In this document: positions 1 to 64,000 of the stretch, piece by piece | How the letters are laid out: every line of letters begins with the position of its first letter | Position numbering within the stretch: the first letter of the stretch is position 1 | IMG/VR virus record: IMGVR_UViG_3300025132_000021 | Span: 1-64,000 of that record | Source: a virus | Length of the DNA stretch: 64,000 nt | Strand: one strand, 5' to 3' | Notes under the pieces: generated by a model | What the model saw: only the letters and a program-made list of their open reading frames with translations | Database searches by the model: none | Told to the model about the DNA's origin: nothing | Program-made: the position numbers and the translations under genes

Positions 1-184
1 TTATGCGACGCTGCTGCTGCTTTTAAGCATAAATAACCCCTTAGACGAACCAAATTGCACCCAGCCTACTTCTGCCTGACCGAGATTTTGCCTGCCTTTT
101 AGTATCCAAGATTCGCCAACAAGTGCATTAGTATGCAGGAGTATTCAAAGTGCGGTAAATTGTCGGTCTAAATAGAGGTTTTGT

Positions 185-302
185 GGTCCGATTTTTTGCC
201 GTTTTACCCTTTTTTTGGTCCGACTTTTGACCGACCCGACCGACTTTGTGCCGACATCCAGACCGACTTTAGACCGAGATAGAGGTCCGAAAACCTGCCG
301 AA
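185..302. repeat. Cluster of about 10 short CCGA(C) direct repeats in a non-coding T-rich tract
   Basis: ggtccga, gaccgac, cccgac, gccgac, gaccgag etc. recur between 188 and 301 upstream of the first ORF. Confidence 0.65.
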
Positions 303-304
303 CC

Positions 305-313
305 ATTAAGTAG
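305..313 (+). promoter_or_regulatory. TATA-like box (TTAAGTAG class)
   Basis: ATTAAGTAG 30 nt upstream of ATG 335. Confidence 0.65.
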
Positions 314-334
314 GTGATACTACATAGATATAGT

Positions 335-1162
335 ATGGACAGTTATACCCATATTGAAAAGGAGTTGAATATGCTTCCACAGTGGGATATGGAGTCAGTT
401 ATTACAGGAGGCGTAGGTAGAGAGGCTTTTATTGACCGTATGGTTAGGAAAGGCATTTCACAAGCACAAGTCGTGGTGTGCTTAGAGCGCATAGTGGCAA
501 AGTCCACAGGCGATATTGAACGACTCCAAGCAATTACTATTGCAGAGCCTAAAGTTGATACTATTATGCACGAAGCATTTGAGCAACATGAAAGAGTTTT
601 GGAATTAGCCAAAGCACATATCATTGAAATGCAAGTGGCATCTGGAAAAAGTTTAGATGATGCTTATGCGTATGAACCCACTAAGGTTGAGCATAATCAA
701 GCCCTAAGAGTTGTGCGTCATAAGCACAATTTGACAACAAATAAACATGAGGTTATGTTAGGCCACATCAATGAAACTTTAGAGAATGCAAAACATATTT
801 ATGGCCGTCCAGATTTGACTAAAACAGAAATCCTCAAAGCGTGTCGTAAGGATAAAGGAGAGTGGAGAAAAGCAGCCAGTCAAGTATTGGTCTTTTTGAC
901 AGGGCGTGGAATGATTATGAAAGTAGGTTCTCGCTATTGCCACACTACCAATAAAATGCGTATGGTTGAAACAGATTTTACCCGTAAGGTTTTTGAATGT
1001 TTATATGCAGGGCCAAAGTCAATCAACGGCATAGTTAAGCACATTGGATATGATAATGTGTATGGCCGAAAGAAGGTTAGACAAACTTTAGATTTCTTAG
1101 TTAAGGAAGGATTAGTCATTACTAACAATTATCGTTGGGCGCAAAATGGAGTAAGTTCATAA
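335..1162 (+). CDS. Hypothetical protein with probable tandem C-terminal winged-HTH domains
   Basis: Start moved to ATG 335 by promoter spacing; wHTH-like segments (LVFLTGRGMIMKVGSRY; TLDFLVKEGLVITNNYRW). Confidence 0.6.
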   Translation: MDSYTHIEKELNMLPQWDMESVITGGVGREAFIDRMVRKGISQAQVVVCLERIVAKSTGDIERLQAITIAEPKVDTIMHEAFEQHERVLELAKAHIIEMQVASGKSLDDAYAYEPTKVEHNQALRVVRHKHNLTTNKHEVMLGHINETLENAKHIYGRPDLTKTEILKACRKDKGEWRKAASQVLVFLTGRGMIMKVGSRYCHTTNKMRMVETDFTRKVFECLYAGPKSINGIVKHIGYDNVYGRKKVRQTLDFLVKEGLVITNNYRWAQNGVSS

Positions 1163-1176
1163 GGGTGGTTTAAGGT

Positions 1177-1362
1177 ATGAGTGTTATGGAACTACTGACA
1201 ATTTCCGAAGCAGCAGATATGTTTAAGGTTTCAGAAACGACTGTCCGTAGGAATCTATCTTCAATCCCACACATTAGAATTGGCAACCAGATTCGCATAC
1301 CATTAGACAAACTTAACGAATGGATTGAAGCACAATTAAGAGGAGAGAATAAGCATGAATAA
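1177..1362 (+). CDS. Excisionase-like / MerR-type HTH DNA-binding protein
   Basis: LLTISEAADMFKVSETTVRR...IPHIRIGNQIRIP, typical HTH_17 pattern. Confidence 0.85.
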   Translation: MSVMELLTISEAADMFKVSETTVRRNLSSIPHIRIGNQIRIPLDKLNEWIEAQLRGENKHE

Positions 1363-1729
1363 GCAGATTGTAGCAATATCAATGGGAGATGAAGAATCTC
1401 CATTAGTAAGGAATGAAGTTTATGGTTGGATTCAGCAAAATGGATTTGCCATTGTTGATGAAGATGCAGGATTATTTAGCGACGGCAACGGTTCGTCTTT
1501 TGTGTGTTCTTGTTTTGAAAAGACACAATACATTTTATTCAAAGAAGGCGATGGTGAATTGCCTGAATGCGTCTTTGATTGGGTGATGAATCTTAAAGAC
1601 GATAAGACAGTAATTTCTCTTGGCGACGAAGATGAGTCCCGCTATGATATTGTGCGAACAGACTCGGAGTTCACGCTCAAGAGGTTTAGAAAACTTTGGA
1701 ATGAACCCTACGAAGGAGATGATGAATAA
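1355..1729 (+). CDS. Hypothetical protein
   Basis: ORF with GGAG SD, overlaps neighbours. Confidence 0.65.
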   Translation: MNKQIVAISMGDEESPLVRNEVYGWIQQNGFAIVDEDAGLFSDGNGSSFVCSCFEKTQYILFKEGDGELPECVFDWVMNLKDDKTVISLGDEDESRYDIVRTDSEFTLKRFRKLWNEPYEGDDE

Positions 1730-2109
1730 TGCGAACACCTGATTATTGGAAATGTGTAGAAGAAGGATGTCAAGACGACAAGATGTATAATTACAAAGGT
1801 CTTTGTAGGTCTTGCACAGAGTATGATGACGATGGCAAGGTCGTTGAGGCAGTATCCAGAGTTAAAACCACAAAGGAAGGCACAGTAATTGAACAGACTA
1901 CTTCACCCCGTAGAGCCGTAACTCTTCAGGACTTCAAAGATTTCCGTAGGCAGAATCGTCGCTTGACGCATAAGCAAGTGGAAGCCCTCAAAGCAGCCTC
2001 ATCACACGCATTGACTCAAGCACAACAGGATATGCCTGAAGATGTTTCCGATATGCCTATTGATACAGATGTTATGCCTATTGGCGAAAGTTTAGGTGAA
2101 GAAGAGTGA
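1729..2109 (+). CDS. Hypothetical protein with N-terminal Cys4 zinc ribbon
   Basis: CVEEGC...CRSC; TAATG-coupled start. Confidence 0.7.
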   Translation: MRTPDYWKCVEEGCQDDKMYNYKGLCRSCTEYDDDGKVVEAVSRVKTTKEGTVIEQTTSPRRAVTLQDFKDFRRQNRRLTHKQVEALKAASSHALTQAQQDMPEDVSDMPIDTDVMPIGESLGEEE

Positions 2110-2161
2110 AAAACGAATGGAATTGGATGCTTGTTGAAACTTTGGAAGAGGAGGAATGAAT

Positions 2162-2320
2162 ATGAAGTTATATCGCCACATCCCAACTAACACTATCGCT
2201 GAATTAGTTGTTGTTCAAGGTCCAAAGGTTAGGACTATGAGAAATCCTTTAGATGGTGTCTTTCAAAATGTTACTGATGAAGAATGGTCTGAATGGGAAC
2301 TTATTGTGGAGGAAGAATAA
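2162..2320 (+). CDS. Small hypothetical protein (52 aa, not in ORF track)
   Basis: MKLYRHIPTN...LIVEEE*, GAGGAGG SD upstream. Confidence 0.55.
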   Translation: MKLYRHIPTNTIAELVVVQGPKVRTMRNPLDGVFQNVTDEEWSEWELIVEEE

Positions 2321-2322
2321 CT

Positions 2323-2508
2323 ATGGATTCTGCATCTGTGATAGGACTGGGCATTTTAGTCTTGATGGTAATATCTTTCATATTCAATCAAATTAGCCTC
2401 CGAGAAATCAATACTAAAAACCAACATAATATGAATGGTATTTCTCATGTGTGGGGTATGTTGATGGAACTCAAATTAGACCTAAAACTATTGGAGGAGG
2501 AAGAATAA
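2323..2508 (+). CDS. Small membrane protein
   Basis: N-terminal hydrophobic helix VIGLGILVLMVISFIF; GGAGG SD. Confidence 0.6.
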   Translation: MDSASVIGLGILVLMVISFIFNQISLREINTKNQHNMNGISHVWGMLMELKLDLKLLEEEE

Positions 2509-2702
2509 TGGGTGATTTAATTATTGGTATAATTGGCATAGTTATGCTCTACGGCTTAGGGCAGTTGCTTTATCGTGAACCACCACATAGACCCATTCAA
2601 CAAGAGGTAATCAAGATGGAGATTCATGGAGAAATGAGGCCATGGCGAAAACACATGGCAGAATGCCGAGAAGAAGATAAAGAGTTAGCACAAGAACAAT
2701 GA
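2508..2702 (+). CDS. Small membrane protein
   Basis: TAATG coupling; LIIGIIGIVMLYGLGQLLY helix. Confidence 0.6.
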   Translation: MGDLIIGIIGIVMLYGLGQLLYREPPHRPIQQEVIKMEIHGEMRPWRKHMAECREEDKELAQEQ

Positions 2703-2711
2703 GGTTTTGAT

Positions 2712-3002
2712 ATGTCGTTTCGTAAGTTTATAGGATATTTTACAACACCCTTCTTTGTCCCACTAAGAAAACTTGTAGTCTGGGGCGATAGAAACTTTGG
2801 AACTTGCGATATGCGACTTACGCTTGAGGAACGCCCTTATGCAGATGAGCATGATAAAGCACAAACCCGCTTAACTGACTTTACAGATATGCCTGATAAG
2901 CATAAACCATCACTACTTGAGGTTAAACTTTCTGAAGACCAGCACGATAAGTTTTTAGATGCTGAAAATAAAATTGGCGACGATGGAGATGTGGGGTGTT
3001 AA
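2712..3002 (+). CDS. Small protein with PIP-box-like motif
   Basis: QTRLTDF; GAGG SD. Confidence 0.6.
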   Translation: MSFRKFIGYFTTPFFVPLRKLVVWGDRNFGTCDMRLTLEERPYADEHDKAQTRLTDFTDMPDKHKPSLLEVKLSEDQHDKFLDAENKIGDDGDVGC

Positions 3003-3135
3003 TTTGCTTTGCATCGGGTGTGGATTAGACAAAGGCGTTAAACGCCATTTATGTTTAGATTGTAGGTTGCTGGAAGAAGAAGCCCCACTACCACCTATGG
3101 ATTGGTTGTATGACAACCACGAGGAGGAAGAATAA
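2983..3135 (+). CDS. Small Cys4 zinc-finger protein (not in ORF track)
   Basis: CIGC...CLDC, ends EEEE*. Confidence 0.5.
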   Translation: MEMWGVNLLCIGCGLDKGVKRHLCLDCRLLEEEAPLPPMDWLYDNHEEEE

Positions 3136-3293
3136 TGCAGAAACATTCTGACCCATCACCTACCTTAGTGGCTTGCCCCGTATGTGGTAAAAAGGGATAT
3201 ACCGATGAACGCCACTATTCTCCAAGCGAAGATGGTTATTTGTGCGCTCGTTGTGCATTACCCACTATTCAATGGACTATTGTAAATAATTAA
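3135..3293 (+). CDS. Small Cys4 zinc-finger protein (not in ORF track)
   Basis: TAATG coupling; CPVC...CARC. Confidence 0.55.
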   Translation: MQKHSDPSPTLVACPVCGKKGYTDERHYSPSEDGYLCARCALPTIQWTIVNN

Positions 3294-3315
3294 CTTTATG
3301 TGAGTGATTGTGCTT

Positions 3316-3498
3316 ATGAGTAATATGGAACTTTCACAGATGGCTATTTTGTTTTGGGCTTTTATTATCACATGGATTTCAATTTCAAATCAATACCGAT
3401 TAAACCTTATTGACGATAGCAAATCTAAATTAAACATTGATGGAGAAGATGAAACGACTCAACAATTGACCCTTAATGATTTTGCAGAGGAAGAGTAG
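3316..3498 (+). CDS. Small membrane protein with C-terminal PIP-box-like motif
   Basis: TM helix MAILFWAFIITWISI; QLTLNDF near C terminus. Confidence 0.55.
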   Translation: MSNMELSQMAILFWAFIITWISISNQYRLNLIDDSKSKLNIDGEDETTQQLTLNDFAEEE

Positions 3499-3601
3499 TG
3501 TGGGTAGATATTGTCCCCGTAGTCATCGTTTTAACTATATTTGGACTCATCATTGGAAAATTATTTTATGACTCATTTATAGCAAACAGAACACAGGAGT
3601 A

Positions 3602-3880
3602 ATGAATATGCCATACATCAACCCAGAAGACCGAGAAATCTATGAGCCAATCATCGGTGTCTTAATGAATGACCTTAGCAACTCTCCTAATTGGAAAGGC
3701 GACTTAAACTTTATCATAAGCACAATCCTTAATGATATGCTTAACGCTTATGGAACATCATATTCTATGCTTAATGATATGGTGGGTGTGCTTGAATGTG
3801 CTAAATTAGAACTTTACCGTCGTGTAGCAGCCCCGTATGAAGATGAAAAGATTGAATCTAACGGCGATGTCTATGAGTGA
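3602..3880 (+). CDS. Conserved phage protein (DUF6899-like)
   Basis: MPYI...GDLNFIIS...GVLECAKLELYRRVAAPYEDEKIESNGDVY. Confidence 0.75.
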   Translation: MNMPYINPEDREIYEPIIGVLMNDLSNSPNWKGDLNFIISTILNDMLNAYGTSYSMLNDMVGVLECAKLELYRRVAAPYEDEKIESNGDVYE

Positions 3881-3979
3881 GTATGTTCCAGTAGGTGGTC
3901 CATGTCGTCGTCAATGTGATGTAGACAAAGAAACATTAGTTTGCAGAAGTTGTGGACTATCATATAAGAAGGTGGATGA

Positions 3980-4309
3980 ATGAAACTAAATCAATATCAA
4001 AGACACGCCAGAGAAACTGCAATCTACCCAGAGCAAGATGCTCTCATTTATACCGTCCTCGGACTCACAGGAGAGTCAGGAGAAATTGCTGAAAAAGTAA
4101 AGAAACTTCTTCGTGATAACAAAAGTTTAGACATGACTGAAGATGTGCGTAATGAACTTATTTTAGAACTTGGCGATGTGCTTTGGTATGTAGCAAACTT
4201 AGCACATGAACTTGGTGAAACTTTAGAAGATATTGCAGTAGCCAATATCCAGAAATTAGAAAGTCGTAAGATGCGTGGTGTGCTATCAGGTAGCGGAGAT
4301 AATCGCTAA
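3980..4309 (+). CDS. mazG: MazG-like NTP pyrophosphohydrolase
   Basis: LGLTGESGEIAEKVKK...ELGDVLWYVANLA...NIQKLESR. Confidence 0.9.
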   Translation: MKLNQYQRHARETAIYPEQDALIYTVLGLTGESGEIAEKVKKLLRDNKSLDMTEDVRNELILELGDVLWYVANLAHELGETLEDIAVANIQKLESRKMRGVLSGSGDNR

Positions 4310-4342
4310 ACTTTAATAGGGTGATAACCCCTATGATAATTT

Positions 4343-4669
4343 ATGACCACCGTAGTTTATGACGCAATTGAAGATATGACCGAAGGACAACTTGACGACC
4401 TACTATCCGCAATCAAGGATAAGTTAGAAGAACTTCGTGGTGAACGCCCTGAAATCAACATTGGAGATGTAGTCCAATTTGATGTGCGTAAGGCCACACT
4501 AACAGGCGTTGTTGAAAAGACCACCGATAAGCGAGCCACAGTAAAACTTTCCACAGTAGAAGGCACATACACCATTGATACCAAGCAAGTAGAAATCATC
4601 TCGGCAGGAGTATCTCTTGAACCTTCTATGACCGCAGAAACTCTTGAAGCATTTGCTACAACAGAGTGA
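4343..4669 (+). CDS. Hypothetical protein with SH3/KOW-like beta barrel
   Basis: INIGDVVQF...TGVVEK...ATVK; TTTAATAG box about 31 nt upstream. Confidence 0.65.
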   Translation: MTTVVYDAIEDMTEGQLDDLLSAIKDKLEELRGERPEINIGDVVQFDVRKATLTGVVEKTTDKRATVKLSTVEGTYTIDTKQVEIISAGVSLEPSMTAETLEAFATTE

Positions 4670-4712
4670 AGTGTTAAGTAGGTGTATTGCATTATCACCA
4701 GTAGGTAAGATA

Positions 4713-5396
4713 ATGAAAGTCATTGGCTTAGATATTGAAACCCTCAATCTGGACATGGATTCAGAAGGTTTATCATTTGATAATCCAGAAGGTTGGAAAA
4801 CATCATGTGTTTGTATTTATGACCATCACCGTGATTTAACCTATCAATATGTGGAAGACCCAACGCTGGTTAAAGACATTAGTGAAGATGACCTTATCTA
4901 TGGTTGGGAGTTTTTAGCATGGGACTTAGAAGAGTGGTATTATCAAGGCTACACCTTGATTACTAAAAACGGCAATCTTTTTGACATACCTATCATTATG
5001 AAAACCATTGAAGATGGTGGTTGTGGAGTAGAAACGGCTCTTAGATATTTCCTTGATGCCCCACGCACAAAAGAAACAAAATATGGTGAGAAGGAACTTC
5101 CACCTAAGCATATTGATATTTGCGAGTATTTGCGTGAAGCCAGCGAGGGCTATCGCTTTTCGCTGCAAAACTTAATTCAAGGTTGTTTGGGAGAATCAGA
5201 AAGCAAACTTATGGATGCTGCTGATGCACCAAAGACTTGGGCAGAAGGGGACCACAGAACAGTATTAGAATACTGTGCTTCCGATGCCAAATACACCGCA
5301 GACATATTTTTCTTTGGTCGTCGTGAAGGTCGCATCAGAGGTGTTGGCAAAAAAGACGGTGAAGAAAAATTACAAACTGTAAAGGTGATGTGGTAA
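4713..5396 (+). CDS. DnaQ/RNase H-fold 3'-5' exonuclease (DEDD)
   Basis: IGLDIET (ExoI), NGNLFDIPII (ExoII), EYCASDAKYT (ExoIII). Confidence 0.85.
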   Translation: MKVIGLDIETLNLDMDSEGLSFDNPEGWKTSCVCIYDHHRDLTYQYVEDPTLVKDISEDDLIYGWEFLAWDLEEWYYQGYTLITKNGNLFDIPIIMKTIEDGGCGVETALRYFLDAPRTKETKYGEKELPPKHIDICEYLREASEGYRFSLQNLIQGCLGESESKLMDAADAPKTWAEGDHRTVLEYCASDAKYTADIFFFGRREGRIRGVGKKDGEEKLQTVKVMW

Positions 5397-5767
5397 TGAG
5401 CAACAAATTAAATATGACAGAAGCACAAATTGAGCGACAAGGACAAAAGATTATGGATGTTCTTTTTACTGAAATCGTAGCGGAAACTGATTCAGGATAT
5501 ACGGCTGAAATCAACTCAAAAGTTATTGACCTCTTCAAAAGCGAAATCCCATTTAATGAAGCCTTAGAAGAATCTGAACTTGGAGATATTCTTTTGAGAC
5601 TTATCCAAAAGATTTGTGAGTTCGTCAATAATGAAGCCAAAGGAATTAACCAAAAGTTCTTGGCAGCCTATATTTCGGATTTCGTTTCTCAAACATTAAG
5701 TAGTGCATTTTCAATTGAAGAAATGGAAAAGTCTGATGATGATAACAATAGCATGATGTATGGTTAA
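5396..5767 (+). CDS. Acidic helical protein ending in an HbYX-like tail (MYG)
   Basis: AGGTGA SD, TAATG coupling; C terminus DDDNNSMMYG. Confidence 0.65.
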   Translation: MSNKLNMTEAQIERQGQKIMDVLFTEIVAETDSGYTAEINSKVIDLFKSEIPFNEALEESELGDILLRLIQKICEFVNNEAKGINQKFLAAYISDFVSQTLSSAFSIEEMEKSDDDNNSMMYG

Positions 5768-5769
5768 TC

Positions 5770-5780
5770 TTTAAGTATCA
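5770..5780 (+). promoter_or_regulatory. TTTAAGTATCA promoter box
   Basis: 30 nt before ATG 5800. Confidence 0.8.
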
Positions 5781-5799
5781 AAGACTACCTAATACCCTT

Positions 5800-8514
5800 A
5801 TGGTTAGACGCTATGAGGTTTCAGACCTTGATGTTGAAGACATCATAGTATTTGCCCCTAATGCTCATTTGGATTTAGGTTATACACCTTATCCATCGCT
5901 TTTTGAATTAGAGCAAGAAATCTTAGCAGGCGTTCACACTAATTCATCTGGAGAAATTGGTTGCCCTGCTTGCGGTTGTATTGATTTATTCTTGAAAGAA
6001 AGAACTGCGAAAGGAGTTCGTTATCGTTGTATGTCTTGTATGTATGCTACTGAATCGGAGTTTGAATCTGTTAAATCTCGCAAAGACATAACTTTAGCAC
6101 AATTTGGTTTAGGCTTTGAGTGTGCAATATGCGGTGAGGACATAGATTCTTATAATCACGATACAGTTATGCGTCATGTGCGTAAATGTCGTCAAAAAGA
6201 AAATGAAAACTTTTCTGCGGAAAACATGATGTTAGAATTAGGACAGCAAGACCCAGACGACCCAAACAGAATGTGGGGTCCAGACATTATCAGCCCGATA
6301 TTTCCCTTCAAAGGTTATGAAAGACCCACGGAAGAAGTAAGAGCAGATTTACAAAAACATTTGGTTGGACTGGAAATCAGAATGTATGGTCCTCAAAACG
6401 AATCCGAGGCATTAGGCATTAGACAACCGATGGATTGGTGGAAAGATATTGGTTTCAGTGAGTTTCAACCAGCAGGAACTATGGGAAGAGTCACAGGAGT
6501 TTCCATGTCTAACCCAAACCGACCAAAAATCATTGGAGTATGGGTAACTATCATCAGTGGAGGCACGGCCAAACACCCTGTTGGTTCAAGAGTATGGTTT
6601 CATGTTAAAGATTCCTATTTTCCTGATTCTATGAGGCTTGGTTGGACACACGGAGATTATGTCGGCAATCCCAAGAGAGAAGAATACCTAAGAGGCAAAG
6701 GAATTACTAAAGGTTATGAAGCAGAAGATAAACCAGTAGTCCCTCGTTATGTTTATCATGCCACTCCTCAAGCATATTGGGAACAAATTAAGGAACAAGG
6801 TGGCATGACACCACAAATTGGCTACATGACATATCGGGCATTTTTACCCAGATACAAAAAAGCCCACATTGGTCAAGACATTTCTCCTGAACACTATAAA
6901 CAATGGTTGGTTAAGGAACTTGGAGGTCTGAAAATCTGGGTTACTGGACCAAGCAAGGTATCGGTGTATGCCAGTATGATTGAACCCATGAGTTTCTTAC
7001 GAGACAATGTAGTTTTGAAAATTGATACAGAAGGTTTAGACTTTGAATACTATAATTACGATGAGTTTTTTACGCAAAAACCAATCCCCTTGTCTGCGAT
7101 TGAATTAGAGTGGTTGATGGACGGTGAGCGAAGTGATGAAGAATACCCTGATTATTTGTTGCCTACTCTTGACCCTTCATTAGAATCCCTGTTAGAAGAC
7201 GAACCTGAATTGTTGGAAACTCACCCAGAGTTGTTCCGAGATGAACTTTATGAAAGATTTGTGGCGGCGGCTGAAGATAACCAAAGTGATGATTTAATCT
7301 GGGACGAAGAAGCAGGTTTGTTTTACGATTATGTAGAAGTGCCACAACCCGATGGTGAACTCATTGTGGTTTATTGGATTCTCAACGAAGAATTAGACCA
7401 AGTAGGAAAAGCACAAATAAGCCTATTCAACGATAATTTGGAAATTGACAGTATTTTCATTGAACCTTACTATCAACGCCGAGGAATCGCCACTTCATTT
7501 GTTAATCATGTAGTCAATTATTGGGACAGCGAACTTTTAAGATTTTCTGATGCTGTATCTGATGAGGGCGCAGCATTCATTGATTCATTCGCTGCTGAAG
7601 ATAGTTTAGACTATATGAACTATCTCAATGATTTACGAACTTATCCTGAACTACGAAACTTTACTGATGAGCAACTGCTGGCTATGGGTATTGATTGTTT
7701 AGCATTACAAACTGCCAACCGAGAAAAGTTTGATGCTGAAGATAACTACGATTCTACTTATGGAGTCAAGCAAGCCAAAATCCGCAGACGACTCAAAAAG
7801 AAAATCAAGAAGCAGGCAATTATGGGAACAAAGGCGGGTCAATGGTCGGCTCGTAAATCACAAGAACTTAAGCGACAATATGAGGCAGCGTGTCAGCGAG
7901 CAGGTCTAAAACCATACAAGGGTCAGAAAACCAAAAAGCAACAAGACCTTACGGATTGGTCAGACCAACGCTGGCGCACAGCATCAGGTAAAAAATCATC
8001 TACCACAGGCGAGCCATATTTCCCTGCTAAAGCAGTGGCCGCCCTCAAACAAAAAGGACTTTATTCAAAGGCCAAAAAACAGAAACAAGCCGCCACTAAA
8101 GCAGGCAAACAAAATGCCCGCTATTCCGATGACATTAGAAAAGTTGTTAAACAATATCGTAGTGAAAATATGCTTAATCTAAGCATAAATCCATTTGAAG
8201 ATGTAAAATGGGAAGATGATGAAAGTTTAACAGATAGATTAAGGAGAGAAAATGATTCATGGAGAGAAGATATTCAGTGGAAGGCTTGGGAGTCAAAACC
8301 AAGTAAGTTATCAAAAACTTTTATCTTTGAAGAAGAAGAACCATGGATAGAACTTTGGAATCTGGTGTTCTTTTCTGATGCTTTGGCTGAAGCCTCTGGA
8401 GTAGATATTGAATCAGTTGTCAAACAAAATAAAGTTATCATAACTATTGATAAGACAACCACACCACTTGACTTTGTATTATTAGAATACATCAATGAAT
8501 ATATGAGGTTATAA
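5800..8514 (+). CDS. 904-aa multi-module polyprotein-like protein: Zn fingers, ADP-ribosyltransferase-like, GNAT and DUF5872-like basic modules
   Basis: CPAC/CMSC/CAIC..H..C; YVYHATP..IWVT..VVLKID; IDSIFIEPYYQRRGIAT; GTKAGQWSARKSQELKRQYE; modules separated by FSAE/YEAE/AAAE/FAAE/FDAE/YRSE. Confidence 0.75.
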   Translation: MVRRYEVSDLDVEDIIVFAPNAHLDLGYTPYPSLFELEQEILAGVHTNSSGEIGCPACGCIDLFLKERTAKGVRYRCMSCMYATESEFESVKSRKDITLAQFGLGFECAICGEDIDSYNHDTVMRHVRKCRQKENENFSAENMMLELGQQDPDDPNRMWGPDIISPIFPFKGYERPTEEVRADLQKHLVGLEIRMYGPQNESEALGIRQPMDWWKDIGFSEFQPAGTMGRVTGVSMSNPNRPKIIGVWVTIISGGTAKHPVGSRVWFHVKDSYFPDSMRLGWTHGDYVGNPKREEYLRGKGITKGYEAEDKPVVPRYVYHATPQAYWEQIKEQGGMTPQIGYMTYRAFLPRYKKAHIGQDISPEHYKQWLVKELGGLKIWVTGPSKVSVYASMIEPMSFLRDNVVLKIDTEGLDFEYYNYDEFFTQKPIPLSAIELEWLMDGERSDEEYPDYLLPTLDPSLESLLEDEPELLETHPELFRDELYERFVAAAEDNQSDDLIWDEEAGLFYDYVEVPQPDGELIVVYWILNEELDQVGKAQISLFNDNLEIDSIFIEPYYQRRGIATSFVNHVVNYWDSELLRFSDAVSDEGAAFIDSFAAEDSLDYMNYLNDLRTYPELRNFTDEQLLAMGIDCLALQTANREKFDAEDNYDSTYGVKQAKIRRRLKKKIKKQAIMGTKAGQWSARKSQELKRQYEAACQRAGLKPYKGQKTKKQQDLTDWSDQRWRTASGKKSSTTGEPYFPAKAVAALKQKGLYSKAKKQKQAATKAGKQNARYSDDIRKVVKQYRSENMLNLSINPFEDVKWEDDESLTDRLRRENDSWREDIQWKAWESKPSKLSKTFIFEEEEPWIELWNLVFFSDALAEASGVDIESVVKQNKVIITIDKTTTPLDFVLLEYINEYMRL

Positions 8515-8516
8515 GC

Positions 8517-9308
8517 ATGAAATCTGCTTCAGTTGTTTTCGTTACCGCCGATAATCTGATAGGTTTAGGACTTCGTGGAAGTGGTTTAGAATCTCCTTTG
8601 ACATGGGCTGCCATAGGAGGACATCAAGATGATTATGAAACATTACATCAAACAGCCCATCGTGAAGTTTGGGAAGAATTAGGAATTAGAGTTCCCAATC
8701 GTTTAGAATACTTAGGTCATGTTGGAGAAAATTATGTTTTTGTTTGTCGTGTTCCAGATACATTTTCGGTGCGTTTGAATTGGGAGAATCTTGACTTTCA
8801 ATGGAAAACTTTATCAGAGTGGCAAAACCATAAACTACACCCAGAACTGCGTCAAGTGATTCATTCACGCACATTCTTGGCAGAACAGGAGTTTGAAGCC
8901 ATGCCTGAAGAAACAGAAGGTTATTATGGATTTCCTAATGAAAAAGGTGAGTTTGCAGACACAGAAAAGTGGCTCAAAGAGAATTACTTTCCCAAAGACC
9001 CAGACAGTTATTACGATTACGAACCCAAGACTCGTGAAGTAGAACTCCCAAGAGGAGGGACTAAAAACTTTCCTATTAACTGGTGGTTCATCTCGCAAAA
9101 CCTTGAGTTCTGGGAGACCATTCTTGGAATCCCATTCACAGGTAAAATCCCCAAAGTTAAGCAAAAGAAGAGAGTCCGTGGTCCGCACGAGTCTTTCAAT
9201 CCATTTGCACCACAAGCAAAAAAGCAACGAACATCAGATTATTTAGATGAAATTATGAGGCAAAGGCAACAACGACTTTATGATGATTTGAGAGAGTGGG
9301 AAAAGTGA
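8517..9308 (+). CDS. NUDIX hydrolase fused to an unknown C-terminal module
   Basis: Nudix box GGHQDDYETLHQTAHREVWEELGI; junction FLAEQEFEA. Confidence 0.85.
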   Translation: MKSASVVFVTADNLIGLGLRGSGLESPLTWAAIGGHQDDYETLHQTAHREVWEELGIRVPNRLEYLGHVGENYVFVCRVPDTFSVRLNWENLDFQWKTLSEWQNHKLHPELRQVIHSRTFLAEQEFEAMPEETEGYYGFPNEKGEFADTEKWLKENYFPKDPDSYYDYEPKTREVELPRGGTKNFPINWWFISQNLEFWETILGIPFTGKIPKVKQKKRVRGPHESFNPFAPQAKKQRTSDYLDEIMRQRQQRLYDDLREWEK

Positions 9309-9907
9309 GTTCGGGACGCTTTATTAACAGTTGGATAACCAGCGCAGAAGTCCCAGACGCTCAAGCAAAGTTTTTTCATGCAGCCTTGAAAAACATACCT
9401 CTGGACATATTGCTCTCAATGTCTAATACAGAAATAGAAACATCTTTGGCTCGCAAATATGCTAATTTTGACCCAGATGAAGATGTCGGTTTTGCAGGAT
9501 TAGGCTCATTGTTTGGCGACCCCAAGCCCCCACCCACCGCAGAATCAGAATATGGAGATTATTCTTATTCAATCCCTTGGATTGATAGTTTGATGGAAAC
9601 ATTTTCTTCTATTCAGCCGTTTTCTAAAGTCCGTCCACTTAATTTTAATGAATATCAAATGCTTCAGATAATAACAGGAACAGATACTCCAGAGATACAG
9701 AAAAAGGTATTCTCTTATTATTGCCCAAAATGTAGAGCCGAGAAAAAAATTAAATACTCAATGGGAACTCGTTATGATGAAGATGCTGAAGAATACCTTA
9801 AACCATTATTCAATACAGGCAAAGGTGTGAATACTGCCTATTACTTTTGTGATACTTGTTATGAGAATGCTGACGGTTTTGCAGGTTTAGGTTCATTATT
9901 TGGTTAA
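9305..9907 (+). CDS. Protein with two ribosomal stalk (aP1/aP0) C-terminal-like peptides and a Zn ribbon
   Basis: GFAGLGSLFG twice, one at the extreme C terminus; CPKC...CDTC; GTG overlaps upstream TGA. Confidence 0.7.
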   Translation: MSSGRFINSWITSAEVPDAQAKFFHAALKNIPLDILLSMSNTEIETSLARKYANFDPDEDVGFAGLGSLFGDPKPPPTAESEYGDYSYSIPWIDSLMETFSSIQPFSKVRPLNFNEYQMLQIITGTDTPEIQKKVFSYYCPKCRAEKKIKYSMGTRYDEDAEEYLKPLFNTGKGVNTAYYFCDTCYENADGFAGLGSLFG

Positions 9908-10036
9908 ATCCCAGAAAAACGGGACACTGCGAGCCTGTTTCTGGAAATCTTCTGGAATCTGGAAAATCACAAAAGGGTCTTGAAGCCCAGTAATTTTAGA
10001 AAATCATTTTTTTCTATTATTTAGTAGGCATTTCAC

Positions 10037-10555
10037 TTAGACCAAAACATCAGAGAAAAGTTTTTCAATATCAAACATAGCCTCATCATTGAAAGTCCAA
10101 TCTGTCCTTGGACCATTACCAAAGTTTCTAATAACTTTTACGCAACCATCAGCAGAGCCATCAGAGGCTTCTGCTTTGTCCATAAGTTCTTGGATTCTTT
10201 CTTTAGTGAGCCAACCACGCAATTCCAGATATTCTTTGTTTTCAGGCAGATGCCCCATAACATAAATATCCCATTTAGGCTTTTGACCCCACATACGAGT
10301 ATCAAAAGTTGTTTTCATATCAATAGTTAGTTCATCAAACTTGAAATCAGGGTATCTCCAACCCTGTTTGTTAAACACAATCCATTCATAGTCCAATCCT
10401 AAAGATTTCAAATGTTGGTCTAAAGCCATTTCTCCGAGAAGTCCAATGTAGTTATTGGGTGAGGGAAACTTATTCCAAGTTTTTTGAGCATCAAACTTTG
10501 CTTGTTCTCTTTTGGCTTCTGCAACCATTTCGGGAGTAAGTGGAATCCTTATCAT
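10037..10555 (-). CDS. PD-(D/E)xK nuclease-like protein
   Basis: GLLGE...YPDF...IDMKT. Confidence 0.65.
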   Translation of the reverse strand: MIRIPLTPEMVAEAKREQAKFDAQKTWNKFPSPNNYIGLLGEMALDQHLKSLGLDYEWIVFNKQGWRYPDFKFDELTIDMKTTFDTRMWGQKPKWDIYVMGHLPENKEYLELRGWLTKERIQELMDKAEASDGSADGCVKVIRNFGNGPRTDWTFNDEAMFDIEKLFSDVLV

Positions 10556-10606
10556 ACCTTAACATAACAGAGGTAGTATATCATACTTCGGGTCTTGAAG
10601 TCAAGA

Positions 10607-11107
10607 TTAGAAGAGAGGAGAACAGCCGTTCTCATACCATAGTGGTGATTCTTCTTTCCACCGAGGGCCACTTCCACGATTCATATATCCTTTGCCCAGA
10701 TTGTAATAGTTTCGGTAAGACATTACTGGGTCATCTTTGACCTTAAACTTGTCTGGCATACACACTACAAAAGGTTGTAGTTTGCCCGCAGGTATGTATT
10801 TAGCCTTGCTAATACAATGCTCAATTACGGCTTGGCACTTGTGTTCTCGGCCATAGCGACGAGTGTATTCTCGGCACAATTCCATGCCGTGTTTGCCCAG
10901 CCAAAGGAAGTTTTCACGAGTTGCTGAAGCCCATTTAGTGCATGGGTGCGATACATGAGTTGGACCATATTTGGTGCTACGGTATTTGTGGTTTTGTAAA
11001 GCCGTGCATAACATTTGGGCTGTTTCAATTGGCATCTTAACGGTATGCCGATTGCAGAGTTGTCGGGCAGCAGCACGAGGGTCGGAATCTACGATAAAGA
11101 TATTCAT
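10607..11107 (-). CDS. Pyrimidine-dimer DNA glycosylase (T4 endonuclease V-like family)
   Basis: MNIF...HTVKMPIETAQMLCTA...HPCTKWA...EYTRRYG...SYRNYY. Confidence 0.8.
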   Translation of the reverse strand: MNIFIVDSDPRAAARQLCNRHTVKMPIETAQMLCTALQNHKYRSTKYGPTHVSHPCTKWASATRENFLWLGKHGMELCREYTRRYGREHKCQAVIEHCISKAKYIPAGKLQPFVVCMPDKFKVKDDPVMSYRNYYNLGKGYMNRGSGPRWKEESPLWYENGCSPLF

Positions 11108-11115
11108 TCAATCAC

Positions 11116-11340
11116 CTACTGTGGGTTATCTACTAACCACTGTATAAAACTTAATACCTCATTTACCATGTTATCATCTAACTGTTTGACCTCACCGAAG
11201 CGATTACGCAAACAAACCCAGATATGGGCGTAGCCATTACGACCATTCGGGTGTCTGGGTGAGAATGGTAGAGTTTTTGTTAAAATATCCCCTGCTACCC
11301 CTACTGTTTGGGTGATTCTTTGCCAATTTTGTTCATTCAT
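11116..11340 (-). CDS. Small conserved hypothetical protein
   Basis: HPNGRNGYAHIW motif; within minus-strand operon. Confidence 0.65.
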   Translation of the reverse strand: MNEQNWQRITQTVGVAGDILTKTLPFSPRHPNGRNGYAHIWVCLRNRFGEVKQLDDNMVNEVLSFIQWLVDNPQ

Positions 11341-11346
11341 TGTGCA

Positions 11347-12174
11347 TCAACTCTGATAATCAGGACACCACCAAGTCCTACGGCGGTCTGGAGTTTCCTC
11401 TTGAACAACTTTATGTCCATGTTTAGAAACTCTTTTGGAATAGCATTCAAACTCAAAACGGTAATCACCAGTGCTACCATCAGGCAACACATAATCACGA
11501 ATAGTAGCCCCACGACAGTCATAAGAGGCATTGATTACAAAAAGAGTCTGGTCATAAATGGCTCGTAAATTATCGTCCGTGAGTTCTTCTACACTATGCC
11601 ATGGACTAACCTTAGCACGATAGAGAACTTCTGCTTTGATATAGTTTCCGATGCCTGAAACCACCTTTTGGTCCATTAGTGCTTTGGTGATATTCCAATG
11701 GTTTTTCTTTCGTAGACGCATCACGAACTCATCAAAACTCGGAGGGTCATTAAGCATATCAGGACCAAGCGTAGCCAGTTTCTTATCCAGCGTAGAATTA
11801 TCCTTGTGGAAAATCTTGAAAGTTCCAAACCGTCGTGTATCACGATAGTAAGTCAATTTACCATCTAAGGTTTCTAACTTGAGCATCACATGATTCTTTG
11901 GGTTGTAAGTTCTCCAAGTCCCACTCATACCTAATGTATGCCAAATCTCCCATTCACCACCATTTAGTGTGAACCAGATAAACTTTCCTTTACAGTTGAT
12001 ACCATCAATCTTTAATGGTTTATCATCTAATACTGCCCTCAAATCGTGGATTTGGTCTCGCACCTGTTTAGAGCAATAACTCTCATTCTCAAAATGAATT
12101 GCACGCAATTCTTCCCCCGCCAACCGCTTATTCAAACGCTCAACAATACGCTTTACTTCAGGACCTTCAGGCAT
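11347..12174 (-). CDS. mutM: Fpg/Nei DNA glycosylase/AP lyase (zinc-less finger type)
   Basis: N-terminal MPEGPEV, KGKF, HTLGMSG, DTRRFG, LGPD, LMDQKVVSGIGN; start 12174 is 31 nt after TTAATAAG. Confidence 0.93.
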   Translation of the reverse strand: MPEGPEVKRIVERLNKRLAGEELRAIHFENESYCSKQVRDQIHDLRAVLDDKPLKIDGINCKGKFIWFTLNGGEWEIWHTLGMSGTWRTYNPKNHVMLKLETLDGKLTYYRDTRRFGTFKIFHKDNSTLDKKLATLGPDMLNDPPSFDEFVMRLRKKNHWNITKALMDQKVVSGIGNYIKAEVLYRAKVSPWHSVEELTDDNLRAIYDQTLFVINASYDCRGATIRDYVLPDGSTGDYRFEFECYSKRVSKHGHKVVQEETPDRRRTWWCPDYQS

Positions 12175-12200
12175 ACATAAAGTATGTAATATCACTCTTA

Positions 12201-14495
12201 TTAACTAATGCTGACCGAGTTAGCAAAGTGGTCTGCACTGACCTCATCACCAATACGATACTTAACTAATACTTCATAAGTTCCAGTAGTTAAATCACCG
12301 AAAAGTTCTACATCATCAACATCTAAAACAATTGTTCCATTAGCATAAACATTGTGAACACCATTTTCTTGGAAATCACTAATGTCATAATAAGTTCCAT
12401 TTTGATATAGCGTAATACTTATTTCAATAGCCTCATAACAAGAAGATTCATCAGGACCATCATGCGTAATATCCCATGTTAGTGTCAAGTTATCATCAGC
12501 GTCTTTACCCAGAACCAATGAATTAGAAGTTAGAGTTAGGTTGCTACAATCAACAGGCTCATCTGACTCCGTGATAATTTCTTGATTCAAAGCACTTCGT
12601 TCAATAAATTGTTGAGTTCCATTTCCATCAACCCAAATAGCATACCAATAGAAATCATAGTTAGTAATTTCTTCATCAGTAAAGTTATCTAATTTCAAAA
12701 ATCGGGTATCATCAGTATAGCCTTGAATGTATTGTAAGCCAGTAACATATTTGATAACTTCTTCCTGTGCGACTTCGCCCGCAGGATACACAATAAATTG
12801 AGTGGAAACATTGTATCCTTCTAAATCGTTAGTATTGTATCCACAATCTAAATCATAAAAGAAGAAAGCCTCATGGTTTTCAGTAATGTTGAAGTTCCAA
12901 TCAAATAAGTTGATTTCACAAACTTCTTCAGGTTCTTGGTAATTTACATACACCCACGCATGAGATTCTTCAGCAATATCTTCTTCATTCTGGAAGATGA
13001 TTACTTCAGGTTGCCAATCTCCATTAGGAACATCATTGAAAGTGTAAGCGTAATAATTGCTGGTTTCACTAATGCTATTTTCGTGAGTAATATCTTCTTC
13101 CTCGTTATCATCAACAGGGATTAAGTTTATTTCAATATCCCATGGGTCATTACAATCAGTCCCTTCGGTTTGGGCGATATAAAACATTACAGTTACATCT
13201 GTTTCCGAGACAGTGGCTTGTAGATTATCAATAACCGCTTCACAAGGCACATAATCAGGAATCTCGTCTACGACTTCAGTATTGGTCATCTCACAACAGT
13301 TTTCTTCTTCGCCTTCAATCCACCAACGGAACTCAACTTTCCAATCACCATCTTCTACATCACGCATTAACTCATTATCATCTTGATTGATGTTGAAATA
13401 AGTCATACCTATGTCTTGAACATAATAGTTGTTGTTAGCAATAAAATAATCTTGGTAACCATCATTCTTATACAGGGCTAATTGCATCTGGATAGGAGTA
13501 GGGTCATTACAATCACCGTTGTCTTGATATTCTACATACAAGTTCAAATCATTACCATTAGCAGTTAGGACTAATTCATTGACTACTATATCAGTATTAC
13601 AATCATCATCTGGATTCTCCATAGTTACTAATGCACTTGGACCACTCCAATGGCTTCCATCGGAGTAATAATCTACACGCACGATGTAATCGCCCACAGG
13701 CACATCATACACATGATGACTGATTCTAAACTCATCATGGAACTTTTCATAAGAAGACCAAGTATCATATTCTTGACCATTTTCATCATTGATAACTTTT
13801 ACTTCAAAGAATCCTTGGTCCATGTGTCGGTTGCATCTGTTCCAATCATTAAACAAAACTACTACTTCTATATCATTGTTGTAGCCTTCGCCGTTAGCAT
13901 CCCAATCACGAATTAAAACTTCGTCCCAACGCCAATCTTCATTACAGGGTGGACCAGTGGTATCCCAATAACAAGAACCATCATCATTAGTAGCATCTGG
14001 CATATAATTTTCTGCATCGGGGTCTGTGCAACCCCAAATCTCATAGTATTCATCATCTTCCCAACTGTTTCCACCATCTTCATTATCTAAAAAGAAGTCT
14101 AATCCTACTCCACCAGTTAGTAATAACATCACAGGGGCAATAATAACGATAATTTTACGAAGGTTTTGAGCCTTTCGTTCAACCGAAGCAATAGCACGGT
14201 CTACAATATCTCCTTCAAGAGTAGTTTCTACTGCTACTTCTGTTTTGTTATTGCCACCATTTAATACAGTATTATCAGAAACTTGTTGGTTGATATTTTG
14301 AACAGTAGCAATCAATTCTGCCGCTTCTTTTAATTGTTCTACTAATGAGGCATCCTTTTTTTCCTCATTAGAAAGATTAACTACTCCATCATCTAATAAA
14401 TCTTCAATAATCTTTTGTTCAGAACGACCTGTGGCTTCTGCGATAATTTTTGCTTTTTCTCTTAGTTCATCAGTTACTTCATCATCAGTCATCAT
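12201..14495 (-). CDS. Large acidic single-pass membrane/surface protein with repeated Ig-like beta domains
   Basis: TM IIVIIAPVMLLLTGGVGL; GCTDPDAENYMPDATNDDGSC motif; repeated beta-rich acidic domains. Confidence 0.75.
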   Translation of the reverse strand: MMTDDEVTDELREKAKIIAEATGRSEQKIIEDLLDDGVVNLSNEEKKDASLVEQLKEAAELIATVQNINQQVSDNTVLNGGNNKTEVAVETTLEGDIVDRAIASVERKAQNLRKIIVIIAPVMLLLTGGVGLDFFLDNEDGGNSWEDDEYYEIWGCTDPDAENYMPDATNDDGSCYWDTTGPPCNEDWRWDEVLIRDWDANGEGYNNDIEVVVLFNDWNRCNRHMDQGFFEVKVINDENGQEYDTWSSYEKFHDEFRISHHVYDVPVGDYIVRVDYYSDGSHWSGPSALVTMENPDDDCNTDIVVNELVLTANGNDLNLYVEYQDNGDCNDPTPIQMQLALYKNDGYQDYFIANNNYYVQDIGMTYFNINQDDNELMRDVEDGDWKVEFRWWIEGEEENCCEMTNTEVVDEIPDYVPCEAVIDNLQATVSETDVTVMFYIAQTEGTDCNDPWDIEINLIPVDDNEEEDITHENSISETSNYYAYTFNDVPNGDWQPEVIIFQNEEDIAEESHAWVYVNYQEPEEVCEINLFDWNFNITENHEAFFFYDLDCGYNTNDLEGYNVSTQFIVYPAGEVAQEEVIKYVTGLQYIQGYTDDTRFLKLDNFTDEEITNYDFYWYAIWVDGNGTQQFIERSALNQEIITESDEPVDCSNLTLTSNSLVLGKDADDNLTLTWDITHDGPDESSCYEAIEISITLYQNGTYYDISDFQENGVHNVYANGTIVLDVDDVELFGDLTTGTYEVLVKYRIGDEVSADHFANSVSIS

Positions 14496-14842
14496 TCTTC
14501 CTCCAACATCACAACAATAGGTTCATCTTCTTCTTGTAATCTGTCTCTGGCTCTCCGAATATCGTTTTCAGTTTTATGTTGTCTACGAATAGACTCTATG
14601 TATTCTTCTTCTTCAGCGTTCCAACGGTCAAAGAATCTTGAAATAGCCATATATGCAGGACCACTTAGAATACCAAGAACTGCGATGTAGGCTTCAATGT
14701 CCTCTCGGACTTCTGGATTTACAAAAGCCGTAGTAATCAATTGATACGATAAAACCATGAAAACAAGGATAAGTGGAAGGGATACTAAAGCCACCATAAT
14801 GTTGTTAAATGTCAATCGGACATCCCATTCAATCTTAGACAT
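14492..14842 (-). CDS. Two-TM membrane protein
   Basis: Two hydrophobic helices; promoter 30 nt upstream. Confidence 0.7.
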   Translation of the reverse strand: MSKIEWDVRLTFNNIMVALVSLPLILVFMVLSYQLITTAFVNPEVREDIEAYIAVLGILSGPAYMAISRFFDRWNAEEEEYIESIRRQHKTENDIRRARDRLQEEDEPIVVMLEEE

Positions 14843-14861
14843 GGGTTTTAGTGGTCTGTTT

Positions 14862-14872
14862 TGATACTTAAG
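14862..14872 (-). promoter_or_regulatory. CTTAAGTATCA promoter box (minus strand)
   Basis: 30 nt before ATG 14842. Confidence 0.75.
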
Positions 14873-14893
14873 TTTTACGCTTTAATGCGAAAC

Positions 14894-14901
14894 TTTATAT
14901 C
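14894..14901 (+). promoter_or_regulatory. TATA box for ncRNA
   Basis: TTTATATC 30 nt before start of first helix (14924). Confidence 0.6.
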
Positions 14902-14923
14902 AGTGAAAACTCCTATGTAATTT

Positions 14924-15196
14924 AGACGAAGGAGGTTCTGTAAGGTTAAGGAAGGCCAACCAATCAAGCGAGATGGATTAGCGGGTAGTAGCGAACAGCG
15001 AACCCTGTGAACCAACCTCGTTTGAGGTAGGAGATAACTTAACATATAATGCTCTCACCGCAAGTGGGCGGCTCTTACGCAAATATAAAATAGAAAGTGC
15101 TTTTCCACGAAAGAGGCAAACACTTTCAAAAAAGAAACGAGGTGGTATGCAGCGAAATCGGTTTGCTACTGAAAGTAACTGCGTATCATCTCACCC
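14924..15196 (+). ncRNA. Structured ncRNA of about 270 nt, unknown class
   Basis: No ORF; multiple helices with G-U pairs (14924-14938/15009-15023; 15027-15033/15072-15078; 15093-15099/15121-15127; 15139-15152/15179-15192); 10-bp long-range pairing 14987-14996/15161-15170. Confidence 0.7.
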
Positions 15197-15263
15197 CATT
15201 CCATTCATTTTCACAAACCATTAAGTAGTAGAATATCTAATGTATTATTAGGAGACACCGGGC

Positions 15264-15584
15264 ATGAACCCACATTTAGAACAAGTTTATGGCGTTATTT
15301 TTGAGCATTGGAATCGTGAAAATAACCAAGTCAAAATCTCTATGCCAGTCCTGTTAATTATTGAAAATCATTTTGGGTCAGATGGAGAAGATTTAATGAT
15401 TAACATTCAAGATTTGACCCTCCGTTATTGGTTATGTCGCAGAGACATTGTAGACCACATAGAACTTTCTATGCCAGATTTGCCTTTGGAAATTATTCCT
15501 AAAGAAGTAGATAAAGTTTTGAAGCGAGTATTAGGTTTAGACGATTATACACGCAGATACATTAGAGATTCATTATCAGGGTGA
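15264..15584 (+). CDS. Hypothetical protein
   Basis: ORF with upstream TTAAGTAG box and AGGAG SD. Confidence 0.6.
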   Translation: MNPHLEQVYGVIFEHWNRENNQVKISMPVLLIIENHFGSDGEDLMINIQDLTLRYWLCRRDIVDHIELSMPDLPLEIIPKEVDKVLKRVLGLDDYTRRYIRDSLSG

Positions 15585-15588
15585 ACGA

Positions 15589-15771
15589 ATGAAGAATCAA
15601 CAACCGTCTAAACGCAACAAAGCGTGGCGTGAGCATCGTCAGCCAAAGCATGAAGAAACCGACATTGATGAACTCAATTTAGAAATCCTTGGGCTTTGGA
15701 GATGTCCCGATTGTGAACTCATGCAACCATTAGCCCATTATGAATGTCAAAAGTGCGGTTTTGTGCGTTAG
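15589..15771 (+). CDS. Small RanBP2-like zinc ribbon protein
   Basis: WRCPDC...CQKCGFVR; GGGTGA SD. Confidence 0.65.
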   Translation: MKNQQPSKRNKAWREHRQPKHEETDIDELNLEILGLWRCPDCELMQPLAHYECQKCGFVR

Positions 15772-15802
15772 TTTATATGGGTCATCGGACTTATGTTTAA
15801 GT

Positions 15803-16381
15803 ATGAGCCGTAAAATTGTGAACATGGTAGCCAGCACCAGACTAACCGACACCATTGATTTGTATGATGTCGCAAACACCCTTGACCTTGATTTTGAGGC
15901 CGAACAATTCCCGGGCATGGTCTATCGTGTCGGAGAAGATACTCACGGAGAAGGCGCACCTAAAGTTTGTTTGCTACTCTTTGGTTCTGGTCGTGTAGTT
16001 GCCACAGGAGCCAAGTCTTATGATGATGTAGTTATCGCTATGAATCACATTGTTGATGACCTCAAGAACCATGAGTTTGAACTCTGGGATTTTGATGAGG
16101 ACGACATTCAAGTGCAAAACATTGTTATGACTTATGATTACGGACACACACTTCACCTGCACAATCTTGTGCTGGCACTTCCGTTTGAGCGAAGCGAATA
16201 CGAACCAGAGCAATTCCCCGGATTGATTTTCCGCCTTGAGGAAACTTCAGGAGTCTGTCTGATTTTCTCATCAGGCAAGTGTGTTATCACAGGAACTAAC
16301 TCTCCTGACGAAGCAGAAGAAGCCATTGAGGAACTCAAGATGGAACTTGACGCTGTGCGTAGTGTTTCTTCTATTGTTTGA
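15803..16381 (+). CDS. tbp: TATA-box binding protein
   Basis: Two TBP repeats: NMVAS..EQFPGMVYR..LFGSGRVVATGAK and NIVMT..YEPEQFPGLIFR..IFSSGKCVITG; TTTATATG box 31 nt upstream. Confidence 0.97.
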   Translation: MSRKIVNMVASTRLTDTIDLYDVANTLDLDFEAEQFPGMVYRVGEDTHGEGAPKVCLLLFGSGRVVATGAKSYDDVVIAMNHIVDDLKNHEFELWDFDEDDIQVQNIVMTYDYGHTLHLHNLVLALPFERSEYEPEQFPGLIFRLEETSGVCLIFSSGKCVITGTNSPDEAEEAIEELKMELDAVRSVSSIV

Positions 16382-16420
16382 TACTAACTTTTAAGTAGCA
16401 GCGTCGTTGAATTATCACTC

Positions 16421-17128
16421 ATGCCAGATATTTCTGTGGTTTATTTCAATTCAGCCAATATGTTCCGTTTCAACAAATTGGCTGTGGCTATGAAAGTTCT
16501 TAAACATGGTCTTCTCCGCCGCCAAGGTGGCACGATTCCATACGAAGTAGATTATTACATTAAACGCAGAACACAATTTGAACGCATAGACTGGTTAAAA
16601 ATGGCTTCTCACGGTAAGCGTGATGTTGAGATTCCTATGCCAAGTCATAGCGGCGATAAGGATGTTAAATCAATAAATGAAATTATTATCAATCTTTTGA
16701 AAATCATAGCGAACTCATCCCTGACACATATTATCACAGATGACCTTTTCACTTTAGAGATTTTAGATTATACTTTGAGTATGATAAAAGCAACTGAAAC
16801 AGAGTATGGAAGCATTCGGATTTCTTATCTGGGCAGTAAAGAAGGATTGAACAACGAAGAAGTTTTCAAAATGGAGCATTGGTTTGACTTAATAGACATG
16901 GAGTATTCACCACCTGCACCTATGACTGGGGCGAGGATGACATCATGTATTTTTAACATAGAATTGGACTACTACATTTGTGATTCTAAATTACAACTCT
17001 CGTCAGATAGGTTAATGAACTTGTCTTCTGATATATCAGAAGATGTTAGTAGTCAAGTGTCCAAACTTTATATGGACATAGAAAGGTTAAGGACAAGCAG
17101 GACATCACGCACTTTCAAGACTAAGTGA
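16421..17128 (+). CDS. Hypothetical protein
   Basis: 235-aa ORF 31 nt after TTTAAGTAG (16390). Confidence 0.65.
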   Translation: MPDISVVYFNSANMFRFNKLAVAMKVLKHGLLRRQGGTIPYEVDYYIKRRTQFERIDWLKMASHGKRDVEIPMPSHSGDKDVKSINEIIINLLKIIANSSLTHIITDDLFTLEILDYTLSMIKATETEYGSIRISYLGSKEGLNNEEVFKMEHWFDLIDMEYSPPAPMTGARMTSCIFNIELDYYICDSKLQLSSDRLMNLSSDISEDVSSQVSKLYMDIERLRTSRTSRTFKTK

Positions 17129-17137
17129 TAGCAAATC

Positions 17138-17148
17138 TTTAAGTATCA
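17138..17148 (+). promoter_or_regulatory. TTTAAGTATCA promoter box
   Basis: 30 nt before ATG 17168. Confidence 0.8.
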
Positions 17149-17167
17149 GTTCAGACCACCAACTATT

Positions 17168-17629
17168 ATGTTGGTAGCACTAACAGGCACAATGATTGGA
17201 TTTGGAGCCTTCGGATATTCTATTGTTAAACTTAAAGACCGTCAATGGCGTGAAGCCGCAATCGCTATGGTTGGCGGTGCTGCTGTGCTTTCCATTGTAG
17301 GTTGGAATCTTAATCGTTTGAAGGACGATGCAACGAAAGTTTTCGGTGCAGACTACATGAAGCGTAATGAAGTTGAAAAAGTTCTTGATGAATCTGCTGG
17401 CAAAATTGTCGGTGTAACTTTCATTAAGAAAGATGGTTCAGAGCGCACACTTGTTGGCAGGATTGGCAAGAGATACTCCCCAACGGGAACTGACCCGTTA
17501 GGTGGCAAAGCCGCCCGCCGAGGTCGTGGACTATTCACAATTTATGATATGCAAAAGCAAGCCTTCCGCATGGTAAATATGGATACAGTTATCAGCATTC
17601 GTGCTGGTGGAAAGACCTACCGTGCGTGA
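17168..17629 (+). CDS. Two N-terminal TM helices plus WYL_2/DUF2693-like Sm/SH3 barrel
   Basis: VTFIKKDGSERTLVG...IYDMQKQAFRMVNMDTVISI; FGAD junction. Confidence 0.7.
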   Translation: MLVALTGTMIGFGAFGYSIVKLKDRQWREAAIAMVGGAAVLSIVGWNLNRLKDDATKVFGADYMKRNEVEKVLDESAGKIVGVTFIKKDGSERTLVGRIGKRYSPTGTDPLGGKAARRGRGLFTIYDMQKQAFRMVNMDTVISIRAGGKTYRA

Positions 17630-17633
17630 TAGC

Positions 17634-17837
17634 ATGAGTTTTTACACAAATCCAATAGTTTTCACGGCATTAGCGATTACTTCTTATGGATTTTATCGTT
17701 CAATTAAAATTGGGCTTGCTACTGCTATGGATAAATCAGTAAGTGATAGAGAGTATTGGTTATCTATGCTTCCCGGATATGCTTTAGTTGCCTTTGGTAT
17801 TGGAATCATGGCTTCAATGTATCCTTTTAAGAATTAA
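17634..17837 (+). CDS. Small two-TM membrane protein
   Basis: Two hydrophobic helices. Confidence 0.55.
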   Translation: MSFYTNPIVFTALAITSYGFYRSIKIGLATAMDKSVSDREYWLSMLPGYALVAFGIGIMASMYPFKN

Positions 17838-17853
17838 ACATAGTTGTGATTGA

Positions 17854-18225
17854 ATGTATGATATTTTAGTAGCCAATAATGCTGCCATGGTTGATTACCG
17901 AGGTGACCTTGCACTTACTTTAATGAATATCATGTATGATTATCACGGCAACCGACTTTACAAAAACATTTTTTCAACTAATGACGGTATGCTAAAAGAC
18001 CAAAGTTGGTTAGAAAAATCCCTATTACAAATCCGCTACATTGTTGGTAGCATTGATGGTATGAACGGCATTGGAAGTTTGGATGAATCCGAGTTTATTA
18101 GAAAAGTGATGAGGGAGGGTCTTGATACATTTAACACCATTTTAGTAGTTGAACCTCACGCTTACGAAGATTATGTAAATAACGATTATGTAAAGTATTT
18201 CAAAGACATAATTATCATTAGTTGA
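17854..18225 (+). CDS. Hypothetical protein
   Basis: 123-aa ORF. Confidence 0.55.
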   Translation: MYDILVANNAAMVDYRGDLALTLMNIMYDYHGNRLYKNIFSTNDGMLKDQSWLEKSLLQIRYIVGSIDGMNGIGSLDESEFIRKVMREGLDTFNTILVVEPHAYEDYVNNDYVKYFKDIIIIS

Positions 18226-18226
18226 A

Positions 18227-18703
18227 TTAAACATAGTCTTCAAACGGAAGTGTTGTGTTAAGTTTATACGAAACCACAGTATCTTTACTACGACTAATTA
18301 CCCCTCTTTTAACATACAAATTACAGCAAGCAGATACGCTGGCCGTTGAACACCTGTAAGGAGTAGTTTGTTCAATCCAAACAGATATTTCTCGTGCAGA
18401 ACTTTCACCTAAAATCCTAAGACCTTTGAGAATGTTATATTTAACTTTACTTTTTCTTCCAAACAATCTACCACTTTTTTTCTGACAATCCTTGCTACAC
18501 ATCCAAGCGTATTTCCAATTAGACACTCCATCAATACACATAGTATTGCCGCAGATTAAACACGCCACATCAATTTTACCGTTAGCAGGTTTTATACCCT
18601 TAGCAATCTCATAACAATAACGAGAACATTGTTCCTTAAGAAAGGTAGTTCTTGCACCTTCACGGTTGTAATAACCATCACCACAAACACTACAATTGGG
18701 CAT
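18227..18703 (-). CDS. Cys-rich (CxxC/CSxxC) Zn-binding protein with C-terminal winged HTH
   Basis: CSVC..CSRYC..CLIC..CSKDC plus wHTH; start 18703 is 30 nt after TTTATATC; paralogue of 21077-21547. Confidence 0.7.
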   Translation of the reverse strand: MPNCSVCGDGYYNREGARTTFLKEQCSRYCYEIAKGIKPANGKIDVACLICGNTMCIDGVSNWKYAWMCSKDCQKKSGRLFGRKSKVKYNILKGLRILGESSAREISVWIEQTTPYRCSTASVSACCNLYVKRGVISRSKDTVVSYKLNTTLPFEDYV

Positions 18704-18761
18704 AACCCATATACAACGAATCACTGATATAAAATCTTACATTTATTTAACTTACCAAAAC

Positions 18762-18769
18762 TTTATATG
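18762..18769 (+). promoter_or_regulatory. TATA box for ncRNA
   Basis: TTTATATG 30 nt before 5' hairpin at 18792. Confidence 0.6.
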
Positions 18770-18791
18770 AGTCATTCGTCTTAGGAGAATT

Positions 18792-18997
18792 GTTGGCGGG
18801 GATACCTGCCAATGGAGATGGCTGAATGTCCCTTCGTGGGGGATAAGGCACTGCTCTCGTAGGAACACGATTCCTGCCGTGGACGGCCAAGTGGCATAGA
18901 AGCGAGCCTGTAAATGGGCGGTTAGTAGGTTGGAGTCGTGAACGCAACGGAAACTGCGACGGCTGCATGGAGGTATGTCCAAGTCCTCCTCTCACCC
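18792..18997 (+). ncRNA. tRNA-like structured RNA of about 205 nt with expanded arms
   Basis: GC-rich island; GAGA-TGGCTGA..TAAGGCA D-arm-like, CTGCT/AGTAG stem, GGAGG/CCTCC T-stem followed by TCTCACC; then a T-rich tract. Confidence 0.65.
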
Positions 18998-19032
18998 TTT
19001 ACTTCATATAGGTGCTACTCTTTAGTAGTAGT

Positions 19033-19248
19033 ATGGACTCATTTTGGATAGCACAAATGCAACAGTATGCCAGTAGATATGCACAATTCGTAGAAATCTT
19101 AACTACTAAGGTTCACATGACTACTGAAGATATTTTACCACTTTGGCTTCATCTTAATGAACTTGTTTGTGATTGCGAAGGATGTCGTGAAGAAACAGAT
19201 TGCATAATTCATATTGATTTTGATTTTGATGATGAAGACGAGGATTGA
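19033..19248 (+). CDS. Small acidic Cys-containing protein
   Basis: CDCEGC..C..H; upstream of DP1. Confidence 0.5.
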   Translation: MDSFWIAQMQQYASRYAQFVEILTTKVHMTTEDILPLWLHLNELVCDCEGCREETDCIIHIDFDFDDEDED

Positions 19249-19253
19249 TTACT

Positions 19254-20588
19254 ATGCGAGAAATTAGAGGTTGGAATCCCACCCGCATTCACGAGGAACT
19301 CAAATTAGAGCCTCGTCAAATTGCTGATGCGTGGTCTGCCAAAGCCTCGGATTATGCTTATGAACTTTCCACAGGTGTTTCCGTTGGTGAAACCGACCAA
19401 ACAGGAAAGATGGAAGATATTATCAATTTATTTCAGAATCGTTTAGAGGTTATTGAAAAGATTCTCAAGAATGAACATGGATTTCATAAGTTTGGAGACA
19501 TTCGTGAAGTAGACCGCAACCGAAGAAAGTTTATTCGCCATCAAGTAGCCGTAATTGGTATTGTAACTGATATTAGGCGAAGCCGAAGCGGAGGTCGTAT
19601 CGTAGAATTAGAAGACCGCACAGGCACAATGACAATTTTTATTCGCAAAGATGACCCCGCAGCAGGCACATTAGTTAATGATGATGTTATCGGAGTAGTT
19701 GGTAATTTTGCAGACAAAGGAGATATGTTCTTTGCTAATCGGGTTCAATATCCCGAAGTATTGCCCACACATCAAAATCGTGGAGGTTTAGATTTTGACC
19801 CAGTATCAGTGGCTTTTGCTTCCGACATCCACATGGGTTCTAAAAAGTTTCTGGAAAAAGATTGGGACAAGATGATGAAATGGATGAACTCAACTGATGA
19901 AACAGCCCAGAATATCAAATACTTTGTTTTATCAGGAGATGTAGTAGATGGAGTAGGCGTTTATCCCGGACACGATAGAAACTTGTCTATGAATGATGTT
20001 TATGACCAATACGAGTATTGCGCTCGCAAATTAGATGAATTGCCAGACCACATCACACCAGTAATCCTTCCGGGAAATCACGATGCTGTCCGACCTGCTG
20101 AACCCCAACCTATGCTTGAACCACTAATTCAACAAAGGTTTAATTCCACAGTTCACACAGGCAATCCTGCTCGCATCTATCTAAATCATGGTCAAGAATC
20201 AGACCCATTTGAAATACTAAGTTATCACGGCAAAGGCATTGACGACATGGTTCCAAGAATGGCTCATGTGACTTATGAAGCCCCAGCCGAAGCCATGAAA
20301 GAAATGATGAAGAAACGACATTTGGCTCCAATGTGGGGTGAACGCAACGCTCTAAGTCCCGAAGTAGAAGACCAAATGATTATTCGTGATGCACCAGATT
20401 TATTCGTTACAGGTCATACCCATGCTCATCAAGTTGAGTGGTATCGTGGCACACCCTTAGTAGTATCATCTACTTTCCAAGGCGAAACAGATTTCATGCA
20501 AATGCTGGGTTATCAGCCCAAGAAATCTTTGCTTTCAGTGTATAATTTACAGTCCCGAAGTAGCCGAGTTATCTCTTTTGAGTCCTAA
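19254..20588 (+). CDS. polD1: DNA polymerase D small subunit DP1 (OB fold plus calcineurin-like 3'-5' exonuclease)
   Basis: SDIHMGSKKF, GDVVDGVGVYPG, PGNHDAVRPAEPQP, YHGKGIDD, RHLAP.WG, TGHTH, TFQGETDF. Confidence 0.95.
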   Translation: MREIRGWNPTRIHEELKLEPRQIADAWSAKASDYAYELSTGVSVGETDQTGKMEDIINLFQNRLEVIEKILKNEHGFHKFGDIREVDRNRRKFIRHQVAVIGIVTDIRRSRSGGRIVELEDRTGTMTIFIRKDDPAAGTLVNDDVIGVVGNFADKGDMFFANRVQYPEVLPTHQNRGGLDFDPVSVAFASDIHMGSKKFLEKDWDKMMKWMNSTDETAQNIKYFVLSGDVVDGVGVYPGHDRNLSMNDVYDQYEYCARKLDELPDHITPVILPGNHDAVRPAEPQPMLEPLIQQRFNSTVHTGNPARIYLNHGQESDPFEILSYHGKGIDDMVPRMAHVTYEAPAEAMKEMMKKRHLAPMWGERNALSPEVEDQMIIRDAPDLFVTGHTHAHQVEWYRGTPLVVSSTFQGETDFMQMLGYQPKKSLLSVYNLQSRSSRVISFES

Positions 20589-20671
20589 AAACGGCCTACC
20601 GAGAGACAACCTTTAAGTAGTAGCAACATAGATTACCCTTATTCCGAGTCATAGACGAGGAGGAAAGTGCC

Positions 20672-20857
20672 ATGAGTTTAACCCTAATCCAATACACCGA
20701 GTTTGATAATTTGATGCAAAATCTTAATTGGAATCAACCCAACCCATGCTGGCTTAGTTCACAGGCTTGCGCCTTTGAACATCTCCGCCGCATTGGTATT
20801 ACTAAACTTCCAATTCTCAACCGACGCTTGAAATGGTTAAAAGAAAATCAAGCATAG
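20672..20857 (+). CDS. Small hypothetical protein
   Basis: TTTAAGTAG promoter plus GAGGAGG SD. Confidence 0.55.
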   Translation: MSLTLIQYTEFDNLMQNLNWNQPNPCWLSSQACAFEHLRRIGITKLPILNRRLKWLKENQA

Positions 20858-20888
20858 TTTTATATCACTCCTACATGATATGTAGAAT

Positions 20889-21077
20889 ATGACTGTGGCA
20901 CTTAGATGTTTTAAGTGTGCAGAATGGGTTTATCGTCCCAAAAAGGGATTGGCTAAATGTCCTTGTAAATCCTTGACAATGTTTTCATCTCAAAAAGTAT
21001 CTGGACTTTATTCCGAGTTTTGGAATGAAGATACTGAAAAACACATTGTTTATGATGAACCCAGAGGCGTTGAATAA
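20889..21077 (+). CDS. Small zinc-ribbon protein
   Basis: CFKC...CPC; TTTATATC box 30 nt upstream. Confidence 0.6.
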   Translation: MTVALRCFKCAEWVYRPKKGLAKCPCKSLTMFSSQKVSGLYSEFWNEDTEKHIVYDEPRGVE

Positions 21078-21547
21078 TGATTAAAGTTTGCTCTTGTGGC
21101 TCAACTATTAAACGACCCCTTCACGACGACAAGTATTGTTCCCGATATTGTCGCACATGGTATGGAGAAAAAGGAAATACTTCATTACCTGCTACCCGAA
21201 AGAGTGCTTTAGAGGTTAAATGTGCATGGTGTGGAACACATCACGAAATCACCTTTGGACAAAGATACGATAAAGTTTATTGTTCCTTTGAGTGTTCTAC
21301 TGAAGCCCAAGCCCGTGATAACTGGCTTTGGTTCAATTACTGTCGTGTGTTATCACACCACCCTGCGGGATTAACAGCCCCCGCAATTGCTCGTTATCTT
21401 GATGAGTATGCCTTTAATCAAACACCGAACAAAGTTTCCAGCAAAATGCGAAAGTTAGTTCGCTTGGGCATCGTTGCCAAAGAAGACCGACTTTATCGGT
21501 TGCTTCACCCACAAGCCTGTGGTAAGGTGTGGTTATCATGTCTTTGA
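21077..21547 (+). CDS. Cys-rich Zn-binding protein with C-terminal winged HTH
   Basis: CSC..CSRYC..CAWC..CSFEC; LTAPAIARYL..MRKLVRLGIV. Confidence 0.7.
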   Translation: MIKVCSCGSTIKRPLHDDKYCSRYCRTWYGEKGNTSLPATRKSALEVKCAWCGTHHEITFGQRYDKVYCSFECSTEAQARDNWLWFNYCRVLSHHPAGLTAPAIARYLDEYAFNQTPNKVSSKMRKLVRLGIVAKEDRLYRLLHPQACGKVWLSCL

Positions 21548-21744
21548 AAAGTGTAATCCGACCTTGGTTTGGGTTGTTAGCCTTACAACCCTTAATTTTA
21601 ATTTGGTGTGCCTTGTATGGAATGTCCTACTGGGAAAATATGGGTCCATTTAGTTTAATCACTACTGCTTACCTTATGCCTGTTTATCATTACTATGAAA
21701 AATGGTATCCCAAATCTTTAAGTATCAAAGATGATTTATCTTAA
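21538..21744 (+). CDS. Small membrane protein
   Basis: Two hydrophobic segments. Confidence 0.5.
   Translation: MSLKSVIRPWFGLLALQPLILIWCALYGMSYWENMGPFSLITTAYLMPVYHYYEKWYPKSLSIKDDLS
21717..21727 (+). promoter_or_regulatory. TTTAAGTATCA promoter box
   Basis: 30 nt before ATG 21747. Confidence 0.8.
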
Positions 21745-21746
21745 GT

Positions 21747-23291
21747 ATGGCAGGATTTATCGTCAGCAATTCGTTTGGCAGATTCAATGCTAAAAAGAAA
21801 GTTTTCAATGCTACAATCACAGACATACCCGGAGTCCCCACCACAGTTCCATTTAAGCAGATAGTTCAAGGATTACCTCAAGACACAAACGGATATGCAG
21901 GCAATAATGGTTGGGCTTACAAAAAGCAGTTGGGTAAAAATAGTGGTGAAAGCACAAATGGCAGTGGCCGATTAACACAAGCCCAAGCCGACAAGTATTT
22001 CCAGTGGTCTGGTGGTAGTCCTACTAATGAAAATACCATGAATCTTTACGCTGGTGATGCTTACCATTTTAGACCAGCCCCCGGAACAATTGCTAAGTTC
22101 CAGTTCAAATATGTCACCAACAAGGGCAGTTCAAATCAATACCCTTATGATTATGTAGTTAATATCAAAAAATCAGGATTAAGCATTCCGAGCGCAGCAA
22201 CTTCCGCATCATATCCTTCAATTACCAATTACACAAGGGTAGATACCACATCAAGTGCTTCAGGCTATGTTAAGTTCACAGTAGAGTTTGATGGAGATGA
22301 TTCCAGCAATTACTTTTCTATTGATATGGGAGACCCCCAAGTAGGCGGTATTGCTGCGTGCAAGTTTTACACTCCTGACGGATTCTTTACCAGAGACCAA
22401 TACCCTTCTGATAAAGACATTGACCGAGTAGAGATTCATCTTTGGAGTATCAAAAAGAAACCTGTTTCTGGTTGCACAGACCCACAAGCCGACAATCACA
22501 ATGTTAATGCAACGGTTAGCGATAACAGTTGTTCATACACGACCGCAACGATTAGCACATTTAGCACATCACCAACCACAATTACTCAAGGAGGAAGTTC
22601 TACAATTACTTGGACTCTATCTGATGGAAACTTTTCTGAAGTTAAACTTTTAGAAAATGGAACTAACATCATGCCTACCAATAAAAAGCAGGCTCAATCA
22701 TCATCACTTGTAGTTAGCCCTGCAACTGTTGGAAACAACACTTATCAATTACAAGTAGATTGGACTAAGCCAAATACTGAAACAAGAAATAGTGCGGTGC
22801 AAACAATAAATGTGAATGCACCAACTTCTTATATCCCATGCACTGACCCGAACAGAGACACCGATGGTAATGGAGAATGTGCAAGTTGTAAATCAGGATA
22901 TTATCTTGGTTCAGATGGTCTTTGCACCCAATGTTCTGACCCAAACCGAGAATATGATACTGACGGTCGCTGTGGTGATTGTGTTTCTGGATATGCTTTG
23001 GGAACAAACGGACTTTGCCAAAAGTCAGGATGTATGGATGAAGACGATGCCAATTATGACCCAGATGCAGTAATTGATGATTCATCTGCTTGCTATGGCG
23101 ACGATGATGACGATGACGGAACTGACGGAACTGGCGGAGATGGTGATGATGATGATGATGACGACACTGGAACGACCATCACCACACAAACAACTACAAC
23201 GACCACAACTGAAGAAGAATCTCCGAATCTTTTAGTTCCAATTCTACTTGGCGGTGCAATTCTCGGTGGAGTATTACTATTAAGGAAGTGA
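21747..23291 (+). CDS. Tail-anchored surface protein with Ig-like and Cys-rich repeats
   Basis: GCTDP/GCMD motifs, CxxCxxGY repeats, D/T-rich linker, C-terminal TM LLVPILLGGAILGGVLLLRK. Confidence 0.8.
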   Translation: MAGFIVSNSFGRFNAKKKVFNATITDIPGVPTTVPFKQIVQGLPQDTNGYAGNNGWAYKKQLGKNSGESTNGSGRLTQAQADKYFQWSGGSPTNENTMNLYAGDAYHFRPAPGTIAKFQFKYVTNKGSSNQYPYDYVVNIKKSGLSIPSAATSASYPSITNYTRVDTTSSASGYVKFTVEFDGDDSSNYFSIDMGDPQVGGIAACKFYTPDGFFTRDQYPSDKDIDRVEIHLWSIKKKPVSGCTDPQADNHNVNATVSDNSCSYTTATISTFSTSPTTITQGGSSTITWTLSDGNFSEVKLLENGTNIMPTNKKQAQSSSLVVSPATVGNNTYQLQVDWTKPNTETRNSAVQTINVNAPTSYIPCTDPNRDTDGNGECASCKSGYYLGSDGLCTQCSDPNREYDTDGRCGDCVSGYALGTNGLCQKSGCMDEDDANYDPDAVIDDSSACYGDDDDDDGTDGTGGDGDDDDDDDTGTTITTQTTTTTTTEEESPNLLVPILLGGAILGGVLLLRK

Positions 23292-23295
23292 AATT

Positions 23296-23538
23296 ATGGC
23301 AGTTATTAGCGAAGCACAAAATTACCAAGATTATATGATTCCTCACACATGGGCAACTGAAGAAGAAACCCAACCTCAAATCACACCTGAAGCACAAAAC
23401 ATTGATGGTTTAGTAGTTGAACCCACTAAGCCTACGGTCATGGAAATGATTACTAAGATTGCATTTTCACCCATTGGATTAACTGTTCTTGGATTAGTCG
23501 GACTTGGATTAGTCGTATCAGGCTTCAAGAAAGAGTAA
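23296..23538 (+). CDS. Small tail-anchored membrane protein
   Basis: C-terminal TM IGLTVLGLVGLGLVVSGFKKE. Confidence 0.7.
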   Translation: MAVISEAQNYQDYMIPHTWATEEETQPQITPEAQNIDGLVVEPTKPTVMEMITKIAFSPIGLTVLGLVGLGLVVSGFKKE

Positions 23539-23570
23539 AGTTAATAACGGTGTTGCATAGTATCCCTGCT

Positions 23571-24104
23571 ATGAACAGATTAGGTAATCTCCGTTGTTAT
23601 CTTGCAGGTCCTATTGATTATGCAGAAGATGACGGAGTTGGATGGCGGAAAGATATGACCGCTTGGCTACAAGAACGAAATGTGCAAGTGCTTGACCCTT
23701 GTGATAAACCCATCAAAGATGTTCGCTACAAAGAAATAGAAGGTGAAAAGGTTCAGATGTTTGAACTCAAAAACACTGGACGCTATTTTGAACTTACGCA
23801 ACGCATGAAAGAGATTGTCCACATGGACTTAAGAATGGTAGATGTTTCTGATTTCGTTATTGTTTATCTTGATATGGATGCCCGACCTTTCGGCACAGTC
23901 CATGAATTGATTCTTTCTCTTAATCAACGCAAACCAACCTTAGTGGTAATTGAAGGAGGTCGTGTCAATGCCAGCAATTGGTTATTCGGTATTATGGATT
24001 ACAACTTTATGTTTGACAACTTTGACGAGTTGCAGGTTTTCTTAGACCAAATTGATAGTGGCAATACCATTGGCGACCTATCTCGTTGGGTTTTCTTTGA
24101 ATAA
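23571..24104 (+). CDS. Nucleoside 2-deoxyribosyltransferase family protein
   Basis: YLAGP...DLRMVDVSDFVI...GTVHE; TTAATAAC box 30 nt upstream. Confidence 0.85.
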   Translation: MNRLGNLRCYLAGPIDYAEDDGVGWRKDMTAWLQERNVQVLDPCDKPIKDVRYKEIEGEKVQMFELKNTGRYFELTQRMKEIVHMDLRMVDVSDFVIVYLDMDARPFGTVHELILSLNQRKPTLVVIEGGRVNASNWLFGIMDYNFMFDNFDELQVFLDQIDSGNTIGDLSRWVFFE

Positions 24105-24106
24105 TC

Positions 24107-24117
24107 TTTAAGTATCA
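24107..24117 (+). promoter_or_regulatory. TTTAAGTATCA promoter box
   Basis: 30 nt before ATG 24137. Confidence 0.8.
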
Positions 24118-24136
24118 GGGTTGCATAAGTAATCCT

Positions 24137-24343
24137 ATGAGAGACCCAATCACAGTTACCAAAGAAGCAGTTGTAGTGGGTGCAAGCCTCTTAGTTGTCG
24201 GTAGTTTATTGATGCTACCCAATTTTTCATGGAAAAATCACCCCGCTTGGCCGTATGTAGGCACATTTATTGCAGGATTCTCAACCCATTGGATTTATGA
24301 AGCCATTGGAGCCAACGAATGGTTTTGTAATCAAATTGTCTAA
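24137..24343 (+). CDS. Small two-TM membrane protein
   Basis: EAVVVG...FIAGFSTHWIYEAIGANEWFC. Confidence 0.7.
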   Translation: MRDPITVTKEAVVVGASLLVVGSLLMLPNFSWKNHPAWPYVGTFIAGFSTHWIYEAIGANEWFCNQIV

Positions 24344-24384
24344 TAAGAGCAATCTTTAAGTAGTCGTGGCACTAACCAAGAGTT

Positions 24385-25212
24385 ATGGGCTGGACAGTCG
24401 TAGAACCTTTATCACCGGGTCTATTCCAAATTGACCCCGCTATTTATGATGCTGAAACGCAAGTTTTTGAAGTTGCAGTTCTCGGCCAAACAATTAAGAA
24501 GATTGTTAAAGCCATTCAGGAAAAGATTGGCAAACAAGTTGCCGAAAAGGTTCAAAAGCAAGTTGCTGAAAAAGTTGGTAAAGAAGTTTCCCAAGAAGCA
24601 GCCGACCAAGCCACACAAGAGGTTATGGAAGAAGCCTATGAACAGGCTATGAAAAAGAATAATCCAGATTTCTGGGCTTGGAAAGAAGGTGGAGAAGTAG
24701 GCACAAGACCTGCACTTAAAGTTTCAGGAAATGCTTTAGATAACGCAGTTGCTAAAGAAGCCACAGAATTAGCCAGCCAAAAACTTACTAAAGAATTAGG
24801 AGGAGAAGTTGGCGAAGATGTAATCGGTGAAGTTGGAGAGAAAACGGTTAAAGAAATGACTCCTCAACAATTAGCACTCAAAGATTCCGTAGACCGATTA
24901 GCAGGAAAAGGTGTTTTCGCAGGTGCTTTTGGATTAACTGCATTTGCGATTCTAAGTCCAATTTCCGAGGCATTTGGAGAGGGTTTCAGCGACATTATTG
25001 CAGCCTTAAGTGGAGAAGATTGCGAAGATATTGAAGTAGAAGAAGATAAACAGCGATGTCAAGACCGTGCTGACCAGAAACTTTTACTATTCGGTGCAGG
25101 CAGTTTAACCTTAGTGGGACTACTTGGTGCATTTGTCATCGCTCGTTTAATTCCTAAGAAACAGCCAGAGGAAGAAGAAGAAGAAGAAGAAGAAGAACAA
25201 GCCGAGGAGTAA
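24385..25212 (+). CDS. Membrane protein with C-terminal TM helices and poly-Glu tail
   Basis: TTTAAGTAG at 24355; hydrophobic segments; YDAETQVFE motif near N terminus. Confidence 0.75.
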   Translation: MGWTVVEPLSPGLFQIDPAIYDAETQVFEVAVLGQTIKKIVKAIQEKIGKQVAEKVQKQVAEKVGKEVSQEAADQATQEVMEEAYEQAMKKNNPDFWAWKEGGEVGTRPALKVSGNALDNAVAKEATELASQKLTKELGGEVGEDVIGEVGEKTVKEMTPQQLALKDSVDRLAGKGVFAGAFGLTAFAILSPISEAFGEGFSDIIAALSGEDCEDIEVEEDKQRCQDRADQKLLLFGAGSLTLVGLLGAFVIARLIPKKQPEEEEEEEEEEQAEE

Positions 25213-25214
25213 GT

Positions 25215-26219
25215 ATGGCTGAACTCAAAGGCTGGACTTCAGTAGGAGACAAAGTTTTCGGAACTTATGGTTCTGGAACTACTTCTGATAAAACTAACTT
25301 TGAATCAAAAGTTTTCCTCAAGCGTGCAGGAAAGAATCAAGCATCTAAAAAAGTTTCAGGTTCAGAAGGTGGAACATCTATTGTTTGGCAAGATGCAAAA
25401 CATGATGATGAACTCCATTGGACAGCCAAGACCCTTTGTGATAATGACCCAACAGCAGATAGAGTAAATGTTGTTTTAAGTTATTACGACCCAACCTACC
25501 TCGGTCAATTATCGGACCAAATTATCAAAACTTTGAACGATAGTGAGTTAGAACAAGTAATGGTTGGAGATAGTTCAGTTATTGAAAAGAAATTAGAAAC
25601 TATGTTGGACATCAACCGTGCTTTGAAACAAGTTTATTCAACCACCGTAGTCACTGATAAAGATGGTATCGCAGAAGGCGTTATACCATTACCTGCCGAT
25701 TATCCTTATTCTGAATACACATTAACCATGCACTACGGTTATTCTGGACTCGCAGAAAGAACAGATTCCGATAAAGCATGGGATTTTTGGTTAAATGAAG
25801 TAGGTATTATGGTATTAGAAATAGTTTTAATCATTATTGCTACCGCCCTAACAGGAGGGGCTGCTTTAGCATTTGGAATAGCAGCCACAGTAGTAGGTGT
25901 GGCCGACCTTGCACTTATGGCAAGCCAATATACATCTAATGGATTTGGTGCGATTGATGAAAACAACCGTGGTTGTTTATTCCCAGCAACAGGTTGGAAT
26001 CATAGTTATGCCATAGTTCTAAACGAACCTGTTCCTGAAGAAGAGGGAGGTGGCAACGAAATTAGTAATGAAATCTTTGAGCAAATTAGTGTTCCTGAAG
26101 CCACTCAAGAAAAAGCAAAGCAAATTATGAGTGATTATTCCTTTGCTCAAATTGCTATCGTAGGCTCTGCTACTTTGGCAGCCATTATGCTACTTTTATT
26201 TGGAGGGCGTAAGAAATGA
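25215..26219 (+). CDS. Membrane protein with internal hydrophobic hairpin and C-terminal TM
   Basis: VGIMVLEIVLIIIATALTGGAALAFGIAATVVG; C-terminal IAIVGSATLAAIMLLLFGGRKK. Confidence 0.75.
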   Translation: MAELKGWTSVGDKVFGTYGSGTTSDKTNFESKVFLKRAGKNQASKKVSGSEGGTSIVWQDAKHDDELHWTAKTLCDNDPTADRVNVVLSYYDPTYLGQLSDQIIKTLNDSELEQVMVGDSSVIEKKLETMLDINRALKQVYSTTVVTDKDGIAEGVIPLPADYPYSEYTLTMHYGYSGLAERTDSDKAWDFWLNEVGIMVLEIVLIIIATALTGGAALAFGIAATVVGVADLALMASQYTSNGFGAIDENNRGCLFPATGWNHSYAIVLNEPVPEEEGGGNEISNEIFEQISVPEATQEKAKQIMSDYSFAQIAIVGSATLAAIMLLLFGGRKK

Positions 26220-27205
26220 TGAATAATCCTTTTCAAATGCCTTTGCTTAATTCCAAGGCTCAAAAGTTTATTGCTGAAGAAACTTTACCGGGTTTCAATA
26301 ATAAAATTGAATTATTAGAAGATAAAACCAAAGAGCGAGACCCTAAGAAACTTTGTGGTTCTAAACACGCAGTTTGGGTCGGGATTGAGCCACCAGCCAA
26401 GCCTAACAAGATTATTCCATTTAAGAACAACATTGTGATAGCATTTTGGGCTAACGATACCTCTGGAGGCGGTATTCTTGACCCGGGTGCAGTTATTGGA
26501 GGCATTACAACTTTAGTCACTGACCCTGAAGAATACAAAGACACTATTGATGCAGGATTACAAGCAGTTTGGGAAAGAGATAATGACTCTTTCGGTGATT
26601 ACGCTGAAGCATGGGGCTATACTATTCTTTACAAAGGAATTGGTGAACCATTTAGCAATACATCAAAGGCTGTGAATGCAGGTTGGGATTATGTTTCAGA
26701 TTGCGACGAGCGTTGGTATTGTGCCGAAAGTTATGAAACAGACACAGATTTCCTCGGTTTTGATTATCACAACAAAGTGGCTAATGCACATACAATTTCT
26801 ATCAAGATTACCAATGAATACGAAGGTGTGCTACGCACAGTTCACGACACCACTTTAGCAGGAACAACAGAAGTTTATGGTTCAGCCCAAAACCCGATGC
26901 CAGCCCTTGCTTATTTCACAATTGATTCTCCCGGTGTTTGGAGAGTCAGAGTCAAATCTAAAGCATCAGGTTCTTGTGCAGACCCACGATTAGACATTAA
27001 CGAAAGATTTACTGTTCCCACTCCAACTGGCTGGGGACAAACCGACTCTCCTGCGGAGAGTCAGATTACACCCGCCGCACCTGTGGAAATTACCACTCAA
27101 ACCAGCACCGTAGAAGTCGCTGAAAAAACTGGCACGACTCCTTTAGTTTTATTAGGTGCGACAATCGGTGTAGGCGGATTGTTAGCCTATGCTTTGCTTA
27201 GGTAG
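26216..27205 (+). CDS. Tail-anchored membrane protein
   Basis: C-terminal TM LVLLGATIGVGGLLAYALLR. Confidence 0.75.
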   Translation: MMNNPFQMPLLNSKAQKFIAEETLPGFNNKIELLEDKTKERDPKKLCGSKHAVWVGIEPPAKPNKIIPFKNNIVIAFWANDTSGGGILDPGAVIGGITTLVTDPEEYKDTIDAGLQAVWERDNDSFGDYAEAWGYTILYKGIGEPFSNTSKAVNAGWDYVSDCDERWYCAESYETDTDFLGFDYHNKVANAHTISIKITNEYEGVLRTVHDTTLAGTTEVYGSAQNPMPALAYFTIDSPGVWRVRVKSKASGSCADPRLDINERFTVPTPTGWGQTDSPAESQITPAAPVEITTQTSTVEVAEKTGTTPLVLLGATIGVGGLLAYALLR

Positions 27206-27237
27206 TTTTATATGAGTGAGCGCATATAGTTAAACTT

Positions 27238-27444
27238 ATGAACTGTCCTTTGTGCGGTTGGAAAGTCAAGCAAAAGCAAGAGTGGGAAGCCCACGGCTTG
27301 CTTTGTGGTATTTGGAGTTGTTCTGATTGTGAAACTACAATCACAGCACAAACTCCGCTACATAAGGTCAAAGAGTTTAATAAACGCTATCAAAAAGACA
27401 AAGGAGGTAAGAAAAGTGGGAAAACAAAGACTGGTTCTGATTGA
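27238..27444 (+). CDS. Small zinc-ribbon protein
   Basis: CPLC...CSDC; TTTATATG box upstream. Confidence 0.65.
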   Translation: MNCPLCGWKVKQKQEWEAHGLLCGIWSCSDCETTITAQTPLHKVKEFNKRYQKDKGGKKSGKTKTGSD

Positions 27445-28486
27445 TGCTGGATGGTTTGTGGGTCGCAACGCCCGCCATTGGAGTCGTAAAGGCTCAATGC
27501 GACGAGCGCATTACAAGTGGATTGTCAAACCTGCCAAGCCTAATGCCTATATGTTTGTTAAAGCCTGTCGTAAAACTGTCTTTAATGATTTTCAGTATCT
27601 TGATTTGAGAATGAGCCAATTGCGTGTATCACCCAAATATGGAAACGCCGAAGTTTTAGTTTGCTATGATGGTATTAAAGCCCGCCAGCGTCGTGGCTTA
27701 GTTCAAAGTTCTTACAAAGGAAACCGTGCTATCCTCACAGACACCAGTGTTTATGATGCTGAATCTTATGAGATTCACGACTTGCGAGAAGATTTTGCTA
27801 AGTGGAGTATCAATCCCATGCACCCCCGAAAAGGCTGGACAGGAGTTTATGATGATTACAAAGAAGCAGATGACTTGATTGCTGAAAAAGTTTTAGAAGC
27901 ATTTGAAGATGAAGAAGTAGAAGATATTGTTATCTTTACTGGTGATTCAGATTTACACCAAATCTATGCTTGGGATGTTCCCGAAGGTAAAACTTTGCGT
28001 ATTTCTAATGTTCAAGAAGTAATTAGTCCAGATTCAATAGAAGAATCAACAGGAGTAGAGTTGGCACAATTTGTAGATTGGAAATCTCTTAATGGAGATA
28101 CCAGCGACAACATTTCTGGAATCCCCGGTTTAGGTCCAGTCAAGGCAACTAAACTTATCACTGAATATGGCACATTAGATGCTATGCCCGAACATGAGTT
28201 TATTCGTTATGAAGTTATGGATTCACAATCTGTTTGCGATACGCTTAAAGAGTATCGTGAAGATAATGGCTTAAGCAATTATCGTGTAGAAAAGGACTAT
28301 GGTTATTTTTGGAAATCATTAGAAACTATGAAGCGTAAGTATCTGACTTACGATGAATACGCTTCCATTCAATCTTTGATTGACCCTTCTGATTTTGAGG
28401 AACGGAATTATCATTCTCTAATTCTAAGCAATCGTCATTTGATTCGCCTTCCATTTGAAATGTCGGAAACCCTAACGCTTGATTAA
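27416..28486 (+). CDS. 5'-3' exonuclease / flap endonuclease (PIN plus H3TH)
   Basis: LVLIDAG, YDG, YKGNR, EADDLI, TGDSDLHQ, GDTSDNISGIPGLGPVKA; GGAGGT SD before GTG 27416. Confidence 0.92.
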   Translation: MGKQRLVLIDAGWFVGRNARHWSRKGSMRRAHYKWIVKPAKPNAYMFVKACRKTVFNDFQYLDLRMSQLRVSPKYGNAEVLVCYDGIKARQRRGLVQSSYKGNRAILTDTSVYDAESYEIHDLREDFAKWSINPMHPRKGWTGVYDDYKEADDLIAEKVLEAFEDEEVEDIVIFTGDSDLHQIYAWDVPEGKTLRISNVQEVISPDSIEESTGVELAQFVDWKSLNGDTSDNISGIPGLGPVKATKLITEYGTLDAMPEHEFIRYEVMDSQSVCDTLKEYREDNGLSNYRVEKDYGYFWKSLETMKRKYLTYDEYASIQSLIDPSDFEERNYHSLILSNRHLIRLPFEMSETLTLD

Positions 28487-28895
28487 GCAAAGTGGGCAAC
28501 CAGTATTCTAAATCATTACAATCGTCAGGCGAAAGTCCGATATAGTAGTAATCTTCCATTTCTAAATAAGCATCTTCTTTCATGTTCTTTCGTTTCTGAT
28601 ATTTTGGGGCAGCATCTTTTACCCAGCCAGAAACCTGTTTCATTTGGCTGGGGGAGTAATCCAACCCCCAGTATTCAATAATGATGCTTTTATCAATACC
28701 AAGTTCAGGAGTGGGTAAGATAACCCAATCAGGCACGATGCGTTTTTCACCCAACCAAAAAACAGGTTCATAAACATAATTTAACTTTTGCTTAAAGAAC
28801 CAATTATCAATTTTGGCTTCGGAATAACTTTGCACCCAATATCCTGCTTTTGTTTTAGTTCTTTTTGATTGGTTTTTTCGGTGGCGTTTCGCCAT
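28326..28895 (-). CDS. PD-(D/E)xK-like nuclease
   Basis: VQSYSEAKIDNW..YVYEP..VPDW..IIEYWG; TTAAATAG promoter; 3' end overlaps the exonuclease gene by about 160 nt. Confidence 0.7.
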   Translation of the reverse strand: MAKRHRKNQSKRTKTKAGYWVQSYSEAKIDNWFFKQKLNYVYEPVFWLGEKRIVPDWVILPTPELGIDKSIIIEYWGLDYSPSQMKQVSGWVKDAAPKYQKRKNMKEDAYLEMEDYYYIGLSPDDCNDLEYWLPTLLNQALGFPTFQMEGESNDDCLELENDNSVPQNQKGQSKIEWKRIHRKSDTYAS

Positions 28896-28959
28896 AATCC
28901 TACTTAGTTTGCACGACTATTTAATCTCTTTGGCTTTCAGTATTGCCCTTAGCCAAAAC

Positions 28960-28970
28960 TTTAAGTATCG
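28960..28970 (+). promoter_or_regulatory. TTTAAGTATCG promoter box
   Basis: 31 nt before ATG 28991. Confidence 0.75.
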
Positions 28971-28990
28971 GCTCAACCAATGTTATATTT

Positions 28991-29437
28991 ATGCGTCGTA
29001 GGATTCTTGTTCCCATCCGAGATGACCCAGAGCCTACCGAAGACGAAGCCCGTTTAGGATTATTAAATTGGTTGTCTCAACCCAGAGTGATTTCTTCACC
29101 AGAAGACACCCAATTACTTAGTATTTTTGCCGCCCGCAATATAGCCCCTAATGGCCGAGCCAGCATGGTTCATCCTTACAAAACCTGTTATGCTAATGTA
29201 GATGAGGCTAAATCTGAATTAGTAGTCCTTTTTTATGATTATTTTACCAAATATCTTTCCGAACTGGGTGCTACACTTGAAGATTTTTCATGGAGTTATG
29301 ATTCATCAGGTAATTTGCAGTTAAAATACGAAGAAGACACACCCGGAAACTCGGTCTTAGCAGCAATTCAATTACAAGACGCAGAAGTTTCTTTTGAATC
29401 AGTTATGGAAGCCATCACAGAATCTTTGATTCCTTGA
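28991..29437 (+). CDS. Hypothetical protein
   Basis: Start set by promoter spacing. Confidence 0.65.
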   Translation: MRRRILVPIRDDPEPTEDEARLGLLNWLSQPRVISSPEDTQLLSIFAARNIAPNGRASMVHPYKTCYANVDEAKSELVVLFYDYFTKYLSELGATLEDFSWSYDSSGNLQLKYEEDTPGNSVLAAIQLQDAEVSFESVMEAITESLIP

Positions 29438-29473
29438 AATCTTTTAAGTAGGTCGTCCGTATTAGGTGATATT

Positions 29474-29794
29474 ATGAAGAGTTTTGAGATTTCAGAAGAA
29501 GATTTACAAAATTGTATTGATTTAGTAGGACCGCAAGGTGAAGGACTACGAATGCCGTATCATATTTTAACCCAAATGCTTCAGATGGGGCAACAACACC
29601 GAGACTCATGGAGAGTTATTTTACATAATGGCGACCATGAAGCAGAAGTTTCGGAAACTTATGCAGATTATTTAGACCGCAAAGCCTGTGGCGAAGAAGT
29701 TTGGTTTGACCCAGATGCCAACGGCGGAGAGGGCGAAGTTTTGTTTGAGAAACCAGAAGTTGATAACCATGAACCCACCAGCGAAGAAAATTGA
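29474..29794 (+). CDS. Hypothetical acidic protein
   Basis: TTTAAGTAG at 29443; AGGTGA SD-like. Confidence 0.65.
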   Translation: MKSFEISEEDLQNCIDLVGPQGEGLRMPYHILTQMLQMGQQHRDSWRVILHNGDHEAEVSETYADYLDRKACGEEVWFDPDANGGEGEVLFEKPEVDNHEPTSEEN

Positions 29795-29909
29795 TTGCCC
29801 TGCCTGTTCGTCGCCTTACAACCGATATTCTTTGGTTCTAAGAGAAGACCGAAATGGACATTTTTATGAATGCAATTGTGGTTATTGTGTTATCTTGCGT
29901 AAGTCTTAA
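29769..29909 (+). CDS. Small zinc-ribbon protein
   Basis: CPAC...FYECNCGY. Confidence 0.55.
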   Translation: MNPPAKKIDCPACSSPYNRYSLVLREDRNGHFYECNCGYCVILRKS

Positions 29910-29949
29910 ACTTAATAACAGTATTGTTGCTTAGGTAAATTGACCCGCC

Positions 29950-30339
29950 ATGAAATACACACGCTTGGCAAGGCGGGCTGCTGCGAAGTCCGATTGTTAT
30001 ATTGGAATGTCAGCCATTTTGGTTCGTGGAGGTCGTATCATAGCCCTTGGCAATAATACCGTGGGTTATCGTGGTGCATCACTTCATGCCGAGCGAGATG
30101 CTTTGCGACAAGTTCAACGACAGAAAAACCGAGCCGAAGGTGCGGATATGTATGTGTTCCGATTTGGTGCAGACGGCCACAATCGTCATTCCAAACCCTG
30201 TCGTCATTGTTATGATGCCATGCAAGAAGCAGGAGTTTCCAGAGTTTTCTATTACGATGAGCAAGGTTCACAAAAAGTTATTAAACTTCGTGATGCAGAC
30301 CCCGATGAGTTTTATCTTACTGCCCGAAACTTGCCTTAA
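29950..30339 (+). CDS. Cytidine/dCMP deaminase family protein
   Basis: HAE...PCRHC zinc deaminase motifs. Confidence 0.88.
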   Translation: MKYTRLARRAAAKSDCYIGMSAILVRGGRIIALGNNTVGYRGASLHAERDALRQVQRQKNRAEGADMYVFRFGADGHNRHSKPCRHCYDAMQEAGVSRVFYYDEQGSQKVIKLRDADPDEFYLTARNLP

Positions 30340-30370
30340 CTTCAAATAGGTGCTAACACTTATTCTAACT

Positions 30371-31075
30371 ATGGCGAGAGTTATTGTAGATGCTCACGAG
30401 CATGGTCGGATTAAGGCTATGGCCGAGATGATACTAAATGCAGAAGTAGAACCCTTAGCAGTGGGAGATTTTAGAGTAGAGGGTCAAGGCTTTGAAGAAC
30501 AACCAATTGCAGTAGTAGTTGAGCGTAAAACATGGTCAGACGCTTATGGAAGTTTTAATTCTAAGCGACTTCAAAATCAAATCTCTCGTTTAATTGAGGC
30601 AGCCGTTGATTCTAATGTTCGGCCAGTTTTACTGGTAGAAGGTTCAACCAGAGATATTTATGGAGTCAATGCTGACCGTATTCGTTCACTTCAACAACAC
30701 CTTAACCGTCTTTCAGTAGAATCTGTTCCCGTAGTCTACACAGAATCTATTGATGAAACTTTCCGTTATCTCAACTCGGTAGTTCACCGAGTCAAGTCTA
30801 AAGAGTTTGGTTCATTAGTTAGACCAGTCACAGTAGTCACTTCTTCTCGCAACAAACATCATGCTATGTTAGAACAAATGCCTAAAGTTGGACGCACAAT
30901 GGGTAAGAAAATCTATGATGAATATGCTTCATTAGTAGATTTTGTGAATCGTTTTGAATCTGACCCCGTAATTGGTTCTCATACCAAAGCCTATCAAGCC
31001 ATTGTTGATTTCCTCAACACAGAATGGGGAGAATCTAAATCTGAAACCATTACTAAATTGGAGGCGAGTGAATGA
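30371..31075 (+). CDS. XPF/ERCC4 (Mus81-like) structure-specific nuclease with HhH
   Basis: VDAHE, VGDF, VVERKTWSD, LLVEG, MPKVG HhH. Confidence 0.9.
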   Translation: MARVIVDAHEHGRIKAMAEMILNAEVEPLAVGDFRVEGQGFEEQPIAVVVERKTWSDAYGSFNSKRLQNQISRLIEAAVDSNVRPVLLVEGSTRDIYGVNADRIRSLQQHLNRLSVESVPVVYTESIDETFRYLNSVVHRVKSKEFGSLVRPVTVVTSSRNKHHAMLEQMPKVGRTMGKKIYDEYASLVDFVNRFESDPVIGSHTKAYQAIVDFLNTEWGESKSETITKLEASE

Positions 31076-31809
31076 AATTAGAAGCCCGTCTATCAGTGCC
31101 AGTCATTAAAAACTTAATTTCTACTTTAGAGAAAATTGCTGAAGAAGCAGTGTTTCGTTTTTCACCTGCTGGACTCAAAGTAAATATAGTGTGCGCTAAC
31201 CGTTTCAAAATGGTTGATGCGTGGCTTCAACCCGCCGCTTTTGCCTCGTATGATTGCGAAGGAGATATTGAACTCGGAGTAGTTATTGACCGTATCAAAG
31301 ATATTACCAAAACTTTGACTACTAAAGATGAACTTTTGATTACTTATGAAGATGGTAAGTTTTGTTTAGTGGCTAATGGCATTCGCCGTGTCATCAAATT
31401 ACTTCGTTTAGAATACATGAACAAATTAACAGGAGTTCCTGATTTTGATTACACTTACACTTTGAATACCAGTTCCAAAGAGGTTAGAGATTACTTGAAA
31501 ACATTAGGCAAGACAGTTGCCTTTGATAGTATAGTCCGAAAAAATACCGACCTTGAGATTGTTTGGTTATCTAAAAATGATGAAGAACCGATTGAATGGA
31601 AACCTGATTTAACTTCCGAAGATAGAACTGCTACTTTTAGTGATGTATCAGTAACTACCTTTACGACTGATGAAGTGTTATCATCTGTCGCCGCTACTAT
31701 TCGCTCGCAACCTATTTTGATACAAGGAGGCCAAGAGATACCTATGCGTTTTGATTGGCAACCTTATGACGGTGTTAGGATAATTAGTATTGTAGCGAAC
31801 CGAAGGTGA
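31072..31809 (+). CDS. pcn: PCNA sliding clamp (divergent)
   Basis: 245 aa; EEAVFRFSPAGL...MVDAWL...FASYDCE..IELGV; C-terminal IVANR equivalent to LAPR. Confidence 0.85.
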   Translation: MKLEARLSVPVIKNLISTLEKIAEEAVFRFSPAGLKVNIVCANRFKMVDAWLQPAAFASYDCEGDIELGVVIDRIKDITKTLTTKDELLITYEDGKFCLVANGIRRVIKLLRLEYMNKLTGVPDFDYTYTLNTSSKEVRDYLKTLGKTVAFDSIVRKNTDLEIVWLSKNDEEPIEWKPDLTSEDRTATFSDVSVTTFTTDEVLSSVAATIRSQPILIQGGQEIPMRFDWQPYDGVRIISIVANRR

Positions 31810-32030
31810 TGAGAATGACACGAACAAAACCAACCAATTATGAAGCCGCTAAACGCATGGTTTCAGTAGGCGAGAAAGTAACGGCAGAAAACATGGTCAC
31901 GAGATTGATTGAATCTCGTCGTAGAGAAATCCCAACCAAGCGAAGTTTGTCGGCAAAAATGAAGAAAGACCCTGATTTTGTAACTATCGGTGCAAACCGA
32001 GGACCTACAATCTTTCAGAGGATTTCGTGA
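31809..32030 (+). CDS. Small basic winged-HTH-like protein
   Basis: VTAENMV..IPTKRSLSAKMKKDPDF. Confidence 0.6.
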   Translation: MRMTRTKPTNYEAAKRMVSVGEKVTAENMVTRLIESRRREIPTKRSLSAKMKKDPDFVTIGANRGPTIFQRIS

Positions 32031-32122
32031 TTGTGCGTAGCCTCGCACAAGACCAAAAATAGACCGCAGCAAAGCATTAAGTAGTAGAGTTAATCATGCA
32101 ATAAATTGTTGGAGGAATCATT

Positions 32123-34153
32123 ATGACAAATACAAACACAGATACAAATAGATTTACACTTTCAGATAATTTCGTAACTAAATACAAGAGGAAAAAAGCA
32201 CCTTTTGGATTCAACGGATTAGGAGAGTTAGTTTATCATAGAACCTATTCTCGTATGAAGCCAGATGGTAAAAACGAACAATGGTGGGAAACAGTTCAAC
32301 GAGTTGTAGAAGGCACATTCAATATGCAAAAGCGACACATTGATGCACATGGTTTGGGTTGGAATGCTTGGAAAGCCCAACACTCGGCACAACAAATGTA
32401 TGACCGTATCTTTAACATGAAGTTCCTTCCACCGGGTCGTGGACTATGGGCTATGGGAACACCAATCACTGAAGAAAAGAAACTTTTCGCAGCCCTGAAC
32501 AACTGTGCTTTCGTATCTACTGAAAACTTCAAAGGTGAGTTCTCCTCGCCTTTTTGTTTCTTGATGGATGCTTCTATGCTGGGTGTTGGAGTAGGTTTTG
32601 ATACCAAAGGTGCTGGCACTTTAATTCTCAAAGGTCCAAACGAACAACGCCGTAGTGAACTATATGAAATCCCTGACACTCGTGAAGGCTGGGTAGAGTC
32701 CCTCCGACTATTGTTAGATTCCTATGCTCAAGGCACAGGAGAAATTGAGTTTGACTATTCAGCAATCCGTCCAATGGGAGTTCCTATTCGTGGATTCGGT
32801 GGTGAATCATCAGGACCAGAACCCTTGATTGAACTGCACCAAACAGTTCGTTCTATTCTTCTTCACGAAATTGGCAAACCAATTTCACTCACTGCTATTG
32901 TAGACATTATGAATCTAATTGGCAAGTGCGTAGTTGCTGGAAATGTGCGACGCACAGCAGAAATTGTCTTTGGAGAGCCAGATTCAGAAGAATACCTTGA
33001 CCTTAAGAATTATGAGGTCAATCCCCACCGAGCCGAATATGGTTGGACTTCTAACAACTCTATTTTCGCAGAGGTTGGAATGAATTATGAACCTGCTGCC
33101 GAGCGTGTTCGCTACAATGGTGAACCCGGTTTTGCATGGCTTCACAATATGAAAGCCTATGGCCGAATGGCAGATGCCCCAAATTGGAAAGACCGCCGAG
33201 CCACAGGTGGTAATCCTTGTTTGGAACAAACTTTAGAATCCTATGAACTTTGTTGTTTGGTAGAAACTTTCCCTAACAACCACGATTCAGTAGAAGATTA
33301 TTTGGAAACTTTGAAATATGCTTATCTTTATGCTAAGACCGTAACTTTGGGGCAAACCCATTGGCCTGAAACCAACCGAGTTATGCTTAGAAATCGTAGA
33401 ATTGGTTGTTCCATGTCAGGTATTGCCCAATTTGTTGCTAACAAAGGATTAGGAGAACTACAAGCATGGATGGATAAAGGCTATGCCCACATTCAAAAAC
33501 TTGATGAAAACTATTCTGATTGGATGGCTATTCCTCGTTCTATCAAAACTACTTCTATCAAACCATCAGGAACAGTTTCTCTTTTGGCAGGTGCTACACC
33601 GGGTATTCACTTCCCCGAATCCAGATACTACATTCGTCGTATGAGATTGGGCGTAGGTTCAAATCTCGTTCCAGCCCTTGAGAAAGCAGGATACAAACTT
33701 GAACCTGCTTTTGGTTCAGAAGAAACTACTTTGGTAGTTGAAATCCCTGTTGATGTAGGAGAAGGTGTTAAAACTCTTGATAATGTTTCTATGTGGGAAC
33801 AACTTGGTATGGCATCTTTGGCACAACGCTATTGGGCAGATAATCAAGTATCTTGCACCGTAACTTTTGACCCAGAATCAGAAGGCTCTCAAATTGCGGC
33901 GGCTCTTGACCAATTCCAATATCAACTCAAAGGTATTTCTTTCTTGCCCCGATTAGACTTGGGTGCATATCCACAAATGCCTTATGAATCTATTGATGAA
34001 TCTACTTACCATGAAATGAAAGCACAACTTGGAAAACTTTCTTTTGGTCGTATCAAGGGTGAAGAAATCGTCGTAGAGCGTTTCTGCGATAATGATGTTT
34101 GCGAAATTGATTTTAACCCCGTAGATAATGAAGAAGTTAATGCTCAACTATAA
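32123..34153 (+). CDS. nrdJ: Class II (B12-dependent) monomeric ribonucleoside-triphosphate reductase
   Basis: FLPPGRGLW, LNNCAF, GNVRRTA, NPCLEQ, TSIKPSGTVS, C-terminal FCDNDVC. Confidence 0.96.
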   Translation: MTNTNTDTNRFTLSDNFVTKYKRKKAPFGFNGLGELVYHRTYSRMKPDGKNEQWWETVQRVVEGTFNMQKRHIDAHGLGWNAWKAQHSAQQMYDRIFNMKFLPPGRGLWAMGTPITEEKKLFAALNNCAFVSTENFKGEFSSPFCFLMDASMLGVGVGFDTKGAGTLILKGPNEQRRSELYEIPDTREGWVESLRLLLDSYAQGTGEIEFDYSAIRPMGVPIRGFGGESSGPEPLIELHQTVRSILLHEIGKPISLTAIVDIMNLIGKCVVAGNVRRTAEIVFGEPDSEEYLDLKNYEVNPHRAEYGWTSNNSIFAEVGMNYEPAAERVRYNGEPGFAWLHNMKAYGRMADAPNWKDRRATGGNPCLEQTLESYELCCLVETFPNNHDSVEDYLETLKYAYLYAKTVTLGQTHWPETNRVMLRNRRIGCSMSGIAQFVANKGLGELQAWMDKGYAHIQKLDENYSDWMAIPRSIKTTSIKPSGTVSLLAGATPGIHFPESRYYIRRMRLGVGSNLVPALEKAGYKLEPAFGSEETTLVVEIPVDVGEGVKTLDNVSMWEQLGMASLAQRYWADNQVSCTVTFDPESEGSQIAAALDQFQYQLKGISFLPRLDLGAYPQMPYESIDESTYHEMKAQLGKLSFGRIKGEEIVVERFCDNDVCEIDFNPVDNEEVNAQL

Positions 34154-34157
34154 GTAG
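34149..34157 (+). promoter_or_regulatory. TATAAGTAG box overlapping the nrdJ stop codon
   Basis: Exactly 30 nt before first base of the sRNA stem. Confidence 0.65.
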
Positions 34158-34178
34158 TTGAAGCATACTAATACTAAT

Positions 34179-34258
34179 TGGAGCCAACATCAAACACTAA
34201 CCGTTCTCGCCTTCCTCACCAACGGTTCTTCCCTCACCTCTCTTGGTGTCTGGCTCCA
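34179..34258 (+). ncRNA. 80-nt small RNA with pyrimidine-rich anti-SD-like loops
   Basis: 15-bp terminal stem 34179-34193/34243-34258 (bulged C, one G-U); inner stem AACCGTT/AACGGTT; loops CTCGCCTTCCTCACC and CTTCCCTCACCTCTC. Confidence 0.7.
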
Positions 34259-34292
34259 CCATCTATTCCAATAAGCCTAAGCCTTGCCAATC

Positions 34293-34303
34293 TTTAAGTA
34301 TCA
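34293..34303 (+). promoter_or_regulatory. TTTAAGTATCA promoter box
   Basis: 30 nt before ATG 34323. Confidence 0.8.
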
Positions 34304-34322
34304 GTTCTGCATTAGACTATTT

Positions 34323-35000
34323 ATGGTGCTTGAGTTTTATCCCATAGAGTTTGATGATGACTCGGTAGGATTCGTAGCAGTAGAGTCAGAGTTTGAACCT
34401 TGGTTAATTGCAGCCGTAGGTGTTGGTTTTGAAGATATGAGTTATTCTGTTCTTGAAGAAGACGATGATGGCTTAGTAGAATTGATTATTGACGGGGACG
34501 ATTTTGACAACCTTCAAGATTTGTATGCAGAATATCAAACCTATGGTTGGGCAGTTATTGATGACGATGATTATGCAGAATGGGCTGAAGCCTTTTCAGC
34601 CGAACAAATGAGTGATGAAGATTATCTCTTAATGATTATAGAGTTTGATGAGAAAAATCCACAACCTGCGAAACCTTATCATATAAAGTCAAGTCTTTAC
34701 GAAGATGGCACAGTCCCTTCAATGGCATTCTTTTTGGGTGGGAAAACGGTCAATCCAAAAGTAATGCTCAAAGCAATTAGAGAAGGCAGAGTTGCTCGCC
34801 TCAATCGTAATGCCGACACCAAAGGCTACTATCGTGGAATCAATCTTGACCGCTTTTCTGGTAATAAATCTAACCGCCGAAACTTTTCACAAACTCGTCG
34901 TAATCTTAAGAAAGATATGTTCGGTTCAGTATCCCTCGGCAGCATCCTCACAGGTGTTGCAGCCCTCGGAACAATTTTGTATCTGGTTAATAGGAAGTGA
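34323..35000 (+). CDS. Tail-anchored modular protein (acidic module / FSAE / basic module / TM)
   Basis: C-terminal TM LGSILTGVAALGTILYLVNRK. Confidence 0.7.
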   Translation: MVLEFYPIEFDDDSVGFVAVESEFEPWLIAAVGVGFEDMSYSVLEEDDDGLVELIIDGDDFDNLQDLYAEYQTYGWAVIDDDDYAEWAEAFSAEQMSDEDYLLMIIEFDEKNPQPAKPYHIKSSLYEDGTVPSMAFFLGGKTVNPKVMLKAIREGRVARLNRNADTKGYYRGINLDRFSGNKSNRRNFSQTRRNLKKDMFGSVSLGSILTGVAALGTILYLVNRK

Positions 35001-35144
35001 ATAAATGCAACATTTGGAAATCTTACTGAACTCCGCCCATCAACGCACCTCACACATTAACTTTTTAATGAATCATACTTCTGAAAAATTAACTCATTTA
35101 CAATCTAAGGCACAAGCCTTGATTGCACACTTAACCCAGTAAGT

Positions 35145-35155
35145 TTTAAGTATCA
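35145..35155 (+). promoter_or_regulatory. TTTAAGTATCA promoter box
   Basis: 30 nt before ATG 35175. Confidence 0.8.
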
Positions 35156-35174
35156 ATAGTGTTTATGTTATTAC

Positions 35175-35486
35175 ATGGACAAAGATTTAGAATCCTTTAC
35201 TAAGGATTTGATGTTGTTAATCAACGCTTTCATTACCGATACAGGAGAGATGAAAGAAGTCTTAGCCAGACTCACAGAACAAATGGATACTTTAGAAAAA
35301 GATGTTGGCTACATGAACAAAGTGGTTCGTGATGGCAACGGTCGTCCACCACTAATGACTCGGTTAGAAGTTTTAGAAGAAAAGATTAACACCCTCAAAG
35401 AAACCACTAATCGTTGGTGGCAAGTTTGGGTAGCCGCAGTTCCCGGTTTGTTAGCCTTGCTTACAACTGGTGCAGTGGTGATGTGA
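35175..35486 (+). CDS. Coiled-coil protein with C-terminal TM (holin/XhlA-like architecture)
   Basis: LARLTEQMDTLE..GNGRPPLMTRLEVLEE; TM at C terminus. Confidence 0.65.
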   Translation: MDKDLESFTKDLMLLINAFITDTGEMKEVLARLTEQMDTLEKDVGYMNKVVRDGNGRPPLMTRLEVLEEKINTLKETTNRWWQVWVAAVPGLLALLTTGAVVM

Positions 35487-35487
35487 T

Positions 35488-35682
35488 GTGGAACCATGCC
35501 CTTGTGAGCGTGGATTTATCAAAGGACGCTTACGAGGTGTAGATTTACAAATCCTCCCCGCACCCCTCCTTGATTGTGCCGCCTGTGAAGGAAATTATGA
35601 TTTCAAATTAGTGATGTGCCGAGACCCATGGGAAGGCAACTATTGGTATGAATGGCGGCTAATTCCTGCGCCCGGGACTTGA
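35488..35682 (+). CDS. Small Cys-containing protein
   Basis: CPC...CAAC; GGTGA SD. Confidence 0.5.
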   Translation: MEPCPCERGFIKGRLRGVDLQILPAPLLDCAACEGNYDFKLVMCRDPWEGNYWYEWRLIPAPGT

Positions 35683-35690
35683 AGACAAGT

Positions 35691-35701
35691 TTTAAGTATC
35701 A
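35691..35701 (+). promoter_or_regulatory. TTTAAGTATCA promoter box
   Basis: 30 nt before ATG 35721. Confidence 0.8.
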
Positions 35702-35720
35702 GAACAGTCAAGGATAGTAT

Positions 35721-36170
35721 ATGCCTTATTCCGACCCTGCTAAGAAAAAAGCCTATCAAGATGCTTACAATAAAAGATATTATGAAACTTACAAAGATGC
35801 GAAGAATCTGGTTGGCAAAGCCACTGATTCTAAATCACAACTACGCCAAAAGAAAAAACTTTGGTTAATTCATAAGTTAGGAAACAAATGTGAACTTTGT
35901 GGCATTCAAGAGCCAGAAGTATTACAAGTTAAAACCACCAATAAAACACCTGTGCAAAAGTGGAATAATAACTATTACAAATCTATTTATGATTATTCTT
36001 GGGACAATTTGGAAACTTTACATCATTCTCTTAAGATTACTTGTGATGTTTGCTTACAAAAGAACCTCAAATCTACTAAGAAAACTTTGCAGACATTGTT
36101 TGAAGAAACAGAAGACCTTCCCAGAGGTTATTCCCTTGATGAAGATTTAGAACCAGAGACTAATCTTTAA
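35721..36170 (+). CDS. HNH-like treble-clef protein, catalytic His apparently lost
   Basis: LGNKCELCG...LKITCDVC; basic N-terminal helix. Confidence 0.55.
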   Translation: MPYSDPAKKKAYQDAYNKRYYETYKDAKNLVGKATDSKSQLRQKKKLWLIHKLGNKCELCGIQEPEVLQVKTTNKTPVQKWNNNYYKSIYDYSWDNLETLHHSLKITCDVCLQKNLKSTKKTLQTLFEETEDLPRGYSLDEDLEPETNL

Positions 36171-36176
36171 GTATCA
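36166..36176 (+). promoter_or_regulatory. TTTAAGTATCA promoter box
   Basis: 31 nt before ATG 36197. Confidence 0.8.
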
Positions 36177-36196
36177 GAGCAAACTAAGTGATAATA

Positions 36197-37912
36197 ATGC
36201 CTGTCTTTTTGATTACTGGATATGATGGCGAGGATGCCATCTTTTACAGAGAAACTCCTCACCATAATGGAGTTGGGCCGTTGTTAAATCAAGCAATTCG
36301 TGAACTATCTCAACTCCCTAATTCAATGATTATTATTGAAAGTTTGCATGAAGATTCACCCGAAACTCAAATGGAAAAGCATATTCCTTTTGCAGATTAT
36401 GAAGAGTTTTATGTAGATGAGTGGGACGCAGAATCTACTAAAAAGTCAGGTAAAGTAATTACCATGTCTGGCAAACCACACAAACCTCGTAAGTTGAAGC
36501 AAGACCAAGGCATTAGCCCAGAAGAAGCAATTCAAAGAATAGCATTTCGTAGTGAAACAAGTGATTGGGTAATTGAAGAAGTTAGTATTTATGATTCTAC
36601 TTATGGCAGTAAGGCTGATGGTTCACTTTACAATCCAGATTCTAATGAACGCATAGAGTTTGAAGAAGCAGATGTTCGCATGGATTATTACATCCCACCA
36701 ATGGAAAACATTTATGTAGATTATGACGAAGACGAGGACGAAGACGAAGATGTTGAGGCGGTTGTAGAAGAATCCATGATGGAAGCCGAAGGATTCTATG
36801 ACGAGGATGGCATAGGTCCTAAGTTTATGGCGGAAGGAAAAAAGAACTGTGGCTGTGGTCAAGACCCATGTAAGACTTACGGTGCAGAAACTTTTGAAGC
36901 ACCCAAAACCATGACCAAAACTCAAGCCAAGAAGAAGTTTATTGCTTTGGCTCAACCCTACTGGATAAAAGCACTAACTAAATTGAAGGAAGGCTATATC
37001 CAAGAGAAAAAGGATGACGACAAACGGAGAGGCGGTGAATCTGAATACTTTGAACAGTATGATTATGATATTGAAGACACAAACACCTATCTCAAGATTG
37101 CTAAATCTCAATCCAAGATTATGAACATCATTGGTTGTGATGATGGAGATACAGTCCTTAGAGAAATGATTCCTGACGGATTTTACCACCTTATCAACTA
37201 TCCACGAGAAGATTATGATACTTGGGAAACCACAATGGCTTATTTTGAAGGACCCAAAACAATTAAAAAACAATTGAAAGCCTTGTTGCCTTTTATTGAG
37301 GGCAAAGTTACGGTCAAGCCAAAGTCAAAGGCTAAGAAACCTAAATACTATCTTCATTTTGGTGAGGGTTTTACTGCTGATAAATGTGTTTATACTGGTA
37401 AAAAGTATGCTATGAACACAATTCGTTCCGCCAAAGCATTAGCAAATCAGATGTGGAATCTCGGACCTATGCCCGGTATGAATCGTGGATATGCAGATTT
37501 TACCATCAACGGTGAACATTATGGCAATATAGTAACATGGGAAACAGAAATTATAGATGCCGACACGGGAGAAGTGGTGGATTATTGGACACCATCAAAA
37601 GAACAAAAAGCCGCATATAAAAAGAAGGCTAATGCTATCAAAAAGGCTGCTAAACCTGCGGCAAAGAAACCCAAGCCCAAGCCACGGGCAAAAGCCTCTG
37701 CTAAGAAATCTAAGGCTAAGGCTAAAGCCAAGACTGGCCGCAAAGCACCTACAATTTCAGCCACCAAGCGAAAGATTGGAACTCGGATGCGAGGCAACGA
37801 TGGTAAAATGTGGGAAGTCAAGAAATCTGGAAAATCACAACGATGGATGGCTGGTGCAGAAACTCAAGAGTTTCGTTCACCATTAGATGACTCTTTTGAT
37901 GAAATACTATGA
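36197..37912 (+). CDS. Polyprotein-like modular protein with acidic modules and Lys/Ala-rich (H1-like) C-terminal region
   Basis: WDAE, FRSE, MEAE, FMAE, YGAE, AGAE junctions; KKAAKPAAKKPKPK; RKAPTISAT..GTRMRGNDGKMW..QRW. Confidence 0.75.
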   Translation: MPVFLITGYDGEDAIFYRETPHHNGVGPLLNQAIRELSQLPNSMIIIESLHEDSPETQMEKHIPFADYEEFYVDEWDAESTKKSGKVITMSGKPHKPRKLKQDQGISPEEAIQRIAFRSETSDWVIEEVSIYDSTYGSKADGSLYNPDSNERIEFEEADVRMDYYIPPMENIYVDYDEDEDEDEDVEAVVEESMMEAEGFYDEDGIGPKFMAEGKKNCGCGQDPCKTYGAETFEAPKTMTKTQAKKKFIALAQPYWIKALTKLKEGYIQEKKDDDKRRGGESEYFEQYDYDIEDTNTYLKIAKSQSKIMNIIGCDDGDTVLREMIPDGFYHLINYPREDYDTWETTMAYFEGPKTIKKQLKALLPFIEGKVTVKPKSKAKKPKYYLHFGEGFTADKCVYTGKKYAMNTIRSAKALANQMWNLGPMPGMNRGYADFTINGEHYGNIVTWETEIIDADTGEVVDYWTPSKEQKAAYKKKANAIKKAAKPAAKKPKPKPRAKASAKKSKAKAKAKTGRKAPTISATKRKIGTRMRGNDGKMWEVKKSGKSQRWMAGAETQEFRSPLDDSFDEIL

Positions 37913-38176
37913 GGAATTATTATGCACCCAAATACAATAGAAGCAGTTCGCAAATACCTACGAAACAAAGCATTAGATGAAACATATTCTTATTTCGGAG
38001 TAGATTAACTATGATTTATCATTGTTTGCATTGTAATCAACCTATAATGCCCGGAGAATCCTCCATTAGATTACATGGTTCATCACCAGTTCACTTGACT
38101 TGTCAAAACAATAATACCTTTACTGCACCATGGGAACATAGATAAGTTTATATTGGTCATTACATATAGTATTACT

Positions 38177-38557
38177 ATGACTAATTTTTGGGAAGACTTT
38201 TTCCGAGACATGATGAACAATTCTACGAATCCATATTCAGGATATAATACCAGCCATTATAGTAATCATTATATTCCTCGTAATCAAAAGCAAGGTGGAA
38301 TTGGCCGTTTGGCAAAAACACTTAAAGAAATCAAAGAACTGGTTGAAGCCCTTTTGAACAATCAATTAGAAACCAGCCACATTGTAGAAGAAAAGTTAGC
38401 AATTGATGATAACAAGTTTGAACTTAATTTAGTTGTAGAGAAGGAGATTGCAGGCGAAACCCGCCGATTCAACATCAATGTAGAAGAAGTTTTTGTGGAA
38501 GAGTCAGACGATGAAGAAGAGTCTGATGAAGATACCACCAATTATTTTACTGAATGA
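38177..38557 (+). CDS. Hypothetical protein
   Basis: TTTATATT box 30 nt upstream; acidic tail. Confidence 0.6.
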   Translation: MTNFWEDFFRDMMNNSTNPYSGYNTSHYSNHYIPRNQKQGGIGRLAKTLKEIKELVEALLNNQLETSHIVEEKLAIDDNKFELNLVVEKEIAGETRRFNINVEEVFVEESDDEEESDEDTTNYFTE

Positions 38558-38652
38558 GCATCACGCCCCAAACTTTAAGTAGTTGATAAGACCTATTGTT
38601 TAGTAGAGGAAACAGTGGGTTTCCTATGAACGACAAATAAAAGGTAATTTTA

Positions 38653-40365
38653 ATGAACAAAGAAAATAAACTAAAGAAGACATTTTTAACGATTTTAACA
38701 GCAATTATGCTTGCTATGAGTGCAGGTGTAGTTACTGGTGAAGGTTCCGACCCTCTTGACCCATCAGACGGTGGCGCAGATTGGGATGGCGACGGTTTGA
38801 CTAACAAAGAAGAACAAGACGCTGGAACTAATATGAACAACCCAGATTCAGACGGTGATGGACTCCCAGATGGTTGGGAAGTTGCTAACGGCCTAAATCC
38901 AACTAACGGTGGCGATGCTAACGGCGACCCAGATGGAGATGGTCTAACCAACTCTCAAGAATATGCACAGGGAACTAACCCAAACAATGCCGATACTGAC
39001 GGCGATGGCAAACCTGATAACACAGATGCCTTCCCTAACGACCCTAACGATGGAGAATACTCCGACTCCGATGGAGATGGAATCCCAGACGCATACGACC
39101 CAGATTATCAAGAGTCCCAAGCGGGTTCTGGTAATGGAGGCACAGAAGGCGGTGGCGAGTCTGAAGACAATGGACAAGGCGAAGGCCAAGGTCAGGGTCA
39201 AGGACAGGGACAAGGACAAGGACAGGGGCAAGGCCAAGGCCAAGGTCAGGGTCAAGGTCAGGGTCAGGGTCAAGGACAGGGCCAAGGTCAAGGACAAGGA
39301 CAAGGGCAGGGCCAAGGACAAGGGCAAGGCCAAGGTCAAGGTCAAGGACAGGGACAGGGCCAAGGCCAAGGTCAGGGTCAAGGACAAGGCCAACAACAAG
39401 GTCAAGGTCAAAGTCAAGGACAAGGACAACAAGGACAACAAGGCCAGCAAGGAAACCAAGGACAACAAGGACAGGCTGGACAACAAGGCCAACAATCTGG
39501 ACAACAAGGTAACCAAGGTCAGCAAGGCCAACAAGGGCAACAAGGTCAGCAACAAGATAACGGGCAAGGCCAGCAACAACAAGGAGGTCAGCAAGGCGGT
39601 CAGCAATCTGAACAACAAGCAGAAGAACAGAACGGCCAAAACCAAAATGGTGCTAACCAACAACAGCAAGGTCAAACCCAGAATGGTCAGCAAGGCCAGC
39701 AAGGTCAGCAAAATGACCAGCAACAAGGCCAACAGTTGGATAATCAAGACCAAAATGGAGATAACGACAATGATGGCGACGGTATTCCTGATGACTTAGA
39801 CAATGATGATGATAACGATGGAATCCCAGATACTATGGATGATTCACCTCAAGACCATGATAACGACGGCATTGATGATGCTGAAGATAATGATGATGAC
39901 GGAGATGGAATCAACGATAATGAAGAAGTCAATGATGGCAACGACAACACAGATATTTATGACCACGACAATGACGGTATAGAAGACCGTTTTGACTTTG
40001 ACATTGATAATGACGGAATTGACAACTGGAATGACCTGTATGAAAACGGGTCAGATGCCAGCCGAGACCACGACAATGATGGTATGGACGATGGTGTAGA
40101 CACAGACGACGATAACGACAACATTCTTGATGTTGATGAAATCGGCGGTGCTTGGTCTTCCTATCGCTACGACCATGATAACGACAACATTTGGGATGCA
40201 ACAGACCTTGATGATGATAACGATGGTCTATCAGACTGGTTTGAGAACAATGATGGCAACGATATGACAGGTCAATTTGACCATGACAACGATGGCGTTA
40301 GTGATTACTTAGACCTTGACGATGATGGCGACGGTATTCTGGACGAGTTTGAAAACGGCGTTTGA
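38653..40365 (+). CDS. Secreted protein with TSP3-like Ca-binding DxDxDG repeats flanking a Gly-Gln low-complexity domain
   Basis: Signal peptide; DSDGDG/DHDNDG/DDDNDG repeats; (GQ)35 then Q/G/N-rich. Confidence 0.85.
   Translation: MNKENKLKKTFLTILTAIMLAMSAGVVTGEGSDPLDPSDGGADWDGDGLTNKEEQDAGTNMNNPDSDGDGLPDGWEVANGLNPTNGGDANGDPDGDGLTNSQEYAQGTNPNNADTDGDGKPDNTDAFPNDPNDGEYSDSDGDGIPDAYDPDYQESQAGSGNGGTEGGGESEDNGQGEGQGQGQGQGQGQGQGQGQGQGQGQGQGQGQGQGQGQGQGQGQGQGQGQGQGQGQGQGQGQGQGQGQGQGQQQGQGQSQGQGQQGQQGQQGNQGQQGQAGQQGQQSGQQGNQGQQGQQGQQGQQQDNGQGQQQQGGQQGGQQSEQQAEEQNGQNQNGANQQQQGQTQNGQQGQQGQQNDQQQGQQLDNQDQNGDNDNDGDGIPDDLDNDDDNDGIPDTMDDSPQDHDNDGIDDAEDNDDDGDGINDNEEVNDGNDNTDIYDHDNDGIEDRFDFDIDNDGIDNWNDLYENGSDASRDHDNDGMDDGVDTDDDNDNILDVDEIGGAWSSYRYDHDNDNIWDATDLDDDNDGLSDWFENNDGNDMTGQFDHDNDGVSDYLDLDDDGDGILDEFENGV
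39184..39393 (+). repeat. (GGN CAR)x35 coding repeat (Gly-Gln)
   Basis: 210 nt with synonymous codons mixed. Confidence 0.9.
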
Positions 40366-40469
40366 AGTCTATAATTTAACTTGTTATGACGGACGAGATT
40401 TCATTACGAAATCTTCTCTTGAACTCGTTAAAGAGTAGTGTTAAATAGGTGAAACCACCTACACTAATT

Positions 40470-40703
40470 ATGAACCCCGCCAAACTTACACCCGTTCAAA
40501 TGCGTGTCCTTTGTAGCCGAAATGAGTTAGAAACATTTGTCAAGCGTAGACTTTCTACCTTAAACAAAAGAAGTGCTGATTCATGGAATAAGCGAAACCA
40601 AAAAGTTCAGCGTTCAGAAGTTAATTTTTCTAATATCAATAAAGAAACATTGGTGTTCATGGCTTCGGCTTTGAGCAAGTGTGAGCGTAAAGACAATCTT
40701 TAA
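40470..40703 (+). CDS. Small basic protein
   Basis: TTAAATAG box 29 nt upstream of ATG 40470. Confidence 0.55.
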   Translation: MNPAKLTPVQMRVLCSRNELETFVKRRLSTLNKRSADSWNKRNQKVQRSEVNFSNINKETLVFMASALSKCERKDNL

Positions 40704-40709
40704 GTATCA
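40699..40709 (+). promoter_or_regulatory. TTTAAGTATCA promoter box
   Basis: 30 nt before ATG 40729. Confidence 0.8.
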
Positions 40710-40728
40710 AAGAATACCATTAAACTTC

Positions 40729-40935
40729 ATGCGTAGTCGTGAAGATGTCTATGGAATGCTTAGAGAAGCAGTAGATTTGCAGGAAACATGGCGTTATGCC
40801 TATGACCAAGCCAAAGCGCAAGGCAACAAGGAACAAATGAGGATTTGTGTTCGCAATCATAAAGCATTAGAAGGAGTTATCAAAACCCTTCGGTGGACAC
40901 TTGAATATGCAGGTATTAGTAGTCCCTTAATGTAA
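40729..40935 (+). CDS. Small helical protein, paralogue A
   Basis: RNHKALEGVIKTLRWTL. Confidence 0.75.
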   Translation: MRSREDVYGMLREAVDLQETWRYAYDQAKAQGNKEQMRICVRNHKALEGVIKTLRWTLEYAGISSPLM

Positions 40936-40975
40936 ATCTTTATTAAGGTGCTTCAACAAACGAGGGTTGAAAACT

Positions 40976-41227
40976 ATGGCTGAAATGAGCGACCATCAAG
41001 ATACGAACCATTTTACTTATGACCGTAATTGGGACGAAATTGAAAATATGTTAGATGCTGCCGAGCGCATGATGAACAAATGGGTTAATCGTTTTTACGA
41101 GGCTCAAGTCAAAGGCGACCGTAGAACTATGAAAGATTGCGCTCGTAATAAAAAAGCCTTAGAAGGTGTTATCAAAACACTCCGATGGACATTGGGCGAT
41201 AAGAACATAGAACATCCATTAAATTAA
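40976..41227 (+). CDS. Small helical protein, paralogue B
   Basis: RNKKALEGVIKTLRWTLGD. Confidence 0.75.
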   Translation: MAEMSDHQDTNHFTYDRNWDEIENMLDAAERMMNKWVNRFYEAQVKGDRRTMKDCARNKKALEGVIKTLRWTLGDKNIEHPLN

Positions 41228-41239
41228 ACTTAGCAAATC

Positions 41240-41250
41240 TTTAAGTATCA
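41240..41250 (+). promoter_or_regulatory. TTTAAGTATCA promoter box
   Basis: 31 nt before ATG 41271. Confidence 0.8.
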
Positions 41251-41270
41251 GAACCGCCAAAGTCCTTATC

Positions 41271-42203
41271 ATGGACGCAAGAACAATCGCAGGCGCAGGA
41301 CTACTCATTGGTGGTGGTCTTGTCGGCTACAAGGCTATGAAAGATTTGGCAGGACTTGGTTGCTATGGACCAGCCGCTTACCTAACACTCGGACTCACTG
41401 GAATTGGCGCAGGATTATTCCTGTTTGGCAAACTACGAACAGACGCAGTTAAGCAAAGAGTTGCTGATGTAAAAGAAGAAGTTTCCGCAGTAATGAACTC
41501 TGAATACTACCCTTGGCTACCTGAAGGTATGGATGCTGGCGATGTAGTAGTTCCTAACTCCTATGGAGACACTTCCTCTGCTGCTGGTATGCCTGATGGC
41601 TCTGGTCGTGGAGTTCCACAATGGTATGGAAGCGCAGAAGGCCGAAAATACGGCAAGCGTGACCGATACACAGACCGTTGGGGCAACGCTCGCTACTTTA
41701 CTCGTCGCAAGGACGGTTCAATCGTAACTTCAGTCAATATCGCTGGAAAGCGTGGTGCTGTTGCTAACGACCGCCGACAAGGTGCTAAGACTTACAAGCC
41801 TTCTGGCTACCGTCAGATGGGTGATGCAAAGCCAGTCGGACAACTTGAGAGAGCCATGAAGAATATGTTCGGTGCAGATACCGAAGCAGGACTTCCAGTT
41901 ATCCCAGATTCCTACGGAACAAACTCTGCTCTGGATTCAGGACAAGGAGTTCCAGTTTGGTATGGTTCCGCAGAATCCAAGTATGGCAAACGCCAACGCT
42001 TTGACCATATCAAAGGCAACAGCCGATATGTCGCTCGTGATACTAAGGGAAGATTTATCTCCAATGTATCAGTAGCAGGTAAGCGAGGTTCAATCGCACA
42101 GGACAAGCGTAAGATGGCAAAGTCCTACAAGCCTGCTGGCTACCGCCAGATGGGTGATGGAAAGCGTGTTCCACAATCGGCTCGTGCTTCCAAGAATGTG
42201 TGA
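41271..42203 (+). CDS. Membrane-anchored precursor with duplicated spacer plus basic module
   Basis: Two N-terminal TMs; two copies of P.SYG..SG.GVP.WYGSAE followed by KYGKR..AGKRG..YKP.GYRQMGD. Confidence 0.8.
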   Translation: MDARTIAGAGLLIGGGLVGYKAMKDLAGLGCYGPAAYLTLGLTGIGAGLFLFGKLRTDAVKQRVADVKEEVSAVMNSEYYPWLPEGMDAGDVVVPNSYGDTSSAAGMPDGSGRGVPQWYGSAEGRKYGKRDRYTDRWGNARYFTRRKDGSIVTSVNIAGKRGAVANDRRQGAKTYKPSGYRQMGDAKPVGQLERAMKNMFGADTEAGLPVIPDSYGTNSALDSGQGVPVWYGSAESKYGKRQRFDHIKGNSRYVARDTKGRFISNVSVAGKRGSIAQDKRKMAKSYKPAGYRQMGDGKRVPQSARASKNV

Positions 42204-42236
42204 AGACTTAAGTAGTTGAACTTACCATGATTATTC

Positions 42237-42581
42237 ATGGACTGGGACGCTTTGCTCAAGGCAGAAGCCAAGAAAGAAGAGTTGCGTCGTAAGACTATGG
42301 GAGAGCGTAGCACACTACATTCTCGTAAGCGTCGTTCAGACCCACACCGTTATGCTAAAGTTCCCGATATTCCAGTAGTTCCTATTCAGAAGCAATCACC
42401 AGATTGGACTCAACAGATTAAAGATACCTCCCTCCCCGACACCCCTCCCTCTGTGGATAGAGCAATTCAAACGCAACATACCTCTGGTTTGAATAAAACT
42501 AATTTGAAGCGTAATGCTGAACAACAATTAGAAGATTTACGCAAACAATTGCGAAAAGCCTATGGATTAGGGGGTATTTAG
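42237..42581 (+). CDS. Hypothetical protein
   Basis: CTTAAGTAG at 42207, +30 ATG. Confidence 0.65.
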   Translation: MDWDALLKAEAKKEELRRKTMGERSTLHSRKRRSDPHRYAKVPDIPVVPIQKQSPDWTQQIKDTSLPDTPPSVDRAIQTQHTSGLNKTNLKRNAEQQLEDLRKQLRKAYGLGGI

Positions 42582-43082
42582 GTGTCAATTCGTCGGCAAG
42601 GCTGGGAATGGGCTGTGGCAGACCTTGGAAACTTACCTGCCAAGGTTAAACAACTTGAAGTTCGCCCACAATCAGTTTTTTATTCAGGAATTGGTGATGC
42701 TACACAGGTAAATCGTAATCGCACAGGTGATGATGAGTATATCGTTCTACAATATGTTGGTTCTACACCGGGTAATTGGGGCGGTTTATTTAACAAAGGT
42801 CGTGATTGGAAACCCGGTGGTTTCGTCAATATCCGTATCGGCACAACAGCCTATTATCAAACTTTAGATGGTAGAGATTCACAAGGACTAACTGGCACAG
42901 CCGCACCCTATCCTATCTCATCTTCTGCTTCACCAGTTTTGAAAAACTGGATTCCAATTCAAATCCCGCCCGGAACGGATTGGGACATTACTTATTTCTT
43001 AGGCAACGCTTTAGTTCCACTTACGGAGGAGTTTCCACAGTTGCCGATTTCAACATTTACAATTACTGAAGTTCCACCATGA
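42582..43082 (+). CDS. Beta-rich hypothetical protein (possibly structural)
   Basis: 166-aa ORF immediately after upstream stop. Confidence 0.6.
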   Translation: MSIRRQGWEWAVADLGNLPAKVKQLEVRPQSVFYSGIGDATQVNRNRTGDDEYIVLQYVGSTPGNWGGLFNKGRDWKPGGFVNIRIGTTAYYQTLDGRDSQGLTGTAAPYPISSSASPVLKNWIPIQIPPGTDWDITYFLGNALVPLTEEFPQLPISTFTITEVPP

Positions 43083-43092
43083 GGTTTTTATT

Positions 43093-45948
43093 ATGGGATT
43101 AGTCTACGATATTAACACCGTTGCTTTGCCATGGCAAAGTAATACCAAAAATTGGTTTGAGTCCTTTGCTAATTTTGATGGCACTGCTGAGTTCCAAGGC
43201 GCACTCACAGAATCCATGCAAGGTATAGAACAATTTGACCCCGGAGGTAATCTTGTGACTGATTGGATTATTCGTGGACAAACTTATGTGAATGATTATT
43301 ACATTTGGTATGGGTCTTACCGAGCCTATTTCATGGACTTATATGCTGCCAATACTGGAGGAATTGCATGGGATGGTTTCATTTGTGTTGCGAGAGCCTA
43401 CAATGCTGTAAAGGGAGGACGGTATGACCCAGATGCAGGAGTTCCATTTCCTCCTAATGCCCCATTTGCCGAAGGACCGTTTGAGGTTCCATTTCGCTCG
43501 GTTTATATGATTCCCATGAGGTTGCCTTATCAATTACCACCGGGCGTTGTGGGTGATGCGGTCAAGATTGCCGCCGATAGTGAACCCGGTGTTTATGGTG
43601 TAAATATCGCCACAGGATTAGGCTCATTATATGGGTCAGAAGTAGTAGGAACTTCTTTTGCTAACAAAGATTATGCAGTTATGGATTCACGCCGAACACC
43701 TAAAATTGGTATTGGCGTAGTAGGAACTCAAAGAACTTATACAGGTAATAGCACACCCACTGGCATTTCTTATGTAGGTTTTGGAAACATTTTTAACATT
43801 GATTATAACCCCGCAAGTTATGAACAAGGAAACCTTTTAGACCCACAGATGCAAGGTTCACCCATGGCTCTTATTTGGGCAGAAGCATGGGGTTGGAAAA
43901 AAGAAAGTTTTTACAATAATGGTGGAGTGGGTGTGCCAAATCTTACTCAATTTGTTCCGTTGGATGATGGAATTATCAATATGGAATCTAATACAACTCG
44001 TTGGGTTTTCCCCGGTGATGTTGCAGATGCCGACCAAGCCAATGCTTTACTATACAGTGGAGGAGATGGACACATCATTACTAAAGTTTATGATTTGAAA
44101 TGGTCTGCTGACACAGTTAATCTAAATAATCCCAAAGGAACTGGTATTGGACTACTGTGTGGACAAGTAGCCGAGTTCGCAGGAGGAGTTTTACAAAACT
44201 TTCAACCATTCTTTGCAGGTTGGAAATCGGTTTGGACGGGAGACTTGCCCTCCTATACTTATGCAAAATATGGTTCTACCAGTGGACATCCCGATGGAAG
44301 ACCTTGTAATATCAAAGTTGGTGTAGCCTCTCGTAGTGGGACTACTGCTAATTTCATCATGCCTACTGATGTTACTATTGACCTTACGAGTGGAGCCTTT
44401 GCTAACACCATAACTCAAGCATTACCAGATAATACAGTAGAGACTTATTTGAATACATTTTTAGTTGGTATAAATTATGCAGTTATAGGTGGTGTTAAAC
44501 AATGTGTTGTTTATTCAGCCAATTCACCAGATATTATTTATGGTAATGGATTTGAGGCTGCAACCAGAAGTTATTGTTTGGCTCCTTTGGCGTATGCAGG
44601 AGGTTCGTTTGTGACTGAAACAGGTTTAGAGATGCCTTCAACCGCAGGAGGAACACCAATTTGGACAGGTTCGGTTTTTCAAAATCAAACATTAGATTTA
44701 GAATACGAAGAACGCTCAACAGGTAAATCAGATTTCCAGAATGCGGCAGCGTTGATAGCACTTGGAGGTGCGCCAACTTATGTCATAGATGATGATTTAG
44801 TAGAATCCAATAATAAGGATTTCACCGTCCCTCCTGAAGAGAAAGCAGCCCTCGCTTTAGCAGGAGTTGGTCTTGGTAATGCAGGAAATTGTTATATTCC
44901 CGGAGTGAATCAAGAAACTCCAAGCCCAACTAATCCTTATGCAAACTTAGCCAATGGTTTATTAGCCTACCAACCGGGTGCAGGACCTTATGCTTTAATT
45001 TATGATTTTGGCAGTATTAGTGCCAACCCAGTAGCATTTAGTAATCCATTACAAATTACCAGCACAGGTTCAGGAACTCAACAAGGAGGAGAAATGAACA
45101 AAGAGTTTATCACAGGACCAAACTCTACCACTCGCTATGCTACTTGTGGTTCTTGGGATAATGACAGAGACCAATGGATTTTTACATTCTGCGACCCTGT
45201 AAATGGTGCAGGAATCATGTCAGTCAATTCGGCTTTTGGATTAGCCAGCAAAGTTCAACAAACTTTCTTAGACCAGACTGTAAATCTACCCGGACCTCCA
45301 AAAAATAGTTTCACCCCACAATGTTCTATTTATACCAGTCGTCAAATGACTACTCAATTAGATGGACTCGTGATTTCAGGGGCAGAAAATAACCTACAAG
45401 GCACAGATGCAGACGGACAAGTTTCAGGAGGTCGTTTGGCATTAAAGGGTGCGCCCTTAGCAGGAGTTCCTGCTGCTCAAGCCTTTACGGTATTTGGAAT
45501 CGGAGTAATCACAGGAACAACAGGCAGAACTGCTCGTGTTTGGGTAGATTATCTGTTATTTGATGGTCCTGAGTCCTTAATTGCAGTGGAACTTGAAAAG
45601 TTAGGACTCCGTGTAACCGTAGAAAATGTAGAATGGTATAAAGCCAAGATTCTTAAAGCAGGAAAATTGGGTCTTACTTTAGAAGAAATTGAAGACTGGG
45701 TTCGTATGCAACAAGATGAATACCGAGCCACTTTGAAACAAAAAGAGCGTGCAGGTCGTATGCGTAGCAAACGCCGACAAGTTGCTGTCTGGAGAGAAGG
45801 ATTAGAAGATACCTTAGAAGGAGACTTTATGGACAAAGGAGGATTTGAAACTCTCAAGGACTTAGATACTGCTGCTCAAGAGTATGTCCCTGCCCCTTCA
45901 GAAACTACCAAAAATACCAAAAACACGAAATTAGATTCCGATAAATGA
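43093..45948 (+). CDS. Large beta-rich G/N/T-rich protein (putative virion or surface protein)
   Basis: 951 aa; GAGG SD; charged helical C terminus. Confidence 0.7.
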   Translation: MGLVYDINTVALPWQSNTKNWFESFANFDGTAEFQGALTESMQGIEQFDPGGNLVTDWIIRGQTYVNDYYIWYGSYRAYFMDLYAANTGGIAWDGFICVARAYNAVKGGRYDPDAGVPFPPNAPFAEGPFEVPFRSVYMIPMRLPYQLPPGVVGDAVKIAADSEPGVYGVNIATGLGSLYGSEVVGTSFANKDYAVMDSRRTPKIGIGVVGTQRTYTGNSTPTGISYVGFGNIFNIDYNPASYEQGNLLDPQMQGSPMALIWAEAWGWKKESFYNNGGVGVPNLTQFVPLDDGIINMESNTTRWVFPGDVADADQANALLYSGGDGHIITKVYDLKWSADTVNLNNPKGTGIGLLCGQVAEFAGGVLQNFQPFFAGWKSVWTGDLPSYTYAKYGSTSGHPDGRPCNIKVGVASRSGTTANFIMPTDVTIDLTSGAFANTITQALPDNTVETYLNTFLVGINYAVIGGVKQCVVYSANSPDIIYGNGFEAATRSYCLAPLAYAGGSFVTETGLEMPSTAGGTPIWTGSVFQNQTLDLEYEERSTGKSDFQNAAALIALGGAPTYVIDDDLVESNNKDFTVPPEEKAALALAGVGLGNAGNCYIPGVNQETPSPTNPYANLANGLLAYQPGAGPYALIYDFGSISANPVAFSNPLQITSTGSGTQQGGEMNKEFITGPNSTTRYATCGSWDNDRDQWIFTFCDPVNGAGIMSVNSAFGLASKVQQTFLDQTVNLPGPPKNSFTPQCSIYTSRQMTTQLDGLVISGAENNLQGTDADGQVSGGRLALKGAPLAGVPAAQAFTVFGIGVITGTTGRTARVWVDYLLFDGPESLIAVELEKLGLRVTVENVEWYKAKILKAGKLGLTLEEIEDWVRMQQDEYRATLKQKERAGRMRSKRRQVAVWREGLEDTLEGDFMDKGGFETLKDLDTAAQEYVPAPSETTKNTKNTKLDSDK

Positions 45949-46015
45949 TAGTCTGCGAGCCTATATGCACACAAACTTACTCAAACTTTAAGTAGTAGTA
46001 AATCAAAATAATACT

Positions 46016-55235: not shown

Positions 55236-58200
55236 ATGGTAGATGAAGTAGAAGATATGGGACTAACTGTTCCAGAAGATGTTGAAGAAGTAATGGAAAC
55301 TTTAATTGAAGAAGTCGTTGAACCCACACCAGTTGAGCCAAAACTTTCAGGTTCAATCAAAGAACAACTCACTGCATTAGTTGGCGAAGATGGTGTTAGC
55401 ACTTTAGAAGAAGTTGCTAAATCTACTTACAAAGATTTAGATGAGTTCGCTAAGATTACAGTTATTGATACTGCTCTTGATTCTTTAGAGATTTTTACTG
55501 GTAAGAATCGTAGTCCTTTGAACATGGTTGCTTTGGATGCTGATGGAAACACTATTGACTTAGATGATGCAGGTATGGAACTTGCTGACAAAGGCTACGA
55601 AGGTTTCTCTTTAGATTCAGTCTTTGAGACCACCGTTTTTGAACCCGGATTTAGCCCAGAAAATATGGGAACTGCTCTCAAAGAAGTATTCCGTGCAAAA
55701 CTTACTTTAGGAGATTGGGAAGCCAAGCAAAAAACTCACACTGAACTACTTGACCCAGTGCGTAAGGCTATGACTCAACTCGGAGAAGTTTTCGGTTTTG
55801 ATAACTATGAACACTTAGAAATGTTCTTTGCAGCATGGTTGATGAAAGATTCTACTTGCCGTTTGTCTGGTATTCCCGGAACTGGTAAGACCACGGTTAT
55901 TGAATCAGCAGCAGTTCTGTTGTGCAATTCTTATGGATTCAACAAACAATCTCGTTTCGTTGCCCCAATCCGTGCTGACCCATATACTATGGAAGAATTA
56001 TTCGGAGAGAATCGTTCCTATGTGGCTCAAGAATACCCATCAGGTATGGAATATAACCTAACTTACTCAAACTCTGCTTATGAAACAGTTCGCAACGATT
56101 GGGACGAATGGCGTTTCACCAGTTGGTCTCGTCCCGGTGGTCGCAACCGTTCAGGTGCTTATCTTTATGATATGTCATTCTTGCACCCATCAGGTAAGCG
56201 TGATGGAGAACCATTCCAGAAAAAAGCCTTGGAAATTGGAAACTTTTACAAGTTGTTGAACAATTGTTATGTCGTTCAGGCTCCAGTTCAAGGATTTACT
56301 GACCCATCAGAAGGAAAGTCAGAAGGTAAAGAACTTTTGAAACAATTAGAGGAAGACCAAATCCAAACCGTAGTAGCACCTATCAAGTTGCTTAACGCTG
56401 ATGGAACTTTGGCTGATTTTGGAACACCATTGGTGTATGATGTTTATGATGTCCGAGGCAACAAGCATCAATTCCCAATGCAAGTCCGTTTCCCAGATGT
56501 AAATATGGCGGCTGAAACTGAAAACACTCAAAATTACAAGTGGATTTTAGAACAAGGAGATGCTACCGAGTTTATTCAAGATGGATACGGTTTGTTCACT
56601 GATGCTGGCCGTTCCGAAGGATACGGATTCCGTCAATATCTTATTGAAAACTTTGTAGACTTGCGAAGCAAAGATGCTCGTATTTCAGGAAAGTGGAAGC
56701 CAATTCTTGAAGAAATGCTTGAAGAAATTGGTGTGGCAAAGATTGACTACGAAAAGCGTGCTGATGAAGTATTGTATGGTATTGAGATTCAACAATCCAC
56801 TGTCACTGATAAAATCCGTGATGCTCAGATTTCAACTTATGAGTTTGAACCAGTGCCTCGTCCAATTGTTACTCAACCTATCAAGTTCTTTAACGAAGCC
56901 AACCGTTCACAGGCTGGTGTAGAAGACGCAGTTCTGGGTCTAATTGCCGAGCGAAAGGTAGAATACCGTGGTAAATCTTTTGATTCTCCAAACTTTGTTG
57001 CTTGGATGGACACTAACCCTCACCAAAAAGGAAACGACCTTGCGTTTATTGACCGTATTGATATGGAACTTTTGTTTAAGTCTATCTCTCTCGGTGAACG
57101 CTACTCACAATTGAGTGGTCGTTTCGGTGGTGGCGGTGGATTAGCCCCACAAGAACAAATTGTTTCTAAGTTAGCAGCAGGTGGCGACATTGGATTCACT
57201 GCTCTAAGATTCGGCAATCTTGCTAATCTGTGGCAATTCGTTCAGAAACAAGTTGGATTCGCACCACCGGGTCAGCAACCCGGGACCAGCACTTACGATG
57301 CTTTGCGTGAAATCTCTTATATTTCAGTTCTCTTCACCCAGCGTTTCCTTCCTCGCAACACCACCCTAAAGTCAGGAAATGAGACATTCAATGTAAGTGC
57401 TAAACAGGATTTCAATGAATCTCCGCTTATGGATTTCTCGGTGACTACTAATACTAACGAAGAAGGAAAGTCCAACATTAAACTTCAATCTGATATTAGA
57501 ACAACTTATTCCCAGCACACACCATCTAACATTGACCGTGTTCTTGGTTTCCGTTTCACTAACTCTTTGGTAAAACTTTCGTCAGCATTGGCCTTCCTTC
57601 GTGGAAAGTCTTATGTTACTCGTCAAGAAATCCTTGATGGGCTACCTTATGTGACTGCTCACCGATTAGGTCGTGCTAAATCCAGTAAAGGAGAAATCCA
57701 AGGTTTGCCAGCAGGTCTTCAGTTCAATAACGAACAAGAGTGGATTCGTGAAGCCATTGTTAATGGTTATCTACTTCAAGAAACCAACATTGGTTTCAGT
57801 CAAGGTGGATTACCACTTATGGACATTTGGGATTTGTATTACCGCCGATGTGTAGATGCACTTAAGAGCGCACCTGCACTCTTTTGGTATGAACAACAAG
57901 TGTTGATTCCATTACATAAAGCATTGATTGAAGCAGGCGCAGATGTGGGCAACAAGTTCACACCAGTTCACTGGCATATTGCTACTATGGTTGTTCAAAA
58001 CGAAAAGTCTGCAACTATGCAAAGTTTGACTAAGCCTTACCGAACCTACGCTCACGGTGATGATTACCAATCTAACTACAACCATTACCTAACTCGTGTT
58101 TTCAGCAATCCTAACCCTTCTAAGACTACGGCTGACCAATCATTATATGATTACTACCAACTTCGTGGTGAAATCTGTTCCGAACCTAACTTGTTCTCGG

Positions 58201-59204
58201 ACGACCGTGAAACTTTGTTAGAACTTTTGGCTTCTACTATGGATACCATTTCAGGCAAAGGCGCACCGGGCGGAAAAGGTTCAGGAGTTGCCAACCCAAC
58301 AGCGATTGTTGCTTCTAAGAAATTATCAGCCAAGACCCAAGCCAACGCACAACGCTATTCCGATACAACTTCATTCCAATGGAGAACCTATCAAGATTCC
58401 ATCGGAACATGGGGTCGTATGCTACAACTTGATGGAACAAGTGGTGTAGGAGGAGGCGCAACTGATGTTTTCACCGCATCCCAAACTTCTACGAGTCAAA
58501 AAGTTGCTGCTTCTTTTGCAGACCAAGCCCTAATGATTACAGGCCGTATGGAAGTCAAAGAACCCTCTAAGCGAGCCAGCGTTGCAGGTTCAGCCAGTTC
58601 CATGCAAAGAGACCAAATGATTACCCAACTCAACAAAGTTGAAATGGCATTTGCATCTTATCTGGGCGAAGGAGTTCGGATTCTAAGCGCAGCCGACGGC
58701 TCAACAGAAACCATGACATTTAATCAGTTAATGTCGGCTTGTCGTGAGTTTGTCACTCAATACCCTGCTCGTAAAGACATTACCACAGGGGCTTTTGAAG
58801 TTAATGGAATAGAAGTAGACCTACAAACAGAAGGTTTAATGGCTTGCTTCCCATTAGCCCACACAGCAGGTGCGCCTATGTCTACTGAATACACAGGTGA
58901 TGATTCTTTGCGTTTGTGGGTTCGTTTGTTTGAATCCAACCTAACTGGCAAAAAGGCAGCCACTCAATCAGGAGGTTCGGCTTTCGTAACTCTTAACTTT
59001 ACTATGGGTATCACTTCTAACTGGGCAACCAAGAAGGGAGATTTCCTTAATGTTGTTCCTTCAACAGATGATGACAAGAAAGCCTACATTATTGAAACTT
59101 ACAATGGTTCAGACCTACAAGACACAGGAAACTTGTCCAAGACTGACCTACTTAATTATCAATTCATGTTTGCAGAGTCTCTCAAAGAAGACACGGCTTA
59201 TTGA
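55236..59204 (+). CDS. Giant MoxR/RavA-like AAA+ ATPase with large insertions
   Basis: Walker A GIPGTGKT; Walker B FFNEANR; VLGLIAERKV; DTNP; AFIDRID; lid ALAFLRGKSYV..VTAHR. Confidence 0.85.
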   Translation: MVDEVEDMGLTVPEDVEEVMETLIEEVVEPTPVEPKLSGSIKEQLTALVGEDGVSTLEEVAKSTYKDLDEFAKITVIDTALDSLEIFTGKNRSPLNMVALDADGNTIDLDDAGMELADKGYEGFSLDSVFETTVFEPGFSPENMGTALKEVFRAKLTLGDWEAKQKTHTELLDPVRKAMTQLGEVFGFDNYEHLEMFFAAWLMKDSTCRLSGIPGTGKTTVIESAAVLLCNSYGFNKQSRFVAPIRADPYTMEELFGENRSYVAQEYPSGMEYNLTYSNSAYETVRNDWDEWRFTSWSRPGGRNRSGAYLYDMSFLHPSGKRDGEPFQKKALEIGNFYKLLNNCYVVQAPVQGFTDPSEGKSEGKELLKQLEEDQIQTVVAPIKLLNADGTLADFGTPLVYDVYDVRGNKHQFPMQVRFPDVNMAAETENTQNYKWILEQGDATEFIQDGYGLFTDAGRSEGYGFRQYLIENFVDLRSKDARISGKWKPILEEMLEEIGVAKIDYEKRADEVLYGIEIQQSTVTDKIRDAQISTYEFEPVPRPIVTQPIKFFNEANRSQAGVEDAVLGLIAERKVEYRGKSFDSPNFVAWMDTNPHQKGNDLAFIDRIDMELLFKSISLGERYSQLSGRFGGGGGLAPQEQIVSKLAAGGDIGFTALRFGNLANLWQFVQKQVGFAPPGQQPGTSTYDALREISYISVLFTQRFLPRNTTLKSGNETFNVSAKQDFNESPLMDFSVTTNTNEEGKSNIKLQSDIRTTYSQHTPSNIDRVLGFRFTNSLVKLSSALAFLRGKSYVTRQEILDGLPYVTAHRLGRAKSSKGEIQGLPAGLQFNNEQEWIREAIVNGYLLQETNIGFSQGGLPLMDIWDLYYRRCVDALKSAPALFWYEQQVLIPLHKALIEAGADVGNKFTPVHWHIATMVVQNEKSATMQSLTKPYRTYAHGDDYQSNYNHYLTRVFSNPNPSKTTADQSLYDYYQLRGEICSEPNLFSDDRETLLELLASTMDTISGKGAPGGKGSGVANPTAIVASKKLSAKTQANAQRYSDTTSFQWRTYQDSIGTWGRMLQLDGTSGVGGGATDVFTASQTSTSQKVAASFADQALMITGRMEVKEPSKRASVAGSASSMQRDQMITQLNKVEMAFASYLGEGVRILSAADGSTETMTFNQLMSACREFVTQYPARKDITTGAFEVNGIEVDLQTEGLMACFPLAHTAGAPMSTEYTGDDSLRLWVRLFESNLTGKKAATQSGGSAFVTLNFTMGITSNWATKKGDFLNVVPSTDDDKKAYIIETYNGSDLQDTGNLSKTDLLNYQFMFAESLKEDTAY

Positions 59205-59240
59205 GAAAGTTTAAGTAGTTGAAGCCCATAAGGGATAGTG

Positions 59241-60575
59241 ATGACGGCTGGTTATTACGAAAAACCCGGTGGGGCTAATTTACCTCCAGAATTAGTGACT
59301 GCTGCTAATCGTTTGCGAGGCATCAATGGTTTAACTAACAAAATTGTTATTGTTCCTTCGGCCATGCACGAAGCCTACACTAATATGACTTACATTTCTC
59401 TATCAGGAGATTATCTTTCTATGGCTATGGAGGGAAACTATCATGGTTATCCAGAAAAACGCCTCCGTGAAGATTTAGATTTCGTTATTCAACACGAGAT
59501 TGGACATTTGAATATCCACCCCGGAGTTGCAGGCGGCGGTTGGAAATCCGAAATTGAAGCCATGCCCGTTGAAGGCAATAAAAAGGGTCAATGGTCTAAT
59601 GTATTATCTGATGTTATCGTCAATTACAACGCAGCCAATGGAACTCAATTGACAATTGGAGGCAAAGAAAAACTGGCCGAAGTTGCTCGTATGAGTAAGG
59701 CTATGTGGAATGCTTATGGAGGAGGATTCCGTAGTTGTTTTGATGGCTCTGCTAAAAACATGGGTTGTATTAAGCATCGTGAACTTCTTGATGCAGGAAA
59801 ATTAGTAGATAATCGCTACAATAACGGTCGTTATGACCCTCACGCCGCAGGAAATCCATATCTTGCAGCCGAAGATACACCAGAGTTTCAAAAATTATTG
59901 GGTCATGGTCGTGCGCCGCAGTTATATCCTGCTATTGCTCATTGTGTGGCTAACAAAATGCCTGTTGGCACAGATATGGGACCGGGAATGGGTCAATCCA
60001 GAACTGTTCAAGATTACCCAGATAATTGGAAACAAGTTAAACTTTTGGCTTCATTAGACATAGAATACTCCCCTAATGCAGATAAATGGTTGGGTTATAA
60101 CCCAACCCCCGGTAGTTGCCCCCTAACAGGAGGCTCAACTGAAAAAGTAGGTTCAATTGGTGCTGGTGAGTATCAAGTAGTGGCTACTCGCACTTATGAT
60201 GGAATAGAAAATCCAAAAAATGTTAGACCCATTGAGTTTTTCAAATTACGAAATGGAAGCAAAGATATTTGGGTTCCAGCCCACTATTGTATTAGCAAGT
60301 GTCCTCATTGTGGTGAGCCAGCAGCGAGTCAGTTTCAACTGGGCATGGGCTACAAACCAGCCCTCGCAGGACTGGTGGGTAGAGGAGATATAGACCAAGA
60401 CACAATTTCTCAAATTGAAAACAGCAAACTTTACAATGTTTTACTTTGTAATCTTAATGCAGGACTCTATGCTACATCTCAAGAAGGTTTTGATGGTAAA
60501 ACTGGACGAGATGCAGGAATAGCCTTTTTGAATGCTTGTGCTTGGGACAGACACCTATGTATGATTGGACGGTGA
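59241..60575 (+). CDS. Zincin metallopeptidase (vWA-associated type) with Zn ribbon
   Basis: QHEIGH...NVLSDVIVN; CPHC; TTTAAGTAG at 59210. Confidence 0.75.
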   Translation: MTAGYYEKPGGANLPPELVTAANRLRGINGLTNKIVIVPSAMHEAYTNMTYISLSGDYLSMAMEGNYHGYPEKRLREDLDFVIQHEIGHLNIHPGVAGGGWKSEIEAMPVEGNKKGQWSNVLSDVIVNYNAANGTQLTIGGKEKLAEVARMSKAMWNAYGGGFRSCFDGSAKNMGCIKHRELLDAGKLVDNRYNNGRYDPHAAGNPYLAAEDTPEFQKLLGHGRAPQLYPAIAHCVANKMPVGTDMGPGMGQSRTVQDYPDNWKQVKLLASLDIEYSPNADKWLGYNPTPGSCPLTGGSTEKVGSIGAGEYQVVATRTYDGIENPKNVRPIEFFKLRNGSKDIWVPAHYCISKCPHCGEPAASQFQLGMGYKPALAGLVGRGDIDQDTISQIENSKLYNVLLCNLNAGLYATSQEGFDGKTGRDAGIAFLNACAWDRHLCMIGR

Positions 60576-60579
60576 TATT

Positions 60580-63399
60580 ATGCCTTATGAAAGTAACACT
60601 TACATTTCGGAGAAGGGTAGAGAATACTCTGAACACATTTTTGATTCTTTGTTTCCATCCGACCCAACCACAGGTGAGATGATTGTTAATACGGTCTCTG
60701 ATGTAGTAGACCATTTCCGAGGACCCGGTGGAGATAACTTGCACAACACTTGTCAAATGATGAAAAAGTTTATTCAAGGTTATGAACAATTTGGTTGGAT
60801 AGAATCTTTTAATTCAGGAATCCATATTTGTCCAAAATGTCATCGTAGAGATTTTATTTGGTATTGGGAGTATCTTGATTTCGGACTTCGTTTAGATAAT
60901 GAGGAATGGACTTCTTCAGTAAAACTTCAGAAACAAGAGTATGATGTTGGAGGGGGCATGACCGATGTTGGCTATCGTTTTAACTGTCGTGTTCGTTGTA
61001 ATGAGGCTACTACTTGTAATCAGTGCCACGAAACAGTGACAGGAAAGTTTAGTAATTGTAAATCTTGTGGTTCTTCTGATGTATCTCAAGTAGGATGTGG
61101 TCACGAATCTTATACACAACATCTTGTTAAAGATAATAAATGGCAAACTTGGGTTGAGTCTGACCGAGGCCGAACCCAACAAAGAAGTATTTCTGTTTGG
61201 AATGAAGGCACAGGACAAATCTCCCCAACTTACAATATGCGACCCTTTATGTTCAGAGTAGCGTATAATGGCCCAGCACCTAAAGGGAAAATTATTACTG
61301 AACCTTCAGATGCTTACCAGTATATGCCTTCTTTAGAAATTGGTTATGAAACTTATGATGGAGAGCATCAAAGACCTTATGGCTACAAATGTCCCAATAG
61401 TGATTGTAATTTTGTCCGATATGCACCTCCTAATGGAGAAAAATATGATGTTGAGATTAGTGGTAGTTATCAGCAAACTAAAATGCAACTTTCAGGAACA
61501 AGCGACAAACCAAGTGGTATTTATCCTACTATCAATAATGGGAGAGAAGAAAACTGTGGTTTAGTCGGCAATATGGGTTCATGCCCAATGCCAAGTTGTT
61601 CTGGAACAAAATTAGTCCCCAACATATCTATCAAAGAAAAACTACCCTCTATTTGTTTCAAAGGTGGTAATCCCAAGATGGCAAGAACAGTGACCAGCAG
61701 TTGGCGAGTCGGAACTAAAGAGCCAGATGACGAGGGTATTCAAATAATCACTCAATATGTCAATAGACAGGTTGCTCGCTACCGAAACGCCACTCCAGTT
61801 TCATATCCATTTACGCCAGCCCTTCGTGCTTTTGCCCGTAGTCGTTCCGAGATTTGTCTTAAATGTTATCATTCTTCTTATTATGGTGGAGAATCAGCCC
61901 AATACTTTTGGAAACATGGAAAACTTCAAAATGAATGTGTCTTTTGTGGAGAATGGAAACCCTCGGAGAGAGCATTACATCCAAAAATGAGAATGAATCC
62001 ACCTATGCGAATGAAAATTGTTAATCCACAACCACTTGTGCCACCTCATATAGTAATCACACCTTCTGGACCTGCGATGAAAATGGGAGATTTAGGGGGA
62101 AGTATGAGAAGTGGACAATTAGATGAAACAGGAGGTATGATTTGGTCTATTCGTATGGATTGCCCACAAGCCCCAGAGTTTGCTTTGATGCAAATGCAAT
62201 TACAGATGTGGAGTTTAATGTCAATTCCAGAAAGTCCTATTGGACCACCAATGACAGGACAAGGAATCCAAATGTGTCCTAATGATGTAGAAGGCGTGGC
62301 CTTTGGAGAAGTAGCCAAAGAAAGATTAGAAGAAAAAATGAAAGAAGTTGAAGTCAAGGAAGATTCCGAAGAAGTTTTGACTACGAAGTTAGTTAATCTT
62401 AAGGGTGATGCACCTGACGGTTCAGGAACTATGAGAGATTATTGGAAAAGATTACAAACGGAATCCGAAGTGCCATTAAAAATAATAGTAGGTTCAAGAG
62501 TTGAGATAATTGGTGTAGACCGAGATGCAGAGTTTCAAACTATCACTACGGGAGATTTACTCAAATACCGACCCGGTGATTTAGAGGACAATCCTATTGG
62601 TCGCCAGTGGCAAGCCAAAGTCCGAACTGAAAATCTTTTACTACCGCCCGGAGAAGATTCTTTATTAGGAATCACAGCACCCGGTTTTTCCTTTGTGGTT
62701 TGTGAAGGCCGTAGTCGTGAAGCCTACCGAGATAAGCGAACCAATAATTGGGTTGATGTTAGCCCTGAATGTATTTCTTATCATAATCGTGAAGACCCCG
62801 CAAATCCACTTACAGACCCAATTTATTATCCACGATGGACACAAACTCCTGCTAACGATTTAAGACCACCCGCACGAGGCACTTCAGAAGGAACTACGGT
62901 TGCTAATGATGGAGATTATTATTGGAATCACACCACACACTTTTGTCAAGACCAATATGTTATTAACGATTATCTTTCTCAATTTATGGGAGGAAGTGCG
63001 TCAGAACCCACTTTAGAAAAGAGATTCCATGATTTCGGTTATGCTTGCGACCCAATTATTCAAGTAGACAAAGGTATTTACTACAATGTTTATGAATGTG
63101 CTACTTGTAAGAAAAAGTATGATATTGGCAGAGAACTACAAGCAGATGGAACATACAGCGAAGGCGCAGCCTCTATCGCTTACTGGAGTTCTAAAGGATT
63201 AGTAGATTCTGAAGGTAAAACTACGGATGAAGATTTATTCCCTCAAGAGTGCATTGATGCAGCCATTGAACAAGAAGAAGAAAACCCTGCAAACTTTGGT
63301 GTAGAAGATGCGACTATGCAAAACATGGGTCGTGGCGGTGGCCGAAGTGCCAAAGAAATGTTAGAAAATCCGAGATTGGTGGTGGAATTAGATGAATAA
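60580..63399 (+). CDS. Large Cys-rich multi-zinc-ribbon protein
   Basis: Multiple CxxC/CPxxxC pairs; GGTGA SD before ATG 60580. Confidence 0.7.
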   Translation: MPYESNTYISEKGREYSEHIFDSLFPSDPTTGEMIVNTVSDVVDHFRGPGGDNLHNTCQMMKKFIQGYEQFGWIESFNSGIHICPKCHRRDFIWYWEYLDFGLRLDNEEWTSSVKLQKQEYDVGGGMTDVGYRFNCRVRCNEATTCNQCHETVTGKFSNCKSCGSSDVSQVGCGHESYTQHLVKDNKWQTWVESDRGRTQQRSISVWNEGTGQISPTYNMRPFMFRVAYNGPAPKGKIITEPSDAYQYMPSLEIGYETYDGEHQRPYGYKCPNSDCNFVRYAPPNGEKYDVEISGSYQQTKMQLSGTSDKPSGIYPTINNGREENCGLVGNMGSCPMPSCSGTKLVPNISIKEKLPSICFKGGNPKMARTVTSSWRVGTKEPDDEGIQIITQYVNRQVARYRNATPVSYPFTPALRAFARSRSEICLKCYHSSYYGGESAQYFWKHGKLQNECVFCGEWKPSERALHPKMRMNPPMRMKIVNPQPLVPPHIVITPSGPAMKMGDLGGSMRSGQLDETGGMIWSIRMDCPQAPEFALMQMQLQMWSLMSIPESPIGPPMTGQGIQMCPNDVEGVAFGEVAKERLEEKMKEVEVKEDSEEVLTTKLVNLKGDAPDGSGTMRDYWKRLQTESEVPLKIIVGSRVEIIGVDRDAEFQTITTGDLLKYRPGDLEDNPIGRQWQAKVRTENLLLPPGEDSLLGITAPGFSFVVCEGRSREAYRDKRTNNWVDVSPECISYHNREDPANPLTDPIYYPRWTQTPANDLRPPARGTSEGTTVANDGDYYWNHTTHFCQDQYVINDYLSQFMGGSASEPTLEKRFHDFGYACDPIIQVDKGIYYNVYECATCKKKYDIGRELQADGTYSEGAASIAYWSSKGLVDSEGKTTDEDLFPQECIDAAIEQEEENPANFGVEDATMQNMGRGGGRSAKEMLENPRLVVELDE

Positions 63400-63498
63400 G
63401 ATGAAATGTATAAAGCCGTTAGTCCATAATCCCCAATTTGAAGGAAAACATCATTGTAAGCATTGTGCCAGAGAAGCCACAGAACAGGAGGAATCTCA

Positions 63499-64000
63499 AT
63501 GAGTGATGTTCAAGCAGATTCGTGGGTAGACAACCCTTTTACTTTTGCCAAACAGTTTCCGTTGCCCGATATTAAGCCGTTGCCAGTTTCCCTTCGTAAT
63601 CCACTTAAAGATTGTTTTACGGCTTTGAAAGCAAAGTATATCAAAATGCCACCTGCTAAAATCAATCCTGTTGAACCAGTTAGCACTACTCAATGGACAC
63701 CTGAAATGGGAATGGGAGATACTTTAGCAGACCGATTCGCACCTAACCCTGCTTTTATTGGTTTGCCTCTTAAGCGTAAAGAAGTTCCAACCCAGCGTGG
63801 AACAAAAGGGTGGAACACTCATTACAACATCATGGTAGACCAATCAGGTTCTATGCAAGCACCATCCACCGATTTTGACGGAGTTACTATGGATAGAAGT
63901 ATGGTTTGTCGCTTGGCAACCGCTTGTTTAATCCAACAAGCCAGTTTGAACATAGACAGTTTTACTATTTACACCTATAACGATGTTGGCAAACTTGCAT
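63499..64000 (+). CDS. vWA domain protein (truncated by window end, not in ORF track)
   Basis: Open frame from ATG 63499 (AGGAGG SD) containing YNIMVDQSGSM, a MIDAS DxSGS motif. Confidence 0.85.
   Translation, partial: MSDVQADSWVDNPFTFAKQFPLPDIKPLPVSLRNPLKDCFTALKAKYIKMPPAKINPVEPVSTTQWTPEMGMGDTLADRFAPNPAFIGLPLKRKEVPTQRGTKGWNTHYNIMVDQSGSMQAPSTDFDGVTMDRSMVCRLATACLIQQASLNIDSFTIYTYNDVGKLA

Follow-up and report, generated by a model that had tools for sequence, protein, structure and literature searches.

The window, a 64,000-nt (64-kb) stretch of viral DNA, was the left end of a linear virus record of 160,342 bp with a perfect 99-bp inverted terminal repeat. This virus (G000) and its relative G006 were linear viruses of 160 to 166 kb with inverted terminal repeats, and the relatives compared were from marine metagenomes. 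The viral genes encoded the PolD large subunit, a small-subunit-like phosphoesterase, a PolX-like protein, PCNA, a ligase, TFB, an ArsA-type ATPase, and NrdJ. With this gene set, the host is archaeal. The viral PolD and ArsA shared 40% to 47% and 31% to 42% identity, respectively, with Poseidoniales proteins, and host assignment through TFB homologues gave a single Thermoplasmatota label only; Poseidoniales, the assumed host, served as the stand-in for all host comparisons. Most large proteins of G000 and G006 had no match in PHROG, and a literature search, covering mostly open-access papers, found no report on this virus group. Both viruses also encoded several proteins with hydrophobic C-terminal tails, and the ATPase was of the ArsA/Get3 type. 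Related-virus contigs L361 and L365 (G008) were found inside a genome labelled Rickettsiales, where they are probably misbinned.

The features at and near the locus, which lies directly 3′ of nrdJ, are as follows.

31058–31071, plus strand: translation start region of pcn (PCNA), a candidate viral target in one subclade according to its pairing rank
32123–34153, plus strand: nrdJ, class II ribonucleotide reductase (Pfam RNR_Alpha and RNR-II insertion domain), the fixed upstream neighbour by synteny
34149–34156, plus strand: TATAAGTA, TATA box that would serve as promoter for the RNA; it overlaps the stop codon of nrdJ and matches the leaderless promoters of the genome in class and spacing
34179–34193, plus strand: 5′ arm of the closing stem; from G34180 on, its first 7 pairs look like those of a tRNA acceptor stem
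34180–34261, plus strand: predicted small RNA of 82 nt (from fold and conservation), with a putative start at G34180 (or T34179) and a putative end at or near A-CCA
34199–34227, plus strand: inner hairpin with a 7-bp stem and a 15-nt C/U-rich loop (34206–34220), a hairpin being present in all sequence types
34228–34242, plus strand: C-rich 3′ strand, predicted to be unpaired in all types, a pyrimidine run ending in C-purine-C-C and conserved candidate seed
34243–34258, plus strand: 3′ arm of the closing stem, where the predicted fold has a single bulged C
34293–34300, plus strand: own promoter, by box spacing, of the next gene downstream, which is leaderless and has its ATG at 34323

Genome-wide, the TTTAAGTA box, which is the main promoter box, had an ATG 30 to 31 nt downstream in 49 of 64 cases, and the 30-nt distance from box to stem at this locus thus equalled the start-site spacing of the genome; behind the box at 34149, the closing stem was located where the other boxes have the ATG. 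The first-pass annotation had described the box TATAAGTA at 34149–34156 as lying exactly 30 nt before a 15-bp closing stem (34179–34193/34243–34258), which enclosed a perfect 7-bp inner stem and two unpaired segments with three CTC[AG]CC units. This anatomy was reproduced throughout: the stem began at T34179 and had 15 pairs, including one G.U pair, plus one bulged C; the inner stem was formed by 34199–34205 and 34221–34227; and the unpaired segments, 34206–34220 and 34228–34242, were 15 nt each. Like an SD-masking trans sRNA, the locus possessed its own putative promoter, a C-rich seed predicted to be unpaired, and no ORF. An A-CCA followed the stem directly, as at the acceptor end of a tRNA, and a start at G34180 would give a 7-bp acceptor-like stem. 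Folding z-scores were -5.3 for the plus strand and -2.6 for the minus strand, and an end-closing stem of 13 bp was observed at just 13 of 3000 random genome starts (0.4%); folding energy by itself was unremarkable, 17% of GC-matched windows folding equally well. The element is real, and sequence and fold support a discrete gene for a structured plus-strand RNA that is conserved and exposes C-rich segments able to pair with Shine-Dalgarno (SD) motifs.

Homologues of 63 to 89 nt were present 3′ of nrdJ in five sequence types, namely G000, L326/L336, G006, L349–L352, and L353–L356, corresponding to about four independent lineages because the last two types are close to each other. Each type had a box 29 to 30 nt upstream, a closing stem of 13 to 16 bp in which compensatory changes were seen, a single hairpin, and a C-rich strand left exposed. 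The box overlapped the nrdJ stop codon in three types and was clear of it in L349 and L353, with the spacing unchanged. Among close relatives, the RNA was almost identical and the box spacer, linker, and 3′ flank were variable. Positions 1 to 13 of the closing stem were paired in all six rows compared; pairs 1 to 3 (G-C, G-C, A-U) and 6 were invariant, and the other pairs covaried, with two-sided changes at seven positions (4, 7, 8, 10, 11, 12, and 13), a count that leans towards structure since the stem register was taken from predicted folds. The bulge on the 3′ side after pair 7 was also found in G006, and none was seen in L326, L349, and L353. Unpaired bases were 81% to 97% pyrimidine across the types. 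In every type, the 3′ single strand held a C/U run ending in C-purine-C-C, the purine being A in some cases and G in others, either of which can pair with U. The hairpin loop was C-rich in two types, repeating the C-purine-C-C motif in G000 and holding ACCUCCU, the canonical 16S tail, in L326; in the other three types (G006, L349, and L353) it was U-rich.

The plus strand was assigned because both G.U pairs and z-scores favour it: the three divergent types had four G.U pairs each, and their z-scores were -3.2 to -5.8 on this strand versus -0.2 to -1.9. An SD-displaying RNA on the minus strand was rejected on the side of the promoter, the G.U pairs, and the z-scores. The downstream neighbour differed by lineage, being an acidic protein, another ORF, or tRNA-Pro, so that the small RNA is independent of it; the reading as a leader of the downstream gene was rejected because of that gene's own box and its variation between lineages. 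In G006, a tRNA-Pro(GGG) gene (G006:126957–127034, minus strand) began one base past the CCA of the small RNA and is probably co-transcribed from the same box, the only box seen from nrdJ to this tRNA.

No Rfam family matched the small RNA (one sub-threshold match was on the opposite strand), and ARAGORN predicted neither tRNA nor tmRNA in it. A covariance model recovered the known copies with no further paralogues, and in 121 Poseidoniales genomes it gave one spurious match and no credible homologue; this model was built from a poor alignment with 15 pairs kept, so that distant cellular homologues could be missed. The element is an uncatalogued viral small-RNA family. Loose pattern scans of the viral contigs gave chance matches only. 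A second promoter-driven RNA of about 190 nt was found in a near relative. This RNA (G000:155371–155595, equivalent to L199:5372–5596, plus strand; G006 L340:4325–4570, minus strand; also L207) had the same box and 5′ end as the small RNA, a 7-bp closing stem starting with G, a U-rich 5′ half, and the conserved block ATAGGTTTYGGCTGATT; it was conserved in G005 and G006, close to one end of the genome. Pairing between the two RNAs was no better than that of shuffles.

The 16S rRNA of Poseidoniales ended in GGAUCACCUCCU, the canonical tail, and GGTGA, TGAGG, GAGGT, and GGAGG were the SD 5-mers. A site of SD strength was observed in 31% of 454 sampled host genes versus 9% of control windows. Against 141 host SD windows, the seeds paired at -10.1 to -11.7 kcal/mol, compared with -10.0 for the 16S tail, these being energies of free duplexes with loop constraints ignored. 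All eight seeds were better than the mean of their own dinucleotide shuffles; however, seven ranked just 6 to 20 of 80 (top 10% to 25%), indicating that composition explains most of the SD pairing, whereas no shuffle out of 80 was better than the L326 loop. The U-rich terminal loops of three types paired poorly with SD sites. The earlier statement that the loops complement SD motifs is partly supported: the C-rich segments can pair with them, but only the 3′ strand is C-rich in all types and most seeds lie in the top 10% to 25% of shuffles; the SD examples named there, the site before pcn and GGAGGAAGA, were both present. In the virus, SD sites were found in 14% of leaderless-class genes versus 45% of the other genes, fractions that are approximate as gene starts were called by a simple rule; the 45% was preferred over 63% from another start set, whose start choice leans towards SD. 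The SD-led viral genes included pcn, nrdJ, and those for the PolD large subunit and an MCM-like protein, and they paired as well as host sites. Since viral downstream cistrons are more often SD-led than host genes (45% versus 31%) and pair equally well, selective silencing of the host is not predicted. The first-pass annotation had proposed that host or early SD-led mRNAs are silenced and leaderless viral mRNAs spared, of which the escape of leaderless first cistrons can be retained, but not the sparing of the virus at large. We infer that the split would be between leaderless and SD-led cistrons, not between virus and host, with leaderless first cistrons alone escaping.

The explanation we tentatively prefer, with a little less than even confidence, is that the small RNA is a trans-acting repressor whose loops mask SD sites in the manner of NfeR1/cuckoo RNAs, LhrC, and sRNA41. 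A short RNA would be transcribed from its own TATA box, as the spacing suggests, and its ends would pair into a long protective stem, which may be processed as tRNA ends are. Together with the inner hairpin, this stem is predicted to keep the conserved C-rich strand open; this strand, and in the G000 lineage also the loop, would pair with G-rich SD sites of the GGUG/GGAGG type, by which ribosome loading or re-initiation may be blocked. Many SD-led cistrons of host and virus would be hit and leaderless first cistrons left untouched, so that the RNA might act as a broad translation damper rather than in host-only shutoff. SD masking is supported by the synteny and constant box spacing of the homologues in all five types, by the closing stem kept through two-sided changes, by the pyrimidine-rich unpaired bases, by seed energies close to that of the 16S tail, by the A/G switch in the C-R-C-C motif, which keeps pairing with U, and by the L326 loop with ACCUCCU, which beats 80 of 80 shuffles. 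Against it, composition explains most of the pairing, the 133 orthologues of G000 and G006 gave no conserved target other than through SD strength (rho -0.06), the seeds vary among lineages, unlike those of cuckoo RNAs, the own replication genes of the virus would be affected, and no Lsm chaperone was above cut-off in 41 candidate hosts. As to Lsm/SmAP proteins, the 41 Poseidoniales genomes had none above the Pfam cut-off and three archaeal controls scored, which may reflect lineage-wide loss or divergence. In Haloferax, an SD was without effect at a tested 5′ UTR (PMC3986360), and the effect of SD on re-initiation was variable (PMC6728339).

A protein decoy, the protein sponge of the first-pass annotation, in which the pyrimidine-rich single strands soak up a host RNA-binding protein or nuclease, e.g. 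a reader of the 16S 3′ tail or of C/U tracts, and thereby protect ribosomes or viral RNA, is rather unlikely, but would account for pyrimidine content being kept more strictly than sequence, for the U-rich terminal loop without SD pairing in three types, for the second viral RNA with the same ends and a U-rich interior, and for the lack of a conserved mRNA target. The A/G interchange in the seed would suit pairing with U better than sequence-specific protein binding, and the candidate hosts offered no partner protein, neither Ro60 nor Lsm being found in them. A stronger form of SD masking, in which bulk RNA masks SD sites cell-wide and redirects ribosomes to viral leaderless mRNAs as a viral RNA-only translation switch, is unlikely; in the mostly open-access literature searched, neither such an RNA-only mechanism of host takeover nor a viral anti-SD RNA was found.

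Mimicry of a tRNA end, with the acceptor-like stem and A-(CCA) as the working part for tRNA-processing enzymes, a synthetase, or a tRNA-targeting toxin and the loops as spacers, is quite unlikely. The G-C, G-C, and A-U pairs and the following A are invariant, a host tRNA with CAU anticodon shares the first three pairs and A-CCA, the G006 tRNA-Pro gene adjoins the CCA, and the 7-bp closing stem starting with G recurs in the second viral RNA; however, T-, D-, and anticodon arms were lacking, ARAGORN and Rfam were negative, the encoded CCA was absent in L283, L326, L349, and L353, simple pairing with the start-site T may account for the invariant A, and the conserved C-rich strand is left unexplained.

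That the RNA acts in antisense on a single specific site, be it the pcn start region of the virus or the 16S rRNA of the host around position 1115, is very doubtful. Pairing with pcn ranked 9 of 200 in G000, 2 of 18 in L349, and 1 of 18 in L353, and seed and pcn differed between L349 and L353 by one matching G-C to A-U change, but this pairing was weak in L326 and G006 and the cross-lineage seed-target matrix was not diagonal. The G000 loop was a perfect 12-nt complement of Poseidoniales 16S rRNA (chance about 0.01); the other types matched no more than 9 nt of this site, or none of it, the predicted rRNA fold has the site partly paired, and a loop variant in L271–L273 breaks both the pcn and the 16S pairings. 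None of the rRNA sites was common to all types, nor was any pairing with SRP RNA, RNase P RNA, or 23S rRNA. That the element belongs to the nrdJ operon mRNA, as a structured 3′ end or a signal for processing, and is no free RNA, is highly improbable: it is always directly 3′ of nrdJ, with the box overlapping the stop codon in three types and no terminator in between, but the L349/L353 box stands apart from the stop codon with the spacing kept, the second RNA with the same box and ends sits elsewhere, in G006 no other box was seen from nrdJ up to the tRNA, and the more distant relatives L003, L004, L357, and L361 had no element after nrdJ.

Y RNA and YrlA have paired 5′ and 3′ ends that form a long stem around pyrimidine-rich loops, as in the viral RNA. 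They carry a conserved bulged C on the 5′ strand, whereas the viral RNA has its bulge on the 3′ strand, and three types have none; moreover, Ro60/TROVE was found neither in the virus (0 of 1) nor in the Poseidoniales genomes taken as hosts (0 of 61), which makes the Y-RNA-like alternative of the first-pass annotation unlikely. A tRNA or tmRNA was rejected for want of a T-arm, D-arm, anticodon, or tag frame, the 7-bp acceptor-like stem with discriminator base being present, and an archaeal H/ACA or C/D guide RNA for want of a K-turn or K-loop, conserved boxes, tandem G.A pairs in the folds, and a shared rRNA site.

As regards SD masking, cuckoo/alpha-r14 RNAs of Alphaproteobacteria (NfeR1, CcsR/RSs0680) resemble the viral RNA in variable stems with compensatory changes and redundant anti-SD pyrimidine motifs (PMC4615179, PMC10746234), and NfeR1 blocks translation via its anti-SD loops (PMC10746234). 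They have two to four adjacent hairpins, each with the invariant CCUCCUCCC, whereas the viral RNA, from an archaeal virus, has one hairpin nested in an end-closing stem and a variable seed. Membership was rejected on architecture and motif, CCUCCUCCC being absent from all five types, with L326 the nearest. LhrC of Listeria and the UCCC-motif sRNAs RsaE and RNAIII share redundant CU-rich sites in loop and single strand, and LhrC works without Hfq (PMC4132741); however, LhrC is bacterial and chromosomal, ends in a terminator hairpin, and has neither sequence homology to the viral RNA nor a tRNA-like closing stem. [quoted passage not shown] The viral RNA can be read as a variant of anti-SD-displaying sRNAs with tRNA-like ends; a function is likely, SD masking being the leading candidate. 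It adds an uncatalogued RNA family to a group of marine archaeal viruses, large and linear, of which little is known. Should SD masking be true, the anti-SD sRNA strategy would extend to viruses, and the RNA would directly probe how much archaeal initiation and re-initiation rely on SD pairing, with its five natural variants as ready-made seed swaps.

Other features were observed in these viruses. One relative encoded an Spt5-like transcription elongation factor with an NGN domain (L353:13878–14351), and a divergent tRNA-Ala(UGC)-like gene with G3.U70 (G000:80312–80385, plus strand) was seen only at a relaxed ARAGORN score. At 38574–38625 of the window, a promoter box was followed by a short hairpin leader ahead of a Gly-Gln repeat protein (38653–40365), and this hairpin leader was kept in G006 and L361.
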